DNA of 62,474 bases, filler included, from an uncultured bacterium (GTDB taxonomy: Bacteria > Hinthialibacterota > Hinthialibacteria > Hinthialibacterales > Hinthialibacteraceae), in assembly GCA_964449065.1 (NCBI GenBank). It is 8 parts of 8 records of this genome, joined end to end, with 100 filler letters (N's around TTAATTAATTAA, not from the genome) between each part and the next. Parts side by side here need not be neighbours in the genome. Positions count along the whole stretch, not along the records: positions 47,243 to 54,828 come from CAYVAZ010000254.1; 7 more parts are not named here. One strand, 5' to 3'. The position numbers and the translations under genes are program-made. Shown here piece after piece: positions 1 to 62,474 of the stretch; the stretch's first letter is position 1, and every line of letters starts with the position of its first letter. The notes beneath the pieces were generated by a model. That model searched no databases. It had not been told where the DNA came from and was given only the letters and a program-made list of their open reading frames with translations.

Positions 1-80
1 GCCTCGCCCTCCCAAAACCTGGCTCGGCGGGAGCCTCGCCCTCCCAAAACCTGGCTCGGCGGGAGCCTCGCCCTCCCAAA
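1..80. repeat. Tandem REP-like palindrome, family A (GGCTCGGCGGGAGCCTCGCCCTCCC), about 2.5 copies of a 32-bp unit
   Basis: Identical units with a constant AAAACCT linker. Further copies at 24144-24168, about 27011-27034 and about 27176-27199, plus a degenerate one at about 19952-19979. Confidence 0.85.
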
Positions 81-167
81 AAAAGCCGCCCTCCTAAAAA
101 ATATTGTTTGGACAATTTTTTCGAGCTTTATATTAAGTTGTATGTATTGAGTTTTATGGGTTGACGC

Positions 168-192
168 ACCGGCTGGAAGCCGGTGCTACCCG
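168..192. repeat. GTAG-type REP-like palindrome, family B (GGGTAGCACCGGCTTCCAGCCGGT)
   Basis: Hairpin ACCGGCT-GGA-AGCCGGT with a GTAG foot. Copies at about 8854-8877, 23907-23930 and 24187-24210; variants at about 23727, 24017 and 36208. Confidence 0.8.
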
Positions 193-401
193 GTATAGAA
201 TAAGTAAGGCCGTTAAGGCAGCCGATAGGATGGGTTGAGGCTTTTTGCGAACACCATCTATTACGCTGTCCTTGGTTATCCTCTTTTATCCCGTTGGGGT
301 GCATTTGTCCCGGATTTGTGGGTAAGCCTCAGTCAGCTTGGGGAGAGAATTTTATCAGATACCATTTCCCTTGTGATTTTACTTTTTTATAAAGGGCACC
401 A

Positions 402-2036
402 ATGGAAATCATTGAACAATGGCAAAAACCGGTTTCAGAAGAAACCGTACGCTGGTACCGCTCATCGTCTTCTCCGCAAAATGAATTGACTGACATCTTG
501 CCGTTCGGTTTAGACTATTTGCATGAGGTTTTGCCGAAGCGCAAGCAATATATTCAGAACAAAATTGACCGGAAGAAACTGGTTCAATTCCTTACGCAAT
601 CTCATCTAAGACGAAAAGCACCGCAAGCGGTACTTGGTACCATTGAAAAACTTGAACATGACAATACATATTTGGTGGTTACCGGGCAGCAGCCCGGATT
701 GTTGGGCGGTCCGCTGCTTACCGTTTATAAAATCATTCAAGCCATCCAACTGGCGAAACGGTTGAGCGATAGCCGAGATGAGACGTTTCTTCCCGCATTT
801 TGGAACGCAGCGGAAGATCATGATCTGTCGGAGATCAATAGCCTGAATTGGTTTTCGAAAGAGAACAGGGTTGAATCATTTCAATGGGAGATTGAGGATA
901 AGAGCCAACCGTATTTTTCGGTTGCGGCTGATCATTTACCCATTGATGCTATCTGTGAATTTATCAATAACCATTCTCATTCCACGGAATTTTTAGAGCC
1001 GGTATTGGATGAACTAAAACAACCGGTTGCGGATGCATCATCCTACGCGGATGTGTTTGACCGGTGGTTGTGGAATTGGTTTGGCGGTTATGGGCTTATC
1101 ATTTTGCGGCCGGATGATGAATATACGCGAACAGCTGCGGCGCGATTTATGCAGGAAGAAATTTCGAATCCGGCTTTATCTTCTCAAGAAATTAATCGGA
1201 TGGGGGAACGGTTGGAAGAGCAGGGATTATCCGCGCAGATTCATAAACGGGATGACCGGACATCGTTCTTTTTGATTCAGGATGAGAAACGTTCACCGCT
1301 TTATATAGTGGATGATGGGTTTCGGGATGAGCAGGGGAATATCTATTCAAACGATCAATTGATTCAAATGGCAGCGGAAGAGCCGGAAGCGTTTTCTCCT
1401 TCAGCGGTATTGCGGCCTGTGATTCAAGATGCGGTGTATCCCACCGCGGCGGTGGTGTTGGGGCCAAGTGAGATGAAGTATCACGCCTTGCTGCATCCGT
1501 TGTATGAACGGCATGGGGTGCCGCGCCCGTGTGTGGCGCCGCGCGGCGGTTTTACCCTCATGGAACCGCGAATGATGAAGTGGATGGATCAATACGGTTT
1601 AACCTTGGATGACTTGCAGGAGGATTCATCCGCGTTGGTAAAGCGCTTTGTGAAGCAGTCACAATCAGATAATGAAGAATTGCCGAAAGAGGAATTGCTG
1701 CAATCGGTGGAACGGTTTTTTGAGGCTGCGGTGAAGAAGGCCAAGGCTGTGGATGAATCCATCGTGAAAGCGTTGGAGAAGAATAAAGGAAAGATCGAAA
1801 AGGAAATCGGGAATAGCGCGAACGTGATTGTTCGCAAAGAAGCCGCGAAGCATGAAACAATGCGGATGCATATTGAGGCGCTGCAAGCCATGATTCATCC
1901 GAATGAGATGCCGCAGGAGCGGTTCTATAATGCGGTGTATTTTCTGGTGAAATTCGGCAAGGATTTTTTGGATAACTTAATCCAGATCAGCCAAACCGTT
2001 GAAGATGGTTCGCATACATACATTAAGGTGCCGTAA
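402..2036 (+). CDS. bshC: Bacillithiol biosynthesis cysteine-adding enzyme BshC
   Basis: 544 aa. Motifs VTGQQPGLLGGPL, W..AEDHD, SPSAVLRPVIQD, GPSE..Y and C-terminal P...PQER. Confidence 0.9.
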   Translation: MEIIEQWQKPVSEETVRWYRSSSSPQNELTDILPFGLDYLHEVLPKRKQYIQNKIDRKKLVQFLTQSHLRRKAPQAVLGTIEKLEHDNTYLVVTGQQPGLLGGPLLTVYKIIQAIQLAKRLSDSRDETFLPAFWNAAEDHDLSEINSLNWFSKENRVESFQWEIEDKSQPYFSVAADHLPIDAICEFINNHSHSTEFLEPVLDELKQPVADASSYADVFDRWLWNWFGGYGLIILRPDDEYTRTAAARFMQEEISNPALSSQEINRMGERLEEQGLSAQIHKRDDRTSFFLIQDEKRSPLYIVDDGFRDEQGNIYSNDQLIQMAAEEPEAFSPSAVLRPVIQDAVYPTAAVVLGPSEMKYHALLHPLYERHGVPRPCVAPRGGFTLMEPRMMKWMDQYGLTLDDLQEDSSALVKRFVKQSQSDNEELPKEELLQSVERFFEAAVKKAKAVDESIVKALEKNKGKIEKEIGNSANVIVRKEAAKHETMRMHIEALQAMIHPNEMPQERFYNAVYFLVKFGKDFLDNLIQISQTVEDGSHTYIKVP

Positions 2037-2478
2037 CCGGTTCTTCGGCTGTATCCATAGATGTATCGTCAACCGTTTTCGCTTTTTCGATTAAATCCTG
2101 CACTTGCTTTTGCAAGTCTTCCATATTCACGCCTTTGAGTTGGCCTTTCAGTTGAGAGAGCAGGGTGGTTAGGGATTTGGTACCGGTTTTTTCTTCTCCT
2201 GTGAATTGTTCCAGCGACATATCCGAGAAAAAAGAAGTTTGTTCTGTGGCGGAGTTGGTCCATCCGGAAAGTTTCTCTTTAAGGTTGGCGGTGAATTCTT
2301 GCAGATCGTCTTTCAGAGATGGTACTTGTTCCGACCAACGGTCTAACACCGACACGATTTTCCCGCTGGGCGAGTTGGGATCGATTGCTCCATCTTGAGA
2401 TGGTTCCCAGGTAACCAGCGCGGCGGCGAATAGGCCGAAGATGGCCAGTACTAAAAGAAAACGGATTTTTGTTCTCAT
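2023..2478 (-). CDS. Hypothetical membrane-anchored protein
   Basis: 151-aa ORF with an N-terminal hydrophobic helix; overlaps the stop of the upstream gene. Confidence 0.7.
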   Translation of the reverse strand: MRTKIRFLLVLAIFGLFAAALVTWEPSQDGAIDPNSPSGKIVSVLDRWSEQVPSLKDDLQEFTANLKEKLSGWTNSATEQTSFFSDMSLEQFTGEEKTGTKSLTTLLSQLKGQLKGVNMEDLQKQVQDLIEKAKTVDDTSMDTAEEPVTAP

Positions 2479-3098
2479 GCTTTTTCCTCAACCACAACCA
2501 CTTTCTTTTGTTGTGTTTTGGTTTTTTGTTGAAGGATATATCCAACAAAGCAAAGCGGCAAGAAACTCATGGGAATATTCACGGCTTTGGAAATAACCAA
2601 AGCGCCAATGCAGGAAGTAACAAGGATGATCATTTGGCGCTGGAGGTAAACAAACAGCAAGGCAATTAAAATAGCGAAAATGGCCGGCCAGGCATTGCCT
2701 AAGGTGCTGTAGAGGGGTTGAAGGATACCCAACCATTCGAAAAAGTTCTCGATCAGGATTCGCTGCTCGGATTTGTACAGGAGATACAGAGCCGCCGCTA
2801 ACGATCCTAGAAAGATAGCGATTTGATAGATTTTTTGGGCGACAAACCAGCCGATCGCCCCGGTAAAAACACCGACAACGATGGCCACTTCGGGTTTATC
2901 GGGGACGTATTGCAGGCCTTGGGGTTCGACGACTTTGATCACTTCAACGATCAGTTGGTAGATGCCAAAGCCGAATAAAAAGCCGGAGGCCACGCCGGTC
3001 ATGCGGACACCGAGATAGACGAGAATCCAGCCGAACGCCAGGAAACTTAATCCGATACCCAGTTGCAAAAAAACTTGTGAAGTTGGTTCAAACGTCAT
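2475..3098 (-). CDS. Polytopic membrane protein (DUF4203/TM7S3-like)
   Basis: 207 aa with 6-7 hydrophobic segments; G..L...G.R and TSCIGA patterns. Confidence 0.65.
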   Translation of the reverse strand: MTFEPTSQVFLQLGIGLSFLAFGWILVYLGVRMTGVASGFLFGFGIYQLIVEVIKVVEPQGLQYVPDKPEVAIVVGVFTGAIGWFVAQKIYQIAIFLGSLAAALYLLYKSEQRILIENFFEWLGILQPLYSTLGNAWPAIFAILIALLFVYLQRQMIILVTSCIGALVISKAVNIPMSFLPLCFVGYILQQKTKTQQKKVVVVEEKA

Positions 3099-4477
3099 GC
3101 TGTCGCTAGTGTTTTGAGTTTTTGAATTACGGTGGAACAGTGTTGATCGGACGGATTGAGGGCTAACGCGGCTTGAAAGGCCTGTTCAGCAGCTTCACGG
3201 TCTCCCGTCTCCATCATGGCTTGCCCGATCAGTTTGTGAGCTTCAAAATGGTCCGGCAACACGTGCAGGCATTCGCGCAAATGGCCGGCCGCTTCTTCGT
3301 ATTTGCCGTTTTTGACGGCGATATATCCCAAGTTCAAATTTACATCCACACTCTTTCGGTCAAGGGTTTTTGCCTTTTTTAAGAATTCCGCGGTTTTGTT
3401 GCGGTCGCCTTTGTCAAAGGCCAAGCGGGCCAAGTAGGCATAGGACCGTGGGTTTTCTTTATCCAGTTTGAGCGCCCGGACAAACAAGTCTTTCGCGGCG
3501 GAAAATTCTTGCGTCATTAAGCAGGCAATGCCCATTTCGATCAAGGCCTCGACATACTCTTCATCGATTTCTAACGCTTGCGCCAAGAATTCAATGGCTT
3601 CATCATAGCGCCCCATGCGGTTGGCGGTTAAACCGAGGTTGTAGAGAATCATCACATCCGGATCGTGGTCTTGGATGAAATTGTGCAAGACATCGCGGGC
3701 GCGTTTAAAGAGGCCTTTTTTAACAAAGGAAAGCCCCAATAAAACGGAGGCGTCGCGGGCAACGGAGGGCTGCTCTTTAATATCCAATAATCGCAGTATG
3801 GCTTGATCGTATTCGCCGGAACGGAACAACGACGCGGCTTCGACCAGTTCGCCGCGGGCTTCTTCATCCTGCGACTTTTCGCCGCGGTGTGCGGAGGGGT
3901 TTTCCATCGCCCGGATGACGGCGTTTAAGCCGCGTTTTGCCGGGTCGTAGTTGGGATCTAATTCCAGGCATTCTTCGTAAAGGTCTTGCGCGTGTTCTAA
4001 TTTGTTGCGGCGGCGGGCTAAATCACCAGCCATGCAATAGAAGGGGGCGTAATCCGGCAGAAGTTTGATGCCTTTTTTGATTAGAGAATTGGCCCGGCAG
4101 TATTTTTTGTTGCGCAGATAATAACGGATGAGTTCCATGCGGGCCTCGGGGTAGGATGGATTCATTTTTAAGGTTTTGCGCAAAACCTTTTCCCCGCGTT
4201 TTTCTTCGCCGGCTTTAATCAAGGTCGTGCCCAAGCAGCAGCGGATTTCTAAATCGTTTGGAAGCAGATCGACCAATTTTTCGTACATCGAAACCGCTTC
4301 TTCGTACTCTTTCAATTCGTGGTAGATTTTCGCGATTTGTTCGTAAGCATCGGCGTAATCGGGTTGTTGCACAATCGCCCGCTTGATGGCGTCTAAGGCC
4401 TCTTGATAATGGCCCGCGGTGTAGAACGCCATGCCTTTTTGGTAGTGTTGAATGTAGGTTGAATTCGCATTGACCAT
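3095..4477 (-). CDS. Tetratricopeptide repeat protein
   Basis: 460 aa of successive 34-aa TPR-like units (A..L.P..AY..LG). Confidence 0.85.
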   Translation of the reverse strand: MVNANSTYIQHYQKGMAFYTAGHYQEALDAIKRAIVQQPDYADAYEQIAKIYHELKEYEEAVSMYEKLVDLLPNDLEIRCCLGTTLIKAGEEKRGEKVLRKTLKMNPSYPEARMELIRYYLRNKKYCRANSLIKKGIKLLPDYAPFYCMAGDLARRRNKLEHAQDLYEECLELDPNYDPAKRGLNAVIRAMENPSAHRGEKSQDEEARGELVEAASLFRSGEYDQAILRLLDIKEQPSVARDASVLLGLSFVKKGLFKRARDVLHNFIQDHDPDVMILYNLGLTANRMGRYDEAIEFLAQALEIDEEYVEALIEMGIACLMTQEFSAAKDLFVRALKLDKENPRSYAYLARLAFDKGDRNKTAEFLKKAKTLDRKSVDVNLNLGYIAVKNGKYEEAAGHLRECLHVLPDHFEAHKLIGQAMMETGDREAAEQAFQAALALNPSDQHCSTVIQKLKTLATA

Positions 4478-4567
4478 TGAAGGGATCGATCTTGATTTCT
4501 AGTTTTAACCAACTTCACGGCTTCGGTATTCACGGTGTAAAACGCGCTTGATTTGACAAAACAAATA

Positions 4568-4641
4568 TGGGCGATACTGGATTCGAACCAGTGGCCTCCA
4601 GTTTGTGATACTGGCGCTCTAACCAACTGAGCTAATCGCCC
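4568..4641 (-). tRNA. tRNA-Val (CAC)
   Basis: GGGCGAT/ATCGCCC acceptor stem, D arm AGCTCAGTTGGTTAGAGC, anticodon arm CCAGT-ATCACAA-ACTGG, T loop TTCGAAT. CCA is not encoded. Confidence 0.92.
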
Positions 4642-4684
4642 GGCATCTTGTGTGTTTACCATTATCGGCACTCGCTTGCGATAG

Positions 4685-6487
4685 TCAAGTCAAAATCAGG
4701 GAGTTTAGCGTGTTGGCATACAATTGGCGGTAAATTTCAACATCATTCAGCAGTGCTTGAAAGTGGGATTGCAGCCAGCGGTGCCACCAGCGGGCAAGGT
4801 CTAAGGGTTCATTTGCTAGCGGTTCTTCAATGCGGTAGGTGTCAAAACGGTATGGGGCTAAGCCGATATCCATTGATTCATCCAAACCGGGTGAATGGAT
4901 GATGGCTTGCCACCGTCTGAAGAAGGCAGATGCCTGCGTTTGTACGGTTTGCATGTCTTTAGAATTTGCTTCTATTTCCTTCAGCCATTGATCGAGACGT
5001 GCGGTACCGCGTATTAAAGAGTCTTTGGTTTGATCCAAATCTTGAATGTGATTTCGAATTGTATCAACCATTAATGGGATGGATTGTGTTTTACTGTCAG
5101 TATTTTTTATATAAACATCGGGTTTAGTAGAGAGATTTAGGGATTGCAAAGCATGGATGAGTGAACGTTGCGAAGTGCCGGGGATTTTCGCGCCGCCTTC
5201 TGTGGCATTGATGACGGAGGCTTGGTGCCGCGCGATGTGCTGCACAAAGCGCTGTAAGACGATATGAAAATGGGGGAATGTGGTGACGGTTCCTCCGAAA
5301 TAGCCAGCGGTTTCGACGAGTTTGGATTCATTGGTATAGACGTTGTTGGTGAGTTGCAGGGTCTTCTTTTCATGGTCGATTTTTACTTCAGAAGCGTTGG
5401 CGGTTCCCTTGGCGTGCGATGAGTTTTCTTCTGATAAGGCTAAGTCCATGCCGGTGAGGATTATGGGGAAACACCCCAGGGTGAAAGACAGCGAATAGGC
5501 GCAAAAGCCAACATTCATTCCCCGGCTGAAACGGTGCTGCAACTGCATGTGATTGGTGAGACGTTCTAACAGTTTGGAGTTGGCATCATGCAGGCATAAA
5601 AGATTGTTGTGCCGCAATGAGGGTAAAATACTGCGGTGAATTTCCGGCAAATAGGCTAAGACCGTTTTCGAGGGAAATTGGATACCGTTGAAATGGCGTG
5701 TATTGAGAGTGGTGGGATCGCAGGTCACCACGAATCCGGGTTCGATTCCCCGGTTTAGCAATGGTTTGAGCGCCGTATCAACGGAGATGATTAAGATTCG
5801 ATCTTTGTGCTTGCTCAACTCATCAATGTTTTTATCTAAAGACGGTCCCGCCCCCACGACAACTGCGGGTTGATTGGCAAACCGGCCTTTCCATTGATCC
5901 AATACGGAGGATTGGATGATATAGGGGAGATTGGCGACGATGTTCCGCTGAACTTCCGGGCCTTGGCGGTATTGGATTTCGGCATTTTCTACCGCGACCG
6001 CTTCAATGGATTGGATGGCTTGAAGCAGTTCGTTTTTCAACAGGGTATTTTGATAGGGTTGTGTTACCCATACATGCAAGCCCCAAATGCCGATAGCGGT
6101 AATGTCTTCACGCAACTGTTGTGTCAGCAATTCGGTTTCGTTACTGCATATAATACGAAGATGGGATTCGTTTAGAACCGAAGCCAAATCGGGTTGCTGT
6201 AAAGATTGAGAAAAAGTATCTTTATCCGGCTCAATCCAAATCAAGCGGTATAGTTTATCCTGATGACTTTGAATGCATGTTCGCATCCATGAGAGGGATG
6301 TGCCGATGACAATGTGGTATTGCGGATGGTTTTTGTTTGTAAAATAAATTTCCTCTGTTCCGCTATCGATGGCGGGTTCTGTACGCGTTCTTGAAACGGG
6401 AGAAATCCATTCGTAAACATGCGGAAAGAATTGCTGGAGCAGTTTGAGGTTAAAATCCAAGTTTGCCGAAGAGTTATCGCTCTGCAT
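4685..6487 (-). CDS. Motility-associated-factor (Maf/DUF115, MptE-like) glycosyltransferase family protein
   Basis: 600 aa. Motifs VVVGAGPSLDKN, SVDTAL, PIILTGMDLA and INATEGGAKI. Confidence 0.85.
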   Translation of the reverse strand: MQSDNSSANLDFNLKLLQQFFPHVYEWISPVSRTRTEPAIDSGTEEIYFTNKNHPQYHIVIGTSLSWMRTCIQSHQDKLYRLIWIEPDKDTFSQSLQQPDLASVLNESHLRIICSNETELLTQQLREDITAIGIWGLHVWVTQPYQNTLLKNELLQAIQSIEAVAVENAEIQYRQGPEVQRNIVANLPYIIQSSVLDQWKGRFANQPAVVVGAGPSLDKNIDELSKHKDRILIISVDTALKPLLNRGIEPGFVVTCDPTTLNTRHFNGIQFPSKTVLAYLPEIHRSILPSLRHNNLLCLHDANSKLLERLTNHMQLQHRFSRGMNVGFCAYSLSFTLGCFPIILTGMDLALSEENSSHAKGTANASEVKIDHEKKTLQLTNNVYTNESKLVETAGYFGGTVTTFPHFHIVLQRFVQHIARHQASVINATEGGAKIPGTSQRSLIHALQSLNLSTKPDVYIKNTDSKTQSIPLMVDTIRNHIQDLDQTKDSLIRGTARLDQWLKEIEANSKDMQTVQTQASAFFRRWQAIIHSPGLDESMDIGLAPYRFDTYRIEEPLANEPLDLARWWHRWLQSHFQALLNDVEIYRQLYANTLNSLILT

Positions 6488-6499
6488 ATCCGCCCATCG

Positions 6500-7613
6500 T
6501 TATCCGGTGGTTTGATTGGCTAATGTACTACGCAAATACGACCAGATAAACGGTTCCAGATCGCCGTCCATCACATGTTGTACGTCACCGCGTTCTTCGT
6601 TGGTGCGGTGGTCTTTGATCATGTTGTAGGGATGAAAGACATACGAGCGGATTTGATTGCCCCATGCAATATCGCGCTTGTCTCCGGAAATTTCGCTGAT
6701 TTTTTCGGCTTGCTGTTCCTGCATTAGCGTGTAAAGCCGGGAGGTAAGCATTTTCATCGCGGTTTCTTTGTTTTGGCGCTGCGAGCGTTCGTTTTGGCAG
6801 GTTACTACGGTATTGGTGGGCAAGTGGGTGATGCGCACAGCGGAATCGGTGGTGTTCACGTGTTGTCCGCCCTTGCCGGATGCCCGGTAGGTATCGATGC
6901 GGAGATCGTTTTCATCAATTTCGACTTCAATTGAATCATCAATTTCAGGCATGACATGCACCGCGGCGAACGATGTATGGCGGCGGGCATTGGAATCAAA
7001 GGGGGAGATGCGCACCAAGCGGTGAATGCCGATTTCCGCTTGAAGGTAGCCATATGCGTATTCCCCTTTTACATTGATGGTCACGCTTTTAATACCGGCT
7101 TCTTCACCGGGCAGCATATCGACGACTTCGGCCTTCCAGCCTTGGCGTTCAAAAAAGCGCATATACATGCGAAACAGCATGTTGGCCCAGTCGCACGATT
7201 CGGTGCCGCCCGCACCGGGGTGAATTTCCATAAAACAGTTGCTGTCATCGTGTTCGCCGCTTAGGGTGCAGCGGACTTCGAAATCTTCGATGTCTTTGTC
7301 AAGTTGTTCGAACTCGTTTTGGAATTCGGTTTCTTGGGAAGCGTCGTTATCATCAGCGGACAATTCCATGAGTTCGCGCAAATCGTTCAGGCGCTGTTGA
7401 AGGTCGTCCAAGGGATCGACTAAGTCTTTGATCCGCTTAATTTTTTTGCCGTGTTCTTGCGCGACTTGAGGGTTATCCCAAAAACCGGGTTCGTTCATCT
7501 CGTTTTCGAGTTGAGCGATTTCGTCTCTCTTTTTGTCCCGGTCAAAGATACCCTCCCAGCTCTTCGAGGTGTTTTTGATGAGATTTGATTTGATCTAACA
7601 GTTCTTCATACAT
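6500..7613 (-). CDS. prfB: Peptide chain release factor 2, translated through a +1 programmed frameshift (about 370 aa)
   Basis: SPF and GGQ motifs. A 23-codon first frame (MYEELLDQ...GGYL) from the ATG at 7613 ends in CTT TGA C and continues in the +1 frame as DRDKKRDEIAQLENEMNEPGFW. Confidence 0.95.
7541..7557 (-). promoter_or_regulatory. RF2 autoregulatory +1 frameshift site (GGGAGG-GTAT-CTTTGAC)
   Basis: Canonical internal Shine-Dalgarno followed by the CTT-TGA-C slippery stop. Confidence 0.95.
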
Positions 7614-7880
7614 AATGGTTATTATTTTTTTTACACACTGATACAGATTTACTGGAAAGATTCCAATCCATCCCGTTGCCCCAACCGTGTTCGTAATAGA
7701 GGTGAGGTGTTTCACATGTTAGGGGCGAATTCGGCCTTGCCGAAGCCGCGGGAATAAAATGAAACCCTGCCATATACACATACTATCCCAAGTTGAAAGA
7801 CTGTCACTGTTTTTGTTTTCTTTTTTCAAAAGATTTACATATACTATATGGAAGAAGTGAAGAGTTTGATGCATTTCAGG

Positions 7881-7980
7881 NNNNNNNNNNNNNNNNNNNN
7901 NNNNNNNNNNNNNNNNNNNNNNNNTTAATTAATTAANNNNNNNNNNNNNNNNNNNNNNNNNNNNNNNNNNNNNNNNNNNN
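7881..7980. other. Artificial contig linker (N-TTAATTAATTAA-N); also at 15844-15943, 23791-23890, 31618-31717, 39442-39541, 47143-47242 and 54829-54928
   Basis: Identical 100-nt six-frame-stop spacers; the contig lengths decrease monotonically. Confidence 0.97.
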
Positions 7981-8023
7981 AATTGGCAGTCCTTTTGGCA
8001 GTCCTTTTCAAACAAAGTAAGCA

Positions 8024-8347
8024 TCACGCAATCGATGAAAGCCCCTTCCGCGCGACGAGGGAGAGCAGTTTTAATGACGTGCCGCCCGGTTTCTTTTCGC
8101 CCCGTTCCCATTGGCTGACGGATTCTTTGGAGATGTTGAGATAATTCGCAAAGATGGTTTGGCTCACCTGTTCGCGTTCCCGCAGGGCTTTGATTTCGTC
8201 CGGTGTGAATTCTTGAATGGGCGTCAGGCAGGTTTTATCAAACCGCCGCATGGTTTGCTGATCAACCACACCGGCGGCATGCATATCCGCAACCGTTTCG
8301 TGCACCGCTGCCAAGGCTTCGCTTTTATAAGTTTTACGTTTTGCCAT
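8024..8347 (-). CDS. XRE/HigA-like HTH antitoxin
   Basis: 107 aa; EIKALRERE.VSQ..FA.YLNIS...VSQWERGEKKP.G HTH_3 pattern; lies downstream of a RelE-like toxin. Confidence 0.88.
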   Translation of the reverse strand: MAKRKTYKSEALAAVHETVADMHAAGVVDQQTMRRFDKTCLTPIQEFTPDEIKALREREQVSQTIFANYLNISKESVSQWERGEKKPGGTSLKLLSLVARKGLSSIA

Positions 8348-8714
8348 GGCGCTTCACCTCCAAATAAACTCCGGATTCAACCAATTTCTTCATCTCTTCA
8401 TCCTGTAACGCCAATGTGATCTTTGCCAACTCTTTGAATTCGTTCAATTCCAGTTTTCTGATGTTTTTCTGTTTGCGCTTTGAAAACCCGAAAACAAAAA
8501 AGGCTTTGTTTTGCTTCCTGTACAGGATAATGGTTCGGAATCCGCCCGATTTTCCTTCACCGGGACACGCAAGCCGTTGTTTGAACACACCACCGCCCAA
8601 ATCAGCATCAATCTTTCCTGCTTCCAATGCATCAATCAAATTGCAAAGTGCATCGTCATCAATCCCCTCATTCTTGGCGAACTTCGCGAACCATTTGATC
8701 GTATATATTTTGAT
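8334..8714 (-). CDS. RelE/HigB-like (DUF1044-type) toxin; lacks a canonical start codon
   Basis: DADLGGGVFKQRLA..GEGKSGGFRTI motif. The family-typical N-terminus IKIYTIKWFAKFAKNEGIDDDAL extends in frame to ATC at 8714, upstream of the TTG at 8639. Confidence 0.75.
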   Translation of the reverse strand: MKIYTIKWFAKFAKNEGIDDDALCNLIDALEAGKIDADLGGGVFKQRLACPGEGKSGGFRTIILYRKQNKAFFVFGFSKRKQKNIRKLELNEFKELAKITLALQDEEMKKLVESGVYLEVKRHGKT

Positions 8715-8737
8715 ATCGTTTGATTCACGGACATGTT

Positions 8738-8766
8738 ATTTTATAGAACTTAGTTCTATAGATCAA
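8738..8766 (-). promoter_or_regulatory. Sigma70-type promoter of the TA operon with a palindromic operator
   Basis: TTGATC-17nt-TAAAAT. A perfect inverted repeat TATAGAACT-N-AGTTCTATA (8742-8760) fills the spacer. Confidence 0.75.
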
Positions 8767-8909
8767 GAGGGCGCTTTATCCATAAACTCATAACAAAGTC
8801 TTCCGATTGGATCAATCCTTACCCATCTTAGGGCGTTTCAGAGTTGAATAGCCGGGTAGCACCGGCTTCCAGCCGGTACCGCACACCGCATATTATTTCA
8901 TTGAAGCGG

Positions 8910-9000
8910 TATAACTTACCCATCCACATGAAATGAATGGGACCAGTCTTTCACAAGCGTTAGCGCAGTGCCAACCCCCCCCTTACATAAGGGGGGGAGG
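8910..9000. repeat. Dispersed MITE/REP-like element with a C-run/G-run hairpin
   Basis: Reverse-complement similarity to about 26850-26935 (catccacatgaaa...cacaagcgttagcgcagtgcca). Confidence 0.7.
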
Positions 9001-9098
9001 CAACAACGAAAGACACTTTAACAATGGAGTATGCATCCATCTGCCATCATTTCATTGTTGATAAACGGCTGGGATGGGAAGCGTTTGATTTTCATCCT

Positions 9099-9713
9099 TC
9101 AAGTTTCGAATACACGAAAGAAGAGGTTGACCGTTTTTTTCGCGTCTTGCGGAAGAATAAACCGGCTGGGGTCGCGAAGGTATTCGAGGGTGATTCCATT
9201 CATGAACGAGAACAGCGATTGGGCCAGGATTTTGGGTGAATATTTGGTTTGAATGATTCCGTCAGATTGCAGTTGTTTAAAGTATTTGCAAAGGGCGTTA
9301 AAGTTTTCTTTTTTGCATTGAGTGATGATATCGATGAGGGGTTTGAGTTCACCGGCATATTCGCATTTAAGAAAGTAGATGGAATACACCCGTTTCTTCT
9401 GTTCATCGCGGCTTAAGTCAATAACGAATTGGATACACAACTTTTTTAATTCCGTCAACGAATTTGGATTCCCGCCGCCGATCACCTGCATGAACATTTC
9501 GTTGATGGGATTGTGCACCCGTTCGTGCATGGCTTCAAAAATTTCCTGTTTGTTTTTGAAATGCCAATAGATGGCCCCGCGGGTAACACCGGCGCTTTGC
9601 GCGATATCTTCAAGCCGGGTGCTGGATACGCCTTTCTCATAAAACACCCGTTCGGCGGCGTCTAAAATGGCAATTCGTGTGGCCAGGGCTTCTTCTTCGG
9701 TTCGGCGCGGCAT
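9099..9713 (-). CDS. TetR/AcrR-family transcriptional repressor
   Basis: MPRRTEEEA..TR..ILDAA and GVTRGAIYWHFKNK; divergent from the RND operon. Confidence 0.92.
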   Translation of the reverse strand: MPRRTEEEALATRIAILDAAERVFYEKGVSSTRLEDIAQSAGVTRGAIYWHFKNKQEIFEAMHERVHNPINEMFMQVIGGGNPNSLTELKKLCIQFVIDLSRDEQKKRVYSIYFLKCEYAGELKPLIDIITQCKKENFNALCKYFKQLQSDGIIQTKYSPKILAQSLFSFMNGITLEYLRDPSRFILPQDAKKTVNLFFRVFET

Positions 9714-9764
9714 ACGTTTCCCTTCCCCACTATTGACCGGCTATGCGGCCCGGTTACAATCTAA

Positions 9765-9789
9765 ATACATACGTTCATGTATGTATAAT
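9765..9789 (+). promoter_or_regulatory. AcrR-type operator palindrome overlapping the -10 box of the RND operon
   Basis: ATACATAC-GTTCAT-GTATGTAT (9765-9786); TATAAT at 9784-9789. Confidence 0.75.
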
Positions 9790-9842
9790 AATAGGATTGC
9801 CGCATCATTCAAGCAGAATCATTCCACACAGGGAGACACCTG

Positions 9843-11030
9843 ATGCCGCGTACACCGCTTTTTTTTCTCTCCACACTGTTGGTCTTGGTGACAGCCGCCT
9901 GTCAAAACAAGGATACATCTCAGCCGCAAGGGCCGCCGCAGCAACAGCAAACGCCGTTGGTGGATGTTGCCATCGTGCGGCAGGGGGATATCGCGGTTGA
10001 AGATGAATACTTCGGGCGGACGGTTGGGTATCAAGAAGTCGAAATACACGCGCGGGTTGAAGGGATTTTGCTGGAACGCAAGTACGAAGAAGGGGCAAAG
10101 GTTCAAAAGGGGGATATTCTGTTTGTCATTGAACCCAGACAATATCAGGCCGCTGTGGACTTGGCCGAAGCGAGAGTGCGGCAGGAGCAAGCACGGTTGA
10201 AGCAAGCCCAGCTAAACTGGACAAGGATTTCCACGCTGTTTCAAGAAGGCAATGTGACCGAACGCGAGCGGGATCAGGCGGAATTCGAGTTGGAATCATC
10301 CGAAGCGGGCTTGGCATTGGCCGAAGCGCAATTACGCACCGCACAAATCAATCTGGATTATACAACCGTGGAAGCGCCGATTCCCGGCATCACCAGCCGC
10401 AAGGCCATATCGGAAGGGAGCCTGTTGCGTCCGGGAACGTCATCCAGTTTGTTAACACGAATCACCCGCACCGACCCGATCTATGTGATCTTTACCTATA
10501 CGGATTCGGATTATATCGAGCGGCAAATGCAAATCGAGCAAGGAACACTGCGGTATATCGATAATCAAAAACTAACCGCCCGAATCATCATGCCCAATGA
10601 CAGTTTTTACGAAGAAACCGGCGTAGTGGATTTTACGGAAATCAATATCGACCGGAATACCGGTACGGTGGAAGCCCGCGCGGTGTTTGAAAATCCTCAA
10701 CAAAAATTGCTGCCCGGGCAGTTTGTGCGGGTGAAGATCACCGGCTTGGTGCGGACGGACGCGGTCGTGATTCCGCAGCGGTGTGTGATGCAGGATACGC
10801 AAGGGCAATATGTCTACCGTTTGGATGACGAGAACATCGCGCACACCACCCGCATCAAAACCGGCCCAACAACCGGCACCTATTGGGTTGTCGAGAGCGG
10901 GCTTTCTCCGGGAGAACGGATCATCAGCAATGGACTATTGCATGTGATACCGGAGCAAAAAGTTAAAGTGGATAAGGTTGAGGAAGAGAATCCGTTTTCG
11001 TCAACGGAGATTGAGGAGACGAATACCTAA
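9843..11030 (+). CDS. RND efflux periplasmic adaptor (AcrA/MexA family lipoprotein)
   Basis: Lipobox VTAAC, EIHARVEG, INLDYTTVEAPI.G and LLPGQFVRV. Confidence 0.93.
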   Translation: MPRTPLFFLSTLLVLVTAACQNKDTSQPQGPPQQQQTPLVDVAIVRQGDIAVEDEYFGRTVGYQEVEIHARVEGILLERKYEEGAKVQKGDILFVIEPRQYQAAVDLAEARVRQEQARLKQAQLNWTRISTLFQEGNVTERERDQAEFELESSEAGLALAEAQLRTAQINLDYTTVEAPIPGITSRKAISEGSLLRPGTSSSLLTRITRTDPIYVIFTYTDSDYIERQMQIEQGTLRYIDNQKLTARIIMPNDSFYEETGVVDFTEINIDRNTGTVEARAVFENPQQKLLPGQFVRVKITGLVRTDAVVIPQRCVMQDTQGQYVYRLDDENIAHTTRIKTGPTTGTYWVVESGLSPGERIISNGLLHVIPEQKVKVDKVEEENPFSSTEIEETNT

Positions 11031-14000
11031 TGGTCACCAACTTCTTCATCAACCGGCCGATATTTTCTACGGTAATTTCGATTGTGATCTTTTTGGCAGG
11101 CGCTGTTTCCACTCAGATACTGCCGGTATCGCAATACCCCAGCATCGTTCCGCCGGAAGTCGTCGTCACCGCGGCCTTCCCCGGCGCCAGCGCGGAAGTG
11201 ATTGCCGATACGGTTGCCGCCCCGTTAGAACAAGAAATTAACGGCGTGGAAAATATGCTCTACATGAACTCAACCAGTTCCTCAAGCGGGGTGGTATCGA
11301 TCAATGTGAGTTTTGAGGTAGGCACCGATCCGGACCAAGCCACGATTAATGTAAACAACCGGGTAAAAGCGGCCGAATCACAACTGCCCGAACAAGTGCG
11401 CCGCATGGGTGTCACGGTTGAAAAGCGTTCCAGCAATTTTCTGCAAGTGGTGACCATGTCATCCACCAAGGAACAATACGACTCGGTGTTTGTCAGTAAT
11501 TACGCGCTAATCAACGTTATCGATGCGCTCAAACGGGTTAAAGGGGTCGGCAACGCGACGCTGTTCGGGGCAAAGGATTACTCCATGCGGGTGTGGATTC
11601 AACCCGATAAATTGGTGCCTTATGGTTTAACCACGACCGATGTGGTAGAAGCCATCCGCGAACAAAATTCTCAGTTCGCCGCCGGAAGATTCAGCCAAGA
11701 ACCGGTGAATGACTATCAAGTCTTTACCTTCAGCGCCATAACAAAGGGCAGGCTGAAGACGGAAGAAGAGTTCGCCAATATTATTGTCAAGGCAGAAGAG
11801 AACGGCGCGATCATGCGGCTGAAAGACATCGCGCGGATTGAACTGGGATCGCAAGACTACAGTTTTATCGCGACCAACAATGCCCGAACCGCCAACCCCA
11901 TCGGCATCTTTATGCAGCCGGGGGCCAACGCGCTGGAGACCGCGGGTTTGGTGGCGGAAAAAATGGAAGAACTTTCGCAGCGCTTTCCGCAAGGGATTGA
12001 GTACGACATCCCATTCGATACCACCCGCTTTGTTGAGATATCCATCAAAGAAGTCATCAAGACCTTTATTGAAGCGGTGATTTTGGTTGTGCTGGTGGTG
12101 TATCTGTTTTTGCAAAACGCGCGCGCCACCATCATTCCGCTGCTGGCGGTTCCGGTGTCGATTATCGGAACCTTTACGGGAATGCTGATCTTGGGATTTT
12201 CCATCAACCTGCTAACGCTGTTTGGATTGATCCTGGCAATCGGGATTGTGGTGGATGACGCCATTATTGTGATTGAAAATGTCGAGCGCAATATGACACA
12301 GAAAAATCAGCATCCCAAACAAGCCGCCATCCAGGCGATGAAAGAAGTCACCGGGCCGGTCATTGCGAGTGTACTGGTGCTGGCCGCGGTGTTTGTGCCG
12401 GTCGCGTTTTTGGGCGGATTGACAGGAGAGATGTACCGGCAGTTCGCGATCACCATCACCGTTTCGGTGGCAATATCCGGTGTGGTGGCGTTAACGCTGA
12501 CCCCGGCCTTGTGCGCCGCGTTTTTAACCGAATCGCACGCCCGGCCCTGGCTGCCCTTTCGGATATTCAACTCCCTCTTTCATGCCGTGACCCAAGTGTA
12601 TTTGTTTGGAGTACGGTTTTTCCTGCGGTTTTCGATTGTGGGCTTTTTGCTGACTGGAGTGTTAATCTGGGGTGTGTATACGCTCTTTAAACAAGTGCCC
12701 GCTGGACTCGTTCCGGCAGAAGACCAGGGATATGTGATTCTATCGTATCTCACGCCGGAGGCCTCTTCGCTTAAACGTACGAAAAAGGTAACGGATGAGA
12801 TGACACAGCGTATGATGAACCATGAGGCGGTTGAATCCATCGTGACGTTTTCGGGCTTCGATATTTTGACCCGGGCCAATAAAACGAATACCGGCGTTTC
12901 GTTTGTGCCGCTGAAAGATTGGTCAAAACGCACCGATCCTTCATTGGACGCGCGGAATTTGGTGGGCGAGTATATGGGGATGGCCAGCGACATCAAAGAC
13001 GGGTTCATTATGGCGTTTAACCCGCCCCCCATTACCGGAATCAGTATGACCGGCGGGTTTGAGGGATACGTGCAAAGCCGGGCCGGCGCGGACAGTGTGG
13101 AACTGATGCAAAGAACAAATGAATTTGTGCAGGCCTGTAACGCCCGGCCGGAAATCACAGGTGTTCGCACCACGTTTTCCGCCTCCACTCCGCAAATTTA
13201 TGTGGATGTTGACCGCGATAAAGCGCGGTCGCTTCAGGTCCCGGTGAATGAAGTATTCGCGGTGATGCGCAGCACCTTCGGGGCGTTTTATGTGAACGAT
13301 TTCACGCTGTTCGGGCGGAACTATATGGTCAACCTGCAATCGGAAACGGATTTTCGTAAATCACCCGAAGACCTCCGCTTTGTGTTTGTCCGCTCCCGCG
13401 ATGGAAGCATGGTCCCGCTGGAAACGCTGGTATCCACCCGAAAGACAATCGGTCCGGATATTGTAGAACGCTTTAACATCTTTCCGGCAGCGAAAATCAT
13501 AGGGCAGCCCGCTCCGGGATACAGTTCCGGGCAGGCCATCGCGGCGATGGAAGAAACCGCGCAAAGCAAGCTGGGCAGCGAATATACCCTTTCCTGGATC
13601 GGTTCGGCCTATCAGCAAAAGATATTTTTGCCTTCGGGTTCGGTATCATCATGGTCTTTCTCATCCTGGCGGCACAGTATGAGCGCTGGTCCATCCCGCT
13701 TGCGGTATTGACGGCCGTTCCGTTCGCGGTATTCGGCGCGATTATGGCTATATGGTTAAGAGGGCTGGAAAACGATTTGTATTTTCAGATCGGGCTGGTT
13801 GTGTTGATCGGTCTAGCCGCGAAAAACGCCATTTTAATCGTGGAATTCGCCATGATCAAAATGAACGAAGGCTTCTCGATTTTTGATGCCGCGGTTGAAG
13901 CGGCAAAACTCCGCTTCCGCCCGATCATTATGACGGCCCTCACATTTATGATGGGAGTGCTGCCGCTCGCCATCAGCACCGGGGCCGGGTCAGCCAGCCG

Positions 14001-14130
14001 CCGCGCCATCGGGACAGGGGTCATCGGCGGCATGATGGGTGCCACTTTCTTGGCGCTGTTCTTCGTGCCGATGTTCTACATGTGGCTGGCATGGATGAGC
14101 GAACGCCGCCCGGTACATGAAGAGAAGTGA
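11030..14130 (+). pseudogene. HAE1 RND efflux permease (AcrB/MexB family), frameshifted near 13621-13630
   Basis: FFINRPIF and GIVVDDAIIVIENVER in frame 1. The C-terminal TM domain ([32 protein letters not shown]) continues in another frame to 14130. Could be an assembly error. Confidence 0.8.
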
Positions 14131-14302
14131 GTTATTTAACCGCGAATGATCGCGAATCAACGAAAATATGAACAAAGTCATCCATAGATATCCCTCCTAT
14201 TTCTTGTTCTATGAGCCTAGCATCCAGCAAACGATTGTTATAAATTGACAAGACTTTTTGTTCAAAAAATGACAATTAATCATTTCTAATGGGAGGTACA
14301 GA

Positions 14303-15691
14303 ATGAATCAGACGCGCTTGTTTGTTGGCAGTTGCTTTGCGTTGGTATCAACCGCGTTGGCGTTTTCGCTGCGTGGAGACATTGTGGGGGATTTGAAACG
14401 TGAATTTGGCTTGAGCGACGGGCAAATCGGGGAAATCATCGGTCCCGGTTTGTGGGGATTTGCCATCACCATTATCATCACCGGAATGATTCTGGATAAA
14501 GTGGGCATGAAACGGTTGATGGTGCTCGCCTTTATTGGTCACGTGGTCGGTGTGTTAATGACCATCTTCGCGACCAATTCGGCAATGTTGTTTACTTCCT
14601 TTCTGTTGGTCGGATTGGCAAACGGGATTGTGGAAGGGGTCATTAACCCGCTGATTGCCACCATGTATAAAGACAACAAAACCAAATACCTGAACATCCT
14701 GCACGCCTGGTGGCCGGGCGGTTTGGTCATCGGCGGTTTGCTGGGGTATGGATTTACCATTGTGATGGGGTTAAACGATCCCAATGCCGATGCGGACACC
14801 TTGAGCCTTGGGTGGAAAATAAAAACCGCCTTGGTTCTCATCCCCACCTTTATTTATGGATGGTTATTATTCACCCAACAGTTCCCGGCGACGGAACGGG
14901 TGGAATCCGGGGTTAGCACCGGTGAAATGTGGATGCAGGCCTTGCGCCCGATGTTTATCCTGATGTTCATCCTCATGTTCTTGACCGCCATCACGGAATT
15001 AGGCCCTGACCAATGGATTCCGAACATGCTGGAAAAGAAAGCCGGATTCCCCGGTATTTTGATCTTGGTTTATACCGCGGGTTTGATGTTTATTCTGCGT
15101 CAGTTTTGCACCGGATTTGTTGTTGGACTGCTTACGCCGATTGGAACACTGATTGCCGCGTCGGTTCTATCCGCCATTGGTTTGTACGCGTTAAGCCTAT
15201 CCAATACCGGTTTAATGATTATTGCCGCCGCCACCATTTTTGGAATTGGCAAAACCTTCTTCTGGCCTACCATGCTGGGTGTGGTCGCGGAACGGTTCCC
15301 CAAAGGCGGAGCGTTACTGCTTTGCTTAATGGGGGGTGCCGGAATGCTGTCTGCCGGTTACATTGCCGCACCGACAATGGGGACGTTGCAGGATCAACTC
15401 GCCATTGCGCGATTGTCTGAATCGACTCTACAGCAGGTAGGCACGGAAGATCAAACCGGAATCGACGCAGCCAAAGTCGCCCAACTTCAAGATGAAGCCG
15501 TTATTCAAGAAGTACAAGCGGCTCAATCGGAATCCGTTGCGGGAACCTTGCGGTATGTTTCATTTATTCCCGTGATATTAGCCATAATCTTTCTCATTAT
15601 GTTTATCTACTATCAATCAAAGGGCGGATATAAGGCGGTATCGATTAACGATGAAGATGCCGGCGCCTCAAACGGCGGTGCCGGGCATTAA
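14303..15691 (+). CDS. Major facilitator superfamily transporter
   Basis: 462 aa, about 12 TM segments; G.ILDKVGMK motif A; GGAGG RBS. Confidence 0.88.
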   Translation: MNQTRLFVGSCFALVSTALAFSLRGDIVGDLKREFGLSDGQIGEIIGPGLWGFAITIIITGMILDKVGMKRLMVLAFIGHVVGVLMTIFATNSAMLFTSFLLVGLANGIVEGVINPLIATMYKDNKTKYLNILHAWWPGGLVIGGLLGYGFTIVMGLNDPNADADTLSLGWKIKTALVLIPTFIYGWLLFTQQFPATERVESGVSTGEMWMQALRPMFILMFILMFLTAITELGPDQWIPNMLEKKAGFPGILILVYTAGLMFILRQFCTGFVVGLLTPIGTLIAASVLSAIGLYALSLSNTGLMIIAAATIFGIGKTFFWPTMLGVVAERFPKGGALLLCLMGGAGMLSAGYIAAPTMGTLQDQLAIARLSESTLQQVGTEDQTGIDAAKVAQLQDEAVIQEVQAAQSESVAGTLRYVSFIPVILAIIFLIMFIYYQSKGGYKAVSINDEDAGASNGGAGH

Positions 15692-15717
15692 CCGCAAAAG
15701 TGGATTAGAGTTCCAGC

Positions 15718-15750
15718 AAGCGGGATGGCTTCGGTCATCCCGCTTTTTTT
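15718..15750 (+). terminator. Rho-independent terminator
   Basis: AAGCGGGATGGC-TTCG-GTCATCCCGCTT followed by a T run. Confidence 0.85.
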
Positions 15751-15770
15751 GTAAATTTTTCAACAATCAA

Positions 15771-15843
15771 CTAGAATTGTATCAATCAAAAAATGGCGGC
15801 TGGCTATCCGTTGTTCCCCCCTTGTTAAGGGGGGCTAGGGGGG
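15771..15843. repeat. MITE family C, partial at the contig end
   Basis: tcaaaaaatggcggctggctatccgttg plus the CCCCCCTTGTTAAGGGGGG hairpin, shared with 20011-20259, 27238-27340 and 62330 onward. Confidence 0.75.
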
Positions 15844-15944
15844 NNNNNNNNNNNNNNNNNNNNNNNNNNNNNNNNNNNNNNNNNNNNTTAATTAATTAAN
15901 NNNNNNNNNNNNNNNNNNNNNNNNNNNNNNNNNNNNNNNNNNNT

Positions 15945-17936
15945 ATTGCAATTGTAGGAAGTGTAGGATTACAAATTATAAATGCAGATACTTGTGAAGT
16001 TCTTCGTTCATTCACAGATATTCAGCACATGAATGAACTGAAGTGGTCGCCAAATAGTCAAACTTTATTTATAACGGATATGAGCAATATGAACGAAAGT
16101 TACGTAATTAATATAGATAATTTTGGTGCAATTATAATTGATGAAGAAATAAAATGGCAGTTTGGTGGTTCAGGTGATATTGAAAAACAAATTCCTATTC
16201 ATAACAACAGCATCAATTTCTCACACGATTCCAATGAGTTAGTATTTGTAACGAGAAACAATCAAATTAAAATCTATAATGTTAAAAGTGGTGAGTTAAT
16301 TTCAAGCATTGGCGAAATAGAAGGGGTACCGATTGCCGCGGGTTTTTTTGGTGATCATGGAGATATTTGGTTTAGTACTTCTCAATTTATATTTAATGAC
16401 CCTCAGTTAGGTTCAGTTAAAAATAATATAATCAATTTGTATGATAGAGACACTAGACAATTATCAGAGATTTTCATATTGAACGATTCAATTCCGAGTT
16501 CAAAAAGTCTAATTGATTTAAGGAAAGATAGGAATATTATTATTGAGAATGATTGCAACTCACCATCTATTGGTTTATATAATTGTACGACTACTGCACA
16601 TATTCTTGATTCAAACAATTCTACTTCTATTGCTTCCGCTAGTACCTTATTTGCAAAAGGAATGATCTCCTTTTTTCCTAATCGTTATCTTTACCTACCA
16701 CTACAAAATAGTTTTGTATCTATTTCAGTAGAAGATGAAAAATATTCTTTACTTGCATTTTCTGATGAAGAAAGAATAAGAAATGTTTTTAATTTTCTTC
16801 CCGTCTTTTCTCATCCATTCAATAAAAGTGCTACAGCATATTTAACAGGAGAGTTTGAACCAAAGCCTGTAGGATTACCTGATTCACCAGATTTTGGTCC
16901 AATATTTCCGAATTACAACATATATGCAATTGATTTCATAACTGTTCAATACGAACACTTATTACCCAAAACCGCCCCGGAATTAATAGCATTTCAACCG
17001 GACAGTGAAACGCGCTTCTTAACATACACAAACAGGATATCCAGGCAGTACATGTATGGTGAAGGGCGAACGGACCCAACGGAAGAACTGCCTCTTATCC
17101 CCAACAAATTCAGCCGGCCGGTTTCGCAGTTTTGGTCACCGGATGATCAGAATGTTTTAGAGGAAGTATTTGATAAGCCATTTCAAGAAATCGGTGATTT
17201 TTCTTCGAACGGGCAGTTGTTTGCCAGCCCAACCGGAGAAGAAAAAGGGCAAATCAACATCTGGAATACAGAATCTTGGGAAGCTGTGCATTCATTCAAA
17301 ATGAATGCTGTCGATGCAATCCATCACATTGCATTTTCGCCCAATGATGAATTGCTTGTCACGATTTCGAATCGTGTAGATGTTCATAACACAGCATCCG
17401 GCATGCGGGCAGCAGAATTCAGTCATTCTGAGGGTATCATTTTTCATGCGGATTGGAATGCTGATTCCTCCCAGCTCCTCACCGCTGGCGATGACGGCAG
17501 CGTGATGGAATGGGACATCGCTTCGCAAGAAGGAAACCCCATCGTGCGGGATGTATCTCCGGTGATTTTTGTTAGGTATTTGGGTGATGAATCCTCTATT
17601 CTTTATGCATTGGAAGATGGGGCAACCAAAGTGTATGACATCCAAAGCCAATCGGTTGTACACCAGTTTGATTCCAGTCTTGGAGATCATTCGTTCCGAA
17701 GTATCAAGTTGTCGCCCGATAAACAAACATTATTTGTCGGCAATGAAGTATGGAATGTACAAAGTAGTGAGCTGATCACCACCATCGCCGAAAATGCCCG
17801 GCCGATCCAGGATTTGCAAGTATCCGACGATGGAAAATGGCTTGCCACCCGTCACAACGATTTCACCGCCCGCGTTTGGGAGGTGGAAAAAGTCTTACAA
17901 GATCAATCCGCTATAAACAATTATAATAACTATTAA
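15945..17936 (+). CDS. WD40-repeat beta-propeller protein, 5'-truncated by the contig edge
   Basis: The frame is open from the contig start; repeats such as IAFSPND, WNADSSQLLTAGDDGSVMEWD and ARVWE. Confidence 0.85.
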   Translation: MAIVGSVGLQIINADTCEVLRSFTDIQHMNELKWSPNSQTLFITDMSNMNESYVINIDNFGAIIIDEEIKWQFGGSGDIEKQIPIHNNSINFSHDSNELVFVTRNNQIKIYNVKSGELISSIGEIEGVPIAAGFFGDHGDIWFSTSQFIFNDPQLGSVKNNIINLYDRDTRQLSEIFILNDSIPSSKSLIDLRKDRNIIIENDCNSPSIGLYNCTTTAHILDSNNSTSIASASTLFAKGMISFFPNRYLYLPLQNSFVSISVEDEKYSLLAFSDEERIRNVFNFLPVFSHPFNKSATAYLTGEFEPKPVGLPDSPDFGPIFPNYNIYAIDFITVQYEHLLPKTAPELIAFQPDSETRFLTYTNRISRQYMYGEGRTDPTEELPLIPNKFSRPVSQFWSPDDQNVLEEVFDKPFQEIGDFSSNGQLFASPTGEEKGQINIWNTESWEAVHSFKMNAVDAIHHIAFSPNDELLVTISNRVDVHNTASGMRAAEFSHSEGIIFHADWNADSSQLLTAGDDGSVMEWDIASQEGNPIVRDVSPVIFVRYLGDESSILYALEDGATKVYDIQSQSVVHQFDSSLGDHSFRSIKLSPDKQTLFVGNEVWNVQSSELITTIAENARPIQDLQVSDDGKWLATRHNDFTARVWEVEKVLQDQSAINNYNNY

Positions 17937-17951
17937 ACCAAGGAGAAGAAC

Positions 17952-18770
17952 ATGAAATTATTTACATTCTCAATCGTAACACTCGCATTGCTCATTAATG
18001 TATTTACCGCACTCGCCCAAAACGAGGAACCGGTCGACCACCGCATTGTCATGGTGAAGGATTTATTGCAAGACGCGGATGAAGCCTTTTGGAAAGATCA
18101 CGCGAATAACAGAATCTTGTAGGTAGAAAACGGCGTGAGCAATATTGGTGTTCAAAAGAATGTGATAGAAGGCAATTCAAATTTAATCAGTTACCCAAAA
18201 TTGAGTTTGCCTTTGATTGCGTTACCGCAAGCACAACGTGCTGCTTTGTTTTCCCGTTTTAAATCCGGCGCATCTGTGAAAAACACAGTGCTTGACGTGA
18301 AATTTGATAACAACGATCAAGCGGTTCGCGGTGTTTATCAACTAACACTACCGGAAGAGTTGAAGTATATTCAGTTGGAAGTCAACTATGATATTTTATT
18401 GAATGGCGTGAATGGTCAGAGTGAAACAGAATTCTTTATCGAAGTGAACGAACGCTCTCCATCCAATCCAAACGAATGGGTAAAAGCTGGGGAATTAAAG
18501 AATTATAAATTGGAGCCAATTGTCAGCCGCGGCGAAAGAATACTCAACCCCGTTTTTGAGATCAATGGTCAACACTACCGCACTCACATGTTTAATGCCG
18601 TTTTATCTGAATGGCGCGGTAAAGAGGTTCAGATCGTGTTAACCGCTGTTCCCGGTGAAGGCAGCTTGCGCAGCAACGGACGTTGGACAAACGCCCGATT
18701 GGTTGGTGCAACATTCAACATTCAATTGGGTGGAGCAGAAAAAGTTGATCCGCAAGCAACCAGCCAATAA
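17952..18770 (+). pseudogene. Secreted hypothetical protein interrupted by an in-frame TAG at 18120-18122
   Basis: AGGAG RBS and signal peptide MKLFTFSIVTLALLINVFTALA; the downstream 211-aa ORF is in the same frame. Confidence 0.7.
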
Positions 18771-18828
18771 TTATTGTTAATAGAAGAACAGTGTGTGACA
18801 AGGGCAGGTTATCTTGACCTTGTTTCGT

Positions 18829-19821
18829 TTATCCCGCAGCGGATTTCCGCAGGGCCAGCGCGGCGGCTCCTAATATCCCCGAATCATCGCCCAGGGCGGC
18901 GGGGGCGAACTCGACGGTGTTGTAGATCATTTCGAAGCAGTTCTTCTTCGCGTGCATTTTGATGCGCTCCACCAGTTGGTGTCCGAATTCCTGCATAATG
19001 CCCCCGCCCAGGATGATCATTTCCGGACTGAGCACGTTGATGAGGCTGCCGCAGGCGATGCCGGTGTATTTGGCGGCGCGGTGAATCTCTTTCACCACCA
19101 GCGGGTCGTTCTGTTGGTAGGCTTTATGGAAAGTGGTGCTGTTGAGTTTGGACCAATCGTCGCCGATCATTTCTGTCAGCACGGTTGATTTGCCTTTTTT
19201 GACAGCTTTTTGAAAGCGCCTCACCATGGCGGTTTTGCTGGCGTAGGCTTCCAGGCAGCCTTTGTTTCCACAGCCGCAAACCGCCCCGCCGGCTTTCACC
19301 TTCAGATGCCCGATCTCTCCGGCATTGTAGCTTTTGCCATGCACCAATTCTCCATTAATGATCACCCCGCCGCCGATGCCGGTGCCCAAAAAGATGCCGA
19401 TGACATCCTTTTTGTTTTTGCCGGCGCCGTATTCAAATTCACCCAGCGTTCCGATATTCACATCGTTATCTAAAAAAGCGGGGATTCCCAGTTTTTCGGA
19501 TACATAGGGGGCGATGGGAGCGTTCTCAAAGTTGAGATTGGGGGTGTGGAGTACGATTCCTTTTTCCGGATCCAGCGGCCCGGGTGAACCGATTCCGATT
19601 GCGGATATGCGTTCAATCGGGATTTCACTTTTTTCGATGGCCGATTCCGCGGAGGCTACAATGCGGTCTAGGATTTCTTCTTGCGGCTGTTGCGAGCGGG
19701 TTTTCTTTTTGCTGCGGCTTAGCACATCACCGGAACCGGTGATCACGGCGGCCAGGATTTTGGTCCCGCCCAGATCGATTCCCAACACCATGCGTTCATG
19801 CTCAGGTACGGACGGCGTCAT
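18829..19821 (-). CDS. ROK-family sugar kinase (glucokinase-like)
   Basis: GIDLGGTK, DNDVN, GTGIGGG, GEIGH and CGCGNKGCLEAYAS. Confidence 0.92.
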   Translation of the reverse strand: MTPSVPEHERMVLGIDLGGTKILAAVITGSGDVLSRSKKKTRSQQPQEEILDRIVASAESAIEKSEIPIERISAIGIGSPGPLDPEKGIVLHTPNLNFENAPIAPYVSEKLGIPAFLDNDVNIGTLGEFEYGAGKNKKDVIGIFLGTGIGGGVIINGELVHGKSYNAGEIGHLKVKAGGAVCGCGNKGCLEAYASKTAMVRRFQKAVKKGKSTVLTEMIGDDWSKLNSTTFHKAYQQNDPLVVKEIHRAAKYTGIACGSLINVLSPEMIILGGGIMQEFGHQLVERIKMHAKKNCFEMIYNTVEFAPAALGDDSGILGAAALALRKSAAG

Positions 19822-20010
19822 GTCATGAACTCTTCTTTCATTTGGTTATGTAAATGAAAAACCCAATTGCAATTATCAATAAAACAAAGCATAAATCAAC
19901 AACAATTATAGCGGTTGGCAAAAATACATTCAGATTGAAATGGCTTTTGCTTCCGGCCCGGCGGGAGCCTTACCCTCCCAAAACGAAGATATTATTGGCA
20001 ATTGCTCAAG

Positions 20011-20259
20011 TACAGTGTCAACGATTTATTGACGGGGATCGATCCCCCCATGTCATTGACGTAATAAAGTACCGGGTTATTTATGTGATAAATTAGGTGA
20101 TTGCGTTCTTCACAACCCCCTCTGTGTCTCCCCTAACTTGGGGGAGAAGAAATTGCGTTTTCAAGTTTGAATGCTTAAATCAATGGCATTGCCCCCTACC
20201 CCCCTTATCAAGGGGGGCAACAGCGGATAGCCAGCCGTCATTTTTTGATTGACAAACTA
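20011..20259. mobile_element. Non-autonomous MITE-like element C with nested element E (20049-20191)
   Basis: Ends TACAGTGTCAA / TTGACAAACTA flanked by CAAG/CTAG. The empty form is at 27238-27340. The inner element has ends CATGTCATTGA / TCAATGGCATTG. Confidence 0.65.
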
Positions 20260-20268
20260 CTAGCCAGA

Positions 20269-20958
20269 CTATTGTTCCAATTCTTCCAGCACTTCTTTTT
20301 GCAATTCTTTGCCGACCGAACGGCGGCTGCGGTTGCCGTTGATGGCTTGAAAGCCGTATTTTTCTTGCAGCGTACGGTATTCAGTTTGAATTTTCCGTTG
20401 GTATTTCAAAAAGCTTTCAAACATATCTTGTGAGAGTCCTAAATCCATACCGGATTCCCAATAATCAAGGGTGGCATGTTTTTGAAAATTGCGTTCCACC
20501 AGATTTTCGGGGCTGACTTTAAGATAAAATACTTTGTCCGGCACGATGGCGATTCCGTACAACGATTCTAACCATTCCGCCGTCATACCCCGTACACGGT
20601 CGCGTGCCATAAGGGTATAGATATAGCGGTCGGCCAGAACGACATATCCCGCTTTTAATGCGGGAATGATGCGGTTTTCCAATTGATCGGCGAAATCGGT
20701 GGCGTAAAATAAACTCAGGGTTTGTTTTCCCAACACGTTGCCTTGTTTGGCGTCTTCCAATTCGGAACTGACTAAGGTTGAGCGGCGCAGACCCACATTC
20801 ACGACCGCGAAGCCGCGCTGTTCCAAAAAGTTAGTCAGGCTTTCCATTTGGGTTGAGCGTCCGGAACCGTCCGCACCTTCCACAACAATCAGTTTACCGG
20901 TTAAATCATCGGCGTTCACATTTGGAAGACCGGTGCCGTAGAATTGCTTTTTACTCAT
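20269..20958 (-). CDS. Thymidylate-kinase-like protein 2 (P-loop GADGSGRST)
   Basis: LIVVEGADGSGRSTQ and VLADRY; ATGA overlap with the upstream paralog; GGAGG RBS. Confidence 0.85.
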   Translation of the reverse strand: MSKKQFYGTGLPNVNADDLTGKLIVVEGADGSGRSTQMESLTNFLEQRGFAVVNVGLRRSTLVSSELEDAKQGNVLGKQTLSLFYATDFADQLENRIIPALKAGYVVLADRYIYTLMARDRVRGMTAEWLESLYGIAIVPDKVFYLKVSPENLVERNFQKHATLDYWESGMDLGLSQDMFESFLKYQRKIQTEYRTLQEKYGFQAINGNRSRRSVGKELQKEVLEELEQ

Positions 20959-21659
20959 GACCGTGTCCTCCAACGAAAGTTTTGCAGTTGAATTTTATTA
21001 TTTACCACTCTCCGAACATCTTCCTGCAATTCTTCGATTGTTCGGGACGAATCGATATCTTCAAACCCGAATTCATCGATCATTTGAATATAGGTTTCAT
21101 GAATTTTGCGTTGAAAAATGGAAAAACTCTCATAGGGGTCTTTTGACAGATTTAAATCCATTCCTGCCTCGTGATATTTCAGTTCGGGTCGGCCGGAAAG
21201 AATGCGGTCCAGGGCGGTTTCGAGCGGGACATTAAAAAATAGGGTGATATCCGGGATTACCGCGAAGCTGTAGAGTTTGCGCAGCCAATCTCCCGGGCAG
21301 CCGCGTACGGAATCGCGGGCAAAGGCCGTAAAAATATAGCGGTCACAAAGCACGATATAACCCGCTTTGAGAAGCGGCAGGATTTGGCGTTCATAGCGGT
21401 CGGCAAAATCCGTGCAGTGAATCAGGCTAAAGGTGGTCGGGGTTAACAGGTTTTGTTTCTTGCCCCGTTTGGTAGCTTTTTTTACGATCACGGATGAGTT
21501 CCATTCGGTAAAGAACACTTTTATGCCGGAAAGTTCCAGCCAGCGCTTAATCAAATAGATTTGCGTCGATTTGCCGGAACCGTCCAATCCTTCAACGGCG
21601 ATTAATCTGCCTTTATGCGGATTCGGTTTGAGTTGAATCGACTCAGGAATATCATTCAT
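20955..21659 (-). CDS. Thymidylate-kinase-like protein 1
   Basis: LIAVEGLDGSGKSTQ, VLCDRY and PDITLFF. Confidence 0.87.
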   Translation of the reverse strand: MNDIPESIQLKPNPHKGRLIAVEGLDGSGKSTQIYLIKRWLELSGIKVFFTEWNSSVIVKKATKRGKKQNLLTPTTFSLIHCTDFADRYERQILPLLKAGYIVLCDRYIFTAFARDSVRGCPGDWLRKLYSFAVIPDITLFFNVPLETALDRILSGRPELKYHEAGMDLNLSKDPYESFSIFQRKIHETYIQMIDEFGFEDIDSSRTIEELQEDVRRVVNNKIQLQNFRWRTRS

Positions 21660-21852
21660 AGGGTTCTCTTTATAGTTTATTTGCTTTTTGATTTATTTGC
21701 TTCTGCTAGACAATCCAAACATATTTTGTTAAGTTTTTGTTAAAAGTTTACCGCAATACCGGGTATTCACAACAGTTTTGGTGTTTCTATATCAATTTTT
21801 AACAATTCTTTGGTTATATTTTTTTATCTTACCCGAAAGGAATGGTTTCAAC

Positions 21853-23406
21853 ATGAGAACGTTACTTGTCTTAACCGTTTTGGCTTGTTGTCTGGTTGGC
21901 AATCAAGGAAATACGCAGCTTGCTATGTCTCCAGAGGAGGCCGGCATAGAGCCTATCACAGGAGATTTGTCTCCCTGGCGTGCGTTTGGTGTGGATGTCG
22001 GTAACTTTGATCAAGTATGGGTTACCGCGTTGAACAATGGGAATATCGCGTTTTTTAAACGGGGCGGGGACCCGCAAACTCCCGGTGTAATTGGCGGCTC
22101 TGAATTTTTGTTGTTTGACGCATTAGGAAATCAACTGACGTCTGCCCCGGTTCACGGTAGTTTTGAGTCGGATGGTGAACCTACCCCTTATGTGGATTTT
22201 GCCGGTACAGGCGCTGCTTGGGGCGCGTTTACGCACGGCGCCCACGCGGACCGTGCCAATGGAACCGGATTTGTTGTCCATAACCAAGGTCAAGCGGCGG
22301 AATTGTTTGGGTTGGATCATGCGGATGAAGTGGGAGACGAAGCCTTTTCGCTGCTTCAATTGTTTGACAATGAAGGCAACCCCATTGGTTCCAGCATCAA
22401 CGCGTTTGGAGGATTGACCGGCGAGCCAGGGGCGTACCGGGATATCGGGGCTGTGATACTCAGCAATGGAGACATTGTTGCCTTGGGAGAAAACCGTCAA
22501 TTTACTGATGATTTCTTGGATTCGATTGCGTCGGACGCGAACGAGGTGGTTATGGGGATTATTTTGGGCCGGGATGGTACGGTCAAGCATGGACCGTTTG
22601 CCCCTCACACCGGTGAAGATGGAATATATTTGGGCGGCAGTTCTTCAGCGGTTTTTCAAAACATGACCTCATTTGACGGCGGATTTGTCATTGACTATGG
22701 TTCAGGCATTCGTTGGTATAACAATGACGGCACACCGCGAACGCCATCGCAGCCGGATCATGCGGATGTCGAAGCGGAAGAAGTGTTTCCGGGAAGTTTC
22801 TTTTTGATGCCCGCCAATTCTGGCGGGCGGGGAGATGGTATGGCTTTGGCTAGTAACGGTGGGGATATGGTTGTGAAAAGCGTAAACATAGAAGAAGCCG
22901 GTGAGTCAATCGGCGTGTTGATTTATTACAATACCGATGGCACGGTCAACCAACTCGTTCGGTTTGACGATGTGAACATTGATGAAGAAATCCCTCAAGT
23001 GGGACGGACATTTTGTGATATGGATGAAAACGGGAATGTTTTTGTGGTGTGGGAAGACAACCGCTTTGGCGGTGGAGACCATGCCCAGGTGTTTGGTCGC
23101 TTTTTTGACGCGGCAGGCGAGCCGTTCGGTCCCAGTTTTCCTGTATTTGAAAACTGGAAGAGCGAGCCGGAGTTTGTGGATTACGGCGGGTTAGGCCAGA
23201 TTCCGGCCGGTGAGCAAGAGCAGCCTCGTTGCGCATTAAACGGACAAGCAGCGGGTGTTATTTCCGCGGCGAATATATTGCCGGATCAACCCGGAATTAT
23301 TGTTGATTTGTCTAACGCTTTTGATTTGGTTTTGACGGAAGCGACGGTGCGTATGTTCAAAAATCCATTTGCGGAAGCGGATGTTACCGAGTGGGCGTTG
23401 TACTAA
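21853..23406 (+). CDS. Secreted acidic Gly/Asp-rich hypothetical protein
   Basis: Long ORF with signal peptide MRTLLVLTVLACCLVG; ends ADVTEWALY. Confidence 0.8.
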   Translation: MRTLLVLTVLACCLVGNQGNTQLAMSPEEAGIEPITGDLSPWRAFGVDVGNFDQVWVTALNNGNIAFFKRGGDPQTPGVIGGSEFLLFDALGNQLTSAPVHGSFESDGEPTPYVDFAGTGAAWGAFTHGAHADRANGTGFVVHNQGQAAELFGLDHADEVGDEAFSLLQLFDNEGNPIGSSINAFGGLTGEPGAYRDIGAVILSNGDIVALGENRQFTDDFLDSIASDANEVVMGIILGRDGTVKHGPFAPHTGEDGIYLGGSSSAVFQNMTSFDGGFVIDYGSGIRWYNNDGTPRTPSQPDHADVEAEEVFPGSFFLMPANSGGRGDGMALASNGGDMVVKSVNIEEAGESIGVLIYYNTDGTVNQLVRFDDVNIDEEIPQVGRTFCDMDENGNVFVVWEDNRFGGGDHAQVFGRFFDAAGEPFGPSFPVFENWKSEPEFVDYGGLGQIPAGEQEQPRCALNGQAAGVISAANILPDQPGIIVDLSNAFDLVLTEATVRMFKNPFAEADVTEWALY

Positions 23407-23645
23407 TTATCTGATGCCACGCAAACGTTAGGATATGATTGGTTATTCTAATCATGCGCCGCATCTATCGCCCTCGCAAAAAGAACAAACTTTCGGCAAC
23501 GTCTCTAATTAATGTATATAATACCATTTCCAATTTGGATTGTTCACGAAAATCAAAACGGCTTCACAGATTGCTTCGTTTGATTGCCAAGGAAAAAACT
23601 TCTTTAAAACCGGTTGAATCATTATGGTTTATGGTTCTCTTCGCA

Positions 23646-23750
23646 CCCCCTCTGTCCTCCTTGCGTCGGACATCTCCCCCAAATGCTTTGGGGGAGACAA
23701 TATCTTTGTGGGAGACAATGGCTTTTGCAGGCAAGATGCCTGCACTATTA
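23646..23750. repeat. Dispersed repeat, family E core (cccctctgtcctcc...tctcccccaaatgctttgggggaga) plus a REP-B variant
   Basis: Near-identical copy at about 23955-24038; reverse copy at about 36208-36292; related core at about 20116-20148 and 62444-62474. Confidence 0.75.
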
Positions 23751-24495
23751 TGAAAACTATTTTCCGTTCCGTCATTCATAGTGAACTTTTNNNNNNNNNN
23801 NNNNNNNNNNNNNNNNNNNNNNNNNNNNNNNNNNTTAATTAATTAANNNNNNNNNNNNNNNNNNNNNNNNNNNNNNNNNNNNNNNNNNNNGGTTGCGCAT
23901 TCATTTACCGGCTGGGAGCCGGTGCTACCTGGTTATTTTGATACGCGGCCGCGCCCCCTCTGTCCTCCTGGCGTCGTACATCTCCCCCAAATGCTTTGGG
24001 GAAGACTAAGGCTTTTGCAGGTTGGAAGTCTGTACCACATTTTTTAACCGCGAATGAACGCGAATAACGACACGGGCAATTTCAGTTCATTGGGTTTCAT
24101 ACCGGTTTTATTTTGGATTATCGGGGGAAGAAAGCGTGCCGCTGGCTCGGCGGGAGCCTCGCCCTCCCAGGGTTGCGCATTCATTTACCGGCTGGGAGCC
24201 GGTGCTTCCCGGTTGTGTACGGAGAGTAGCCCTTTGGGAGAAGATAAGAGATGAGGGCGAGGAGAGCGATGGCTCCCTATGACGCAATCGTATCCGTAGA
24301 GGGCATTGATTCCAATCTTGGGGAGGGAATCCGCTTCATCAAGATTCAATGGAAACCGTATAACCCGATTTCTCATTAGTTGATTTTGCAGCGAATCTAT
24401 CACAGCAAATATGACATATCCTATTTGCTGTGATATACTTAGACAGCAGTAAATACATTGCGTTCACTCAATATCTCTATCTACCTTGAAAGACT

Positions 24496-25086
24496 ATGAA
24501 TTTCATTTTACGGGATCCCTGGACGATACGCCATCCCATTCTTTGCCGCATCGCGTTGCTTCCTATCAGTTTTCTGATTCTGCTTATCTTCTTCGCCATA
24601 CCGGCAACGACTGAGTCGTTTCGAACTACCTACGGAACGATATTCTCGCAGTATAACGTGTATGTGACCTTGCTGCTGATTCGGATTCTCCCCTTTCACG
24701 AAAATACAATTCTTACCGGCGTCAGCATTATGAGTGTGATCGGTATTTTTGTGGTGCCGCAGATCTTGTATTCGTATCACGTTCACCGCAAGCCGCGCGA
24801 GGGGCAGATTATATGGATATTCTTAATCGTATTGGCCGGATGCGTGTTTTATCATGGGCATATCTGCCGCAAGCAGTTTGAGGTTGTGATGGATATGCAT
24901 TCCAACGGACATCCGGTATCGGAGAAGGATATGTATAAGATCGCGGGCAAGCCGGTGTATTGGCGGTATGATTCGTACTCACAGAGGCTGTTGGGGTTTT
25001 ATACCGACGGAAGATCGGCGACGTACATAAAGCGGAATGAGAAAGGACATTTTGAGATTCAAACGCCGCATTTGTGGTTGGATTGA
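24496..25086 (+). CDS. Hypothetical membrane protein
   Basis: 196 aa with about 4 hydrophobic segments. Confidence 0.65.
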   Translation: MNFILRDPWTIRHPILCRIALLPISFLILLIFFAIPATTESFRTTYGTIFSQYNVYVTLLLIRILPFHENTILTGVSIMSVIGIFVVPQILYSYHVHRKPREGQIIWIFLIVLAGCVFYHGHICRKQFEVVMDMHSNGHPVSEKDMYKIAGKPVYWRYDSYSQRLLGFYTDGRSATYIKRNEKGHFEIQTPHLWLD

Positions 25087-25105
25087 GGATTATTTTACGA
25101 TTATT

Positions 25106-25291
25106 TTACGGCTTTATATTTGCTATTTTATCTTGTGTTTTTTTGTGGGGAACGATTTTCCAACCTTGAGATTCCAGGCGTTTTTCACCTTTCCGAATAT
25201 CCTCTACGATGCGGTCAAGATCATAACCATGCTCAGCAGCGTGGGCTTCTCGAATTTCCCGGACTTCATTAACAGGATCTTCTGTTTTCAT
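25106..25291 (-). CDS. Small PIN-associated putative antitoxin
   Basis: MKTEDPVNEVREIREAHAAEHGYDLDRIVEDIR; TAATG coupling to the upstream PIN gene. Confidence 0.65.
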   Translation of the reverse strand: MKTEDPVNEVREIREAHAAEHGYDLDRIVEDIRKGEKRLESQGWKIVPHKKTQDKIANIKP

Positions 25292-25657
25292 TATTCTTTC
25301 TCCATTAATTGTTGCGGTGTCCAAATTCTTGGACATTGGCGGCCAAAATCCGCGCATGTATTTTCTATCTTTGGAACAATTACCGCATTTGCAATATGCT
25401 TACAGTTCCACGTTAATAAATAGTCCATTTCATTGACAGTAGCAATCGCAATATGCAAGGCATCTTCTGCGGCTTTTGGAGGCAAATCTTTCTGCTTCGC
25501 GTATTACACTTTCAGAAACAAAGCAATCAAAATCACTTTTTCTGTGCTCCCACCATTCTCTGGTTAACGTCTGCAGTGCACTTATAATTATATCACGAGT
25601 TGGACGCCCGTTGAGATAACTTATAACCGTGGTTTCCAGATATACAGTTTCTTTTAT
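25291..25657 (-). pseudogene. PIN/VapC-family toxin remnant
   Basis: The N-part VYLETTVISYL..RP.RD...TREWW (ATA in place of a start codon) and the C-part DALHIAIA....MDYLLTWNCKHIAN are in different frames, with the middle missing. Confidence 0.75.
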
Positions 25658-25794
25658 ATTCTCGCAATCAGATCGTAATTGTTATTCTAATTTACTCCAG
25701 TATAAAGCGATTCCAAGACCAAAATTGCCACCCTTATTTTTATGGCATTTTTATGAACTGATTTGTGTGAATTCGAACACACTCCCATAAAACG

Positions 25795-25826
25795 AAAAGC
25801 CTGGGCGGTAGGGTGCCCAGGCTTTT
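25795..25826. terminator. Bidirectional intrinsic terminator downstream of the pseudopilin gene
   Basis: AAAAGCCTGGGC-8nt-GCCCAGGCTTTT. Confidence 0.8.
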
Positions 25827-25843
25827 GTATGTATACCATTCTC

Positions 25844-26470
25844 TTAGGGACCGATGGTGATAATGTCCCCGTCACTGCTGATTCCATTGGAGGGATCGTA
25901 CACCAGCTCGTTCATCAGAAAGTTGGTGTCCCGAAGCGCGTGATTGCGGGTATCGCTGAACACCGCGCCGGTGTAATCCCGTTCATCCAACTCACCATCC
26001 GAAACGCCGCTCAACCCATCGGCGGCATCGGGGCCGTAGCTGGAGAGGATGTAGTAACTCTGTCCGTTCGAGCCATAACCGTAGCCGCAATCCTTGCCGC
26101 CTCCGCGGAACGGGTCAAACGGGATGGATGTCATATAGGCAACCGGGGTGGTTAAATAGATTCGCCGGTCACCGCGTACATCCACCATAATGTGGGCGAT
26201 GTTGATGACGTTGCCGCAGGGGCTGTCATCGAGGCCCTTGTACTGCCTCCGCATACGGATGCGGTCGTTATCCATCGGGGGATAACTGTTGTTGTCAATG
26301 AAGAACATCTCCAATCCCGTTTGGATGCTCTGCATTTCCGATTCGGCTTTTGCCACCTTGGCGCGAACCTGCGCGTTGAGGAAATTGGGCACCGCGATGG
26401 CGGCCAAAATCCCGATGATGGCGACGACAATTAGTAGTTCAATCAGTGTGAAAGCTTGCAGTCTGTTCAT
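25844..26470 (-). CDS. Prepilin-type N-terminal cleavage/methylation protein (GspG/type IV pilin-like)
   Basis: MNRLQA|FTLIELLIVVAIIGILAAIAVPNF, DPF, SYGPD and YDPSNG..SDGDI; GGAGG RBS. Confidence 0.9.
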   Translation of the reverse strand: MNRLQAFTLIELLIVVAIIGILAAIAVPNFLNAQVRAKVAKAESEMQSIQTGLEMFFIDNNSYPPMDNDRIRMRRQYKGLDDSPCGNVINIAHIMVDVRGDRRIYLTTPVAYMTSIPFDPFRGGGKDCGYGYGSNGQSYYILSSYGPDAADGLSGVSDGELDERDYTGAVFSDTRNHALRDTNFLMNELVYDPSNGISSDGDIITIGP

Positions 26471-26640
26471 GTGAATCCTCCAAAAAATGTGTTGGAGGAC
26501 GCCGCGTCCTCCCGGCCTGAGCCGGGTTGCTCCGGAGCTTTGATGCTTTATGGATATAAAGCCGGTGATACATGAGCCCGGACGCGGTCTGCATGGGCTG
26601 CCCGGTATGATAGTATGATGGATAGAGTGGGCAGCGTTGA
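26471..26640 (-). promoter_or_regulatory. Structured 5' leader with mutually exclusive SD-sequestering helices (riboswitch-like)
   Basis: Three competing perfect 8-bp helices around the SD plus several upstream hairpins; no known aptamer recognised. Confidence 0.45.
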
Positions 26641-27237
26641 CCGACAACAAGTTTCTTTGATAACGTTAACACGAAAGTGGAAAAGCGTCAGCGAATTTTT
26701 GTAAAAATTTTTGTAAAAATATAGAATCTAGTACAACGTCACACATGAATTGCTGGTAGCCACGCCGTTGTTTCTCTCTTGTTAGGGAGGAGTAAGGGGG
26801 GATCGAAGCACGCTTCCAACTACGCAAAATCCCCCGGAGCCTACGGCTCCACCCCCTTATGCAAGGGGGTTGTGGCACTGCGCTAACGCTTGTGAATGAC
26901 TGATCCTACTTGTTTCATGTGGATGATTAAGTTTTCACCCATCAAAACAGCCTTGATGAAAGACTAGTACACTGACAGGCAAAACGTGTCGAGTAAGGTG
27001 AAAACCCTGTGGCTCGGCGGGAGACTCGCCCTCTCAAGCGCTCGAGCTTGATTAAGGATTGAAGGTATTCATCCGCTTTTTTCAACCGCGAATAAACGCG
27101 AATAAAGGCGCGGTTTGTTTTCGCTCTAAGCGTAGGGATAGTTTGGCTCTCAATTTTACGCGAATCCGTGCTTCCGGCTTGGCGGGAGCCTCGCCCTCTC
27201 AATTCAACCCGACATTAAGACTCTGTCAGACTAATAG

Positions 27238-27340
27238 TAGTCTGTAAGTCAAAAAATGACGGCTGGCTATCTGTTGTTTCCCCCCTTGTTAAGGGGGGTT
27301 AGGGGGGATCGACACCCGTCAATAAAACATTGACACTGTA
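27238..27340. mobile_element. MITE-like element C, empty form
   Basis: TAGTCTGTAA...TTGACACTGTA flanked by ATAG/CTAG, with an internal C-run/G-run hairpin. Confidence 0.6.
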
Positions 27341-29214
27341 CTAGTCGGATATTATGGGAATGGTAAAGCGAAACAGCGCCCCGCCTTCTTCATGATTTTG
27401 GGCAGAGATCACGCCATCATGAAAATCTTCGATGATGGAACGCACCCAGGATAGCCCCAATCCGCCGCCGCTGCTTTTGCCTTTGGTGGAGTAGCCGGAC
27501 TGAAAGACGCGGGAGATTTGATCATCCGAAAGCAGGCGGTTATCTTCATCGCGAATGCCCGGACCGTTGTCACGCAGTTCAAAACCGGCTGTGCTGTCTA
27601 TCTTTTTCAATGAAACCCATATTTTGCCTGCTTGGATGGGCGGGTCACTTTGCGCGATGGCTTGGGCGGCGTTGTTGAGTAAGTTGAACAGCGCCATCCG
27701 CAGCAAACGCGGTTCGACTAATGATGCGAGGGATTCAGGTACCGAGACTTCAATCGACAATTTTTTGGATGTGGAGCGTGTAAACAACTGCACCAAATCC
27801 CGCGTCAAAAAGGATAGGTCTACGATTTCATAGCGGGGGCTTTGGGTGTGGGCGAATGAGCGGTAGATATCGACCATTTCTTGCAGGAAATAAAGATTGC
27901 TGCCCAGGCCCTCGACCGCCTCTACATAGTATTTACCGCGCTGTTCGTCGGTTTGAACAATGCCCAATTTTTGCGCGCGGCTGATGGTATCGAGATCCCA
28001 TTTGCCGGAGGCGATGATGTTGGTGAGATCGTGCCCCATGTTGGTGGCGATATTGATGCCGAAGCGGTTGCGTTCTTCGGTCAGTGTGCGGCTGCGGCCG
28101 ATGCAGCGCGCCAGGCCGTTGGAGACTTGCTTTTCAATCTCACTGCCGATGCGCCGCAGTTCATCATGTGTAAGCCTGTGCGTATCCGGCAGAATGCACG
28201 ACAATGCCCCCACAACGTTTCCATTGTTGTTGACGGTGATTTGCAGCGGTTTGTTTTGACCGGCGGCCACCGGTTGTGTTTCCGGTTCCGGAGGAAATGG
28301 AGTCCCATTGGATAGCGGCTGCCATTGGTTTTGGGCATACAAAAACGCATCTACTTGAATGAAGGGATAGACGCTGCATATCCGTTTGGTCATCTCTTGT
28401 AAGAAGCGGGTTACGACTTCGCGGTCATCGGCGATGTGGTGGAGTTGATCGACGGTTTGATCGACTTCGAGGCTGAAGAAGACTTCGCGCTGGGTGCGCA
28501 TAAGTTGGTTAAAGGCTTTTTCGGTTTCGTTGCGGGGGTTCTCGATTAACGAGACATTGCCGGTGCGGATAATGCGTTCGATGCCTTCATCGACTTTGAT
28601 CAGCGGGCGGATGACCATGTGGGATAGCGAGAAATAGATGATCCACGAACCGATGACAAACAGGGCCGCGTAGAGTTTGTAGCGAAAGGCCAGTTCCTCA
28701 ATGGCATCAATATCTTGGGGGGTTGCGTACTCAACAGACAGTTGAAGGTTGGGAGTAACCACGTTGGCGGAGAAGGATTGAGAAAATAAACTGNNNNNNN
28801 NNNGTTCTCCCAGGTGTTAAGGCGCTTCATCTTCTCGGGGTCCCGTATTTCAAAAAGAACTTCGTCCTTTTCATTTGTGAGTGTTAATCCGATCCAAGGA
28901 TTATCGCCTGCAATAATTTCATTAATTTTGGTTGTATTTTTTATGAAGTAGTTGTAAGCGATTTCAGTGTAATCCGGGTTTCTTTCATCCGAATTTCGGG
29001 GCCTGTTCACATAGTTGGTTAAATATTTTTTGATATTTGCAATTTCTTCATCGTTCAATATTTCAATCCATTGTTGTCCCGATTCGAAGATGGCCGTCCG
29101 CTTTTTGTTGTGAAAGAAATTATCCAGAAAAAGAAGGAAGAAGATATCAAACGCAATGACAAACACGATGGGAATGAATCGAAGCCAAAAACTGCGGGAG
29201 AAGAAAAAACTCAT
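27341..29214 (-). CDS. Membrane sensor histidine kinase (split only by the 10-N gap at 28794-28803)
   Basis: Two TM segments, HAMP-like RPL, H-box GHDLTN, N-box NLLNNA, DNGPGI, F.SGYSTK and GGGLGL. Confidence 0.88.
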
Positions 29215-29226
29215 AGCGGCTGCTTT

Positions 29227-29931
29227 CTAGGCCAATTCGCGGGCGCGTTGAATGGTTTGATCGAACATCGCTTGCGTCAAACGGCCCGTGAAAGTGTTTT
29301 GCTGCGATACATGATAGCACCCCAACAGCGAAAGTTGACCGAAATTCACTTCGGCTTGATGGCCGAATGGCGGTTTGGGTTTGGGGATTTTTATGCCTTC
29401 CACATCCAACAATTTTAGCGCGGCATTCCACGCGATGCCGCCCAGCGTTAACAAAACCTTGCATTGTTTGAGGGCATGAAATTCTTGGCGGAGATATTCT
29501 TCGCAGTTTGCCAATTGCTGTTTCGCCGGTTTATTCGCGGGAGGGGCACAGCGTAATGCCGCGGAGATATACACGCCATCCAAAGTCAAACCATCGTCCT
29601 TTGAGACCGCAACGGCCTGATTGGCAAGACCGTTGCGGTGCAAACCGGCGTATAAGAAGTCGCCGCTGCGGTCGCCGGTAAACATGCGGCCGGTGCGGTT
29701 GGCACCATGTGCCGCGGGTGCCAATCCAAGTATCCACAGCCAGGCGTTGGGGTCGCCGAAGCCGGATACCGGTTTCGCGTGGTAATCCCAGTCTTGATAA
29801 GCTTTGCGTTTTTCTTGGCCGATTCGTTTGCAATAGTCGCGCAGTTCCGGGCAGCGTTCGCAGCGCAGGACGCGGTTGTGGATTTGGCGTAAAGGAGATT
29901 TGGCCAAAAATTCAGAATGAATAAAAGACAT
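29227..29931 (-). CDS. Uracil-DNA glycosylase, family 5 (Fe-S)
   Basis: C.RCP.L, GLAPAAHGANRTGRMFTGD.SG, RCAPPANKP and YHVSQQNT.TGRLT. Confidence 0.92.
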   Translation of the reverse strand: MSFIHSEFLAKSPLRQIHNRVLRCERCPELRDYCKRIGQEKRKAYQDWDYHAKPVSGFGDPNAWLWILGLAPAAHGANRTGRMFTGDRSGDFLYAGLHRNGLANQAVAVSKDDGLTLDGVYISAALRCAPPANKPAKQQLANCEEYLRQEFHALKQCKVLLTLGGIAWNAALKLLDVEGIKIPKPKPPFGHQAEVNFGQLSLLGCYHVSQQNTFTGRLTQAMFDQTIQRARELA

Positions 29932-30099
29932 AATTGAAATCAAAAACAAGTGGGTTCACACTATTCTTTGCTTTATTAAAACCGTTTCCATTTTGGATGG
30001 TAGAGTAAGCGCGGCGATTAGGCTCAGCGGAAGAATGACTTAGCGGTCGTATTCGTGAGTGATCCAAAATAGAATGAGTCGTATGTAGAAGTAACAATT

Positions 30100-30188
30100 C
30101 GGAGGGGGTGGGATTCGAACCCACGAAACGCTTCCACGTTTACACGATTTCCAATCGTGCTCCTTCGGCCAGACTCGGACACCCCTCC
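30100..30188 (-). tRNA. tRNA-Ser (GGA)
   Basis: GGAGGGG/CCCCTCC acceptor stem, CACGA-TTGGAAA-TCGTG anticodon arm, long variable arm and GGTTCGAATCC. CCA is not encoded. Confidence 0.95.
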
Positions 30189-30257
30189 ACGAGGTTTGCA
30201 AACTTTAAATCGTAGCCGATGACGCAAAATGGTAAAGCCGGATATCACATGAATAGT

Positions 30258-31025
30258 CTACCTGGCAAGGGATGGGATAGGAATAGGAATATAAGGTATC
30301 CAGAGGTGGAAGGATAGTTGTTGCTTGGGGTTCACCGTAGCCGATAGGTTCGACCACCCCAGCCGGTGAGACGGACGCAAACTTGTGTATGGCGGCAATT
30401 CATCCTGTACCTGATGAGACATCTTCCAACCTTGCGCTTGCCCAATCCAATACAAAACGGACTCATCCCGAATAAAGGCATGATCTTGAAACCACCAGGT
30501 GAGTTTTTTGTTCCATGGATCGGGGCGTTTTTTTATTTCGATATCGGTTGCGAAGTTGTTCACCAATGCCGTGCCGTAGATGCCGTTTTGATCGGCATCC
30601 TGATGGCGCCAGGCACACCAGATTTGCGGCTGGACATCTTGATTGGACCGGTTCTCAGCCGTGCATTGGATGACAACCCCTGAGACGGTATTTGAGGCGG
30701 ACAAGGTTTCGGCGTATGCAATACTGAAATCCAATCTGCATCCGCTGCTTTCTACCGAAAAATAAATTTGCCCGGGTTGGGGAGATTGCCACACCACCGG
30801 GGCGATGGGAGCGCGCTCTTCTCCGGCAAACAATTTTAGATCGCCTTCGGCGCATTGAATCGTAAATTCCGGTGTCAAGGTTGGGAATCCCAGAACATCG
30901 CGCGCGGGAGGGTTCTGCTGTTCTTGAGCAAACCCAATGGAATGGGATAAAGTAATGAAAAGGAAAAGGGCTGAAGCGAGGAGTGATATCCTTGCTTCAG
31001 CGATTATGGTTTTCATTAAAACCAT
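30258..31025 (-). CDS. Hypothetical exported protein
   Basis: ORF directly after rplI with a signal-peptide-like N-terminus ending IGFA|QE. Confidence 0.65.
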   Translation of the reverse strand: MVLMKTIIAEARISLLASALFLFITLSHSIGFAQEQQNPPARDVLGFPTLTPEFTIQCAEGDLKLFAGEERAPIAPVVWQSPQPGQIYFSVESSGCRLDFSIAYAETLSASNTVSGVVIQCTAENRSNQDVQPQIWCAWRHQDADQNGIYGTALVNNFATDIEIKKRPDPWNKKLTWWFQDHAFIRDESVLYWIGQAQGWKMSHQVQDELPPYTSLRPSHRLGWSNLSATVNPKQQLSFHLWIPYIPIPIPSLAR

Positions 31026-31029
31026 GAGA

Positions 31030-31476
31030 CTATTCTTCTTTGATGACCCATACTTTGATGTCGGCTTGAATTTCCGCCGTGAAGCGCACCGTGATGGTGT
31101 ACATACCCAAGGCTTTGATGGTATCTTCCAGAATGATTTTACGGCGGTCAACATCAAAGCCTTGCTTTTTGAGTTCTTCTTGAATGTGCTGGCTGGTAAC
31201 GGAACCGTAGAGTTTGTCTTCTTCCCCCACCTTTACGGCTATTTTCACTTCCGCTTTGGAGAGGTGGCGCGCCATATCCTGCTGGGTTTTCATACGTTTC
31301 TTTTGACGGTCCATCACCAATTTGCGTTTGTGCGCGACTTCATTCGCGTTGGTTGAATTCACCGGGAACGCCATGCCTTGCGGGATGAGGTAATTGCGGG
31401 CATAACCGGGGCGTACTTTGACGAGATCGCCTTCTTCGCCCAATTTATGCATACTTTCTGCTAAGATTACTTCCAT
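31030..31476 (-). CDS. rplI: 50S ribosomal protein L9
   Basis: MEVIL...LG..GD.VKV.PGYARNYLIP.G.A and KLYGSVT; AGGAG RBS. Confidence 0.96.
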   Translation of the reverse strand: MEVILAESMHKLGEEGDLVKVRPGYARNYLIPQGMAFPVNSTNANEVAHKRKLVMDRQKKRMKTQQDMARHLSKAEVKIAVKVGEEDKLYGSVTSQHIQEELKKQGFDVDRRKIILEDTIKALGMYTITVRFTAEIQADIKVWVIKEE

Positions 31477-31717
31477 GATTCGGCTCCTAAAGAGTTGCAA
31501 ATACTTGCGAACAATTGCGAAATGAACAAGTTGAAAAGTATATTCTTGGCATGGCATGATGGCAAGGGGTGGATAATGATTGAAAATGTATAAGAATTAT
31601 TTCCCTTTATCTATAATNNNNNNNNNNNNNNNNNNNNNNNNNNNNNNNNNNNNNNNNNNNNTTAATTAATTAANNNNNNNNNNNNNNNNNNNNNNNNNNN
31701 NNNNNNNNNNNNNNNNN

Positions 31718-32869
31718 ATATCCAAAATCAAAGCGGCCAACAGCCTGTATGATTCCCGCATCGGCTCACTCACAGCCCTCAAAGGCGGCGTCTGGCTGGT
31801 CGGCGCGATGGGCAACACACCTTGGGCTCCAATAGGCCAAGACCGCTGGCAAAAAACGCTCGATCTTTACCGCCAAAAATCTCTGGTGAAAGCACACGTT
31901 TATCCAAGAATCGAACCGAATGTAGAACCGGTAGAAGGGCAGGAAGAAAAAGATTTCGGCTCCACCTTCGGCGGCTCAGGTCTACCCTTTGAAGAACGCA
32001 GAATGATGTACCTCCAACGCGCGGGATGTATGATCTCCTACCACAACGATCAACCACGCAAAGATGAAACCATCGAAGAGTTCCGCGACCGCGTCAATCC
32101 GCCCTATTACCTATTGCAAGCGCTCTACTTCGACGGCCAAACCGTCTTGGATTGCCAACGGGAAACGCTGGCTTTGGCAAAAGAAGCCAAACTACACCAA
32201 CTTACCACGCGCCACATCCCCACCGGACCCGCGTTGGATATGGTCTTGCGGGCCCGCGGCGATATGCCAATCAAACTCCCCGCTGAAGTCGGCTTGGATT
32301 ATATGTACTGGAACCGTGACATGCTCACCGATAGCGCGTCGAAAAATATCAACTACCGCCGCCCCGCGCATCCTTCAAAAGAAGACCAACTCAGCCTCAT
32401 CGAACTGACCCGCGAATGCGCCCAAAAACGCGACCCATTGACTTTCTTCGGTTCAGACCACGCCCCCCACCCTATAGCCGCCAAAGGCTACAAAGACGCA
32501 ATGCCCGGCAGCCCCGGCACACGGGTTCTTGAACTTACACATCAAATCCATACGCATCTCATCCAAAACCACGGCTTTACGTACGCGGATATCGATTGGC
32601 TTTCCGCCATCGTCCCGGCTCACTATTTGTCAGACTTTATGCGCTTTGATTTTCCTATCGGAACCATGCAGAGCGGGGCAATGGCAAACCTTATCATTTT
32701 TGACCCAAACCAGCGGTATGAAATCAGTGAATCACAGTTAAAACAACAATTGCAAGACCCAAAGTATCATTCCGCATACCGGGACGAAAATTTGTTTGGG
32801 GAAGTGCTTTTTACGGTGGTTGACGGCAGGGTATATGATGTAAGTCAAGACATTACCGCGATCAATTAA
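31718..32869 (+). CDS. Dihydroorotase-like amidohydrolase, 5'-truncated
   Basis: Open from the contig edge; GSLTALKGGVWLVGAMGNT, GSDHAPH, G.MANL.IFD and G.V.FTVV.G. Confidence 0.75.
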   Translation: MSKIKAANSLYDSRIGSLTALKGGVWLVGAMGNTPWAPIGQDRWQKTLDLYRQKSLVKAHVYPRIEPNVEPVEGQEEKDFGSTFGGSGLPFEERRMMYLQRAGCMISYHNDQPRKDETIEEFRDRVNPPYYLLQALYFDGQTVLDCQRETLALAKEAKLHQLTTRHIPTGPALDMVLRARGDMPIKLPAEVGLDYMYWNRDMLTDSASKNINYRRPAHPSKEDQLSLIELTRECAQKRDPLTFFGSDHAPHPIAAKGYKDAMPGSPGTRVLELTHQIHTHLIQNHGFTYADIDWLSAIVPAHYLSDFMRFDFPIGTMQSGAMANLIIFDPNQRYEISESQLKQQLQDPKYHSAYRDENLFGEVLFTVVDGRVYDVSQDITAIN

Positions 32870-32872
32870 CCG

Positions 32873-33313
32873 TTAGGATGATACCAGATGCTGATAGTTG
32901 CAGTGTAAAACCTCTGCAATCCGTTTAGCTACATCTACCGGTATTTCATCTTTTCCATTTTCAAAATCCGCTAACTGTTTAGGAGAAATATTGACTTTTT
33001 TTGCCAATGCCGCATGACTCAAATCCTCACGTTCTCTATATGCGAACAAAAAGTCTGCCGGTTTGAGTGCGTCAATAATATCGTCGGCACTGGTGGTTTC
33101 ATGGGCGTCATCAAATTCAAACAATTGCGCGACCCGCTTCAGTTGTTCCAATTTATCCGCCGGACCGATCAGAGTGATTTCCGCAAGTTCCTCGGATTGG
33201 CTTGGCGGTCCCAATTCAATATGAAGAAATCCTTGTTGCGCGGCCGGTTGGTCAGCTAAGGTTTGCGCGTGTTCTGTTTCATGAGTATGGAGCGTTTTCG
33301 TGGGTACCGACAT
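32873..33313 (-). CDS. XRE-HTH antitoxin, copy 1
   Basis: C-terminal HTH_3 (YREREDLSHAALAKKVNIS...FENGK); overlaps the toxin 3' end. Confidence 0.85.
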   Translation of the reverse strand: MSVPTKTLHTHETEHAQTLADQPAAQQGFLHIELGPPSQSEELAEITLIGPADKLEQLKRVAQLFEFDDAHETTSADDIIDALKPADFLFAYREREDLSHAALAKKVNISPKQLADFENGKDEIPVDVAKRIAEVLHCNYQHLVSS

Positions 33314-33560
33314 ATTTCACCTCAATCAGTTTTATCTCTTTATCTCTTATTTCCCAAATTGCCACGTACGTTGGTTGTCCTTTTTTGATGTGACAATGAA
33401 ATTTGTTAGGGGTTAATTTGCCGAAATTTTTCCATTGGGGTTGATATGCCCCGAATTCACGTAAGTTCGCTAACAAAACGTTAAAAATTCTCAGGACTGG
33501 TTTAGGGAGTTTTTCTCTTTGCTTTCTGGCTTTCTTGGTTATTGTGACAGTCCAGTTCAT
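33279..33560 (-). CDS. RelE/HigB-like toxin, copy 1
   Basis: MNWTV...KQ..KLP, W.NFGKL, HCHIKKG.PTYVA.W and YVGTHENAPY. Confidence 0.85.
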   Translation of the reverse strand: MNWTVTITKKARKQREKLPKPVLRIFNVLLANLREFGAYQPQWKNFGKLTPNKFHCHIKKGQPTYVAIWEIRDKEIKLIEVKYVGTHENAPYS

Positions 33561-33566
33561 TGAATC

Positions 33567-33594
33567 ATTATATAGGCTTGTGGTCATGACTCAA
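33567..33594 (-). promoter_or_regulatory. Leaderless sigma70 promoter, TA copy 1
   Basis: TTGAGT-16nt-TATAAT-6nt-ATG, with no SD. Confidence 0.65.
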
Positions 33595-33698
33595 TCAAGT
33601 TCAAATCAAATTCAAATCAAATTTTATTCCATCACTATGAAAACAAGCGTAAAAGCAACGGTGATTCTATTGTATTGCTTTTACTATTGTTCAACTTA

Positions 33699-34148
33699 CT
33701 ACAGATGAATTTCAGATACCAGATGCTGATAGTTGCAGTGTAAAACCTCTGCAATCCGTTTGGCTAAATCCGCAGGCATTTTGGCTTTGTCATTTTCCAA
33801 ATCGGTTAAAAGTTTTAGAGAAATATCGGCTCTTTCTGCTAAATCTTTTTGCTTCATATCTTCACGAATTCGGTAACTCCGCAGACAAATCCCTGGAGTT
33901 AAAGAATCAATAATATCGTCGGCACTGGTGGTTTCATGGGCGTTATCAAATTCAAACAATCGCGCGACCCGCTTCAGTTGTTCCAATTTATCCGCTGGAC
34001 CGATCAGAGTGATTTCCGCAAGTTCCTCGGATTGGCTTGGCGGTCCCAACTCAATATGAAGAAATCCCTGTTGCGCGGCCGGTTGGTCAGCGAAGGTTTG
34101 CGCGTATTCTGCTTCATGAATATGGAGCGTTTTCGTGGGTACCGACAT
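33699..34148 (-). CDS. XRE-HTH antitoxin, copy 2
   Basis: Paralog of 32873-33313; HTH LRSYRIREDMKQKDLAERADIS. Confidence 0.85.
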   Translation of the reverse strand: MSVPTKTLHIHEAEYAQTFADQPAAQQGFLHIELGPPSQSEELAEITLIGPADKLEQLKRVARLFEFDNAHETTSADDIIDSLTPGICLRSYRIREDMKQKDLAERADISLKLLTDLENDKAKMPADLAKRIAEVLHCNYQHLVSEIHL

Positions 34149-34395
34149 AATTCACCTCAATCAGTCTTATCTCTTTATCAACCAATTCCCATACAACCAC
34201 ATACGTGGGATTTCCTTTTTTAATATGGCAGTGATATTTGTTTTTGTGTAATTTCCCAAAATTATGCCAATTAGGTTGATATGCACCAAAATCTCTTAAA
34301 TTCAATAAAAAGGTATCAAAGAGTTCTTGTATATCTTTGGGTAATTTCTCTCTTTGCTTTCTGGCTTTCTTGGTTATTGTGACAGTCCAGTTCAT
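34114..34395 (-). CDS. RelE/HigB-like toxin, copy 2
   Basis: Paralog of 33279-33560. Confidence 0.85.
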   Translation of the reverse strand: MNWTVTITKKARKQREKLPKDIQELFDTFLLNLRDFGAYQPNWHNFGKLHKNKYHCHIKKGNPTYVVVWELVDKEIRLIEVNYVGTHENAPYS

Positions 34396-34401
34396 TGAAC
34401 C

Positions 34402-34430
34402 ATTATACCGGCTCTTTAACCTTGACTCAA
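34402..34430 (-). promoter_or_regulatory. Leaderless sigma70 promoter, TA copy 2
   Basis: TTGAGT-17nt-TATAAT-6nt-ATG, with no SD. Confidence 0.7.
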
Positions 34431-34601
34431 TTGAATTTCAAACATTCATCCAGTTAAATCACAGAAAAACATTTTATCAAAAACAATGCTAACTTAATAT
34501 CTCATCTATGAACCCCGCGATTTGCTTTTATCACTTACATTGTTTCATTTTTGTTAGGCTCTATTATATTGGAGAATGCCAATAATCTATGGAGGATTTG
34601 T

Positions 34602-35621
34602 ATGAAACGCTTGAACTGCCTAACCATTCTGCCGCTCATTGTGTTTGGTGTGATCTTCTGTTCCTCTTACAGTCACGCCCAATTTGTGGAAGAAGTCGTC
34701 CCGGAAGACGCGGGAATCATTCCGGTTCTGCTTCGGGATATAAGCGATGGAACCATGAAATTCGCGCCGGGCACCTACGACATGACCGGCCAACTCCGCT
34801 TCAACAGTGGTTCGAATATCACTTTAGAAGGTTCCGGCAGCGGCTTCGGTCCGGACGCAACCGTGCTCGATTTCGCCAGATTCTCCGAAACGGGTGACGG
34901 CAGGGCATTAAGCGTCCGCGGTGGTGTTACCGTGCGGAATCTCACAATCATAAATGTCATAGACCGGGTAACGGACTTGCGCACCGGCACCGTCGGCAAT
35001 CCCTCCGAGGAATCGGTTGTGTTTGAAAATGTTTGGTTTATCAATTGCAATCTGGTTTTTAAATCCACGGGGGGAAGAATTGTCGGTTCACCGGATAATC
35101 CCATGCAGGTCAGCAATTGTGTCTTCGGTCAAACACCTGAATACCCGTTTACCAGCGTCAATGATATCGTCGATATCCGTGATACCACCTACATCAACTT
35201 CGATCACTGCGATTTCTTCGTCCAGGATGGGATGCTGCAGCAGACATTGGATGATCCTTCCGGTGCTCCAAACGATGGCGCCCAAGTCACCGTGACCAAT
35301 TCGATCTTCTTCGCCACCGATGGTGAGGATGATGAATACGACTTTGATATCCAAACCGGCACCTTAACCTTATCCAACAATGTGTATTGGGATGCCGGAA
35401 GCCAAGGCAATGTACAACGCAGAGGAGAGGGAACCATCGTGGATGAAAATTTCGTTGTCGGTGATCCCCTCTTTGCAAATGTTGGCGCGGATGTGTCATT
35501 TCCAGACCTGGATTTCAGCCTGATGTCAGGCTCCCCGGCAATTGGTTTTGGCATCGACGGCCTCAACGCGGGATCAGTCGCGGCCGAACCGGCTTCAATC
35601 GATAACTGGATGGTAAAATAG
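34602..35621 (+). CDS. Secreted protein, probable parallel beta-helix fold
   Basis: GGAGG RBS, signal peptide ending SHA|Q, APGTY, ITLEG.G, TVTNSIF, DPLF and DFSL..GSPAI; ends ASIDNWMVK. Confidence 0.78.
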   Translation: MKRLNCLTILPLIVFGVIFCSSYSHAQFVEEVVPEDAGIIPVLLRDISDGTMKFAPGTYDMTGQLRFNSGSNITLEGSGSGFGPDATVLDFARFSETGDGRALSVRGGVTVRNLTIINVIDRVTDLRTGTVGNPSEESVVFENVWFINCNLVFKSTGGRIVGSPDNPMQVSNCVFGQTPEYPFTSVNDIVDIRDTTYINFDHCDFFVQDGMLQQTLDDPSGAPNDGAQVTVTNSIFFATDGEDDEYDFDIQTGTLTLSNNVYWDAGSQGNVQRRGEGTIVDENFVVGDPLFANVGADVSFPDLDFSLMSGSPAIGFGIDGLNAGSVAAEPASIDNWMVK

Positions 35622-35708
35622 GATGGTAAAATAGGGCTTGCAACTTATCCATGAGTGGTTAAAATTCATAATTCGATAAGCAAAGTTGTAGATAATAGGA
35701 GTTCAATC

Positions 35709-36002
35709 ATGGCACACGTTAAGAGTGGCGGCGGGAAACAAAAGAATGGCCGCGATAGCAATCCTAAACGGCTCGGAGTCAAACGCTTCGGCGGTCAATT
35801 CGTAACCGCTGGTTCGATATTGGTCCGCCAGCGGGGAACAAAATATCACCCCGGCAATAATGTCAAAAGGGGCGGCGATGATACCTTATTCGCGTTGGTG
35901 GATGGCTACGTCAAGTTTGAAGTCAAACGCAACCGCAAGCATATTGTCATCGAAACCGAAGAAGACCGCGCCGCCGTTCAAACCGCAACGGTTGCTGCAT
36001 AG
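35709..36002 (+). CDS. rpmA: 50S ribosomal protein L27
   Basis: [39 protein letters not shown]. Confidence 0.97.
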
Positions 36003-36058
36003 TTCGCTTTGTCTTTACTTCCAGCCTTCCTTAAATTTGTTTCACATTAAATTCGCTT

Positions 36059-36093
36059 AACTAACAGCCCCATTCTTTGGGGCTGTTTTAGTT
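36059..36093 (+). terminator. Intrinsic terminator after rpmA
   Basis: AACAGCCCCA-TTCTT-TGGGGCTGTT followed by TTAGTT. Confidence 0.75.
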
Positions 36094-36689
36094 ATCCTCC
36101 ATTGCGCCCTTTCTGTTTTTCCTCCCACAATTTAGCGAAAAAAAATAGACCATTATCAAATAGAACCGTTCACGATGAATGACGGAACGGCAAACAGTCT
36201 TTTATGGTGGTGCAGACTTCCAGCCTGCCGATGTCCATTGTCTCCCCCAAATGATGGGGGAAGATGTCCGGCGTAAGGAGGACTGAAGGGGTGTGAAGAG
36301 AACCATAATCCGCAAAATAATAGGTCAGATGTTTGAAGAGAGATTTCTCCTCCCAAGACTGATGATCTTTACCAACAAATCTGGGACGAATGCGTAACAT
36401 CAGCAAGGTCGGGTGGCTAAACACTCTAATAACGATAGATAACACTTCATGCGAAAGCGGGAGCAAGTCTAACCCAAAGCGGACGGCTTTGGTCCGGTAG
36501 CCCGCCAATCGTACCGAACACGGACTTTTCATATTCTCGTTCGGTATGAATATCGATTTGTTAAACGTTAAAGTTCAAAACAACAACCATATTTTGATGC
36601 GGGTACAGCAGGTTCTTTTTTTGGAGAACCTTAATTTGTTTTTTCTTCCCGATAGAATACATAAAAAATCAGATTTGGAGGGCACATTT

Positions 36690-37196
36690 ATGATCAGCAA
36701 AAAGTTACAGGACGCGTTGAATAAGCAGATTAATGCGGAGTTATATTCGGCTTATTTGTATTTATCGATGTCATCGTATTTTGAAGACAATAAGTATGCT
36801 GGATTCGCGCATTGGGTACGGATGCAGGCGCAGGAAGAATTGGAACACGCCATGAAAATTTACACCTTTGTGCATAACCGGGACGGTAGTGTGGAGTTTT
36901 CGGAGATTAAAGCGCCGCCGCGTAAGTGGAAGTCAGCACACGATGCCTTTAAAGAAACCTTGTCTCATGAACAAAAAGTTTCCAAACAGATCTATGAATT
37001 ACTCGACCTTTCCCAAAAAGAAAATGATTATGCTGTCAGCAACTTTTTGCAGTGGTTTGTGACCGAGCAGGTAGAAGAAGAAGCTACTACCAGAGGTTTG
37101 CTGGATCAATTTGAGATGGTAGAAAGCGCCCCGGGTGGCGTGTATATGCTGGACCGCGAATTGGGCAGCCGGTCAAGCGGCGGCGGAAGACCGTGA
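36690..37196 (+). CDS. ftnA: Non-heme ferritin
   Basis: LN.QIN.ELYSAYLYLSM, QA.EE..HA.K and FLQWFV.EQVEEE; GGAGG RBS. Confidence 0.93.
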   Translation: MISKKLQDALNKQINAELYSAYLYLSMSSYFEDNKYAGFAHWVRMQAQEELEHAMKIYTFVHNRDGSVEFSEIKAPPRKWKSAHDAFKETLSHEQKVSKQIYELLDLSQKENDYAVSNFLQWFVTEQVEEEATTRGLLDQFEMVESAPGGVYMLDRELGSRSSGGGRP

Positions 37197-37227
37197 GGAG
37201 TGAGTTATAACCAGTGATGCGTTTTGA

Positions 37228-37254
37228 AAAAGAGGGGCGGTACGCTCCTCTTTT
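37228..37254 (+). terminator. Intrinsic terminator after ferritin
   Basis: AAAAGAGGGGCG-GTA-CGCTCCTCTTTT. Confidence 0.75.
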
Positions 37255-37260
37255 ATTATG

Positions 37261-37541
37261 TAACTGACGTTACGCAATCCATGATTGACGATTGCTTGAA
37301 AAATGGTTTTTGTTGTGAGCCAACTATTCTAAGTCAAACGCAGTGTCTATCGTCTTCTCCTTTTGGGAGAAGATAAGAGATGAGGGCGATGAGAGCGATT
37401 GCTCCCTAAGACGCAGTAGCGTAAATAGAGGTTTATTCCTCCCGAACCCTCACCCCGCCCCTCTCCCGGTGGGCGAGGGCGATAGATACAGCGAAAGATT
37501 AAAATAACGGGCATATCTTTACGAATGCGTAACATGAGTTA
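37261..37541. mobile_element. MITE-like element D (281 bp) with 16-bp imperfect terminal inverted repeats
   Basis: TAACTGACGTTACGCA...TGCGTAACATGAGTTA. Partial copies at 39340-39441, 52311-52545 and 54649-54828; core at about 24233-24300. Confidence 0.7.
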
Positions 37542-37667
37542 TGTAACGTGTTAAGCCGTCTGAAGTGCATCCATGAATGATTAAGCCTTTCATGCTCAAA
37601 ATCACGCTCTACCATTATGATAGAATCTTAGAAAAGCATCTTTTGGTATACCGTTTGGAGTGAGAAC

Positions 37668-39011
37668 ATGACCATTGATCCACGCGACTTGGATTTCTCG
37701 ATCCAGGTATTGGGCCATCCCCGGTTTGAATCCCCCTTAAAGTTATCGACTGTGGACGATGATTATATCGCCAACTTTGTTGAAGAATCGGAACATATTC
37801 TCTTCCATAACAAATTAAGTGATTTGCAGGCCGTTCTGCAAGAAAACCAGCAGCCGTACGCGTTCGAAGCGGCGGGTCCACGCAAGCAGATTTATTTCAA
37901 CGCGCCGGATGTGACGGCGGCGGTGGTAACTTGCGGAGGTCTGTGCCCCGGCATCAACGATGTCATTCGCGGGTTGGTTTATTCACTGCATTATTCCTAT
38001 GGTGTTCAGAATATATTGGGGATTCCGTTCGGGTATAAGGGGCTGGTGGAGAAATCGAAGATGCAGCCGATTCCCCTGAATCCCCAATCGGTGGAAGATG
38101 TGATTAATGAAGGCGGCACGTTTTTGGGCAGTTCGCGCGGGCCACAGGAACCGGCCGAGATGGTGGATTTTATGCTGAATCACAACATCAACGTGCTGTT
38201 TACCATCGGCGGTGACGGCACACAGCGCGGCGCGCTCGCGATCAAAGACGAAATTGATAAGCGTGGATTGCAAATCGCTGTGATCGGTATTCCCAAAACG
38301 ATTGATAATGATATTTCTTTGGTGGAACGCAGCTTCGGTTTTAACACGGCGTTTGCCATTGCCTCGGACGTACTGAACAGCGCCCACGCGGAAGCGCATG
38401 GGGCGTATAACGGCATCGCGATTGTGAAGTTGATGGGAAGGCATTCGGGATTTTTGACCTGCAACGCGGCGATTGCGTCCGGCGAGGTTAATTTTACGCT
38501 GATTCCGGAAGTGCCGTTTGATTTGGACCCGCCCAACGGCTTTTTGCCCGCGCTGGAACAGCGCATTTTAAACCGCAAACATGCACTGATCGTTGTCGCT
38601 GAAGGCGCCGGACAAGATATTCTGCAAACACAAGCCGAATCGTTAGGCACGGATGCATCCGGTAATCAGAAGTTGGCGGATATCGGCGGATTTTTGAAAG
38701 AGCGGATTGAGCGGTATTTTATACAGCGTGAGATTGAAACCACGGTGCGCTATATCGACCCGAGCTATTACGTGCGTTCAGTGCCGGCGATTCCATCCGA
38801 CCGGATGTACTGCAACCAACTGGCACACAATGCCGTGCACGCGGCCATGAGCGGGCGCACCGGCATGATGATCGGCTATTGGAATGGATCGTTTACGCAT
38901 GTGCCAATCCAGGCGGCGGTATCCAAACGCAAGGTGGTGGATCCGGAAAGCAATCTGTGGTTATCCGTCCTGCAAGCCAGCGGCCAACCCAAGTGGATGA
39001 AGAATTCCTAG
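37668..39011 (+). CDS. pfkA: ATP-dependent 6-phosphofructokinase (group II, clade X type)
   Basis: TCGGLCPG.N, GGDGT (Gly indicates ATP specificity), PKTIDND, MGRHSG and IDPSY. Confidence 0.9.
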   Translation: MTIDPRDLDFSIQVLGHPRFESPLKLSTVDDDYIANFVEESEHILFHNKLSDLQAVLQENQQPYAFEAAGPRKQIYFNAPDVTAAVVTCGGLCPGINDVIRGLVYSLHYSYGVQNILGIPFGYKGLVEKSKMQPIPLNPQSVEDVINEGGTFLGSSRGPQEPAEMVDFMLNHNINVLFTIGGDGTQRGALAIKDEIDKRGLQIAVIGIPKTIDNDISLVERSFGFNTAFAIASDVLNSAHAEAHGAYNGIAIVKLMGRHSGFLTCNAAIASGEVNFTLIPEVPFDLDPPNGFLPALEQRILNRKHALIVVAEGAGQDILQTQAESLGTDASGNQKLADIGGFLKERIERYFIQREIETTVRYIDPSYYVRSVPAIPSDRMYCNQLAHNAVHAAMSGRTGMMIGYWNGSFTHVPIQAAVSKRKVVDPESNLWLSVLQASGQPKWMKNS

Positions 39012-39613
39012 CCAAATACCTTTTTACAAATTCGGTGTGATCTGAAGCGGATTTTTCTATTCAAGGCGACAGCGGTTCGTAATTCTAAAGCAATTCAAGA
39101 TTGGATAGACAGAAAATTGGTATTGCACTTGCCGTAGGGGCACTTTGCAATTTGGTCTACAACGTCTACGCAAACCTGAAACGCTCTAATGTCATTGGAA
39201 AAGAGGGGGCGAATCCGCTCTACGCAAAATCTCCCGGTTCCCGCGGAACCACCCAATTCGGTAAGGTGGTTTTAGCACGGTGCTACCGCTGGTGATTCGG
39301 CAAACCGTTCTCAATTTTGGTGAGGGAAATTTAAATATATAACTGATGTTACGCAATCCATGATTGACGATTGCTTGAAAAATCGTTTTTGTTGTGAGCC
39401 AACTATTTTCAGTCAAACGCAGTGTCTATCGTCTTCTCCCTNNNNNNNNNNNNNNNNNNNNNNNNNNNNNNNNNNNNNNNNNNNNTTAATTAATTAANNN
39501 NNNNNNNNNNNNNNNNNNNNNNNNNNNNNNNNNNNNNNNNNACGGATTTAAATCTCGCAACAATACCTACCGTATAGAATTTTGCGTAACATGAGTGAGT
39601 AATTAACTATCAA

Positions 39614-42259
39614 TCATTCTTCAAACGTCAATACTTTCCCATCATTGGTGAGGAAAGCCCAGGTACCATCCGACGTGCGTTCAGCATCCTTGATCCAATC
39701 TTCTGCTTTATAGTAGGGAGAGCGCACAGGCGGTATGCCTTCGGTATTGTGGATCGCCCCCAAGGCATCCACCACATAAAAGCCGCCATCAACCGGAATC
39801 AAACAGCGGCAAACATCCGCGCCAAAATCGGGGAGATTGTATTGGCTATCTACTTCACCCAACTGTAAGAGTTTCCCTGAACCATACAAAACAAACACTT
39901 CCCCGTCTGCTGTCACTGCAACATCCTGCGGTGGGGTAGTGGTTTGAGGGAGGTCATAATATTGAACGCCGCTATCATCACTTCCTGATAACACCCTTTG
40001 TTTATTCGTTAATTCCGCAACAAAACGGCCGTTTCTATGTGTCGCGACAATCGCTTCTCCTTCCTTTTTTTGTGGAGCATCCGCAGGAATAATTGTCGTT
40101 TTCATGCCATTATTTTTACTGCGAATCGTAACGAGACCGTTTTGTTCGTCCCAATACACACCTTTTACATGATTGGGATCAATTTCAAATTGTTCATAGA
40201 GTTCCCCATCCAATTGCAGCAATTCGCCTTGATTCGACAGTTTCATAATTTCATCTTGTACAACAACCAGATCAATAAAATACTGCGGCTCTGTTTTGCC
40301 CTGATCTATATGCTTGCGGTGGCGAATCGAGACGGTATCGAATAACACCGAGGTCAACGGCTCTAGCGTTACACGGGTTTCAACCGGCATATCCATATTG
40401 ACGGTTTGGGTGAGGGTGAAGTCTTTGTATTCATTGGTAATATCTTCACCAACATACAACCGCTTTGATGCCAGGAACTCATCCCCACTTTGAATGGCAA
40501 TTTGTACCGATCCTTTTTCTTGCGGCTGGGGAGATTCTAAACGAAAGGTGAAGTCATACACCCCATTGGGGAAGTGGAAATAAGGGCCGTAAGCGATTAG
40601 TTGTGCACCCCCCTTCGATTGAGCAAGCAACGCGCTTCCCCGCACTGCGGCTTCATCTTCCACCAACTCGGCGTTTTCCGTCAAAAGCTGTTCGGCTTGG
40701 ATCACGGCGGGTGGAGTAATGACTTTGGTATCAAGATAATCTTGCCGCTGTGCATCACTCAAAGGCTTATTGAGATTGGCCACAAAAAAGCGCGGACCGA
40801 TATACCCGATCTCATAATTCGTATAGATATATTGCCCCATTGGATGGTTTTGCAGATACAGCAAGGGATGATTGCCGGGCGCTTCGTTGAGGCCGAAATA
40901 ATAATCCGCCCCTTGCGCGCGGTGACGCTCTACCCATTCATCATCGACCACTCCTTCTTGCGGATCACGGTGGCGGTGCCATCCATTGCGGCCGGTGAAA
41001 TAAAAGAATTCCGGCGTGTGCAGAATCTCATCCATCACCAAAATCAACGAATCTTTTGGAATACGGCTTTGCATTGCTTTGGCGTCTTGATAATAGTGAT
41101 ACCACTGGCGGTAGGCATCAAAACGCAGTAAGCCAATGAACCCAACCACTCCCATCAAAAAAGGAACCAGCCATACTGCATAGCGAAATGGATTGGGCAG
41201 CGCTTTATAAATCCACTCACAACCGTACGCGCAAACCAAAGAAAGCGGGACAATCGGCAGCAGCGAATAATAATCATGCCCCCGGTGATGGGCGGCAATC
41301 ACCGCATAAAAAATAAAGGTTGCCAGCAGCCATGATAATAAGAACCAGCGTTTCGGCTGGAAAAAACAAAGCCGGATGAATCCCAATGAAAATGGAAGCC
41401 ACCCAACATACGCAAAGATATTCTCTGAAATTCGTTCGACTAAAATGGTTTCCCAATTGCGCCATTGCCAGTTTATGGCCAGATATTCGAAAACAGTGAC
41501 ATCCTTAAAATGCCGCATAAACGAGGCCTTCGATTCGGCATAAAACATGCCGGCATGGGCATACCACATCACAGCCGGAAGAAAAATAACCGCCAAAGCA
41601 ATCCAAACGTGTTTGTTCTTAATAAACCGCCACCCGCTTCGGTAAAACAATATCCACAACAGCGGGAACGAAACCATGAGGCATGGGGGTTTCATCAACA
41701 CACCAATCGACAAAGCAATGGCGGATAAATACATCCATTTGATTTGCAACGAATTCATCCACCGCAAAAACATCGCCACCGAGAGGGCAGCAAAAAACAC
41801 CATAGCCATATCGGGCATAAAGGCTCTTCCGTAATAGATGGATAGGGGGGAAACAGCAAAAAAAGCGGCGGCGAATAATCCAAGTGTTTCGTTTCTCCAT
41901 TGTCTTCCAATATCCCAAACGGCGATCACAACTCCCAGCGAAGCCAAAAGCGACATCACGCGCCCCCAACCATCCCAGGGGACCGTAAAAAAATACAGCC
42001 ACGAAATCAAATAGGGAAAGATGGGAAATTCCATCTCGGCATGGCCGCCTTCACCAACCCAATCGATTTCAGGATAGAGGAACGGCACGTTATCCTGATA
42101 ATAATTCATCGCGATGGCGGCGGTTTCGGTTTGACGCCAAGCGTTCCAGTCATACAGTGGACTGGTGATCTTATATAGGCGTAAACCGGTTGCTATGAAC
42201 AGGATACAGAGAAGAATCCCATGCGTTTTGATCCACGGTTGCAAATAAACACCATTCAA
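39614..42259 (-). CDS. GT39/ArnT-like (GT-C) membrane glycosyltransferase with a long C-terminal extracytoplasmic region
   Basis: WRQTETA.IA.NY, EFPI.PY, SP...YYGRAFMPD; multiple TM segments followed by about 480 soluble aa. Confidence 0.82.
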   Translation of the reverse strand: MNGVYLQPWIKTHGILLCILFIATGLRLYKITSPLYDWNAWRQTETAAIAMNYYQDNVPFLYPEIDWVGEGGHAEMEFPIFPYLISWLYFFTVPWDGWGRVMSLLASLGVVIAVWDIGRQWRNETLGLFAAAFFAVSPLSIYYGRAFMPDMAMVFFAALSVAMFLRWMNSLQIKWMYLSAIALSIGVLMKPPCLMVSFPLLWILFYRSGWRFIKNKHVWIALAVIFLPAVMWYAHAGMFYAESKASFMRHFKDVTVFEYLAINWQWRNWETILVERISENIFAYVGWLPFSLGFIRLCFFQPKRWFLLSWLLATFIFYAVIAAHHRGHDYYSLLPIVPLSLVCAYGCEWIYKALPNPFRYAVWLVPFLMGVVGFIGLLRFDAYRQWYHYYQDAKAMQSRIPKDSLILVMDEILHTPEFFYFTGRNGWHRHRDPQEGVVDDEWVERHRAQGADYYFGLNEAPGNHPLLYLQNHPMGQYIYTNYEIGYIGPRFFVANLNKPLSDAQRQDYLDTKVITPPAVIQAEQLLTENAELVEDEAAVRGSALLAQSKGGAQLIAYGPYFHFPNGVYDFTFRLESPQPQEKGSVQIAIQSGDEFLASKRLYVGEDITNEYKDFTLTQTVNMDMPVETRVTLEPLTSVLFDTVSIRHRKHIDQGKTEPQYFIDLVVVQDEIMKLSNQGELLQLDGELYEQFEIDPNHVKGVYWDEQNGLVTIRSKNNGMKTTIIPADAPQKKEGEAIVATHRNGRFVAELTNKQRVLSGSDDSGVQYYDLPQTTTPPQDVAVTADGEVFVLYGSGKLLQLGEVDSQYNLPDFGADVCRCLIPVDGGFYVVDALGAIHNTEGIPPVRSPYYKAEDWIKDAERTSDGTWAFLTNDGKVLTFEE

Positions 42260-42434
42260 TGTCTACCTCTTAAATCGTTGACAAGATTTGCCGGATATAC
42301 ACTTTTCATTACGAAAGATATAGTATACTACTTTTAACGATTATTTTGTTGATGTTGTACCAAAAAAGACGCTGCCCATTTCATGAGATACTCTATGAAA
42401 TAAAATACCCAATGTATTGACAAGAGGAAAGCAA

Positions 42435-43280
42435 ATGAAGCAATCTTTTTATAACGTTCTTTGGATGTATTGTGCATTGATCATCGCGCAGCAAGCCGCC
42501 GCTTTTCAATGGAACGATAATCTCGAAGAAACCCTAAAAACCGCTAAAGAAAAAGACAAGCCGGTTTTGGTGTATTGCTATCACCCCAATTCCCTCAAAG
42601 AAGACAAGAAAATATGGCTGCACCCGTTGCTGCAAAAGTTCAGCAATGACTTTTTGGCCGTCAACCTGAACATTGATCACAACGGTGAGTTTGTAGCCGA
42701 ACGCCGGGTACAAGGCTTTCCAGCAGTATTGTTTTTTGACCCGGATGGCAATGAACTGCTATCGTTCCGCTATGAAGAAAAATTTAAGCGCACCCTGCTG
42801 GCTCTGCGGTTTCGGCAGGTATTGGACGCGATAGAAGAATTTGAACTCGTCAAAAGTATAGTAAAAGCTGGTCAGACCAAAGAACCGCGTATGATTTATC
42901 TCTACGCGAAAGGCATGAGGAACCGCGGATTTTTTGACGAAGCCGAAGAATACTTCAACCACTTACTGCATCAAAAAAATATTCCCGAACCATTGATGCT
43001 CAGAATAAAAGACGCCTATATTAATATGTTCTTTTTAAAAGCCACCCGCGCTTTTTACGAAGGCGATTTCGAACTCAGTATCGATACCCTGCAGCAGTAT
43101 CTGAACCGCTACCCTGGGGATGAAGGAGTTCACAAGGCCAACTTTCTGTTAGGGATGTCCTTTTTTGAAGCGGGAGCCCGAAACGAGGGGGCATCCATCT
43201 TAAAGAAATTGGCAAGAGATTCATCTGCGGGTATTATACAAGAAAAAGCCAAGCGGTATTTGGAAGAAAAGAAAGGTTGA
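42435..43280 (+). CDS. Exported thioredoxin-like fold plus TPR protein (no CXXC)
   Basis: Signal peptide, W..NLEE.L..AK..DKPVLV, V.GFP.VLF.DP.G.EL and C-terminal TPR-like helices. Confidence 0.72.
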   Translation: MKQSFYNVLWMYCALIIAQQAAAFQWNDNLEETLKTAKEKDKPVLVYCYHPNSLKEDKKIWLHPLLQKFSNDFLAVNLNIDHNGEFVAERRVQGFPAVLFFDPDGNELLSFRYEEKFKRTLLALRFRQVLDAIEEFELVKSIVKAGQTKEPRMIYLYAKGMRNRGFFDEAEEYFNHLLHQKNIPEPLMLRIKDAYINMFFLKATRAFYEGDFELSIDTLQQYLNRYPGDEGVHKANFLLGMSFFEAGARNEGASILKKLARDSSAGIIQEKAKRYLEEKKG

Positions 43281-43286
43281 TGGATC

Positions 43287-44416
43287 CTGCGTACTGTCTA
43301 CAGCGATTGCCGTTTTTATTTGGGAGACCGCCCCTGCCAGCCGCATAAAGAACACGGGGTCATCTGTGAGGGATGCCCCCATTATGATCCTATTACTACC
43401 CGTATCCTTGTAATTAAACTGGGGGCCTCCGGCGATGTACTGCGAACCACCGCCATTTTAGGTTCTCTCAAAGAAATGTATCCCCAGTCACACATCACTT
43501 GGATTTGCGGCCCTTCCAGTGCCGATGTGATTCGCCACACCCCCTTTATAGACCGCCCGCTCACCATTCAAGAAGAATCGCTTTGCCTGCTTCGGCAGGA
43601 AGAATTTGATCTTTGTATTAATTTTGATCTGGATCCACTGGCGACCGCCATTACCGCAGAGACCCGCGCCAACGAATATAAAGGATACGGCAGAACCCCG
43701 CGCGGAGAGGTCACGGCCTTTGATCCGGCCGGAGAAGAATGGCTGGCGATGAGCTTGTGGGATGACAAAAAGAAAGCCAACACGCGAACATACCAATCTC
43801 ACATGCGCGGGTTGATTCACGCGCCGGAAAACAACCACCCCATCTTGGTTCCGTTGCTGCCGGAAATGATGGAATTGGCCGAAGAATTCGCGGAGGCGAA
43901 TGACATCCTGCATGAAACAATCATTGGGTTAAATGTTGGAGCGGGACACCGCTGGCAGCACAAAAAATGGACCGTGGACGGTTTTGTAAGATTGGCGGAA
44001 TTGATCCATACGAATCTGAAAGCGGAACTATTAATTTTATACGGCCCCGATGATTTTGACCGCGCGCAAGACATCTTTTCCGCATTAACCGTTCCCTATA
44101 TTGATGCCGGACTGCATGAATCCATGCTGGAATTTTTTGCCTATTTGAATTTGTGCAGTGTGGTGGTGACCGGTGACACATTCGCGTTGCATGCCGCGCT
44201 GGGATTGGGCAAACGGGTGGTTTGTTTTGTCGGGCCGACATCCNNNNNNNNNNCGCCTCAGAACTGGAAATGTACGGCCAAGGGGTTATTTTACATGGGC
44301 AAATCGATTGTTTGGGGTGCTATCTTACCCGGTGCGATAAAGATCCCCACTGTATGAAGCTGCTGGAGGCGGACACCGTGTATCAAGCAGCCAAAAACCA
44401 ATTGGACCAACTGTAA
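43287..44416 (+). CDS. GT9 heptosyltransferase-like glycosyltransferase (split only by the 10-N gap at 44244-44253)
   Basis: IKLGASGDVLRTT, KKW, VTGDT..LHAA.GLG and GPT; Cys-rich N-terminus; start inferred at CTG 43287. Confidence 0.85.
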
Positions 44417-44423
44417 AACCGCT

Positions 44424-45236
44424 ATGAAACCATCGTTTAAATCATTAAATACATCAAGCAAAAGCTGGCGCAACCACCAACGAATCGCGTTTATTAAAGG
44501 CTTTTACAAAGCCCGGCAAGACGTGATGCAATTGTGCCGTCATTACGAAAACAATCATGTCTTAGACCACGACGCGATTGATTCGGTTTTGGAAAATCAT
44601 CTACGGGAATTGAAAGATTTATCGCACACGCTTTACCGTGTCGAATCACCGGAAAGCAAAGAGATGGAACAGCGTTTGTTTGATAAAGTCATCGGCGAAG
44701 TTTGGCACGAAATGGGGAAAGCCCGCGACAACATGCGGTTGTTGGAGGCCTATACGACTCAAGTCAGCGGCATCAACCAAAAGTTTGCCCGGTCGATTTC
44801 CTATCTAGAAAAGCAGGTGATCGCCTCCGCAAGACGGGATTTGCCGGGACAAATGAAGCGCAGCCACCGCATGATGGAAAAATTGGTTTCTCTTTTTGAG
44901 CTTATCCTGCCCTTGTACAGGGATAACGATATTATTTTTCGTACCCTTTATTTTTCTCAAAACACGCTTGACCCTTTTTGCGAACCCAATGCGGTCGAAT
45001 ATTTTTTTCGCACCATTTTCGGATCGGTAGCAGAGGGCTATGTACAATTGATTCGGTCCCTGCTGAACACAAAGCATATTTTGGCGGCCCAAGATGTGCT
45101 GGAAGAATTCCGCGAATGGGAACACGAAAATCAAAAGGGCAACCGATGTTTAAAAATTGCCGAGCGCGAATTGAACGCCTCCCTGCATCATTCACACCCG
45201 AAACGCCGTAAAGATTCCACTCCGACACCATCGTGA
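44424..45236 (+). CDS. Hypothetical helical protein upstream of hisH
   Basis: 270-aa ORF in the operon orientation; LKDLSH.LYR and LFD..IGE.WHE patterns. Confidence 0.7.
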   Translation: MKPSFKSLNTSSKSWRNHQRIAFIKGFYKARQDVMQLCRHYENNHVLDHDAIDSVLENHLRELKDLSHTLYRVESPESKEMEQRLFDKVIGEVWHEMGKARDNMRLLEAYTTQVSGINQKFARSISYLEKQVIASARRDLPGQMKRSHRMMEKLVSLFELILPLYRDNDIIFRTLYFSQNTLDPFCEPNAVEYFFRTIFGSVAEGYVQLIRSLLNTKHILAAQDVLEEFREWEHENQKGNRCLKIAERELNASLHHSHPKRRKDSTPTPS

Positions 45237-45284
45237 TACAATTCGGACCAAATAAATGAGAATGTTCATTCAAAGAAAAATCCT

Positions 45285-45908
45285 ATGATCGCAATCATCG
45301 ATTACGAAGCGGGCAATTTAACTAGCGTGGAACGGGCGGTTCAATATTTAGGCCACGAGGTCGAAATTACCCGCGACCACCAAAAAATTCGCGATGCCGA
45401 TCGTCTCATATTTCCCGGCGTGGGCGCCGCTGGATTTTCCATGGAAGTGCTCAACCGCGAAGGTCTCACGGAACTTGTCAAAGAACAGGTTCAGGAAGCG
45501 GGCAAACCCTTTTTGGCGATTTGCATCGGAATACAAATCATTTTTGAAAGCAGCGAAGAAGACGATACCCAATGCTTGGGTCTTTTGCCCGGTAGTGTCA
45601 AGATGTTTCGGGAAACGGCCTGGCAGGATGAAATTTTGAAAGTCCCGCAAATCGGTTGGAACCAATTGTTTCAGGTCAAGGATCATCCCCTCTACAACGG
45701 GGTACAAGACGGCGCGGAAGTGTATTATGTCAACTCGTACTTTTGCGAACCGTCTGACCGTTCCGTGGTGATCGGAGAATCGGATTACGGAATCCGCTTT
45801 GCCAGTGTTGTGGCGAAAGAGAATATCGTCGCCACCCAGTTTCATTTAGAAAAAAGCGGCCCGATCGGTTTACGAATGTTAAACAATTTTTTGCAATGGA
45901 ATGCTTAA
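45285..45908 (+). CDS. hisH: Imidazole glycerol phosphate synthase, glutaminase subunit
   Basis: IIDY.AGNL.SV, FPGVGA, ICIG.Q, VPQIGWN and QFHLEKSG. Confidence 0.95.
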   Translation: MIAIIDYEAGNLTSVERAVQYLGHEVEITRDHQKIRDADRLIFPGVGAAGFSMEVLNREGLTELVKEQVQEAGKPFLAICIGIQIIFESSEEDDTQCLGLLPGSVKMFRETAWQDEILKVPQIGWNQLFQVKDHPLYNGVQDGAEVYYVNSYFCEPSDRSVVIGESDYGIRFASVVAKENIVATQFHLEKSGPIGLRMLNNFLQWNA

Positions 45909-45956
45909 CAATAGAATGTTTAACACAAAAACGCCATAGAATTTGAGAATCAATTC

Positions 45957-46736
45957 ATGCTAACGAAACGAATTATCCCCTGTTTGGATGTACGCGCCGG
46001 CCACGTCACCAAAGGTGTCGAGTTTAAAAACAATGTTGATTTGGGTGATCCTGTTGCCATGGCCAAAGTGTATTATGAAGAAGGCGCCGACGAGATTGTC
46101 TTTTACGACATCACCGCCAGCAGCGACGAACGCGATATCATGATCGAAGTGGTCAGCCGTACCGCCGAAGAGATTTTCATTCCCTATTCGGTCGGCGGCG
46201 GCATTCGCACCATCGAAGACATGCGCAAGGTATTGTTGGCCGGGGCGGAGAAAATTAGCGTGAATTCCGCGGCGGTGCTCCATCCGGAAATCATCGCGCA
46301 GGGCAAACGCGCCTTCGGCAGCCAGTGCATCGTATTAAGCATGGATGTTAAAACCGTGAAACCCACCAGCGAAATCCCTTCCGGCTATGAAATTTATATC
46401 AACGGCGGCCGCAAAGCGATGGGGATGGATGCCATCGAATGGGCAAAGCGCGGAGAAGAATTGGGAGCGGGTGAATTGGTGGTCAACAGCATTGATGCCG
46501 ATGGCACCACCGCCGGTTTTGAACTGAATTTAACCCGGCACATGGCAGAAGCCGTCGGCATTCCCGTCATCGCCAGCGGGGGTGCGGGTACCCCGCAGCA
46601 TTTATACGATGTCTTTACCAAAGGCAAAGCCGATGCCGCCATTGTGGCCTCGATGGTGCATTTCGGTTCCTACAAAATCGGTGAGATCAAGCAATATCTG
46701 CATAAACGCGGATTGCGCATCCGCACCGGTTACTAG
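45957..46736 (+). CDS. hisF: Imidazole glycerol phosphate synthase, cyclase subunit
   Basis: [37 protein letters not shown] and IASGGAG. Confidence 0.96.
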
Positions 46737-46792
46737 CATTTTGCCCGGATCGTTAATCTCCGCATGGAATAGAGTAAGGGATAAGGGGTACC

Positions 46793-47142
46793 ATGAATCA
46801 TTTTATTGAAACATACGCCTACGCGCGTGCCGGATTGATCGGAAATCCCTCCGACGGCTATTTTGGAAAAACCATCTCCCTCTCCATCCGCAATTTTCGC
46901 GCCCGTGTCATTTGTTACCCTTCCGCCAATTTGCAAATTAAACCCGGAGCCATCGACAAACCAGTATGGAGTTCCATCGACGATTTACGCGAAGGCGTCA
47001 AACTGCAAGGGTATTATGGCGGCGTAAGGCTGATTCGGGCCATCATCAAGCAGTTTGCCGACTTCTGCGATCAGGAAGGCATTTCCCTGCCCCACCGCAA
47101 TTTCACCATCGAGTATGAATCCAACATTCCCGGACGGGTGGG
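46793..47142 (+). CDS. GHMP-family kinase (glucuronokinase-like), 3'-truncated
   Basis: AYARAGLIGNPSDGYFGKTIS, GYYGG.RL and Y.SNIP..VG at the contig end. Confidence 0.75.
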
Positions 47143-47467
47143 NNNNNNNNNNNNNNNNNNNNNNNNNNNNNNNNNNNNNNNNNNNNTTAATTAATTAANN
47201 NNNNNNNNNNNNNNNNNNNNNNNNNNNNNNNNNNNNNNNNNNAAATAATGACTGATAAGCGCGGCGTAAGCCCAGCGAAAGGAAGATGTTAAGTATTGAA
47301 TATACAGCAATCTCAAATTGCATAGGTATAAATACCATTTTCACCGCAACTTGGTATAACTTCATCCCTCATTGGTTTCACGGAAGGTCTCTTCCCCGGC
47401 ATTCTAACAAAGCAATCTGCTGAATCACTCTGTGTATTGTTCACAATCTCCAATCGCATCCGCTGAA

Positions 47468-50128
47468 TTAAATGTGTGTTGATGCCCCTGCTGGATATTG
47501 TTCTTCTTCAAACGAAAGATCATCGGAGGTGACACGGATAATCTCATCGATAGAGGTGATCCCTGCCAACACCTTATAAATCCCTTCTTCACGAAGGGTT
47601 TTCATTCCCGCTTTGATGGATGCTTCACGAATGTCCAGCGAAGTCGCGCTGGCTTCAACCAAATTCCGAATTTCCCGGTTGGGCACCAAAATTTCATAGA
47701 TACCGGTTCGTCCCACAAATCCGGTATGGTTGCAATCGCGGCAGCCTTTTTCTTTGTAGATATTTTTCCCGTCTAATATACCGCCTTCTCTGCCCAGCCG
47801 TTTCATTTCCGCATTGGTGGCTACGGCGGCTTTTTTACAGGTCGGGCATAATTTACGGACCAAACGCTGGGCGACAATACATTGCAGGGCTGAACTCAGC
47901 AGTTTTACATCCACACCGATATCAATTAATCGGGCCAACGTTTGTGAAGTATCGGTTGTATGCAAGGTTGAATACACCATGTGCCCCGTCAGGGCCGCGT
48001 TTACGGCAATGGTGGCGGTTTCCAAGTCGCGAATCTCTCCAACCATGATGATATCCGGGTCTTGCCGAAGGATGGATTTCAACGCGTTGGCAAAGGTCAT
48101 TCCGGTCGCGCTGTTGTGCTGAATTTGGTTAATGCCGTTTAATTCGTACTCAATCGGGTCTTCGACGGTAATGATGTTCTTTGTGCCGTCATTAACGAAC
48201 TGCAAAGATGAATACAGCAGGGTGGTTTTGCCGCTTCCGGTCGGTCCGGTTGCCAGGATAAGACCGTGTGGAGAGATGACCGCATTGTGGTATTGCTCCA
48301 AGGTTTCTTCGCGCATTCCAAGCCGGTCTAATGTGGTAGAGACCATGCGTTGATCCAGCAGTCGAAGGACCCCTTTTTCACCGTGGTTTGTCGGGATCGT
48401 GGAAACCCGTACATTTATGTCTTCGCCCATAATCACCCGTCGGAAATGGCCGTCCTGCGGTTTGCGTTTTTCGGCAATATCCAAACTGCACATAACCTTA
48501 ATGCTGCTCACGATGAAAGGTTGCAGTATACGGTCTAATTTAAGGGTTTCCGTAATCACCCCATCCACCCGGTAGCGGATATCCAAGGACTGTTCGACCG
48601 GTTCAATGTGGATATCACTGGCACGGATCCTTCTCCCTTGTACCATGATGAGTTGAATCAATTCCAGCATTTGCTGCCGCTGCGTTTCATCGGTTTCGCC
48701 GCCGGAGCGCTGTTTGGCGAGAATGATGCTGCCTGCCTGCCGTTCAATGAGTTCCGGCATCGTGAAAATTGGCTTGATCTTTGTATTGCAGAAAGGGCAT
48801 ACATCGAATTCGTAATTCTCAAACAATTGAGGGTTTTCCAGTGAACGATTGCAGGAGGGACACTTTCGACCCGGTTTTTCCCGAATCATACGGTCGATGA
48901 AATAAAAGATCAGACCGAACAATCCGGTGTAGCGAACTATTTTATGCCAGTTGTAATAGATGATTTTGCGGTTGGGTAAATCCTTCAGCAAAATTTTCAT
49001 GGGGATATACCAAAAGACAATCAACACGGCAATGAGCGCGCCTAAGGCTTTCAAAATGCTGAAGATCATCGGTACCACGTCCGTGGATCCACTCGCGGCG
49101 TTGGAAAACAGGTCTGTAATATTGCTCCTAAAATTTCCAAACCATTGTCCGATAGCTTGCGAAGTGGAACGCTCTTCTTGCGCTTGTTCTTCCACAGCCG
49201 GTTGGCGCTGCCGGGCGATGAGCGGGGTGGGTTTGGGGGCCAATTCGCGTTCGGCCCTGTTTAATGCCCGCTGCAAACGGCTGGCTTGCCATCCACTTAA
49301 ACCGGCTTGGCTGACATTTTTAAGATAACTGTGGGTTAACCGGTAGTTTTCGTTTTCATAAGCGATTAGACCTAAATAAAGTTCAGCCAAATTATTGCCG
49401 GGGTCTAATTTTAAGGCCTCTTTAAAGGCGCTCTCCGCCTGGTTCAAGTTCCCTTTGCCGTATTGAAACTCTTTTTCTCCTTGCAGAATGTACAGTTCCG
49501 CCAGTTGAGTTTCCAAACCGCTGGCGACCGGGTTTTCCGGATAATTATCAAGTACCACTTTAAAATGCTTGATGGCCTCGCCGTATTGATTTTGATCAAT
49601 TGCCCGTTTTCCGGCATTGTAATGGCTTTGGGCGATTTTGTTATCCAATGATACTTTGGCGGATTGCAGCGTGGATAAAGTGACGGGGTCGGAAATACGG
49701 GTTTTGAGATGTTCAATTGCCTGGATATCTTCCAGACCGTTTTTGAGGGGATCGTGTGTGGAAAGAGTATTGACAAAGCCTTGTACCGATTTGCGTAACC
49801 CGTTCACGACCGATTGTTTCTCTTCGCCGGTTTCCGCGAGTGATTGCGCTTGCAAAAACATATCCAACGCTTGATCATAATTGTTGCGGGTTTCTTCCAG
49901 GCGGGCTTGCGCCAAGAGGTTTTCAAACCGGGAACGTTCAACAATCCGGTCGATTCTCTCGCGTTTGAACGCGAATACCCCACCCGCGGTTTCAACCAAT
50001 ATTTCATTGGGACCGGATTCCCGGATCACACCTTCAATTTTTCTACCGTCTTTAAAATAGATTTCATCGGCTTGAGATAGGTGTCCGGCAAAACAAATGG
50101 TCAACAAGAGAATGAGGAATCGATTCAA
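47468..50128 (-). CDS. GspE/PilB-family secretion/pilus ATPase fused to a signal peptide, TPR region, TM helices and Zn ribbon
   Basis: ASDIHIEP, R.DG, LDIAEKRKPQDG, Walker A GPTGSGKTT, TVEDPIE, RQDPDIIMVGEIRD, TGH...TLH and CPTC...CRDC. N-terminal SQA|D signal peptide and TPRs. Confidence 0.9.
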   Translation of the reverse strand: MNRFLILLLTICFAGHLSQADEIYFKDGRKIEGVIRESGPNEILVETAGGVFAFKRERIDRIVERSRFENLLAQARLEETRNNYDQALDMFLQAQSLAETGEEKQSVVNGLRKSVQGFVNTLSTHDPLKNGLEDIQAIEHLKTRISDPVTLSTLQSAKVSLDNKIAQSHYNAGKRAIDQNQYGEAIKHFKVVLDNYPENPVASGLETQLAELYILQGEKEFQYGKGNLNQAESAFKEALKLDPGNNLAELYLGLIAYENENYRLTHSYLKNVSQAGLSGWQASRLQRALNRAERELAPKPTPLIARQRQPAVEEQAQEERSTSQAIGQWFGNFRSNITDLFSNAASGSTDVVPMIFSILKALGALIAVLIVFWYIPMKILLKDLPNRKIIYYNWHKIVRYTGLFGLIFYFIDRMIREKPGRKCPSCNRSLENPQLFENYEFDVCPFCNTKIKPIFTMPELIERQAGSIILAKQRSGGETDETQRQQMLELIQLIMVQGRRIRASDIHIEPVEQSLDIRYRVDGVITETLKLDRILQPFIVSSIKVMCSLDIAEKRKPQDGHFRRVIMGEDINVRVSTIPTNHGEKGVLRLLDQRMVSTTLDRLGMREETLEQYHNAVISPHGLILATGPTGSGKTTLLYSSLQFVNDGTKNIITVEDPIEYELNGINQIQHNSATGMTFANALKSILRQDPDIIMVGEIRDLETATIAVNAALTGHMVYSTLHTTDTSQTLARLIDIGVDVKLLSSALQCIVAQRLVRKLCPTCKKAAVATNAEMKRLGREGGILDGKNIYKEKGCRDCNHTGFVGRTGIYEILVPNREIRNLVEASATSLDIREASIKAGMKTLREEGIYKVLAGITSIDEIIRVTSDDLSFEEEQYPAGASTHI

Positions 50129-50282
50129 AAAAACTCTCCTTTGGAGACGACCGGTTTTTTTCTATGAGAGGTACTATATTCGATGAATCGTTATTTGTCA
50201 TTTATTATGAATCGGCTTAGGTATAGAGCAACTGTATCATCGGTTATGAAACCCGTCCACTGAAAAAAACAGTGCGGCGTGA

Positions 50283-51563
50283 TCAATCACTTCGAACGAT
50301 GCGAAAGCCGTAACTGCGGCCTTGCTCGCCTCCAGAACGGGGAAAACGGTGCGCGACCCGGGCATAATAGGCGCTAAAGTTCCACGATCCGCCTTTGAGA
50401 ATGCGCAAGTGCTGATCATAGAGAGGGTTGGATACATTTCTGCCGGAATGGCTTTCAAAAAAACCGGACACCCACTCAAACGCGTTTCCGGCCATATCTT
50501 CTGCCCCAAATGGACTGGCCCCGCGAAATTTCAGCCCCACAGGTGTGGTACCCCTTCGCTTTGATTCCCATGTGTTGGCTTTTTCCTTATCGAATTCGTT
50601 CCCCCAGGGGTATTCCCATTGATGATGGGCTTTGGCGGCACGCTCCCATTCCGCTTCAGTAGGCAGACGCGCTCCCTTCCACTGACAATACGCGTCGGCG
50701 TCTTCAAACGATATCCAAACCACGGGATGTTTTTCCAAACCCGCCGGGAGGACGCCTCCATCCCAGTGCGGTGGAGGGGGATAATTGGCGGCTTCAACAA
50801 ACTGTTTGTATTCGGAATTGGTGACTTCATACTTGCCGATGTAAAAGGCATCCACCAGTTTCCGTACAACGGGTTGTTCTTCCTTATCCCCTGTTTCCGA
50901 ACCCAAAAAGACTTCTCCCGCTGGAATATAGACCATTCCGGGATATTTATTCAATATGCGGTCCGGTATCTCACCGTTTTCTTTTAGAATAAGTGATTTG
51001 GTATTCCCGCTGTTTTCTTTAAAGACCTCTTCTATTACTCCCCGCCCCCAACTTCCGAAGAGTTCGGTTTCCGTAAGAGTGGATTTGGTGCGATAAACGG
51101 AATTTAATATTTTTTGTTCTTTGCAGTCAATTAAACGCAGCGTCATTTCAAATTTTCCGTTTTCGCGGTGAATGTTGCCTGCCAATACCTGGTCGGCGCC
51201 CAAAATGTTTCCCATCGAAATAAAACAAGGCAGATCGAAACAAGGCAATTTGAATTTATTTTTTTTCAGAATGGCAAGCATGGAGGAACGGCTCAGGACG
51301 CGGTAAGTCCCGCTTTGTTCAATTTCCCGCCGCATGAATTCACTAAACGCGTTGGCTTCCGCAATGGAGGATTTCTCTTTGACGGTACGCAAATCGGTTA
51401 TGACCAATAAGGGAACCGGTTTCGCGGAGGAGTTTGGCACGCCGGCAGTAAAAAAAAGAAGGCATAGGCAAACAAATGCAAGAAGAGTTAGAAGGCGGAA
51501 ATTCTTGCGGTTACCGTCCCCGCGTCTGCGCGATAACCCGTTCCAGATTGGTACGTGCCGCAT
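50283..51563 (-). CDS. FGE-sulfatase (SUMF1-type) domain exported protein with an N-terminal CsgG/TolB_N-like domain; start uncertain
   Basis: MVYIPAG, F.IGKYEVTN, HPVV.IS..DA..YC.W, RLPTEAEWE.AA, DMAGN..EW, GGSW and GFR. Confidence 0.85.
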   Translation of the reverse strand: MRHVPIWNGLSRRRGDGNRKNFRLLTLLAFVCLCLLFFTAGVPNSSAKPVPLLVITDLRTVKEKSSIAEANAFSEFMRREIEQSGTYRVLSRSSMLAILKKNKFKLPCFDLPCFISMGNILGADQVLAGNIHRENGKFEMTLRLIDCKEQKILNSVYRTKSTLTETELFGSWGRGVIEEVFKENSGNTKSLILKENGEIPDRILNKYPGMVYIPAGEVFLGSETGDKEEQPVVRKLVDAFYIGKYEVTNSEYKQFVEAANYPPPPHWDGGVLPAGLEKHPVVWISFEDADAYCQWKGARLPTEAEWERAAKAHHQWEYPWGNEFDKEKANTWESKRRGTTPVGLKFRGASPFGAEDMAGNAFEWVSGFFESHSGRNVSNPLYDQHLRILKGGSWNFSAYYARVAHRFPRSGGEQGRSYGFRIVRSD

Positions 51564-52272
51564 TGTGGTTGGGATCCAATTGAATGGTTCGCTCAAAGTA
51601 GAGACGCGCGGTCTCATATTTTTGATCGGTTGCATTGATTTTACCAAGGACATAATAAATATCCGCGTTTCTGGGGTTTAATTCTTCCGCCTTTGCCAAT
51701 TCACGAATCGCGCCGCGGTCATAAGTATGGTCATAAAACAAAAATGCCAGTTGGGCGTGGGTATCACTCATTTGTTGTACCACCCGGCGGGCAATTTGTG
51801 AGTCGGGTTCCATTTCCAAAACCTCCTGATACGAAGCCAGCGCGTTGCGGTATTTTTCTTCGGCCCGGTATTGTTCCGCTTCCGAGATTTTGGCGTTCCA
51901 TTGGGCTTGTTTACGCTCATGCACAATGGTTTGGATGCGCTGGCGCGCGCGTTGATGACTCTCGTTTCGCTGAACGACATGCTGATAATCCATTAATGCC
52001 GCGTCTTCGTTGCCTTTTTCTTCATGAAACCGCGCCCGGCGGTAGTAATATTCTTCCCGCGGTTCACGCTCTATTTTTTTGATGCTGCTTTTATCGACTT
52101 TTACATATTCACCGGCTACGGTTTCAAGCACCAAAACCAAGCTGGAGTCTTCCAGTACCCGGCCCTCCACAATTCGTGAATAGGTATAAATGACATCCCC
52201 TTGCACTGGAACGGATAGTACGATAACAAAGAATCCCCATAACCATGCTGTCAACCTACGCGGTTTGTACAT
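51511..52272 (-). CDS. Exported TPR protein
   Basis: Signal peptide ending VQG|D, a small D.I....IEG.V domain, then TPR repeats. Confidence 0.82.
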   Translation of the reverse strand: MYKPRRLTAWLWGFFVIVLSVPVQGDVIYTYSRIVEGRVLEDSSLVLVLETVAGEYVKVDKSSIKKIEREPREEYYYRRARFHEEKGNEDAALMDYQHVVQRNESHQRARQRIQTIVHERKQAQWNAKISEAEQYRAEEKYRNALASYQEVLEMEPDSQIARRVVQQMSDTHAQLAFLFYDHTYDRGAIRELAKAEELNPRNADIYYVLGKINATDQKYETARLYFERTIQLDPNHNAARTNLERVIAQTRGR

Positions 52273-52681
52273 GACATCCCTTCCGTTTGTTGTTTGCTAT
52301 TTCTTTCCTTTACTGACGTTACGCGTTTGTTGCGATAATTCTTTATTTTTATCACTCGCTGCATCTATCGCCCTCGCCCTTTGGGAGAGGGATGGGGTGA
52401 GGGTTTTTGGTGAAAATCACCTCTAATTACGCTGTTGCGTCAAAGGGAGCAACCGCTCTCTTCGCCCTCATCTCTTATCTTCTCCCAGAGGGAGAAGACG
52501 ATAGATCATAGCGTTTAACTTAAAAAAGTTGGCCTATGACCAAATTTTTCTTTAAAGTAGTAGTAGTCAAACAGCATTTTGAGAAACATACGTTTCTTTA
52601 GTATACTCACAACCAGCAAGATTCGTCAAATTGTTTTACGGGAGAAATCGTAAGTGTGTGGAAGATGGCTAACGCGATGAT

Positions 52682-54064
52682 TTAAAACCAATACTTCAAA
52701 GCGATGATGGTCGCGTCGCCCTTGTGCCACCATTCCCGTGGAATGATATTGGGATCGATCAATGTCGCTTTGATAAGACTGATTGTAAGAACGGCAATAA
52801 AAAAGACCCGTTGTATCAATTCCGCTTTGGGCAAACCGTTCCGTTCCGCAAACAAACGGGGGGCATACCACCAGGCCGCGCAGGCAATCAAAAACCAGCC
52901 CGGCCATACGATGGATAAATTGCGCGAGAAAAAGACGGCTTGGTTGGTCATCAAAGCAAAAAACGCAATGCAGCCGACGAGGGTAGGCACCAACAATTGA
53001 TTCTGATTTTGATAGGCCGGATGCTTCCAAAAACCGCAAAATGTTAAATATCCCAAACAGAGTAGTGAAGATATAACGCCCACCCAACTGTATTGTTCCG
53101 TCAAGCAGCGAAAATACACCCACGCCATTTCCAACCCCGGTTCAAAGGTGTTGTAATCGCGGTGCCCCACTTTAAAGTACCAGACCTGTTCCAGCACGTG
53201 TTGAATAAAGCGCGAGAGTTCTTCAAACCAGTAAGGTGAAAGCAGGGTAAAGCCAATGCTCATGGCAATCCAAATGACCGGCAGCGCGATGAGCATCTTT
53301 TCCAAACCAAAACGGGTGCCGGTAGGGAGGTGTTTTAGCGTGTAGATTCCGTAGATGATTGGGATGATCAGAAACGTTCCGGCGTTGTATTTACAGGCGA
53401 CCGCTAATCCGGTGATGAAAGACAGCACACTCAAGCGAATCAACCACTGCCATATCGATTTTACCGGAGGGCAGGAGATAAAAAACGCCAAACATGCCAG
53501 CGTCAGCGCGCAAAAGAATGCCGTGGTTGAATTGACGGAAACATAAACGGAATCGCGGATATTGGCATCGCTGAACGCGAGCAGCAGGCTTGCCCCCAAC
53601 GCGGGGGTTAGCATGTTAAGCCGCCAGCCGATATAAGCCAGCAGCAGCATTTGCGCGGGAATGAGCAATACATTAAACCAGCGCACTTTATACTTGAAAC
53701 TATCCCAATGTTTTGAGACTTCCGGGTTCTTATATAACGAATGCTGCATGGGATTGGGGTAGTTCTTTTTAAACCGAGTGATTGGCGCTTCATCTCCCTC
53801 GATGGGATTCCCCCCTACTTCTTCGCTTAATTGCGCCAAAGCGATGATATTCCACGGGACACAGAGATACATGGTTCCAGTGGGGTGATAGAAAAAGCGG
53901 GGATTGAGGTCGCCGGTATAGATGATGTTCAATGCCCTGCCGATGGTGTGGACTTCGTCTTCATGCCCATCCGGTAAGAGTGGATAGCGGAGCAGCAACG
54001 CAACAATAATCGTGAGGGCGAAGGCTCCCGCCCAATACCAGGTTGATTTTTCCTTCAACATCAA
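52682..54064 (-). CDS. PMT/GT39-like (GT-C) membrane glycosyltransferase
   Basis: ALLLRY...H.DE, GDLNPRFFYHP and GLAVACKYNA; multiple TM segments. Confidence 0.8.
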   Translation of the reverse strand: MMLKEKSTWYWAGAFALTIIVALLLRYPLLPDGHEDEVHTIGRALNIIYTGDLNPRFFYHPTGTMYLCVPWNIIALAQLSEEVGGNPIEGDEAPITRFKKNYPNPMQHSLYKNPEVSKHWDSFKYKVRWFNVLLIPAQMLLLAYIGWRLNMLTPALGASLLLAFSDANIRDSVYVSVNSTTAFFCALTLACLAFFISCPPVKSIWQWLIRLSVLSFITGLAVACKYNAGTFLIIPIIYGIYTLKHLPTGTRFGLEKMLIALPVIWIAMSIGFTLLSPYWFEELSRFIQHVLEQVWYFKVGHRDYNTFEPGLEMAWVYFRCLTEQYSWVGVISSLLCLGYLTFCGFWKHPAYQNQNQLLVPTLVGCIAFFALMTNQAVFFSRNLSIVWPGWFLIACAAWWYAPRLFAERNGLPKAELIQRVFFIAVLTISLIKATLIDPNIIPREWWHKGDATIIALKYWF

Positions 54065-54248
54065 TTAACTCTCCTCCAGCGGATGCGTTACATTATTGTA
54101 TGCATTGATAGGGATTCAAGGAACAGATTATGGATCGTTTGTCGATGAGCGTATGGAGATTATCCTTAGAGAAGAAAGATAATGTGGTTTTTTTGAAGAA
54201 TTGGATTATCATAATTAATGAAATCTATCATGTAATTGTGGAATCAAA

Positions 54249-54518
54249 ATGGATATTTATGATTTGGTATTGGAAATGAAATTGCTTGAACGCCGCCTCA
54301 CTTTTTATGAAGAAAAGTACGGCATATTAAGTGAAGACTTTTATGAAGCGCTCATGGCTGGGAAATTCTCGCAATATGATGAGAATGATGAAGCACGCAA
54401 TGATTTCAGCAAATGGAAAGGTATTTTTGAGACTTGGAAACGCAGGAAAGAAGCATATGTAAAACAACTCCGCCAAAAAAATGTAACCGGTGCCATTCGA
54501 ATTCAACCCGTCACGTAA
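54249..54518 (+). CDS. Small putative antitoxin
   Basis: L..YEEKYG..SEDFY...G......DF..W pattern, recalled from antitoxins adjacent to DUF6516-type toxins. Confidence 0.6.
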   Translation: MDIYDLVLEMKLLERRLTFYEEKYGILSEDFYEALMAGKFSQYDENDEARNDFSKWKGIFETWKRRKEAYVKQLRQKNVTGAIRIQPVT

Positions 54519-54519
54519 A

Positions 54520-54651
54520 ATGTCTGAAAATCCATTGCATTCCTTAATCTCCTACAGCAGTTTTGTGGTTCATCTTCTGAACCGCTCTTCCGGTCCAAAT
54601 TTACCTTTTATCCTGAATGAGATTGAAGAAAATCATATACAGAATAAATAA
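54520..54651 (+). pseudogene. Internally deleted DUF6516-like toxin remnant (43 aa)
   Basis: MSENPLHSL.SY..FV..LL.R joined directly to PNLPFILNEIE, resembling the two termini of that family. Confidence 0.45.
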
Positions 54652-55243
54652 CTCACGTTACGCACTACATTATGATATGCCCATTTTTCTCATCGTTCGC
54701 TGCATCTATCACCCTCTCCCACCGGGAGAGGGCCGGGGTGAGGGTTCGGGAGGAATAAACCTCTAATTACGCGACTGCGTTATAGGGAGCCATCGCTCTC
54801 TTCGCCCTCATCTCTTATCTTCTCCCAANNNNNNNNNNNNNNNNNNNNNNNNNNNNNNNNNNNNNNNNNNNNTTAATTAATTAANNNNNNNNNNNNNNNN
54901 NNNNNNNNNNNNNNNNNNNNNNNNNNNNGGAGCCGTAGGCTCCGGGGGATTTTGCGTTGTTGAAAGCGTGCTTCGATCCCCCCTACCCCCCCTTAATAAG
55001 GGGGGGTAACAATGACAGTCTCTTCGTTGCGTAACATGAGTTATATATATATCTATAGGTTCAGTCAAATTAGGATTTGATGTTACGCATTGAAGATGAC
55101 AATAGCAGCAACACTAAGAAACAGAAAGTTCGCAATGCGCACAACAATTCGATTACTTCGTAAAAATTCCAAATATGAAACCTCACAATGAAAGAATTGA
55201 TTGTGGGGTTCGCATTCGCTCAACACCACCCTGCAATTCTCTA

Positions 55244-56506
55244 TTACGGCATTTCGAGCGGGACAACATGACCATTCTCATCAAACGCTAATTGATGCGG
55301 CTCGGAAATGGTTGTCACATTGGGGTGCGACATTAAATCACCCAACAACGCTTCGGAGGCTTCGATTCGGGTGAGGTTCAAGGTATCGCGAATGTGCAGC
55401 ATTCTTAACCCGTTTTTGAGATTGCCCAACGAGTTGAAGGTATGCTGCAAGAGTTCGCGGTCGTCGTCAAAGTGCAAAGGAAGATTGGAGCAAACCGTGT
55501 TTAACGATGTAATGGCGTTTAAGTACGTGGATTTCTTGTCTACCTTATCGACGGCGCGCTGGGTGCAGAAATCGGCCAGGCCGATGCCGACGGCGTTGCC
55601 TTTGGTTTTGGGGCTTAAATCCATCAGCACAATGCGGGTGATATCGGGTTTTTCCTGCCAGTGGGTGTTGATGCGGTAGCGGCGGCCGATGATGTTGGGA
55701 TCCATGCCAACGCCGCTGATGTCTTTGCCGATAAAATCCAAAACCAATACATCGGCGGATTCAACCGGCAGAGAGGGCATATAGTTTTTCGCCCGATTGA
55801 GCAGCTCCGGCTCTTTTTCCGGGATATCCTGAGCGGGAACGAAAACGATTTCAGCGGTTTCATGATAGGCGTTTTCAATGAGAGCCAATCCCCCTAAAAT
55901 TTTGCCGGTTTCGATAACCATTTTCGCCGTGGCTGGGATTAGCTCATCGAACGGGTAAGAAGTCGTGTTGTTGTGGAGGTTTTGGGCGCCTTTGATTTTA
56001 CCGATGCCCACGACCATCATTTTTTGCAGACCGCTTTCAACCTTTCCGGAAAAATCGGTGTGCGGTTTGACGCGGTTGAGGATGATAACGCCGTCGGCTT
56101 CATAAGCGGGTATATTGAAGTATACGGGAATCCCCAATTCGGTTTTTCCGATCTCTTTGGTTTCCAGGGAAGAGATAATAGGGACGCCCATGGATTCTTC
56201 GGTGATGCCGTAATCTTCGACAATTTTGCGCTGTCCTTCTTCCGTTCCCCCGCCGTGCGAGCCCATCGCGGGGAAGATAAACGGTTCGGCTCCCTGCCCT
56301 TTCAATTCATCGATGAGGGCTTTGGCGATTTCGGTTTGGTTGGTGATGCCCCGGCTGCCGATGGTGATGGCGATTTTTTTGCCGGAAAGATCGCCGATGG
56401 CTTCTTTGTGTTGGGCTAGTTGATCTTGGATTGCCGCGGCAAAATCCTCCACTTTCGGGCGGGGAAATTCTTGATCGACATAAGCCATTTTCGGTAAAGA
56501 AATCAT
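55244..56506 (-). CDS. Lactate racemase (LarA)-like / DUF2088 domain protein
   Basis: IAITIGSRGI, PAMGSHGG, NRVKPHT.F, ESGL.KM..G.GK and GKDISG.GMD.N. Confidence 0.8.
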   Translation of the reverse strand: MISLPKMAYVDQEFPRPKVEDFAAAIQDQLAQHKEAIGDLSGKKIAITIGSRGITNQTEIAKALIDELKGQGAEPFIFPAMGSHGGGTEEGQRKIVEDYGITEESMGVPIISSLETKEIGKTELGIPVYFNIPAYEADGVIILNRVKPHTDFSGKVESGLQKMMVVGIGKIKGAQNLHNNTTSYPFDELIPATAKMVIETGKILGGLALIENAYHETAEIVFVPAQDIPEKEPELLNRAKNYMPSLPVESADVLVLDFIGKDISGVGMDPNIIGRRYRINTHWQEKPDITRIVLMDLSPKTKGNAVGIGLADFCTQRAVDKVDKKSTYLNAITSLNTVCSNLPLHFDDDRELLQHTFNSLGNLKNGLRMLHIRDTLNLTRIEASEALLGDLMSHPNVTTISEPHQLAFDENGHVVPLEMP

Positions 56507-56528
56507 GATGGTCTCTCTCTAATTGAAG

Positions 56529-57878
56529 TTACGAAATTAACGAGTACATGGAACGTCCTGCCATAAACCCGATTGATAATAAGCTTATCCAAAACGCGAT
56601 ATCATAAAAGACAGACGGTTTCAACCGGGGTTCCGTATGTTGATAGCGGTAGACCACAGCCTGAAACGCGACCACCAACAAAAACAGCGCGTTGCTGATT
56701 CCCATAAAGATGACCAGCAAGAGCGGTTTTTGGACGCTCATGTATATTAAACCGCAAACGAAGGGAAATAGAAACGCCATGATGGAGATGGAAAAATCCT
56801 TTTGCTGTTTATCCTGCCAATTGATTTTGCCGCACAGGCCAAAGAAATCGGTCCACATGCGGCCGAATCCGGCGTTGTTGGCGAAGATGGTTGAAAACAA
56901 CACGGTGAAAGCGCAGATCATGAAAATCCAGCGGGATTGGTCGCCCAGCACTTCGGTGAAAATCACGGAAAGGTTATAGATAAATTCATTGTCATCGGCG
57001 ATTTGATCTTTAAAGGCATTAAGAATGGTCGCTCCTAAAATGTAAAACGCGATGGTGGATATGGTATAGACAATCATGGAAAGAACCGCGTCCAGCGTCA
57101 TGACGCGCATCCATCCTTTGGCGCGCCGAAGCCATGCTTCGCTATCTTCCTTGGGGCCGGTCCAGCGGGCATAGCCTTTTTCCAGGCACCAGTAGGGGTA
57201 CATGGCGATTTCTCCGGCCGCTACCCCGGTGATACCGAATGCTCCGGCGGCCAGAGCGAGTGATTCCGCCGGGAGTTGAAATGAGAAGCCGGAAGAGATA
57301 TCGACCGCGCTGAAGGCATAATCCGTTTGCTGCACCAAATAGGCGCATACCAATATCAAGCACACGAAAATCGCGTTTAAGATGAGTGCGGTGATCTCGA
57401 TGAAGCCGTATTTTCCGTGAAAGACCAACAGGCCCAGTATGACCACAAGCAGCAAAACCCACATGCCCACTTGTGTCCCCGGGACGATATAGGTGCCGAC
57501 CTGTGCGGCTCCGCCTAAGACACCCGCTTGTCCGGCGAAGGTGGCGAACATATATAAGAGGCCCGCGTAAACTGTCCAATGCAAGCCGCAGCATTTTGTT
57601 TTTCCCAACAAGTTCCACGATTGAAATGTGGTCATACCGTGGGTGATGCAGTGTTTGCCAAATTCCAACTGGACGACGACTTTCACCAAACAGCCCAACA
57701 GGATCACCCAGAGCAGTGTAAAGCCTGCATCCGCTCCTAAAGAAGTGGTGGCAATCAGTTCTCCAGAACCGACGATTGCTGCCGATAAAATCAATCCGGG
57801 ACCGAGATATTGCAGCGATTGGAAGAATCCGGAGGGTGGATTCTTGATCATTGGTGGTGGCGATGAGTTTGTGTTCAT
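56529..57878 (-). CDS. Nramp-superfamily transporter
   Basis: LGPG.I.SAAIVGSGELI.TT..GA..G; about 11 TM segments; YPYWCLEKGY. Confidence 0.82.
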   Translation of the reverse strand: MNTNSSPPPMIKNPPSGFFQSLQYLGPGLILSAAIVGSGELIATTSLGADAGFTLLWVILLGCLVKVVVQLEFGKHCITHGMTTFQSWNLLGKTKCCGLHWTVYAGLLYMFATFAGQAGVLGGAAQVGTYIVPGTQVGMWVLLLVVILGLLVFHGKYGFIEITALILNAIFVCLILVCAYLVQQTDYAFSAVDISSGFSFQLPAESLALAAGAFGITGVAAGEIAMYPYWCLEKGYARWTGPKEDSEAWLRRAKGWMRVMTLDAVLSMIVYTISTIAFYILGATILNAFKDQIADDNEFIYNLSVIFTEVLGDQSRWIFMICAFTVLFSTIFANNAGFGRMWTDFFGLCGKINWQDKQQKDFSISIMAFLFPFVCGLIYMSVQKPLLLVIFMGISNALFLLVVAFQAVVYRYQHTEPRLKPSVFYDIAFWISLLSIGFMAGRSMYSLIS

Positions 57879-58076
57879 ACCATTCTCCCCATACGTAGCA
57901 AAGCAATGCCGTTACCCTATCATAAAGAGGTACGTCATAGCAAGCACAACGGGAACGTTAGAGACACGGAAACATTCACAGAAACGTACCCGGAAACTTT
58001 TCTGGAAAAGGATCAACTTTTACAATAGTATAAACCGGTTAACTCAACACCAATTCTATCTGACAGGAGCAAAAAA

Positions 58077-59336
58077 ATGATTCGAAGTTTCTTGGGTATG
58101 ATGATGGCGGTGTGCTGCCTCGTTTTTACCGCCGTTTCTTCATCCGCGCAAGTTTCGATTGGTGTGATGGATGCCACCGCTATCGCCAAGGCGGCCACGC
58201 CGGAAAGTATTAAACTCATCGGCTACCGCGCGCGAATTACGCCGCAAGTGAGGGACGATTCACTTCATCAAATCGCGCGTTATATCAAAGCGTTGAACGA
58301 GGTGGACCGCGGGAAATTGAAATCCATGCAGAAGACCTTTCAAGAAGCTCTGCTGTTGTTCACCGATTTTGAGGTGTTGTTTCGCCATGATATGGAAAAA
58401 GAATTGCTGCACCGCGGCAGTATAGAAGCGGTGGATGACGCGTTGGAATCGGTGTTTACGCTGGAGGATATTCGTTCGGGTTATGAGTGGAACGATTTGG
58501 CGTATGTGTATGGATTTTTCAACCATGATGTGCCGGTTGATGATATCAAGCGTGTACGGGAAGGTTGGGAAACTATGCCGGAAGAAGAACGGGCGAAGCA
58601 ATACCCCACCTACATTCATTTGATCGACGCGGTTGTGAAACCCTTGGCCTATTGGGAGAAAGACAGCCGCCGCGAGATGAACACCGCCTTGGAAGAAGCG
58701 CTGCCCCTGTTGCATGATATGCTGTTTATGGAACCAAAACCCGGCCGGGCGTTTCACGCGCCCAGCCACGCGGCGTTGATCACCGCGCCGATGTACATCC
58801 GCTGGTTTCATGAAGCGGGTTACAATTCGCGGCTCACGCGCACCATCGGCGCCAAGACAATTTACGGCGCGAAGTTGATCGATTTGTTGTTGGGGCATCA
58901 TCCGAACCCGGAAGAGATGAAACCGGATGAGTATAAATTTTATACCGTGCGTGAATATTACCTCGCCAATGCGTTGGCCCGCTTGAACTGGCGGTATAAC
59001 GGAAAGACATCCGAACGGCTGCATAAATCGCTGGAGGTGTTTCAACAGCGGGGAGATGCCGAACGGACAATCCACGCGGTTGAGCGTTGTATGGCGGCGC
59101 TAAAAGATAAGGATATCAGAGAAAAATGGGAAAAAGATCCATTGCAATATGTGGATGATTATGTGTGGATTATCCGCAATGGCAAGCAGGAGGCGGTCAC
59201 GTATGCCACCAATATGCTGGCTTCGGTTATGGGGTGCCCGGTAGACAAAGCCTTTGAACTGTATTACAAACAAAAGATCAGCGATATGCAGCGCCGGATG
59301 GCTGCCCGCAAAAGCGATGAAAACGATCGCGAATAA
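58077..59336 (+). CDS. Secreted hypothetical protein
   Basis: AGGAG RBS; signal peptide ending SSA|Q; 419 aa. Confidence 0.75.
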   Translation: MIRSFLGMMMAVCCLVFTAVSSSAQVSIGVMDATAIAKAATPESIKLIGYRARITPQVRDDSLHQIARYIKALNEVDRGKLKSMQKTFQEALLLFTDFEVLFRHDMEKELLHRGSIEAVDDALESVFTLEDIRSGYEWNDLAYVYGFFNHDVPVDDIKRVREGWETMPEEERAKQYPTYIHLIDAVVKPLAYWEKDSRREMNTALEEALPLLHDMLFMEPKPGRAFHAPSHAALITAPMYIRWFHEAGYNSRLTRTIGAKTIYGAKLIDLLLGHHPNPEEMKPDEYKFYTVREYYLANALARLNWRYNGKTSERLHKSLEVFQQRGDAERTIHAVERCMAALKDKDIREKWEKDPLQYVDDYVWIIRNGKQEAVTYATNMLASVMGCPVDKAFELYYKQKISDMQRRMAARKSDENDRE

Positions 59337-59350
59337 ACCGGGAGAGACGA

Positions 59351-61204
59351 ATGATTAGGCGAAGAATAGCGCATGGCATTCTTGTATTATGTTTTGTGAT
59401 TGCTTTAAATGGATACAGCAAAGACGCGGATACGGAATGGCATTATTACGGCCAAAATGCCGGGGGAACGCGGTATTCTTCCTTGGATCAAATCCATACC
59501 TCCAACGTTTCAAAATTGCGGCGTGCTTGGACGTTCCGCACCGGCGATATCGCGAAAGGATCGGCGCACTATGCGGAATGCACACCGTTGGTGGTAGACG
59601 GTGTGATGTATGTAATAACACCATTCTCACGGCTCATCGCTATTGACGCTGTTGCAGGAAACGAACTCTGGCGGTTTACGCCCGATCCACCATTGATTAC
59701 AAAAGAAACCGGCGGGGGCGGCTTAGCGAGTAGAGGAGTGGCCTATTGGTCGGATGGGGAGGAAATGCGCATTTTTCTTCCTGTCCGTGATGGACGGTTG
59801 TATTCCATCAATACTGACACACACAAACCGGACCCGAATTTTGGCAAAGAGGGATACATCAACCTTCGGGATGGTCTGCGAAACAAAGGTTCCATGGTGT
59901 TTTTAAGTTCCCCTCCCACGGTTTACAAAACCTTTTTGATTCAGCCTTATGGGGTTAACGACACATCTTCCAACCGGGCGCCTTATGTCCCCCTGCGCGC
60001 GTTTGATACCCGCACCGGTGAAGAGGTTTGGCGTTTCGATACCGTTCCGCGTCCCGGAGAGTATGGCAATGAAACGTGGATCAACACATCGTGGAAAGAC
60101 CGCGGCGGGTGCAATCCCTGGTCGATCATCAGTGTGGATGAAGAGAACGGGATTTTTTATGTCCCGACGGGCGCGCCGAACAACGATAAATACGGCGGCG
60201 ACCGGCATGGCGATAATTTGTTCGGCAACTGCATCTTGGCGTTGAATGCGGAAACCGGGGAACGGATATGGCACTTTCAGACGGTGCATCATGATGTGTG
60301 GGATTATGATATGCCCGCCATGCCGAATGTGGTTGATTTGAACATTGACGGTGAGACGTTTCCCGCGGTTGCGGTGGTTGGTAAGACCGGCTTTGTCTAC
60401 ATCTTTAACCGCTTAACCGGTGAGCCGCTGTTTCCGATTGAAGAGCGGCCTGTGCCTTCCAGCGATATAGAGGGGGAACAAACATCCAATACGCAGCCGT
60501 TTCCGGTTAAACCGCCTCCGTTTGCGCGGCAGCGTTTAAGCGAAGACGGATTGCACAATCTTGATCCGGAAATTAATCAAGAATTGCGCGACCGGTTGAA
60601 CCAATACCGTTCCTCCGGCGTTTTTACGCCGCCCTCCAAGCAGGGGACAATTGTGTATCCCGGGCAGTTGGGCGGGGGGAATTGGTCCGGCGCGGCGGTG
60701 TCTCCGGACGGCATGATGTATGTGACCGCGAATGAGTTGGCGTACGTGGTAAACCTTCGGGAAGCGGACAATCCCTTTGGATTCGCGCCTCATGCACGGC
60801 ATTTTCGCGATTCCAACGGCTATCCCGCGGTGGCCCCGCCCTGGGGGACATTGACCAAGATCGATTTGATACAGGGCGAATTGGTTTGGCAAAAACCGCT
60901 GGGCGAATTTGATGAATTAAGCAAGCAGGGCATTCCGCCAACCGGGCAGATGAATTTTGGCGGGGGAACCGTGACCGCGGGGGGCTTGGTGTTTATCGCG
61001 GCTTCGATGGACGGCAAGTTTCGCGCGTTTGACGCGGAAACGGGAGAGATTGTGTTTGAAACGCAAATGGAAGCGGCGGGATATGGTGCTCCGGTAACTT
61101 ATTTGGGGAAAGACAGCAAGCAATATGTTGCGGTGTTTGCCGGCGGCGGCGGCAAAGCGGGAACCAAACCGGGCGATTATGTGATAGCATTCGCGTTGGA
61201 TTAA
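59351..61204 (+). CDS. PQQ-dependent dehydrogenase (quinoprotein glucose dehydrogenase-like)
   Basis: W..YG....G.RYS.L.QI, TPLVVDG, RGVAYW, WHFQ.VHHD.WDYD, GGGNW, PPWG and TAGGLVF. Confidence 0.9.
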   Translation: MIRRRIAHGILVLCFVIALNGYSKDADTEWHYYGQNAGGTRYSSLDQIHTSNVSKLRRAWTFRTGDIAKGSAHYAECTPLVVDGVMYVITPFSRLIAIDAVAGNELWRFTPDPPLITKETGGGGLASRGVAYWSDGEEMRIFLPVRDGRLYSINTDTHKPDPNFGKEGYINLRDGLRNKGSMVFLSSPPTVYKTFLIQPYGVNDTSSNRAPYVPLRAFDTRTGEEVWRFDTVPRPGEYGNETWINTSWKDRGGCNPWSIISVDEENGIFYVPTGAPNNDKYGGDRHGDNLFGNCILALNAETGERIWHFQTVHHDVWDYDMPAMPNVVDLNIDGETFPAVAVVGKTGFVYIFNRLTGEPLFPIEERPVPSSDIEGEQTSNTQPFPVKPPPFARQRLSEDGLHNLDPEINQELRDRLNQYRSSGVFTPPSKQGTIVYPGQLGGGNWSGAAVSPDGMMYVTANELAYVVNLREADNPFGFAPHARHFRDSNGYPAVAPPWGTLTKIDLIQGELVWQKPLGEFDELSKQGIPPTGQMNFGGGTVTAGGLVFIAASMDGKFRAFDAETGEIVFETQMEAAGYGAPVTYLGKDSKQYVAVFAGGGGKAGTKPGDYVIAFALD

Positions 61205-61367
61205 TTGATAAGATTATACTGTTTCGATGTAAATTTGTTTGATACTTTCTTTAGAATATGAGTTCATCAGAGTTGAAAGCACCTATCAATTAACCCCCAC
61301 CCAACCTCCCCCATTACATTGGGGGAGGAGTATGGGATCAATCAACATTGAATTGAATCTGTTTTAT

Positions 61368-61694
61368 TTATTGAATCGTGATGAGTTTATCGATATGCAC
61401 CACTTTTAAGGTACGCAATACCATTTCGCTGGGTTGGGTGACGCGAAAGGGGATGTTGTTGGTTTGCAGCAGCCTGGCGATATCCACTAGAACCGATAAT
61501 CCGCCGCTGGAGATGATGCGGGTTTCGCCGAGGTGAAAGACGATGGCCTGGCTTTCATTCAACGATTTTTGCAGTTCCTCTTTCATTTCCATTCCGCCTT
61601 CTTGATCCATCACACCGGAAATATAAAAGATCGTGTTTTGGCCATCATGGCGGATTTGAAACGAAAAACGCGGCCGTGTGGAGGGGGCATTCAT
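61368..61694 (-). CDS. STAS-domain anti-sigma-factor antagonist
   Basis: ISG.MD, IVFHL....ISSGGL.VL and V.R.L.V..ID. Confidence 0.78.
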   Translation of the reverse strand: MNAPSTRPRFSFQIRHDGQNTIFYISGVMDQEGGMEMKEELQKSLNESQAIVFHLGETRIISSGGLSVLVDIARLLQTNNIPFRVTQPSEMVLRTLKVVHIDKLITIQ

Positions 61695-61803
61695 GATCAA
61701 CACCTTCTTTAACATCCAAATGAATATTCCATTGCAATCCATTCCATTTGGTATTGAAGCACAATAAGGGGGATGTTGTCTACCGTTTTTACTCCAAATG
61801 TTT

Positions 61804-62244
61804 TTATTCCAAAATCAATTCATCAAGGTTGCGGTGGCTTCTTCTCATGAAACGGATGCGGCCTAATTGATCGGTAAACTGCCATTTATGATAATAAGGA
61901 ACCATCTCATCCAAACACCATAGATCGATGGTTTCGACATCCACAAGTTTCTGGTGATGGACGGCGGCATCCATCAGTTGCATCCCGATTCCCCGTCCGC
62001 GGTAGTTTGGGTGAACGATGACATCCATAATCACGGCTTTGAAAATGTAGTCGGTTAAGACGCGGCAAAAGCCTGCCAATTCGTTCGATTCTTGATGAAG
62101 AAAGGCGATAAGGATATCCGTATTTTTCACCATGATTTCGGTCTCGCGGAGCGTGCGCCGTTTTGACCACCATTCGTTTTGATACATGCGCCATAAGGAT
62201 TGAATCTGTTCCTCCGTTAATGAATCGGTTTGCAGCAGGTTCAT
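61804..62244 (-). CDS. GNAT-family N-acetyltransferase
   Basis: GFCRVLTD and DVIVHP.YRGRGIG. Confidence 0.88.
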   Translation of the reverse strand: MNLLQTDSLTEEQIQSLWRMYQNEWWSKRRTLRETEIMVKNTDILIAFLHQESNELAGFCRVLTDYIFKAVIMDVIVHPNYRGRGIGMQLMDAAVHHQKLVDVETIDLWCLDEMVPYYHKWQFTDQLGRIRFMRRSHRNLDELILE

Positions 62245-62329
62245 TGCTATTCCCTTCCATTCTCAGACGCCATTTTTGACGACTGTTTCCCGTATAAAAT
62301 CAGCGGATTTCCAGTAAATTAACCCTAAG

Positions 62330-62474
62330 TACTCTGTCCATCAAAAAATGACGGCTGGCTATCCGTTGTATCCCTACTTGTAAAGGGGGGGCTAGGGTCA
62401 ATGTCATTGATTTAAGCATTCAAACTTGAGAACGCAATATCTTCTCCCCCAAGTTTGGGGGAGACACAGAGGGG
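62330..62474. mobile_element. Second copy of MITE C with nested element E, truncated at the window end
   Basis: Reverse-complement match to 20116-20259, including the C/E junction at 62399. Confidence 0.65.

Follow-up and report, generated by a model that had tools for sequence, protein, structure and literature searches.

An uncultured bacterium of the family Hinthialibacteraceae (assembly GCA_964449065.1) encodes a PilB/GspE-family ATPase that is predicted to be anchored in the membrane by its own polypeptide chain and to carry a TPR domain in the periplasm. As judged from its sequence, this fusion protein departs from PilB and GspE in two features of the family, the docking domain and the soluble location, and it may well be a self-docking accessory extension motor for a type IV filament machine, which would use a borrowed platform and be positioned by its TPR arm.

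The gene occupies positions 47468..50128 on the minus strand of the window (the whole stretch of DNA that was analysed, 62,474 nucleotides consisting of eight contigs with N linkers between them) and is wholly internal to contig G000:C254 (47243-54828). It is an uninterrupted ORF of 886 codons, while a plus-strand reading of the same interval contains many stops. The start codon is TTG, and a Shine-Dalgarno-like AGGAG (50136..50140) is found 7 nt ahead of it. The assignment of the product as a membrane-anchored PilB/GspE-family ATPase is based on the ORF, on Pfam and NCBIfam matches and on an AlphaFold model, and the single unbroken frame with its series of domains, as described in the first-pass annotation, was recovered from the ORF, Pfam and a check of the residues. 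It could be argued that such a frame derives from an assembly chimera or a chance read-through, as the MAG is fragmented and of low depth (515 contigs, depth about 5). However, this explanation, to which we assign a practically negligible probability, is refuted by the orthologues, since the unbroken ORF recurs in 20 other genomes and in 14 distant clusters, and the fusion does have relatives. For instance, when 20 loci from other genomes were extracted with their flanks, the ORF was complete in 19 of them and cut by a contig end in the other. A check of reads across the junction had also been suggested, and one Logan contig from run X1 (48391-49109) does bridge the TM helix, the zinc ribbon and the ATPase; as X1 may be the source sample itself, orthologues with an equal unbroken architecture in other genomes are the stronger proof against a chimera.

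The N-terminus of the protein (aa 1-20, 50069..50128) shows, by eye, the basic-hydrophobic-small-residue pattern of a predicted Sec signal peptide, and a signal-peptide-like N-terminus precedes a conserved Asp in 31/31 full-length rows of the alignment, also judged by eye. It is followed by a small beta domain (aa 21-65, 49934..50068) that is common to the upstream TPR protein described below and has a weak match, under the cut-off, to NF047433 (Lepto_7_Nterm, residues 6-62). TPR or other helical repeats, predicted to be periplasmic, extend over aa 66-298 (49235..49933), as indicated by Pfam TPR families, which fall within aa 164-273, by the helices of the model and by collinearity with the upstream TPR protein. 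Few residues of the periplasmic domain are invariant (5 across 20 rows), and a PDB sequence search with the N-terminal profile returned generic TPR proteins among the 60 matches listed. According to the alignment and the model, a low-confidence linker (aa 299-322) and an amphipathic helix (aa 323-345) come next (49094..49234). The roughly 25 residues that separate the TPRs from the membrane part are poorly conserved, usually Pro-rich and modelled with a pLDDT of 42-52; around the membrane part itself, the conserved residues are W329 (in the amphipathic helix), W373, P376 and R387, together with a hairpin.

The TM helix, TM1 (aa 354-376, 49001..49069), has a Kyte-Doolittle hydropathy of 2.6 across 19 residues (354-372), and the loop after it is basic, with 4-7 Lys or Arg in 26/26 rows. 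The second hydrophobic segment, W394-x7-G402-x2-G405-x3-Y409 (48881..48949), is likely a re-entrant hairpin similar to PLDc_N, as suggested by its basic flanks, by a helix break in the model and by HHalign. In the PLDc_N hairpin (PF13396), which is found in small membrane proteins and which we take the cardiolipin synthase ClsA to carry, a TM helix and a basic loop likewise precede the pattern W-x7-[PG]-x2-G-x3-Y. The likeness is one of resemblance only: Pro is replaced by Gly in the close relatives of the fusion, the PF13396 profile had no match at the fusion loci and was not among the best 25 of the 67 families listed, and the alignment of the hairpin to PLDc_N members by HHalign is modest (45%, 27 columns, with a score of 23.9 where 40 column shuffles reached no more than 17.2). 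The accessible part of one report describes the second segment of ClsA as a PxxG re-entrant mini-loop (PMC11698083). Given this resemblance, it is likely that the chain of the fusion crosses the membrane once and then forms a re-entrant loop, the TPRs being outside and the ATPase in the cytoplasm. The first-pass annotation had proposed a self-anchored protein with the TPRs outside and the ATPase inside, and as a prediction this is upheld by the signal-peptide pattern, TM1, the basic loop and the shortness of the second segment.

A different topology, with two full TM helices, would place both zinc ribbon and ATPase on the periplasmic side or allow them to flip between the two sides, and the protein would then be a non-catalytic relic, at least in f2 (a sister family of f1, the family of this genome) and f3. 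In the proteins of these two families, the second segment has 19-21 uncharged residues, could span the membrane and coexists with decayed motifs. Moreover, dual topology is supported for ClsA, with its similar hairpin, in the part of PMC11698083 that was accessible. ATP, however, is cytoplasmic. The segment of the protein studied here comprises 12 uncharged residues with basic residues on either side, most distant relatives have Lys or Arg within it, eight cysteines are invariant, and the catalytic motifs are intact in most rows; consequently, we consider a periplasmic ATPase very improbable.

Downstream of the hairpin there is a Cys4 zinc ribbon (C423/C426/C444/C447, 48788..48862), whose cysteines are invariant in 35/35 close rows and present in 14/14 distant rows, although its Pfam match is weak (aa 422-447). 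The PilB/GspE core (N2D and a CTD with tetracysteine; aa 483-865, 47534..48682) is identified by Pfam T2SSE (PF00437, E 5e-126), by Foldseek and by motif scoring. It contains the Walker A motif GPTGSGKTT, the Asp box, the Walker B residue E698, the His box residues H716 and H723, and the tetracysteine zinc subdomain (C761/764/796/799). The AlphaFold model of the fusion, built with 26 sequences (pLDDT 83, pTM 0.52), follows this order of elements: a five-strand domain (21-63), helical repeats up to 296, the low-confidence linker, helices 323-345 and 351-386, a helix broken at 402 (394-401/403-416), the zinc ribbon and the ATPase core. A fold search with the membrane module gave only generic helices (best Z 6.3) and no clear match among 48,161 chains, which does not imply a new fold, and an Atlas search with residues 320-480 yielded no usable match. 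Neither Pfam nor NCBIfam detects an MshEN/N1D domain in the protein, and profile matches start only at residue 473-483; the absence of this domain, claimed previously, is thus confirmed with both collections.

The best Foldseek matches were PilB, PilF and GspE, at 43-46% identity, and the search did not separate the three. With the extension ATPases PilB and PilF of type IVa pili (PDB 5tsh, 5zfr, 5oiu; TIGR02538), the fusion shares the N2D and CTD core, the Walker A and B motifs, the Asp and His boxes and the tetracysteine (43-46% identity, target TM-score up to 0.91). In contrast to them, it lacks N1D/MshEN, has a signal peptide, TPRs, a TM helix, a hairpin and an extra zinc ribbon, and is an orphan gene. 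The same core, at 46% identity, is found in GspE/EpsE of the type II secretion system (PDB 4pht, 1p9r, 4ksr; TIGR02533), although the fusion is encoded outside any gsp operon and the gsp loci of this genome carry their own GspE. According to the part of a review that was consulted, traffic ATPases associate non-covalently with the membrane, and GspE is anchored by GspL (PMC4471445). In the GspE-GspL pair described there, an ATPase is likewise held at the membrane and connected with a periplasmic domain; in the fusion, by contrast, the link is covalent, the N-terminus is predicted to be outside, and there is no relationship to GspL. Instead of the soluble, non-covalent association of the family, the protein has a predicted, conserved signal-peptide-like N-terminus and a TM helix. 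As a background control, an N-terminal hydrophobic segment with a Kyte-Doolittle value of at least 1.9 was seen before the core in 0/60 metagenomic PilB/GspE ORFs (60 of 80 loci parsed, which had been picked by their ATPase motifs and represent ordinary PilB/GspE). The fusion scores below the cut-offs of TIGR02538 (474.5 against 675.65) and TIGR02533 (502.4 against 630.25), a weak distinction as six canonical paralogues also fall short, and below that of TIGR01420 for PilT/PilU (168.2 against 319.1).

Combinations of TPRs and T2SSE on one chain exist elsewhere. For instance, the ESM Atlas contains MshEN+T2SSE+TPR clusters, mostly from Thermodesulfobacteriota, which unlike the fusion keep MshEN, and a T2SSE+TPR cluster of 746 aa from Goldiibacteriota. 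Nevertheless, no description of the signal-peptide/TPR/TM/ATPase architecture was found in the literature searched (titles and abstract openings, with subscription journals mostly outside the search), and the portions of PMC6668835 and PMC9324843 that were available do not mention it. Within that literature, the earlier suggestion of an undescribed variant stands. Public database labels for these proteins are generic or wrong, e.g., “TadA”.

Of the 35 phylum genomes searched with a profile of the membrane and zinc-ribbon module, 24 contain the fusion, each as a single copy; these are 24/26 genomes of this order, against 0/9 from other orders. The two genomes missed within the order (G015 and G017) are fragmented, with 680 and 1080 contigs and 85-86% completeness. 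No T2SSE match within an open frame longer than 703 aa, which could have been a hidden fusion, was seen in these two or in 8 of the 9 genomes from outside the order (G032 was left out). Among the best 150 matches in a search of 1.84 billion representatives, 14 more proteins of 800-917 aa, each standing for a 50%-identity cluster, match through the membrane module, and 14/14 have the zinc ribbon and the ATPase core. One of them bears a taxon label, Ca. Sumerlaeia, and 13 have no taxon; the nearest ESM Atlas cluster (869 aa, 73 members) is mostly from Sumerlaeota where the phylum is known. One relative has a name, isolate SURF_12 (L078), which is placed in OLB16, i.e., Ca. Hinthialibacterota, in the part of PMC9324843 that was available. 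Close relatives are 86-93% identical to the protein in the ATPase and 65-73% identical in the periplasmic part.

The comparison with canonical PilB/GspE that the first-pass annotation had recommended was carried out as a quick tree of 61 ATPase cores (P0007, a duplicate of the L021 protein, was omitted from the trees). The 26 fusion rows included form one clade, separate from 33 canonical rows (SH-aLRT 98), which groups with the extension ATPases and not with PilT/PilU, and adjoins the orphan C141 ATPase of this genome on a long branch. The ATPase domain of the fusion is thereby shown to have one evolutionary origin.

The periplasmic part can be related to a neighbouring gene. Upstream of the fusion, a gene at 50283..51653 (true start uncertain) encodes, according to Pfam and synteny, a predicted exported protein with DUF3280/TolB_N-like and FGE-sulfatase-like domains, and a second one (51511..52272) encodes a predicted exported protein of 253 aa, a small beta domain plus TPRs according to Pfam, which is a paralogue of the periplasmic part of the fusion. 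The two are collinear over 210 columns (HHalign 98.9%), and this collinearity suggests that the fusion probably arose from the upstream TPR gene, a duplicate of which acquired a membrane anchor (hairpin and zinc ribbon) and the core of an extension ATPase. Both neighbours are single-copy genes in 25/26 genomes of the order; outside it, the FGE gene was found in 0/9 with the query used and the TPR gene in 3/9 at E<=1e-40. Among the 18 f1 genomes that carry the fusion, 12, including the one studied here, keep the order TPR-FGE-fusion, and the trio is broken up in the other 6 and in 6/6 f2/f3 genomes. As all this occurs within one order, the co-occurrence of the fusion and its neighbours is confounded by kinship. 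In f2, the FGE gene lies directly 5' of a four-gene minor-pilin cluster, the last of whose pilin-like genes is very large, in the three genomes read, and on the same contig as this cluster in a fourth. The same cluster is present in the genome studied here on C103, away from the fusion contig. This linkage is indirect and constitutes the sole genomic link to a filament, one that concerns the neighbours rather than the fusion.

Apart from the fusion, the genome encodes six canonical PilB/GspE ATPases, three PilT and one Tad ATPase, together with five PilC/GspF-type platforms plus TadB/C, seven secretin matches and 114 pilin-like ORFs, 95 of them of one type. The fusion is therefore an orphan, a seventh extension ATPase beside six canonical motors. 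Across 20 loci, the conserved neighbours of the fusion include no gene for a platform, pilin or secretin, and the co-encoded platform and pilin genes of T4aP and T2SS loci are thus missing; a pilin-like gene adjoins the fusion in only 2/20, in genomes that hold 50-200 such genes. The consulted part of PMC6668835 states that T4aP genes are often scattered. A divergent orphan PilC (G000:C36) was considered as a dedicated platform and rejected, as it is present in only 7/35 genomes and does not track the fusion. A link to pilin expansion was likewise discarded, since the motif counts inside the order (56-206) and outside (28-82) overlap and serve as context only. The orphan location and the lack of a dedicated platform could also mean that a membrane-tethered ATPase ring was repurposed, with the TPR and FGE proteins, for an envelope process other than type IV filaments; the FGE protein has a weak similarity, far under the cut-off, to envelope proteins of the GldK/PorK type. 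By contrast, the extension-ATPase signature is complete, including the tetracysteine subdomain, and the partner genes are linked to minor pilins in f2, so we regard such repurposing as quite unlikely.

Of 15 scored motif residues (Walker A/B, Asp box, His box and conserved arginines), none is changed in this protein. All 15 are intact in 19 of the 34 informative close rows and 4-11 are lost in the remaining 15, every f2/f3 row among them (a partial row covering 2 sites was left out of this count, and some rows are near-duplicates). As 13/14 distant rows have at most one motif change, Thr-to-Ser at most, the intact catalytic site is probably ancestral. Four decayed f1 rows are scattered in a tree of the N-terminal part, three of them beside an intact sister, and their monophyly is rejected (p-AU 1.8e-45) in a test that followed sight of a similar tree; catalysis has thus decayed at least four times independently within f1. 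For instance, the identity between P0005 and P0006 is 81% for the periplasmic part but 56% for the ATPase, against 73% and 93%, respectively, between P0004 and P0005. Decayed relatives retain the anchor, the zinc ribbon and the periplasmic domain; no decayed row that spans the two Cys4 sets has lost either of them, and R589 and R755 are also kept. In these lineages, something besides ATP turnover maintains the gene, and a motor role alone does not explain the 15 decayed rows.

These observations make a regulator or scaffold the main rival to an accessory motor. Upon engagement of the periplasmic arm, an ATPase-like ring might mainly occupy or license a PilC/GspF platform, or its subunits might join canonical PilB hexamers; the switch would lie in nucleotide binding, with hydrolysis secondary. 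The repeated decay within f1 and its generality in f2/f3, the retention of cysteines and arginines, the better conserved periplasmic part of the P0005/P0006 pair and the presence of 4-9 PilB-like matches in each of the 35 phylum genomes are all consistent with this proposal. However, the fully intact motifs and short branches of most f1 rows, and the near-intact motifs of the distant ones, argue for selection on catalysis there, and we find a purely regulatory role rather unlikely, if still worth serious attention.

An accessory motor, the reading we prefer, would work as follows. The signal peptide would export the beta domain and the TPRs, TM1 would cross the membrane once, and the second segment would dip in and return, so that zinc ribbon and ATPase would both end up on the cytoplasmic side, where the N2D face would be turned to the membrane. 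The core would form a hexamer like other traffic ATPases, and the covalent anchor would stand in for the missing N1D-GspL/PilM docking; from the orientation of PilB models, we presume that the anchor sits on the side that would face the platform. The motor would then borrow a PilC/GspF platform encoded elsewhere, and the TPR arm would bring it to the right machine by binding a partner in the periplasm. The most likely candidates for this partner are the TPR and FGE-domain proteins encoded beside the fusion, which have ties to a minor-pilin cluster in a sister family. Since the cell always has canonical motors as well, some lineages could do without ATP turnover, and in them the protein would be kept as a scaffold for docking or for occupying a platform. 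Given the orphan status of the gene and the repeated catalytic decay in its relatives, the word “motor” must be used with this qualification.

Two further proposals give the periplasmic arm a signalling role. The first-pass annotation suggested transmembrane gating of the motor, in which ATP turnover would respond to a ligand or cargo captured by the TPRs in the periplasm. The layout is indeed receptor-like, the conserved W329, W373, P376, R387 and hairpin are located beside the membrane, and there are about 100 alternative pilins to select among. By contrast, the poorly conserved linker would provide little mechanical coupling, invariant residues are scarce in the periplasmic domain and there is no known ligand, so that we regard gating of this kind as doubtful. 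Slightly less doubtful, though still unlikely, is a trans-envelope receptor-motor, a membrane-built hexamer whose six TPR arms, together with the TPR and FGE proteins, would read a minor-pilin priming complex or cargo and switch assembly on. If true, this would give bacteria that possess 50-200 pilin genes a way of choosing what to assemble, and the pseudo-ATPase versions would be the same switch without the motor.

In published descriptions, the motors of type IV filaments are soluble ATPases, and their access to the membrane depends entirely on partners such as GspL or PilM. A motor with a built-in anchor and a periplasmic domain would offer a natural test of whether docking proteins merely tether the ATPase or also transmit force, and matched active and decayed pairs, such as P0005 and P0006, allow us to ask what a pilus ATPase does without catalysis. 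Finally, the hosts possess many motors as well as pilin genes numbering from dozens to hundreds, an unstudied sorting problem in which the fusion may take part.

The source genome has 114 pilin-like ORFs, 95 of which have a near-identical N-terminus. Across the 35 genomes of the phylum, a pilin motif was found 28 to 206 times per genome, while the reversed control gave a count of zero. In the passages searched of PMC9324843, Tad pili are the sole pili named for this phylum. A minor-pilin cluster of four genes with acidic repeats is also present in 31 of the 35 genomes. In the source genome it lies at L106 (G000:C103:9064-15200) and apparently extends to L107 (G000:C269), and its last gene, which encodes a very large PilX/GspK-like protein, seems to be divided between these two contigs.

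Elsewhere in this genome, one cluster (L102:7600-14999, on G000:C8) encodes a TPR-bearing secretin of 1064 aa, a TPR protein of 522 aa and a PilM-PilN fusion of 699 aa, and two tandem short secretin-domain genes, of about 365 aa each, are located 3′ of a TPR lipoprotein-like gene (L105:5259-8418, on G000:C57). Additionally, there is a short and divergent orphan PilC/GspF-like gene (L100:4293-5336, on G000:C36), which occurs in 7 of the 35 genomes, and an orphan extension ATPase with a long branch (L045:175-1827, on G000:C141), which adjoins the fusion clade in the tree.

As the window (1-62474) consists of eight separate contigs (in the range G000:C247-C255), with a short linker flanked by runs of N between each contig and the next, genes on either side of a join are not neighbours. 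A repeated intergenic element (52339-52520) has a summed contig depth above 1000, compared with about 5 for the genes. At 52682-54064, on the minus strand, is the gene of a 460-aa membrane protein, for which Pfam and NCBIfam searches returned no match. Judged by eye, it looks like a GT-C glycosyltransferase, and three other genomes (loci L021, L022 and L085) also have it next to the TPR-FGE pair.

Beyond this genome, the small-beta-domain and TPR unit was matched several times per protein in a family of 610-695 aa that includes, among the matches listed, the proteins P0111, P0123, P0141, P0161, P0177 and P0204. In the ESM Atlas search, rank 7 was a cluster of 62 members, composed of 746-aa T2SSE and TPR proteins without MshEN, in which Goldiibacteriota is the commonest taxon. 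This cluster might represent a second, separate TPR-ATPase fusion.
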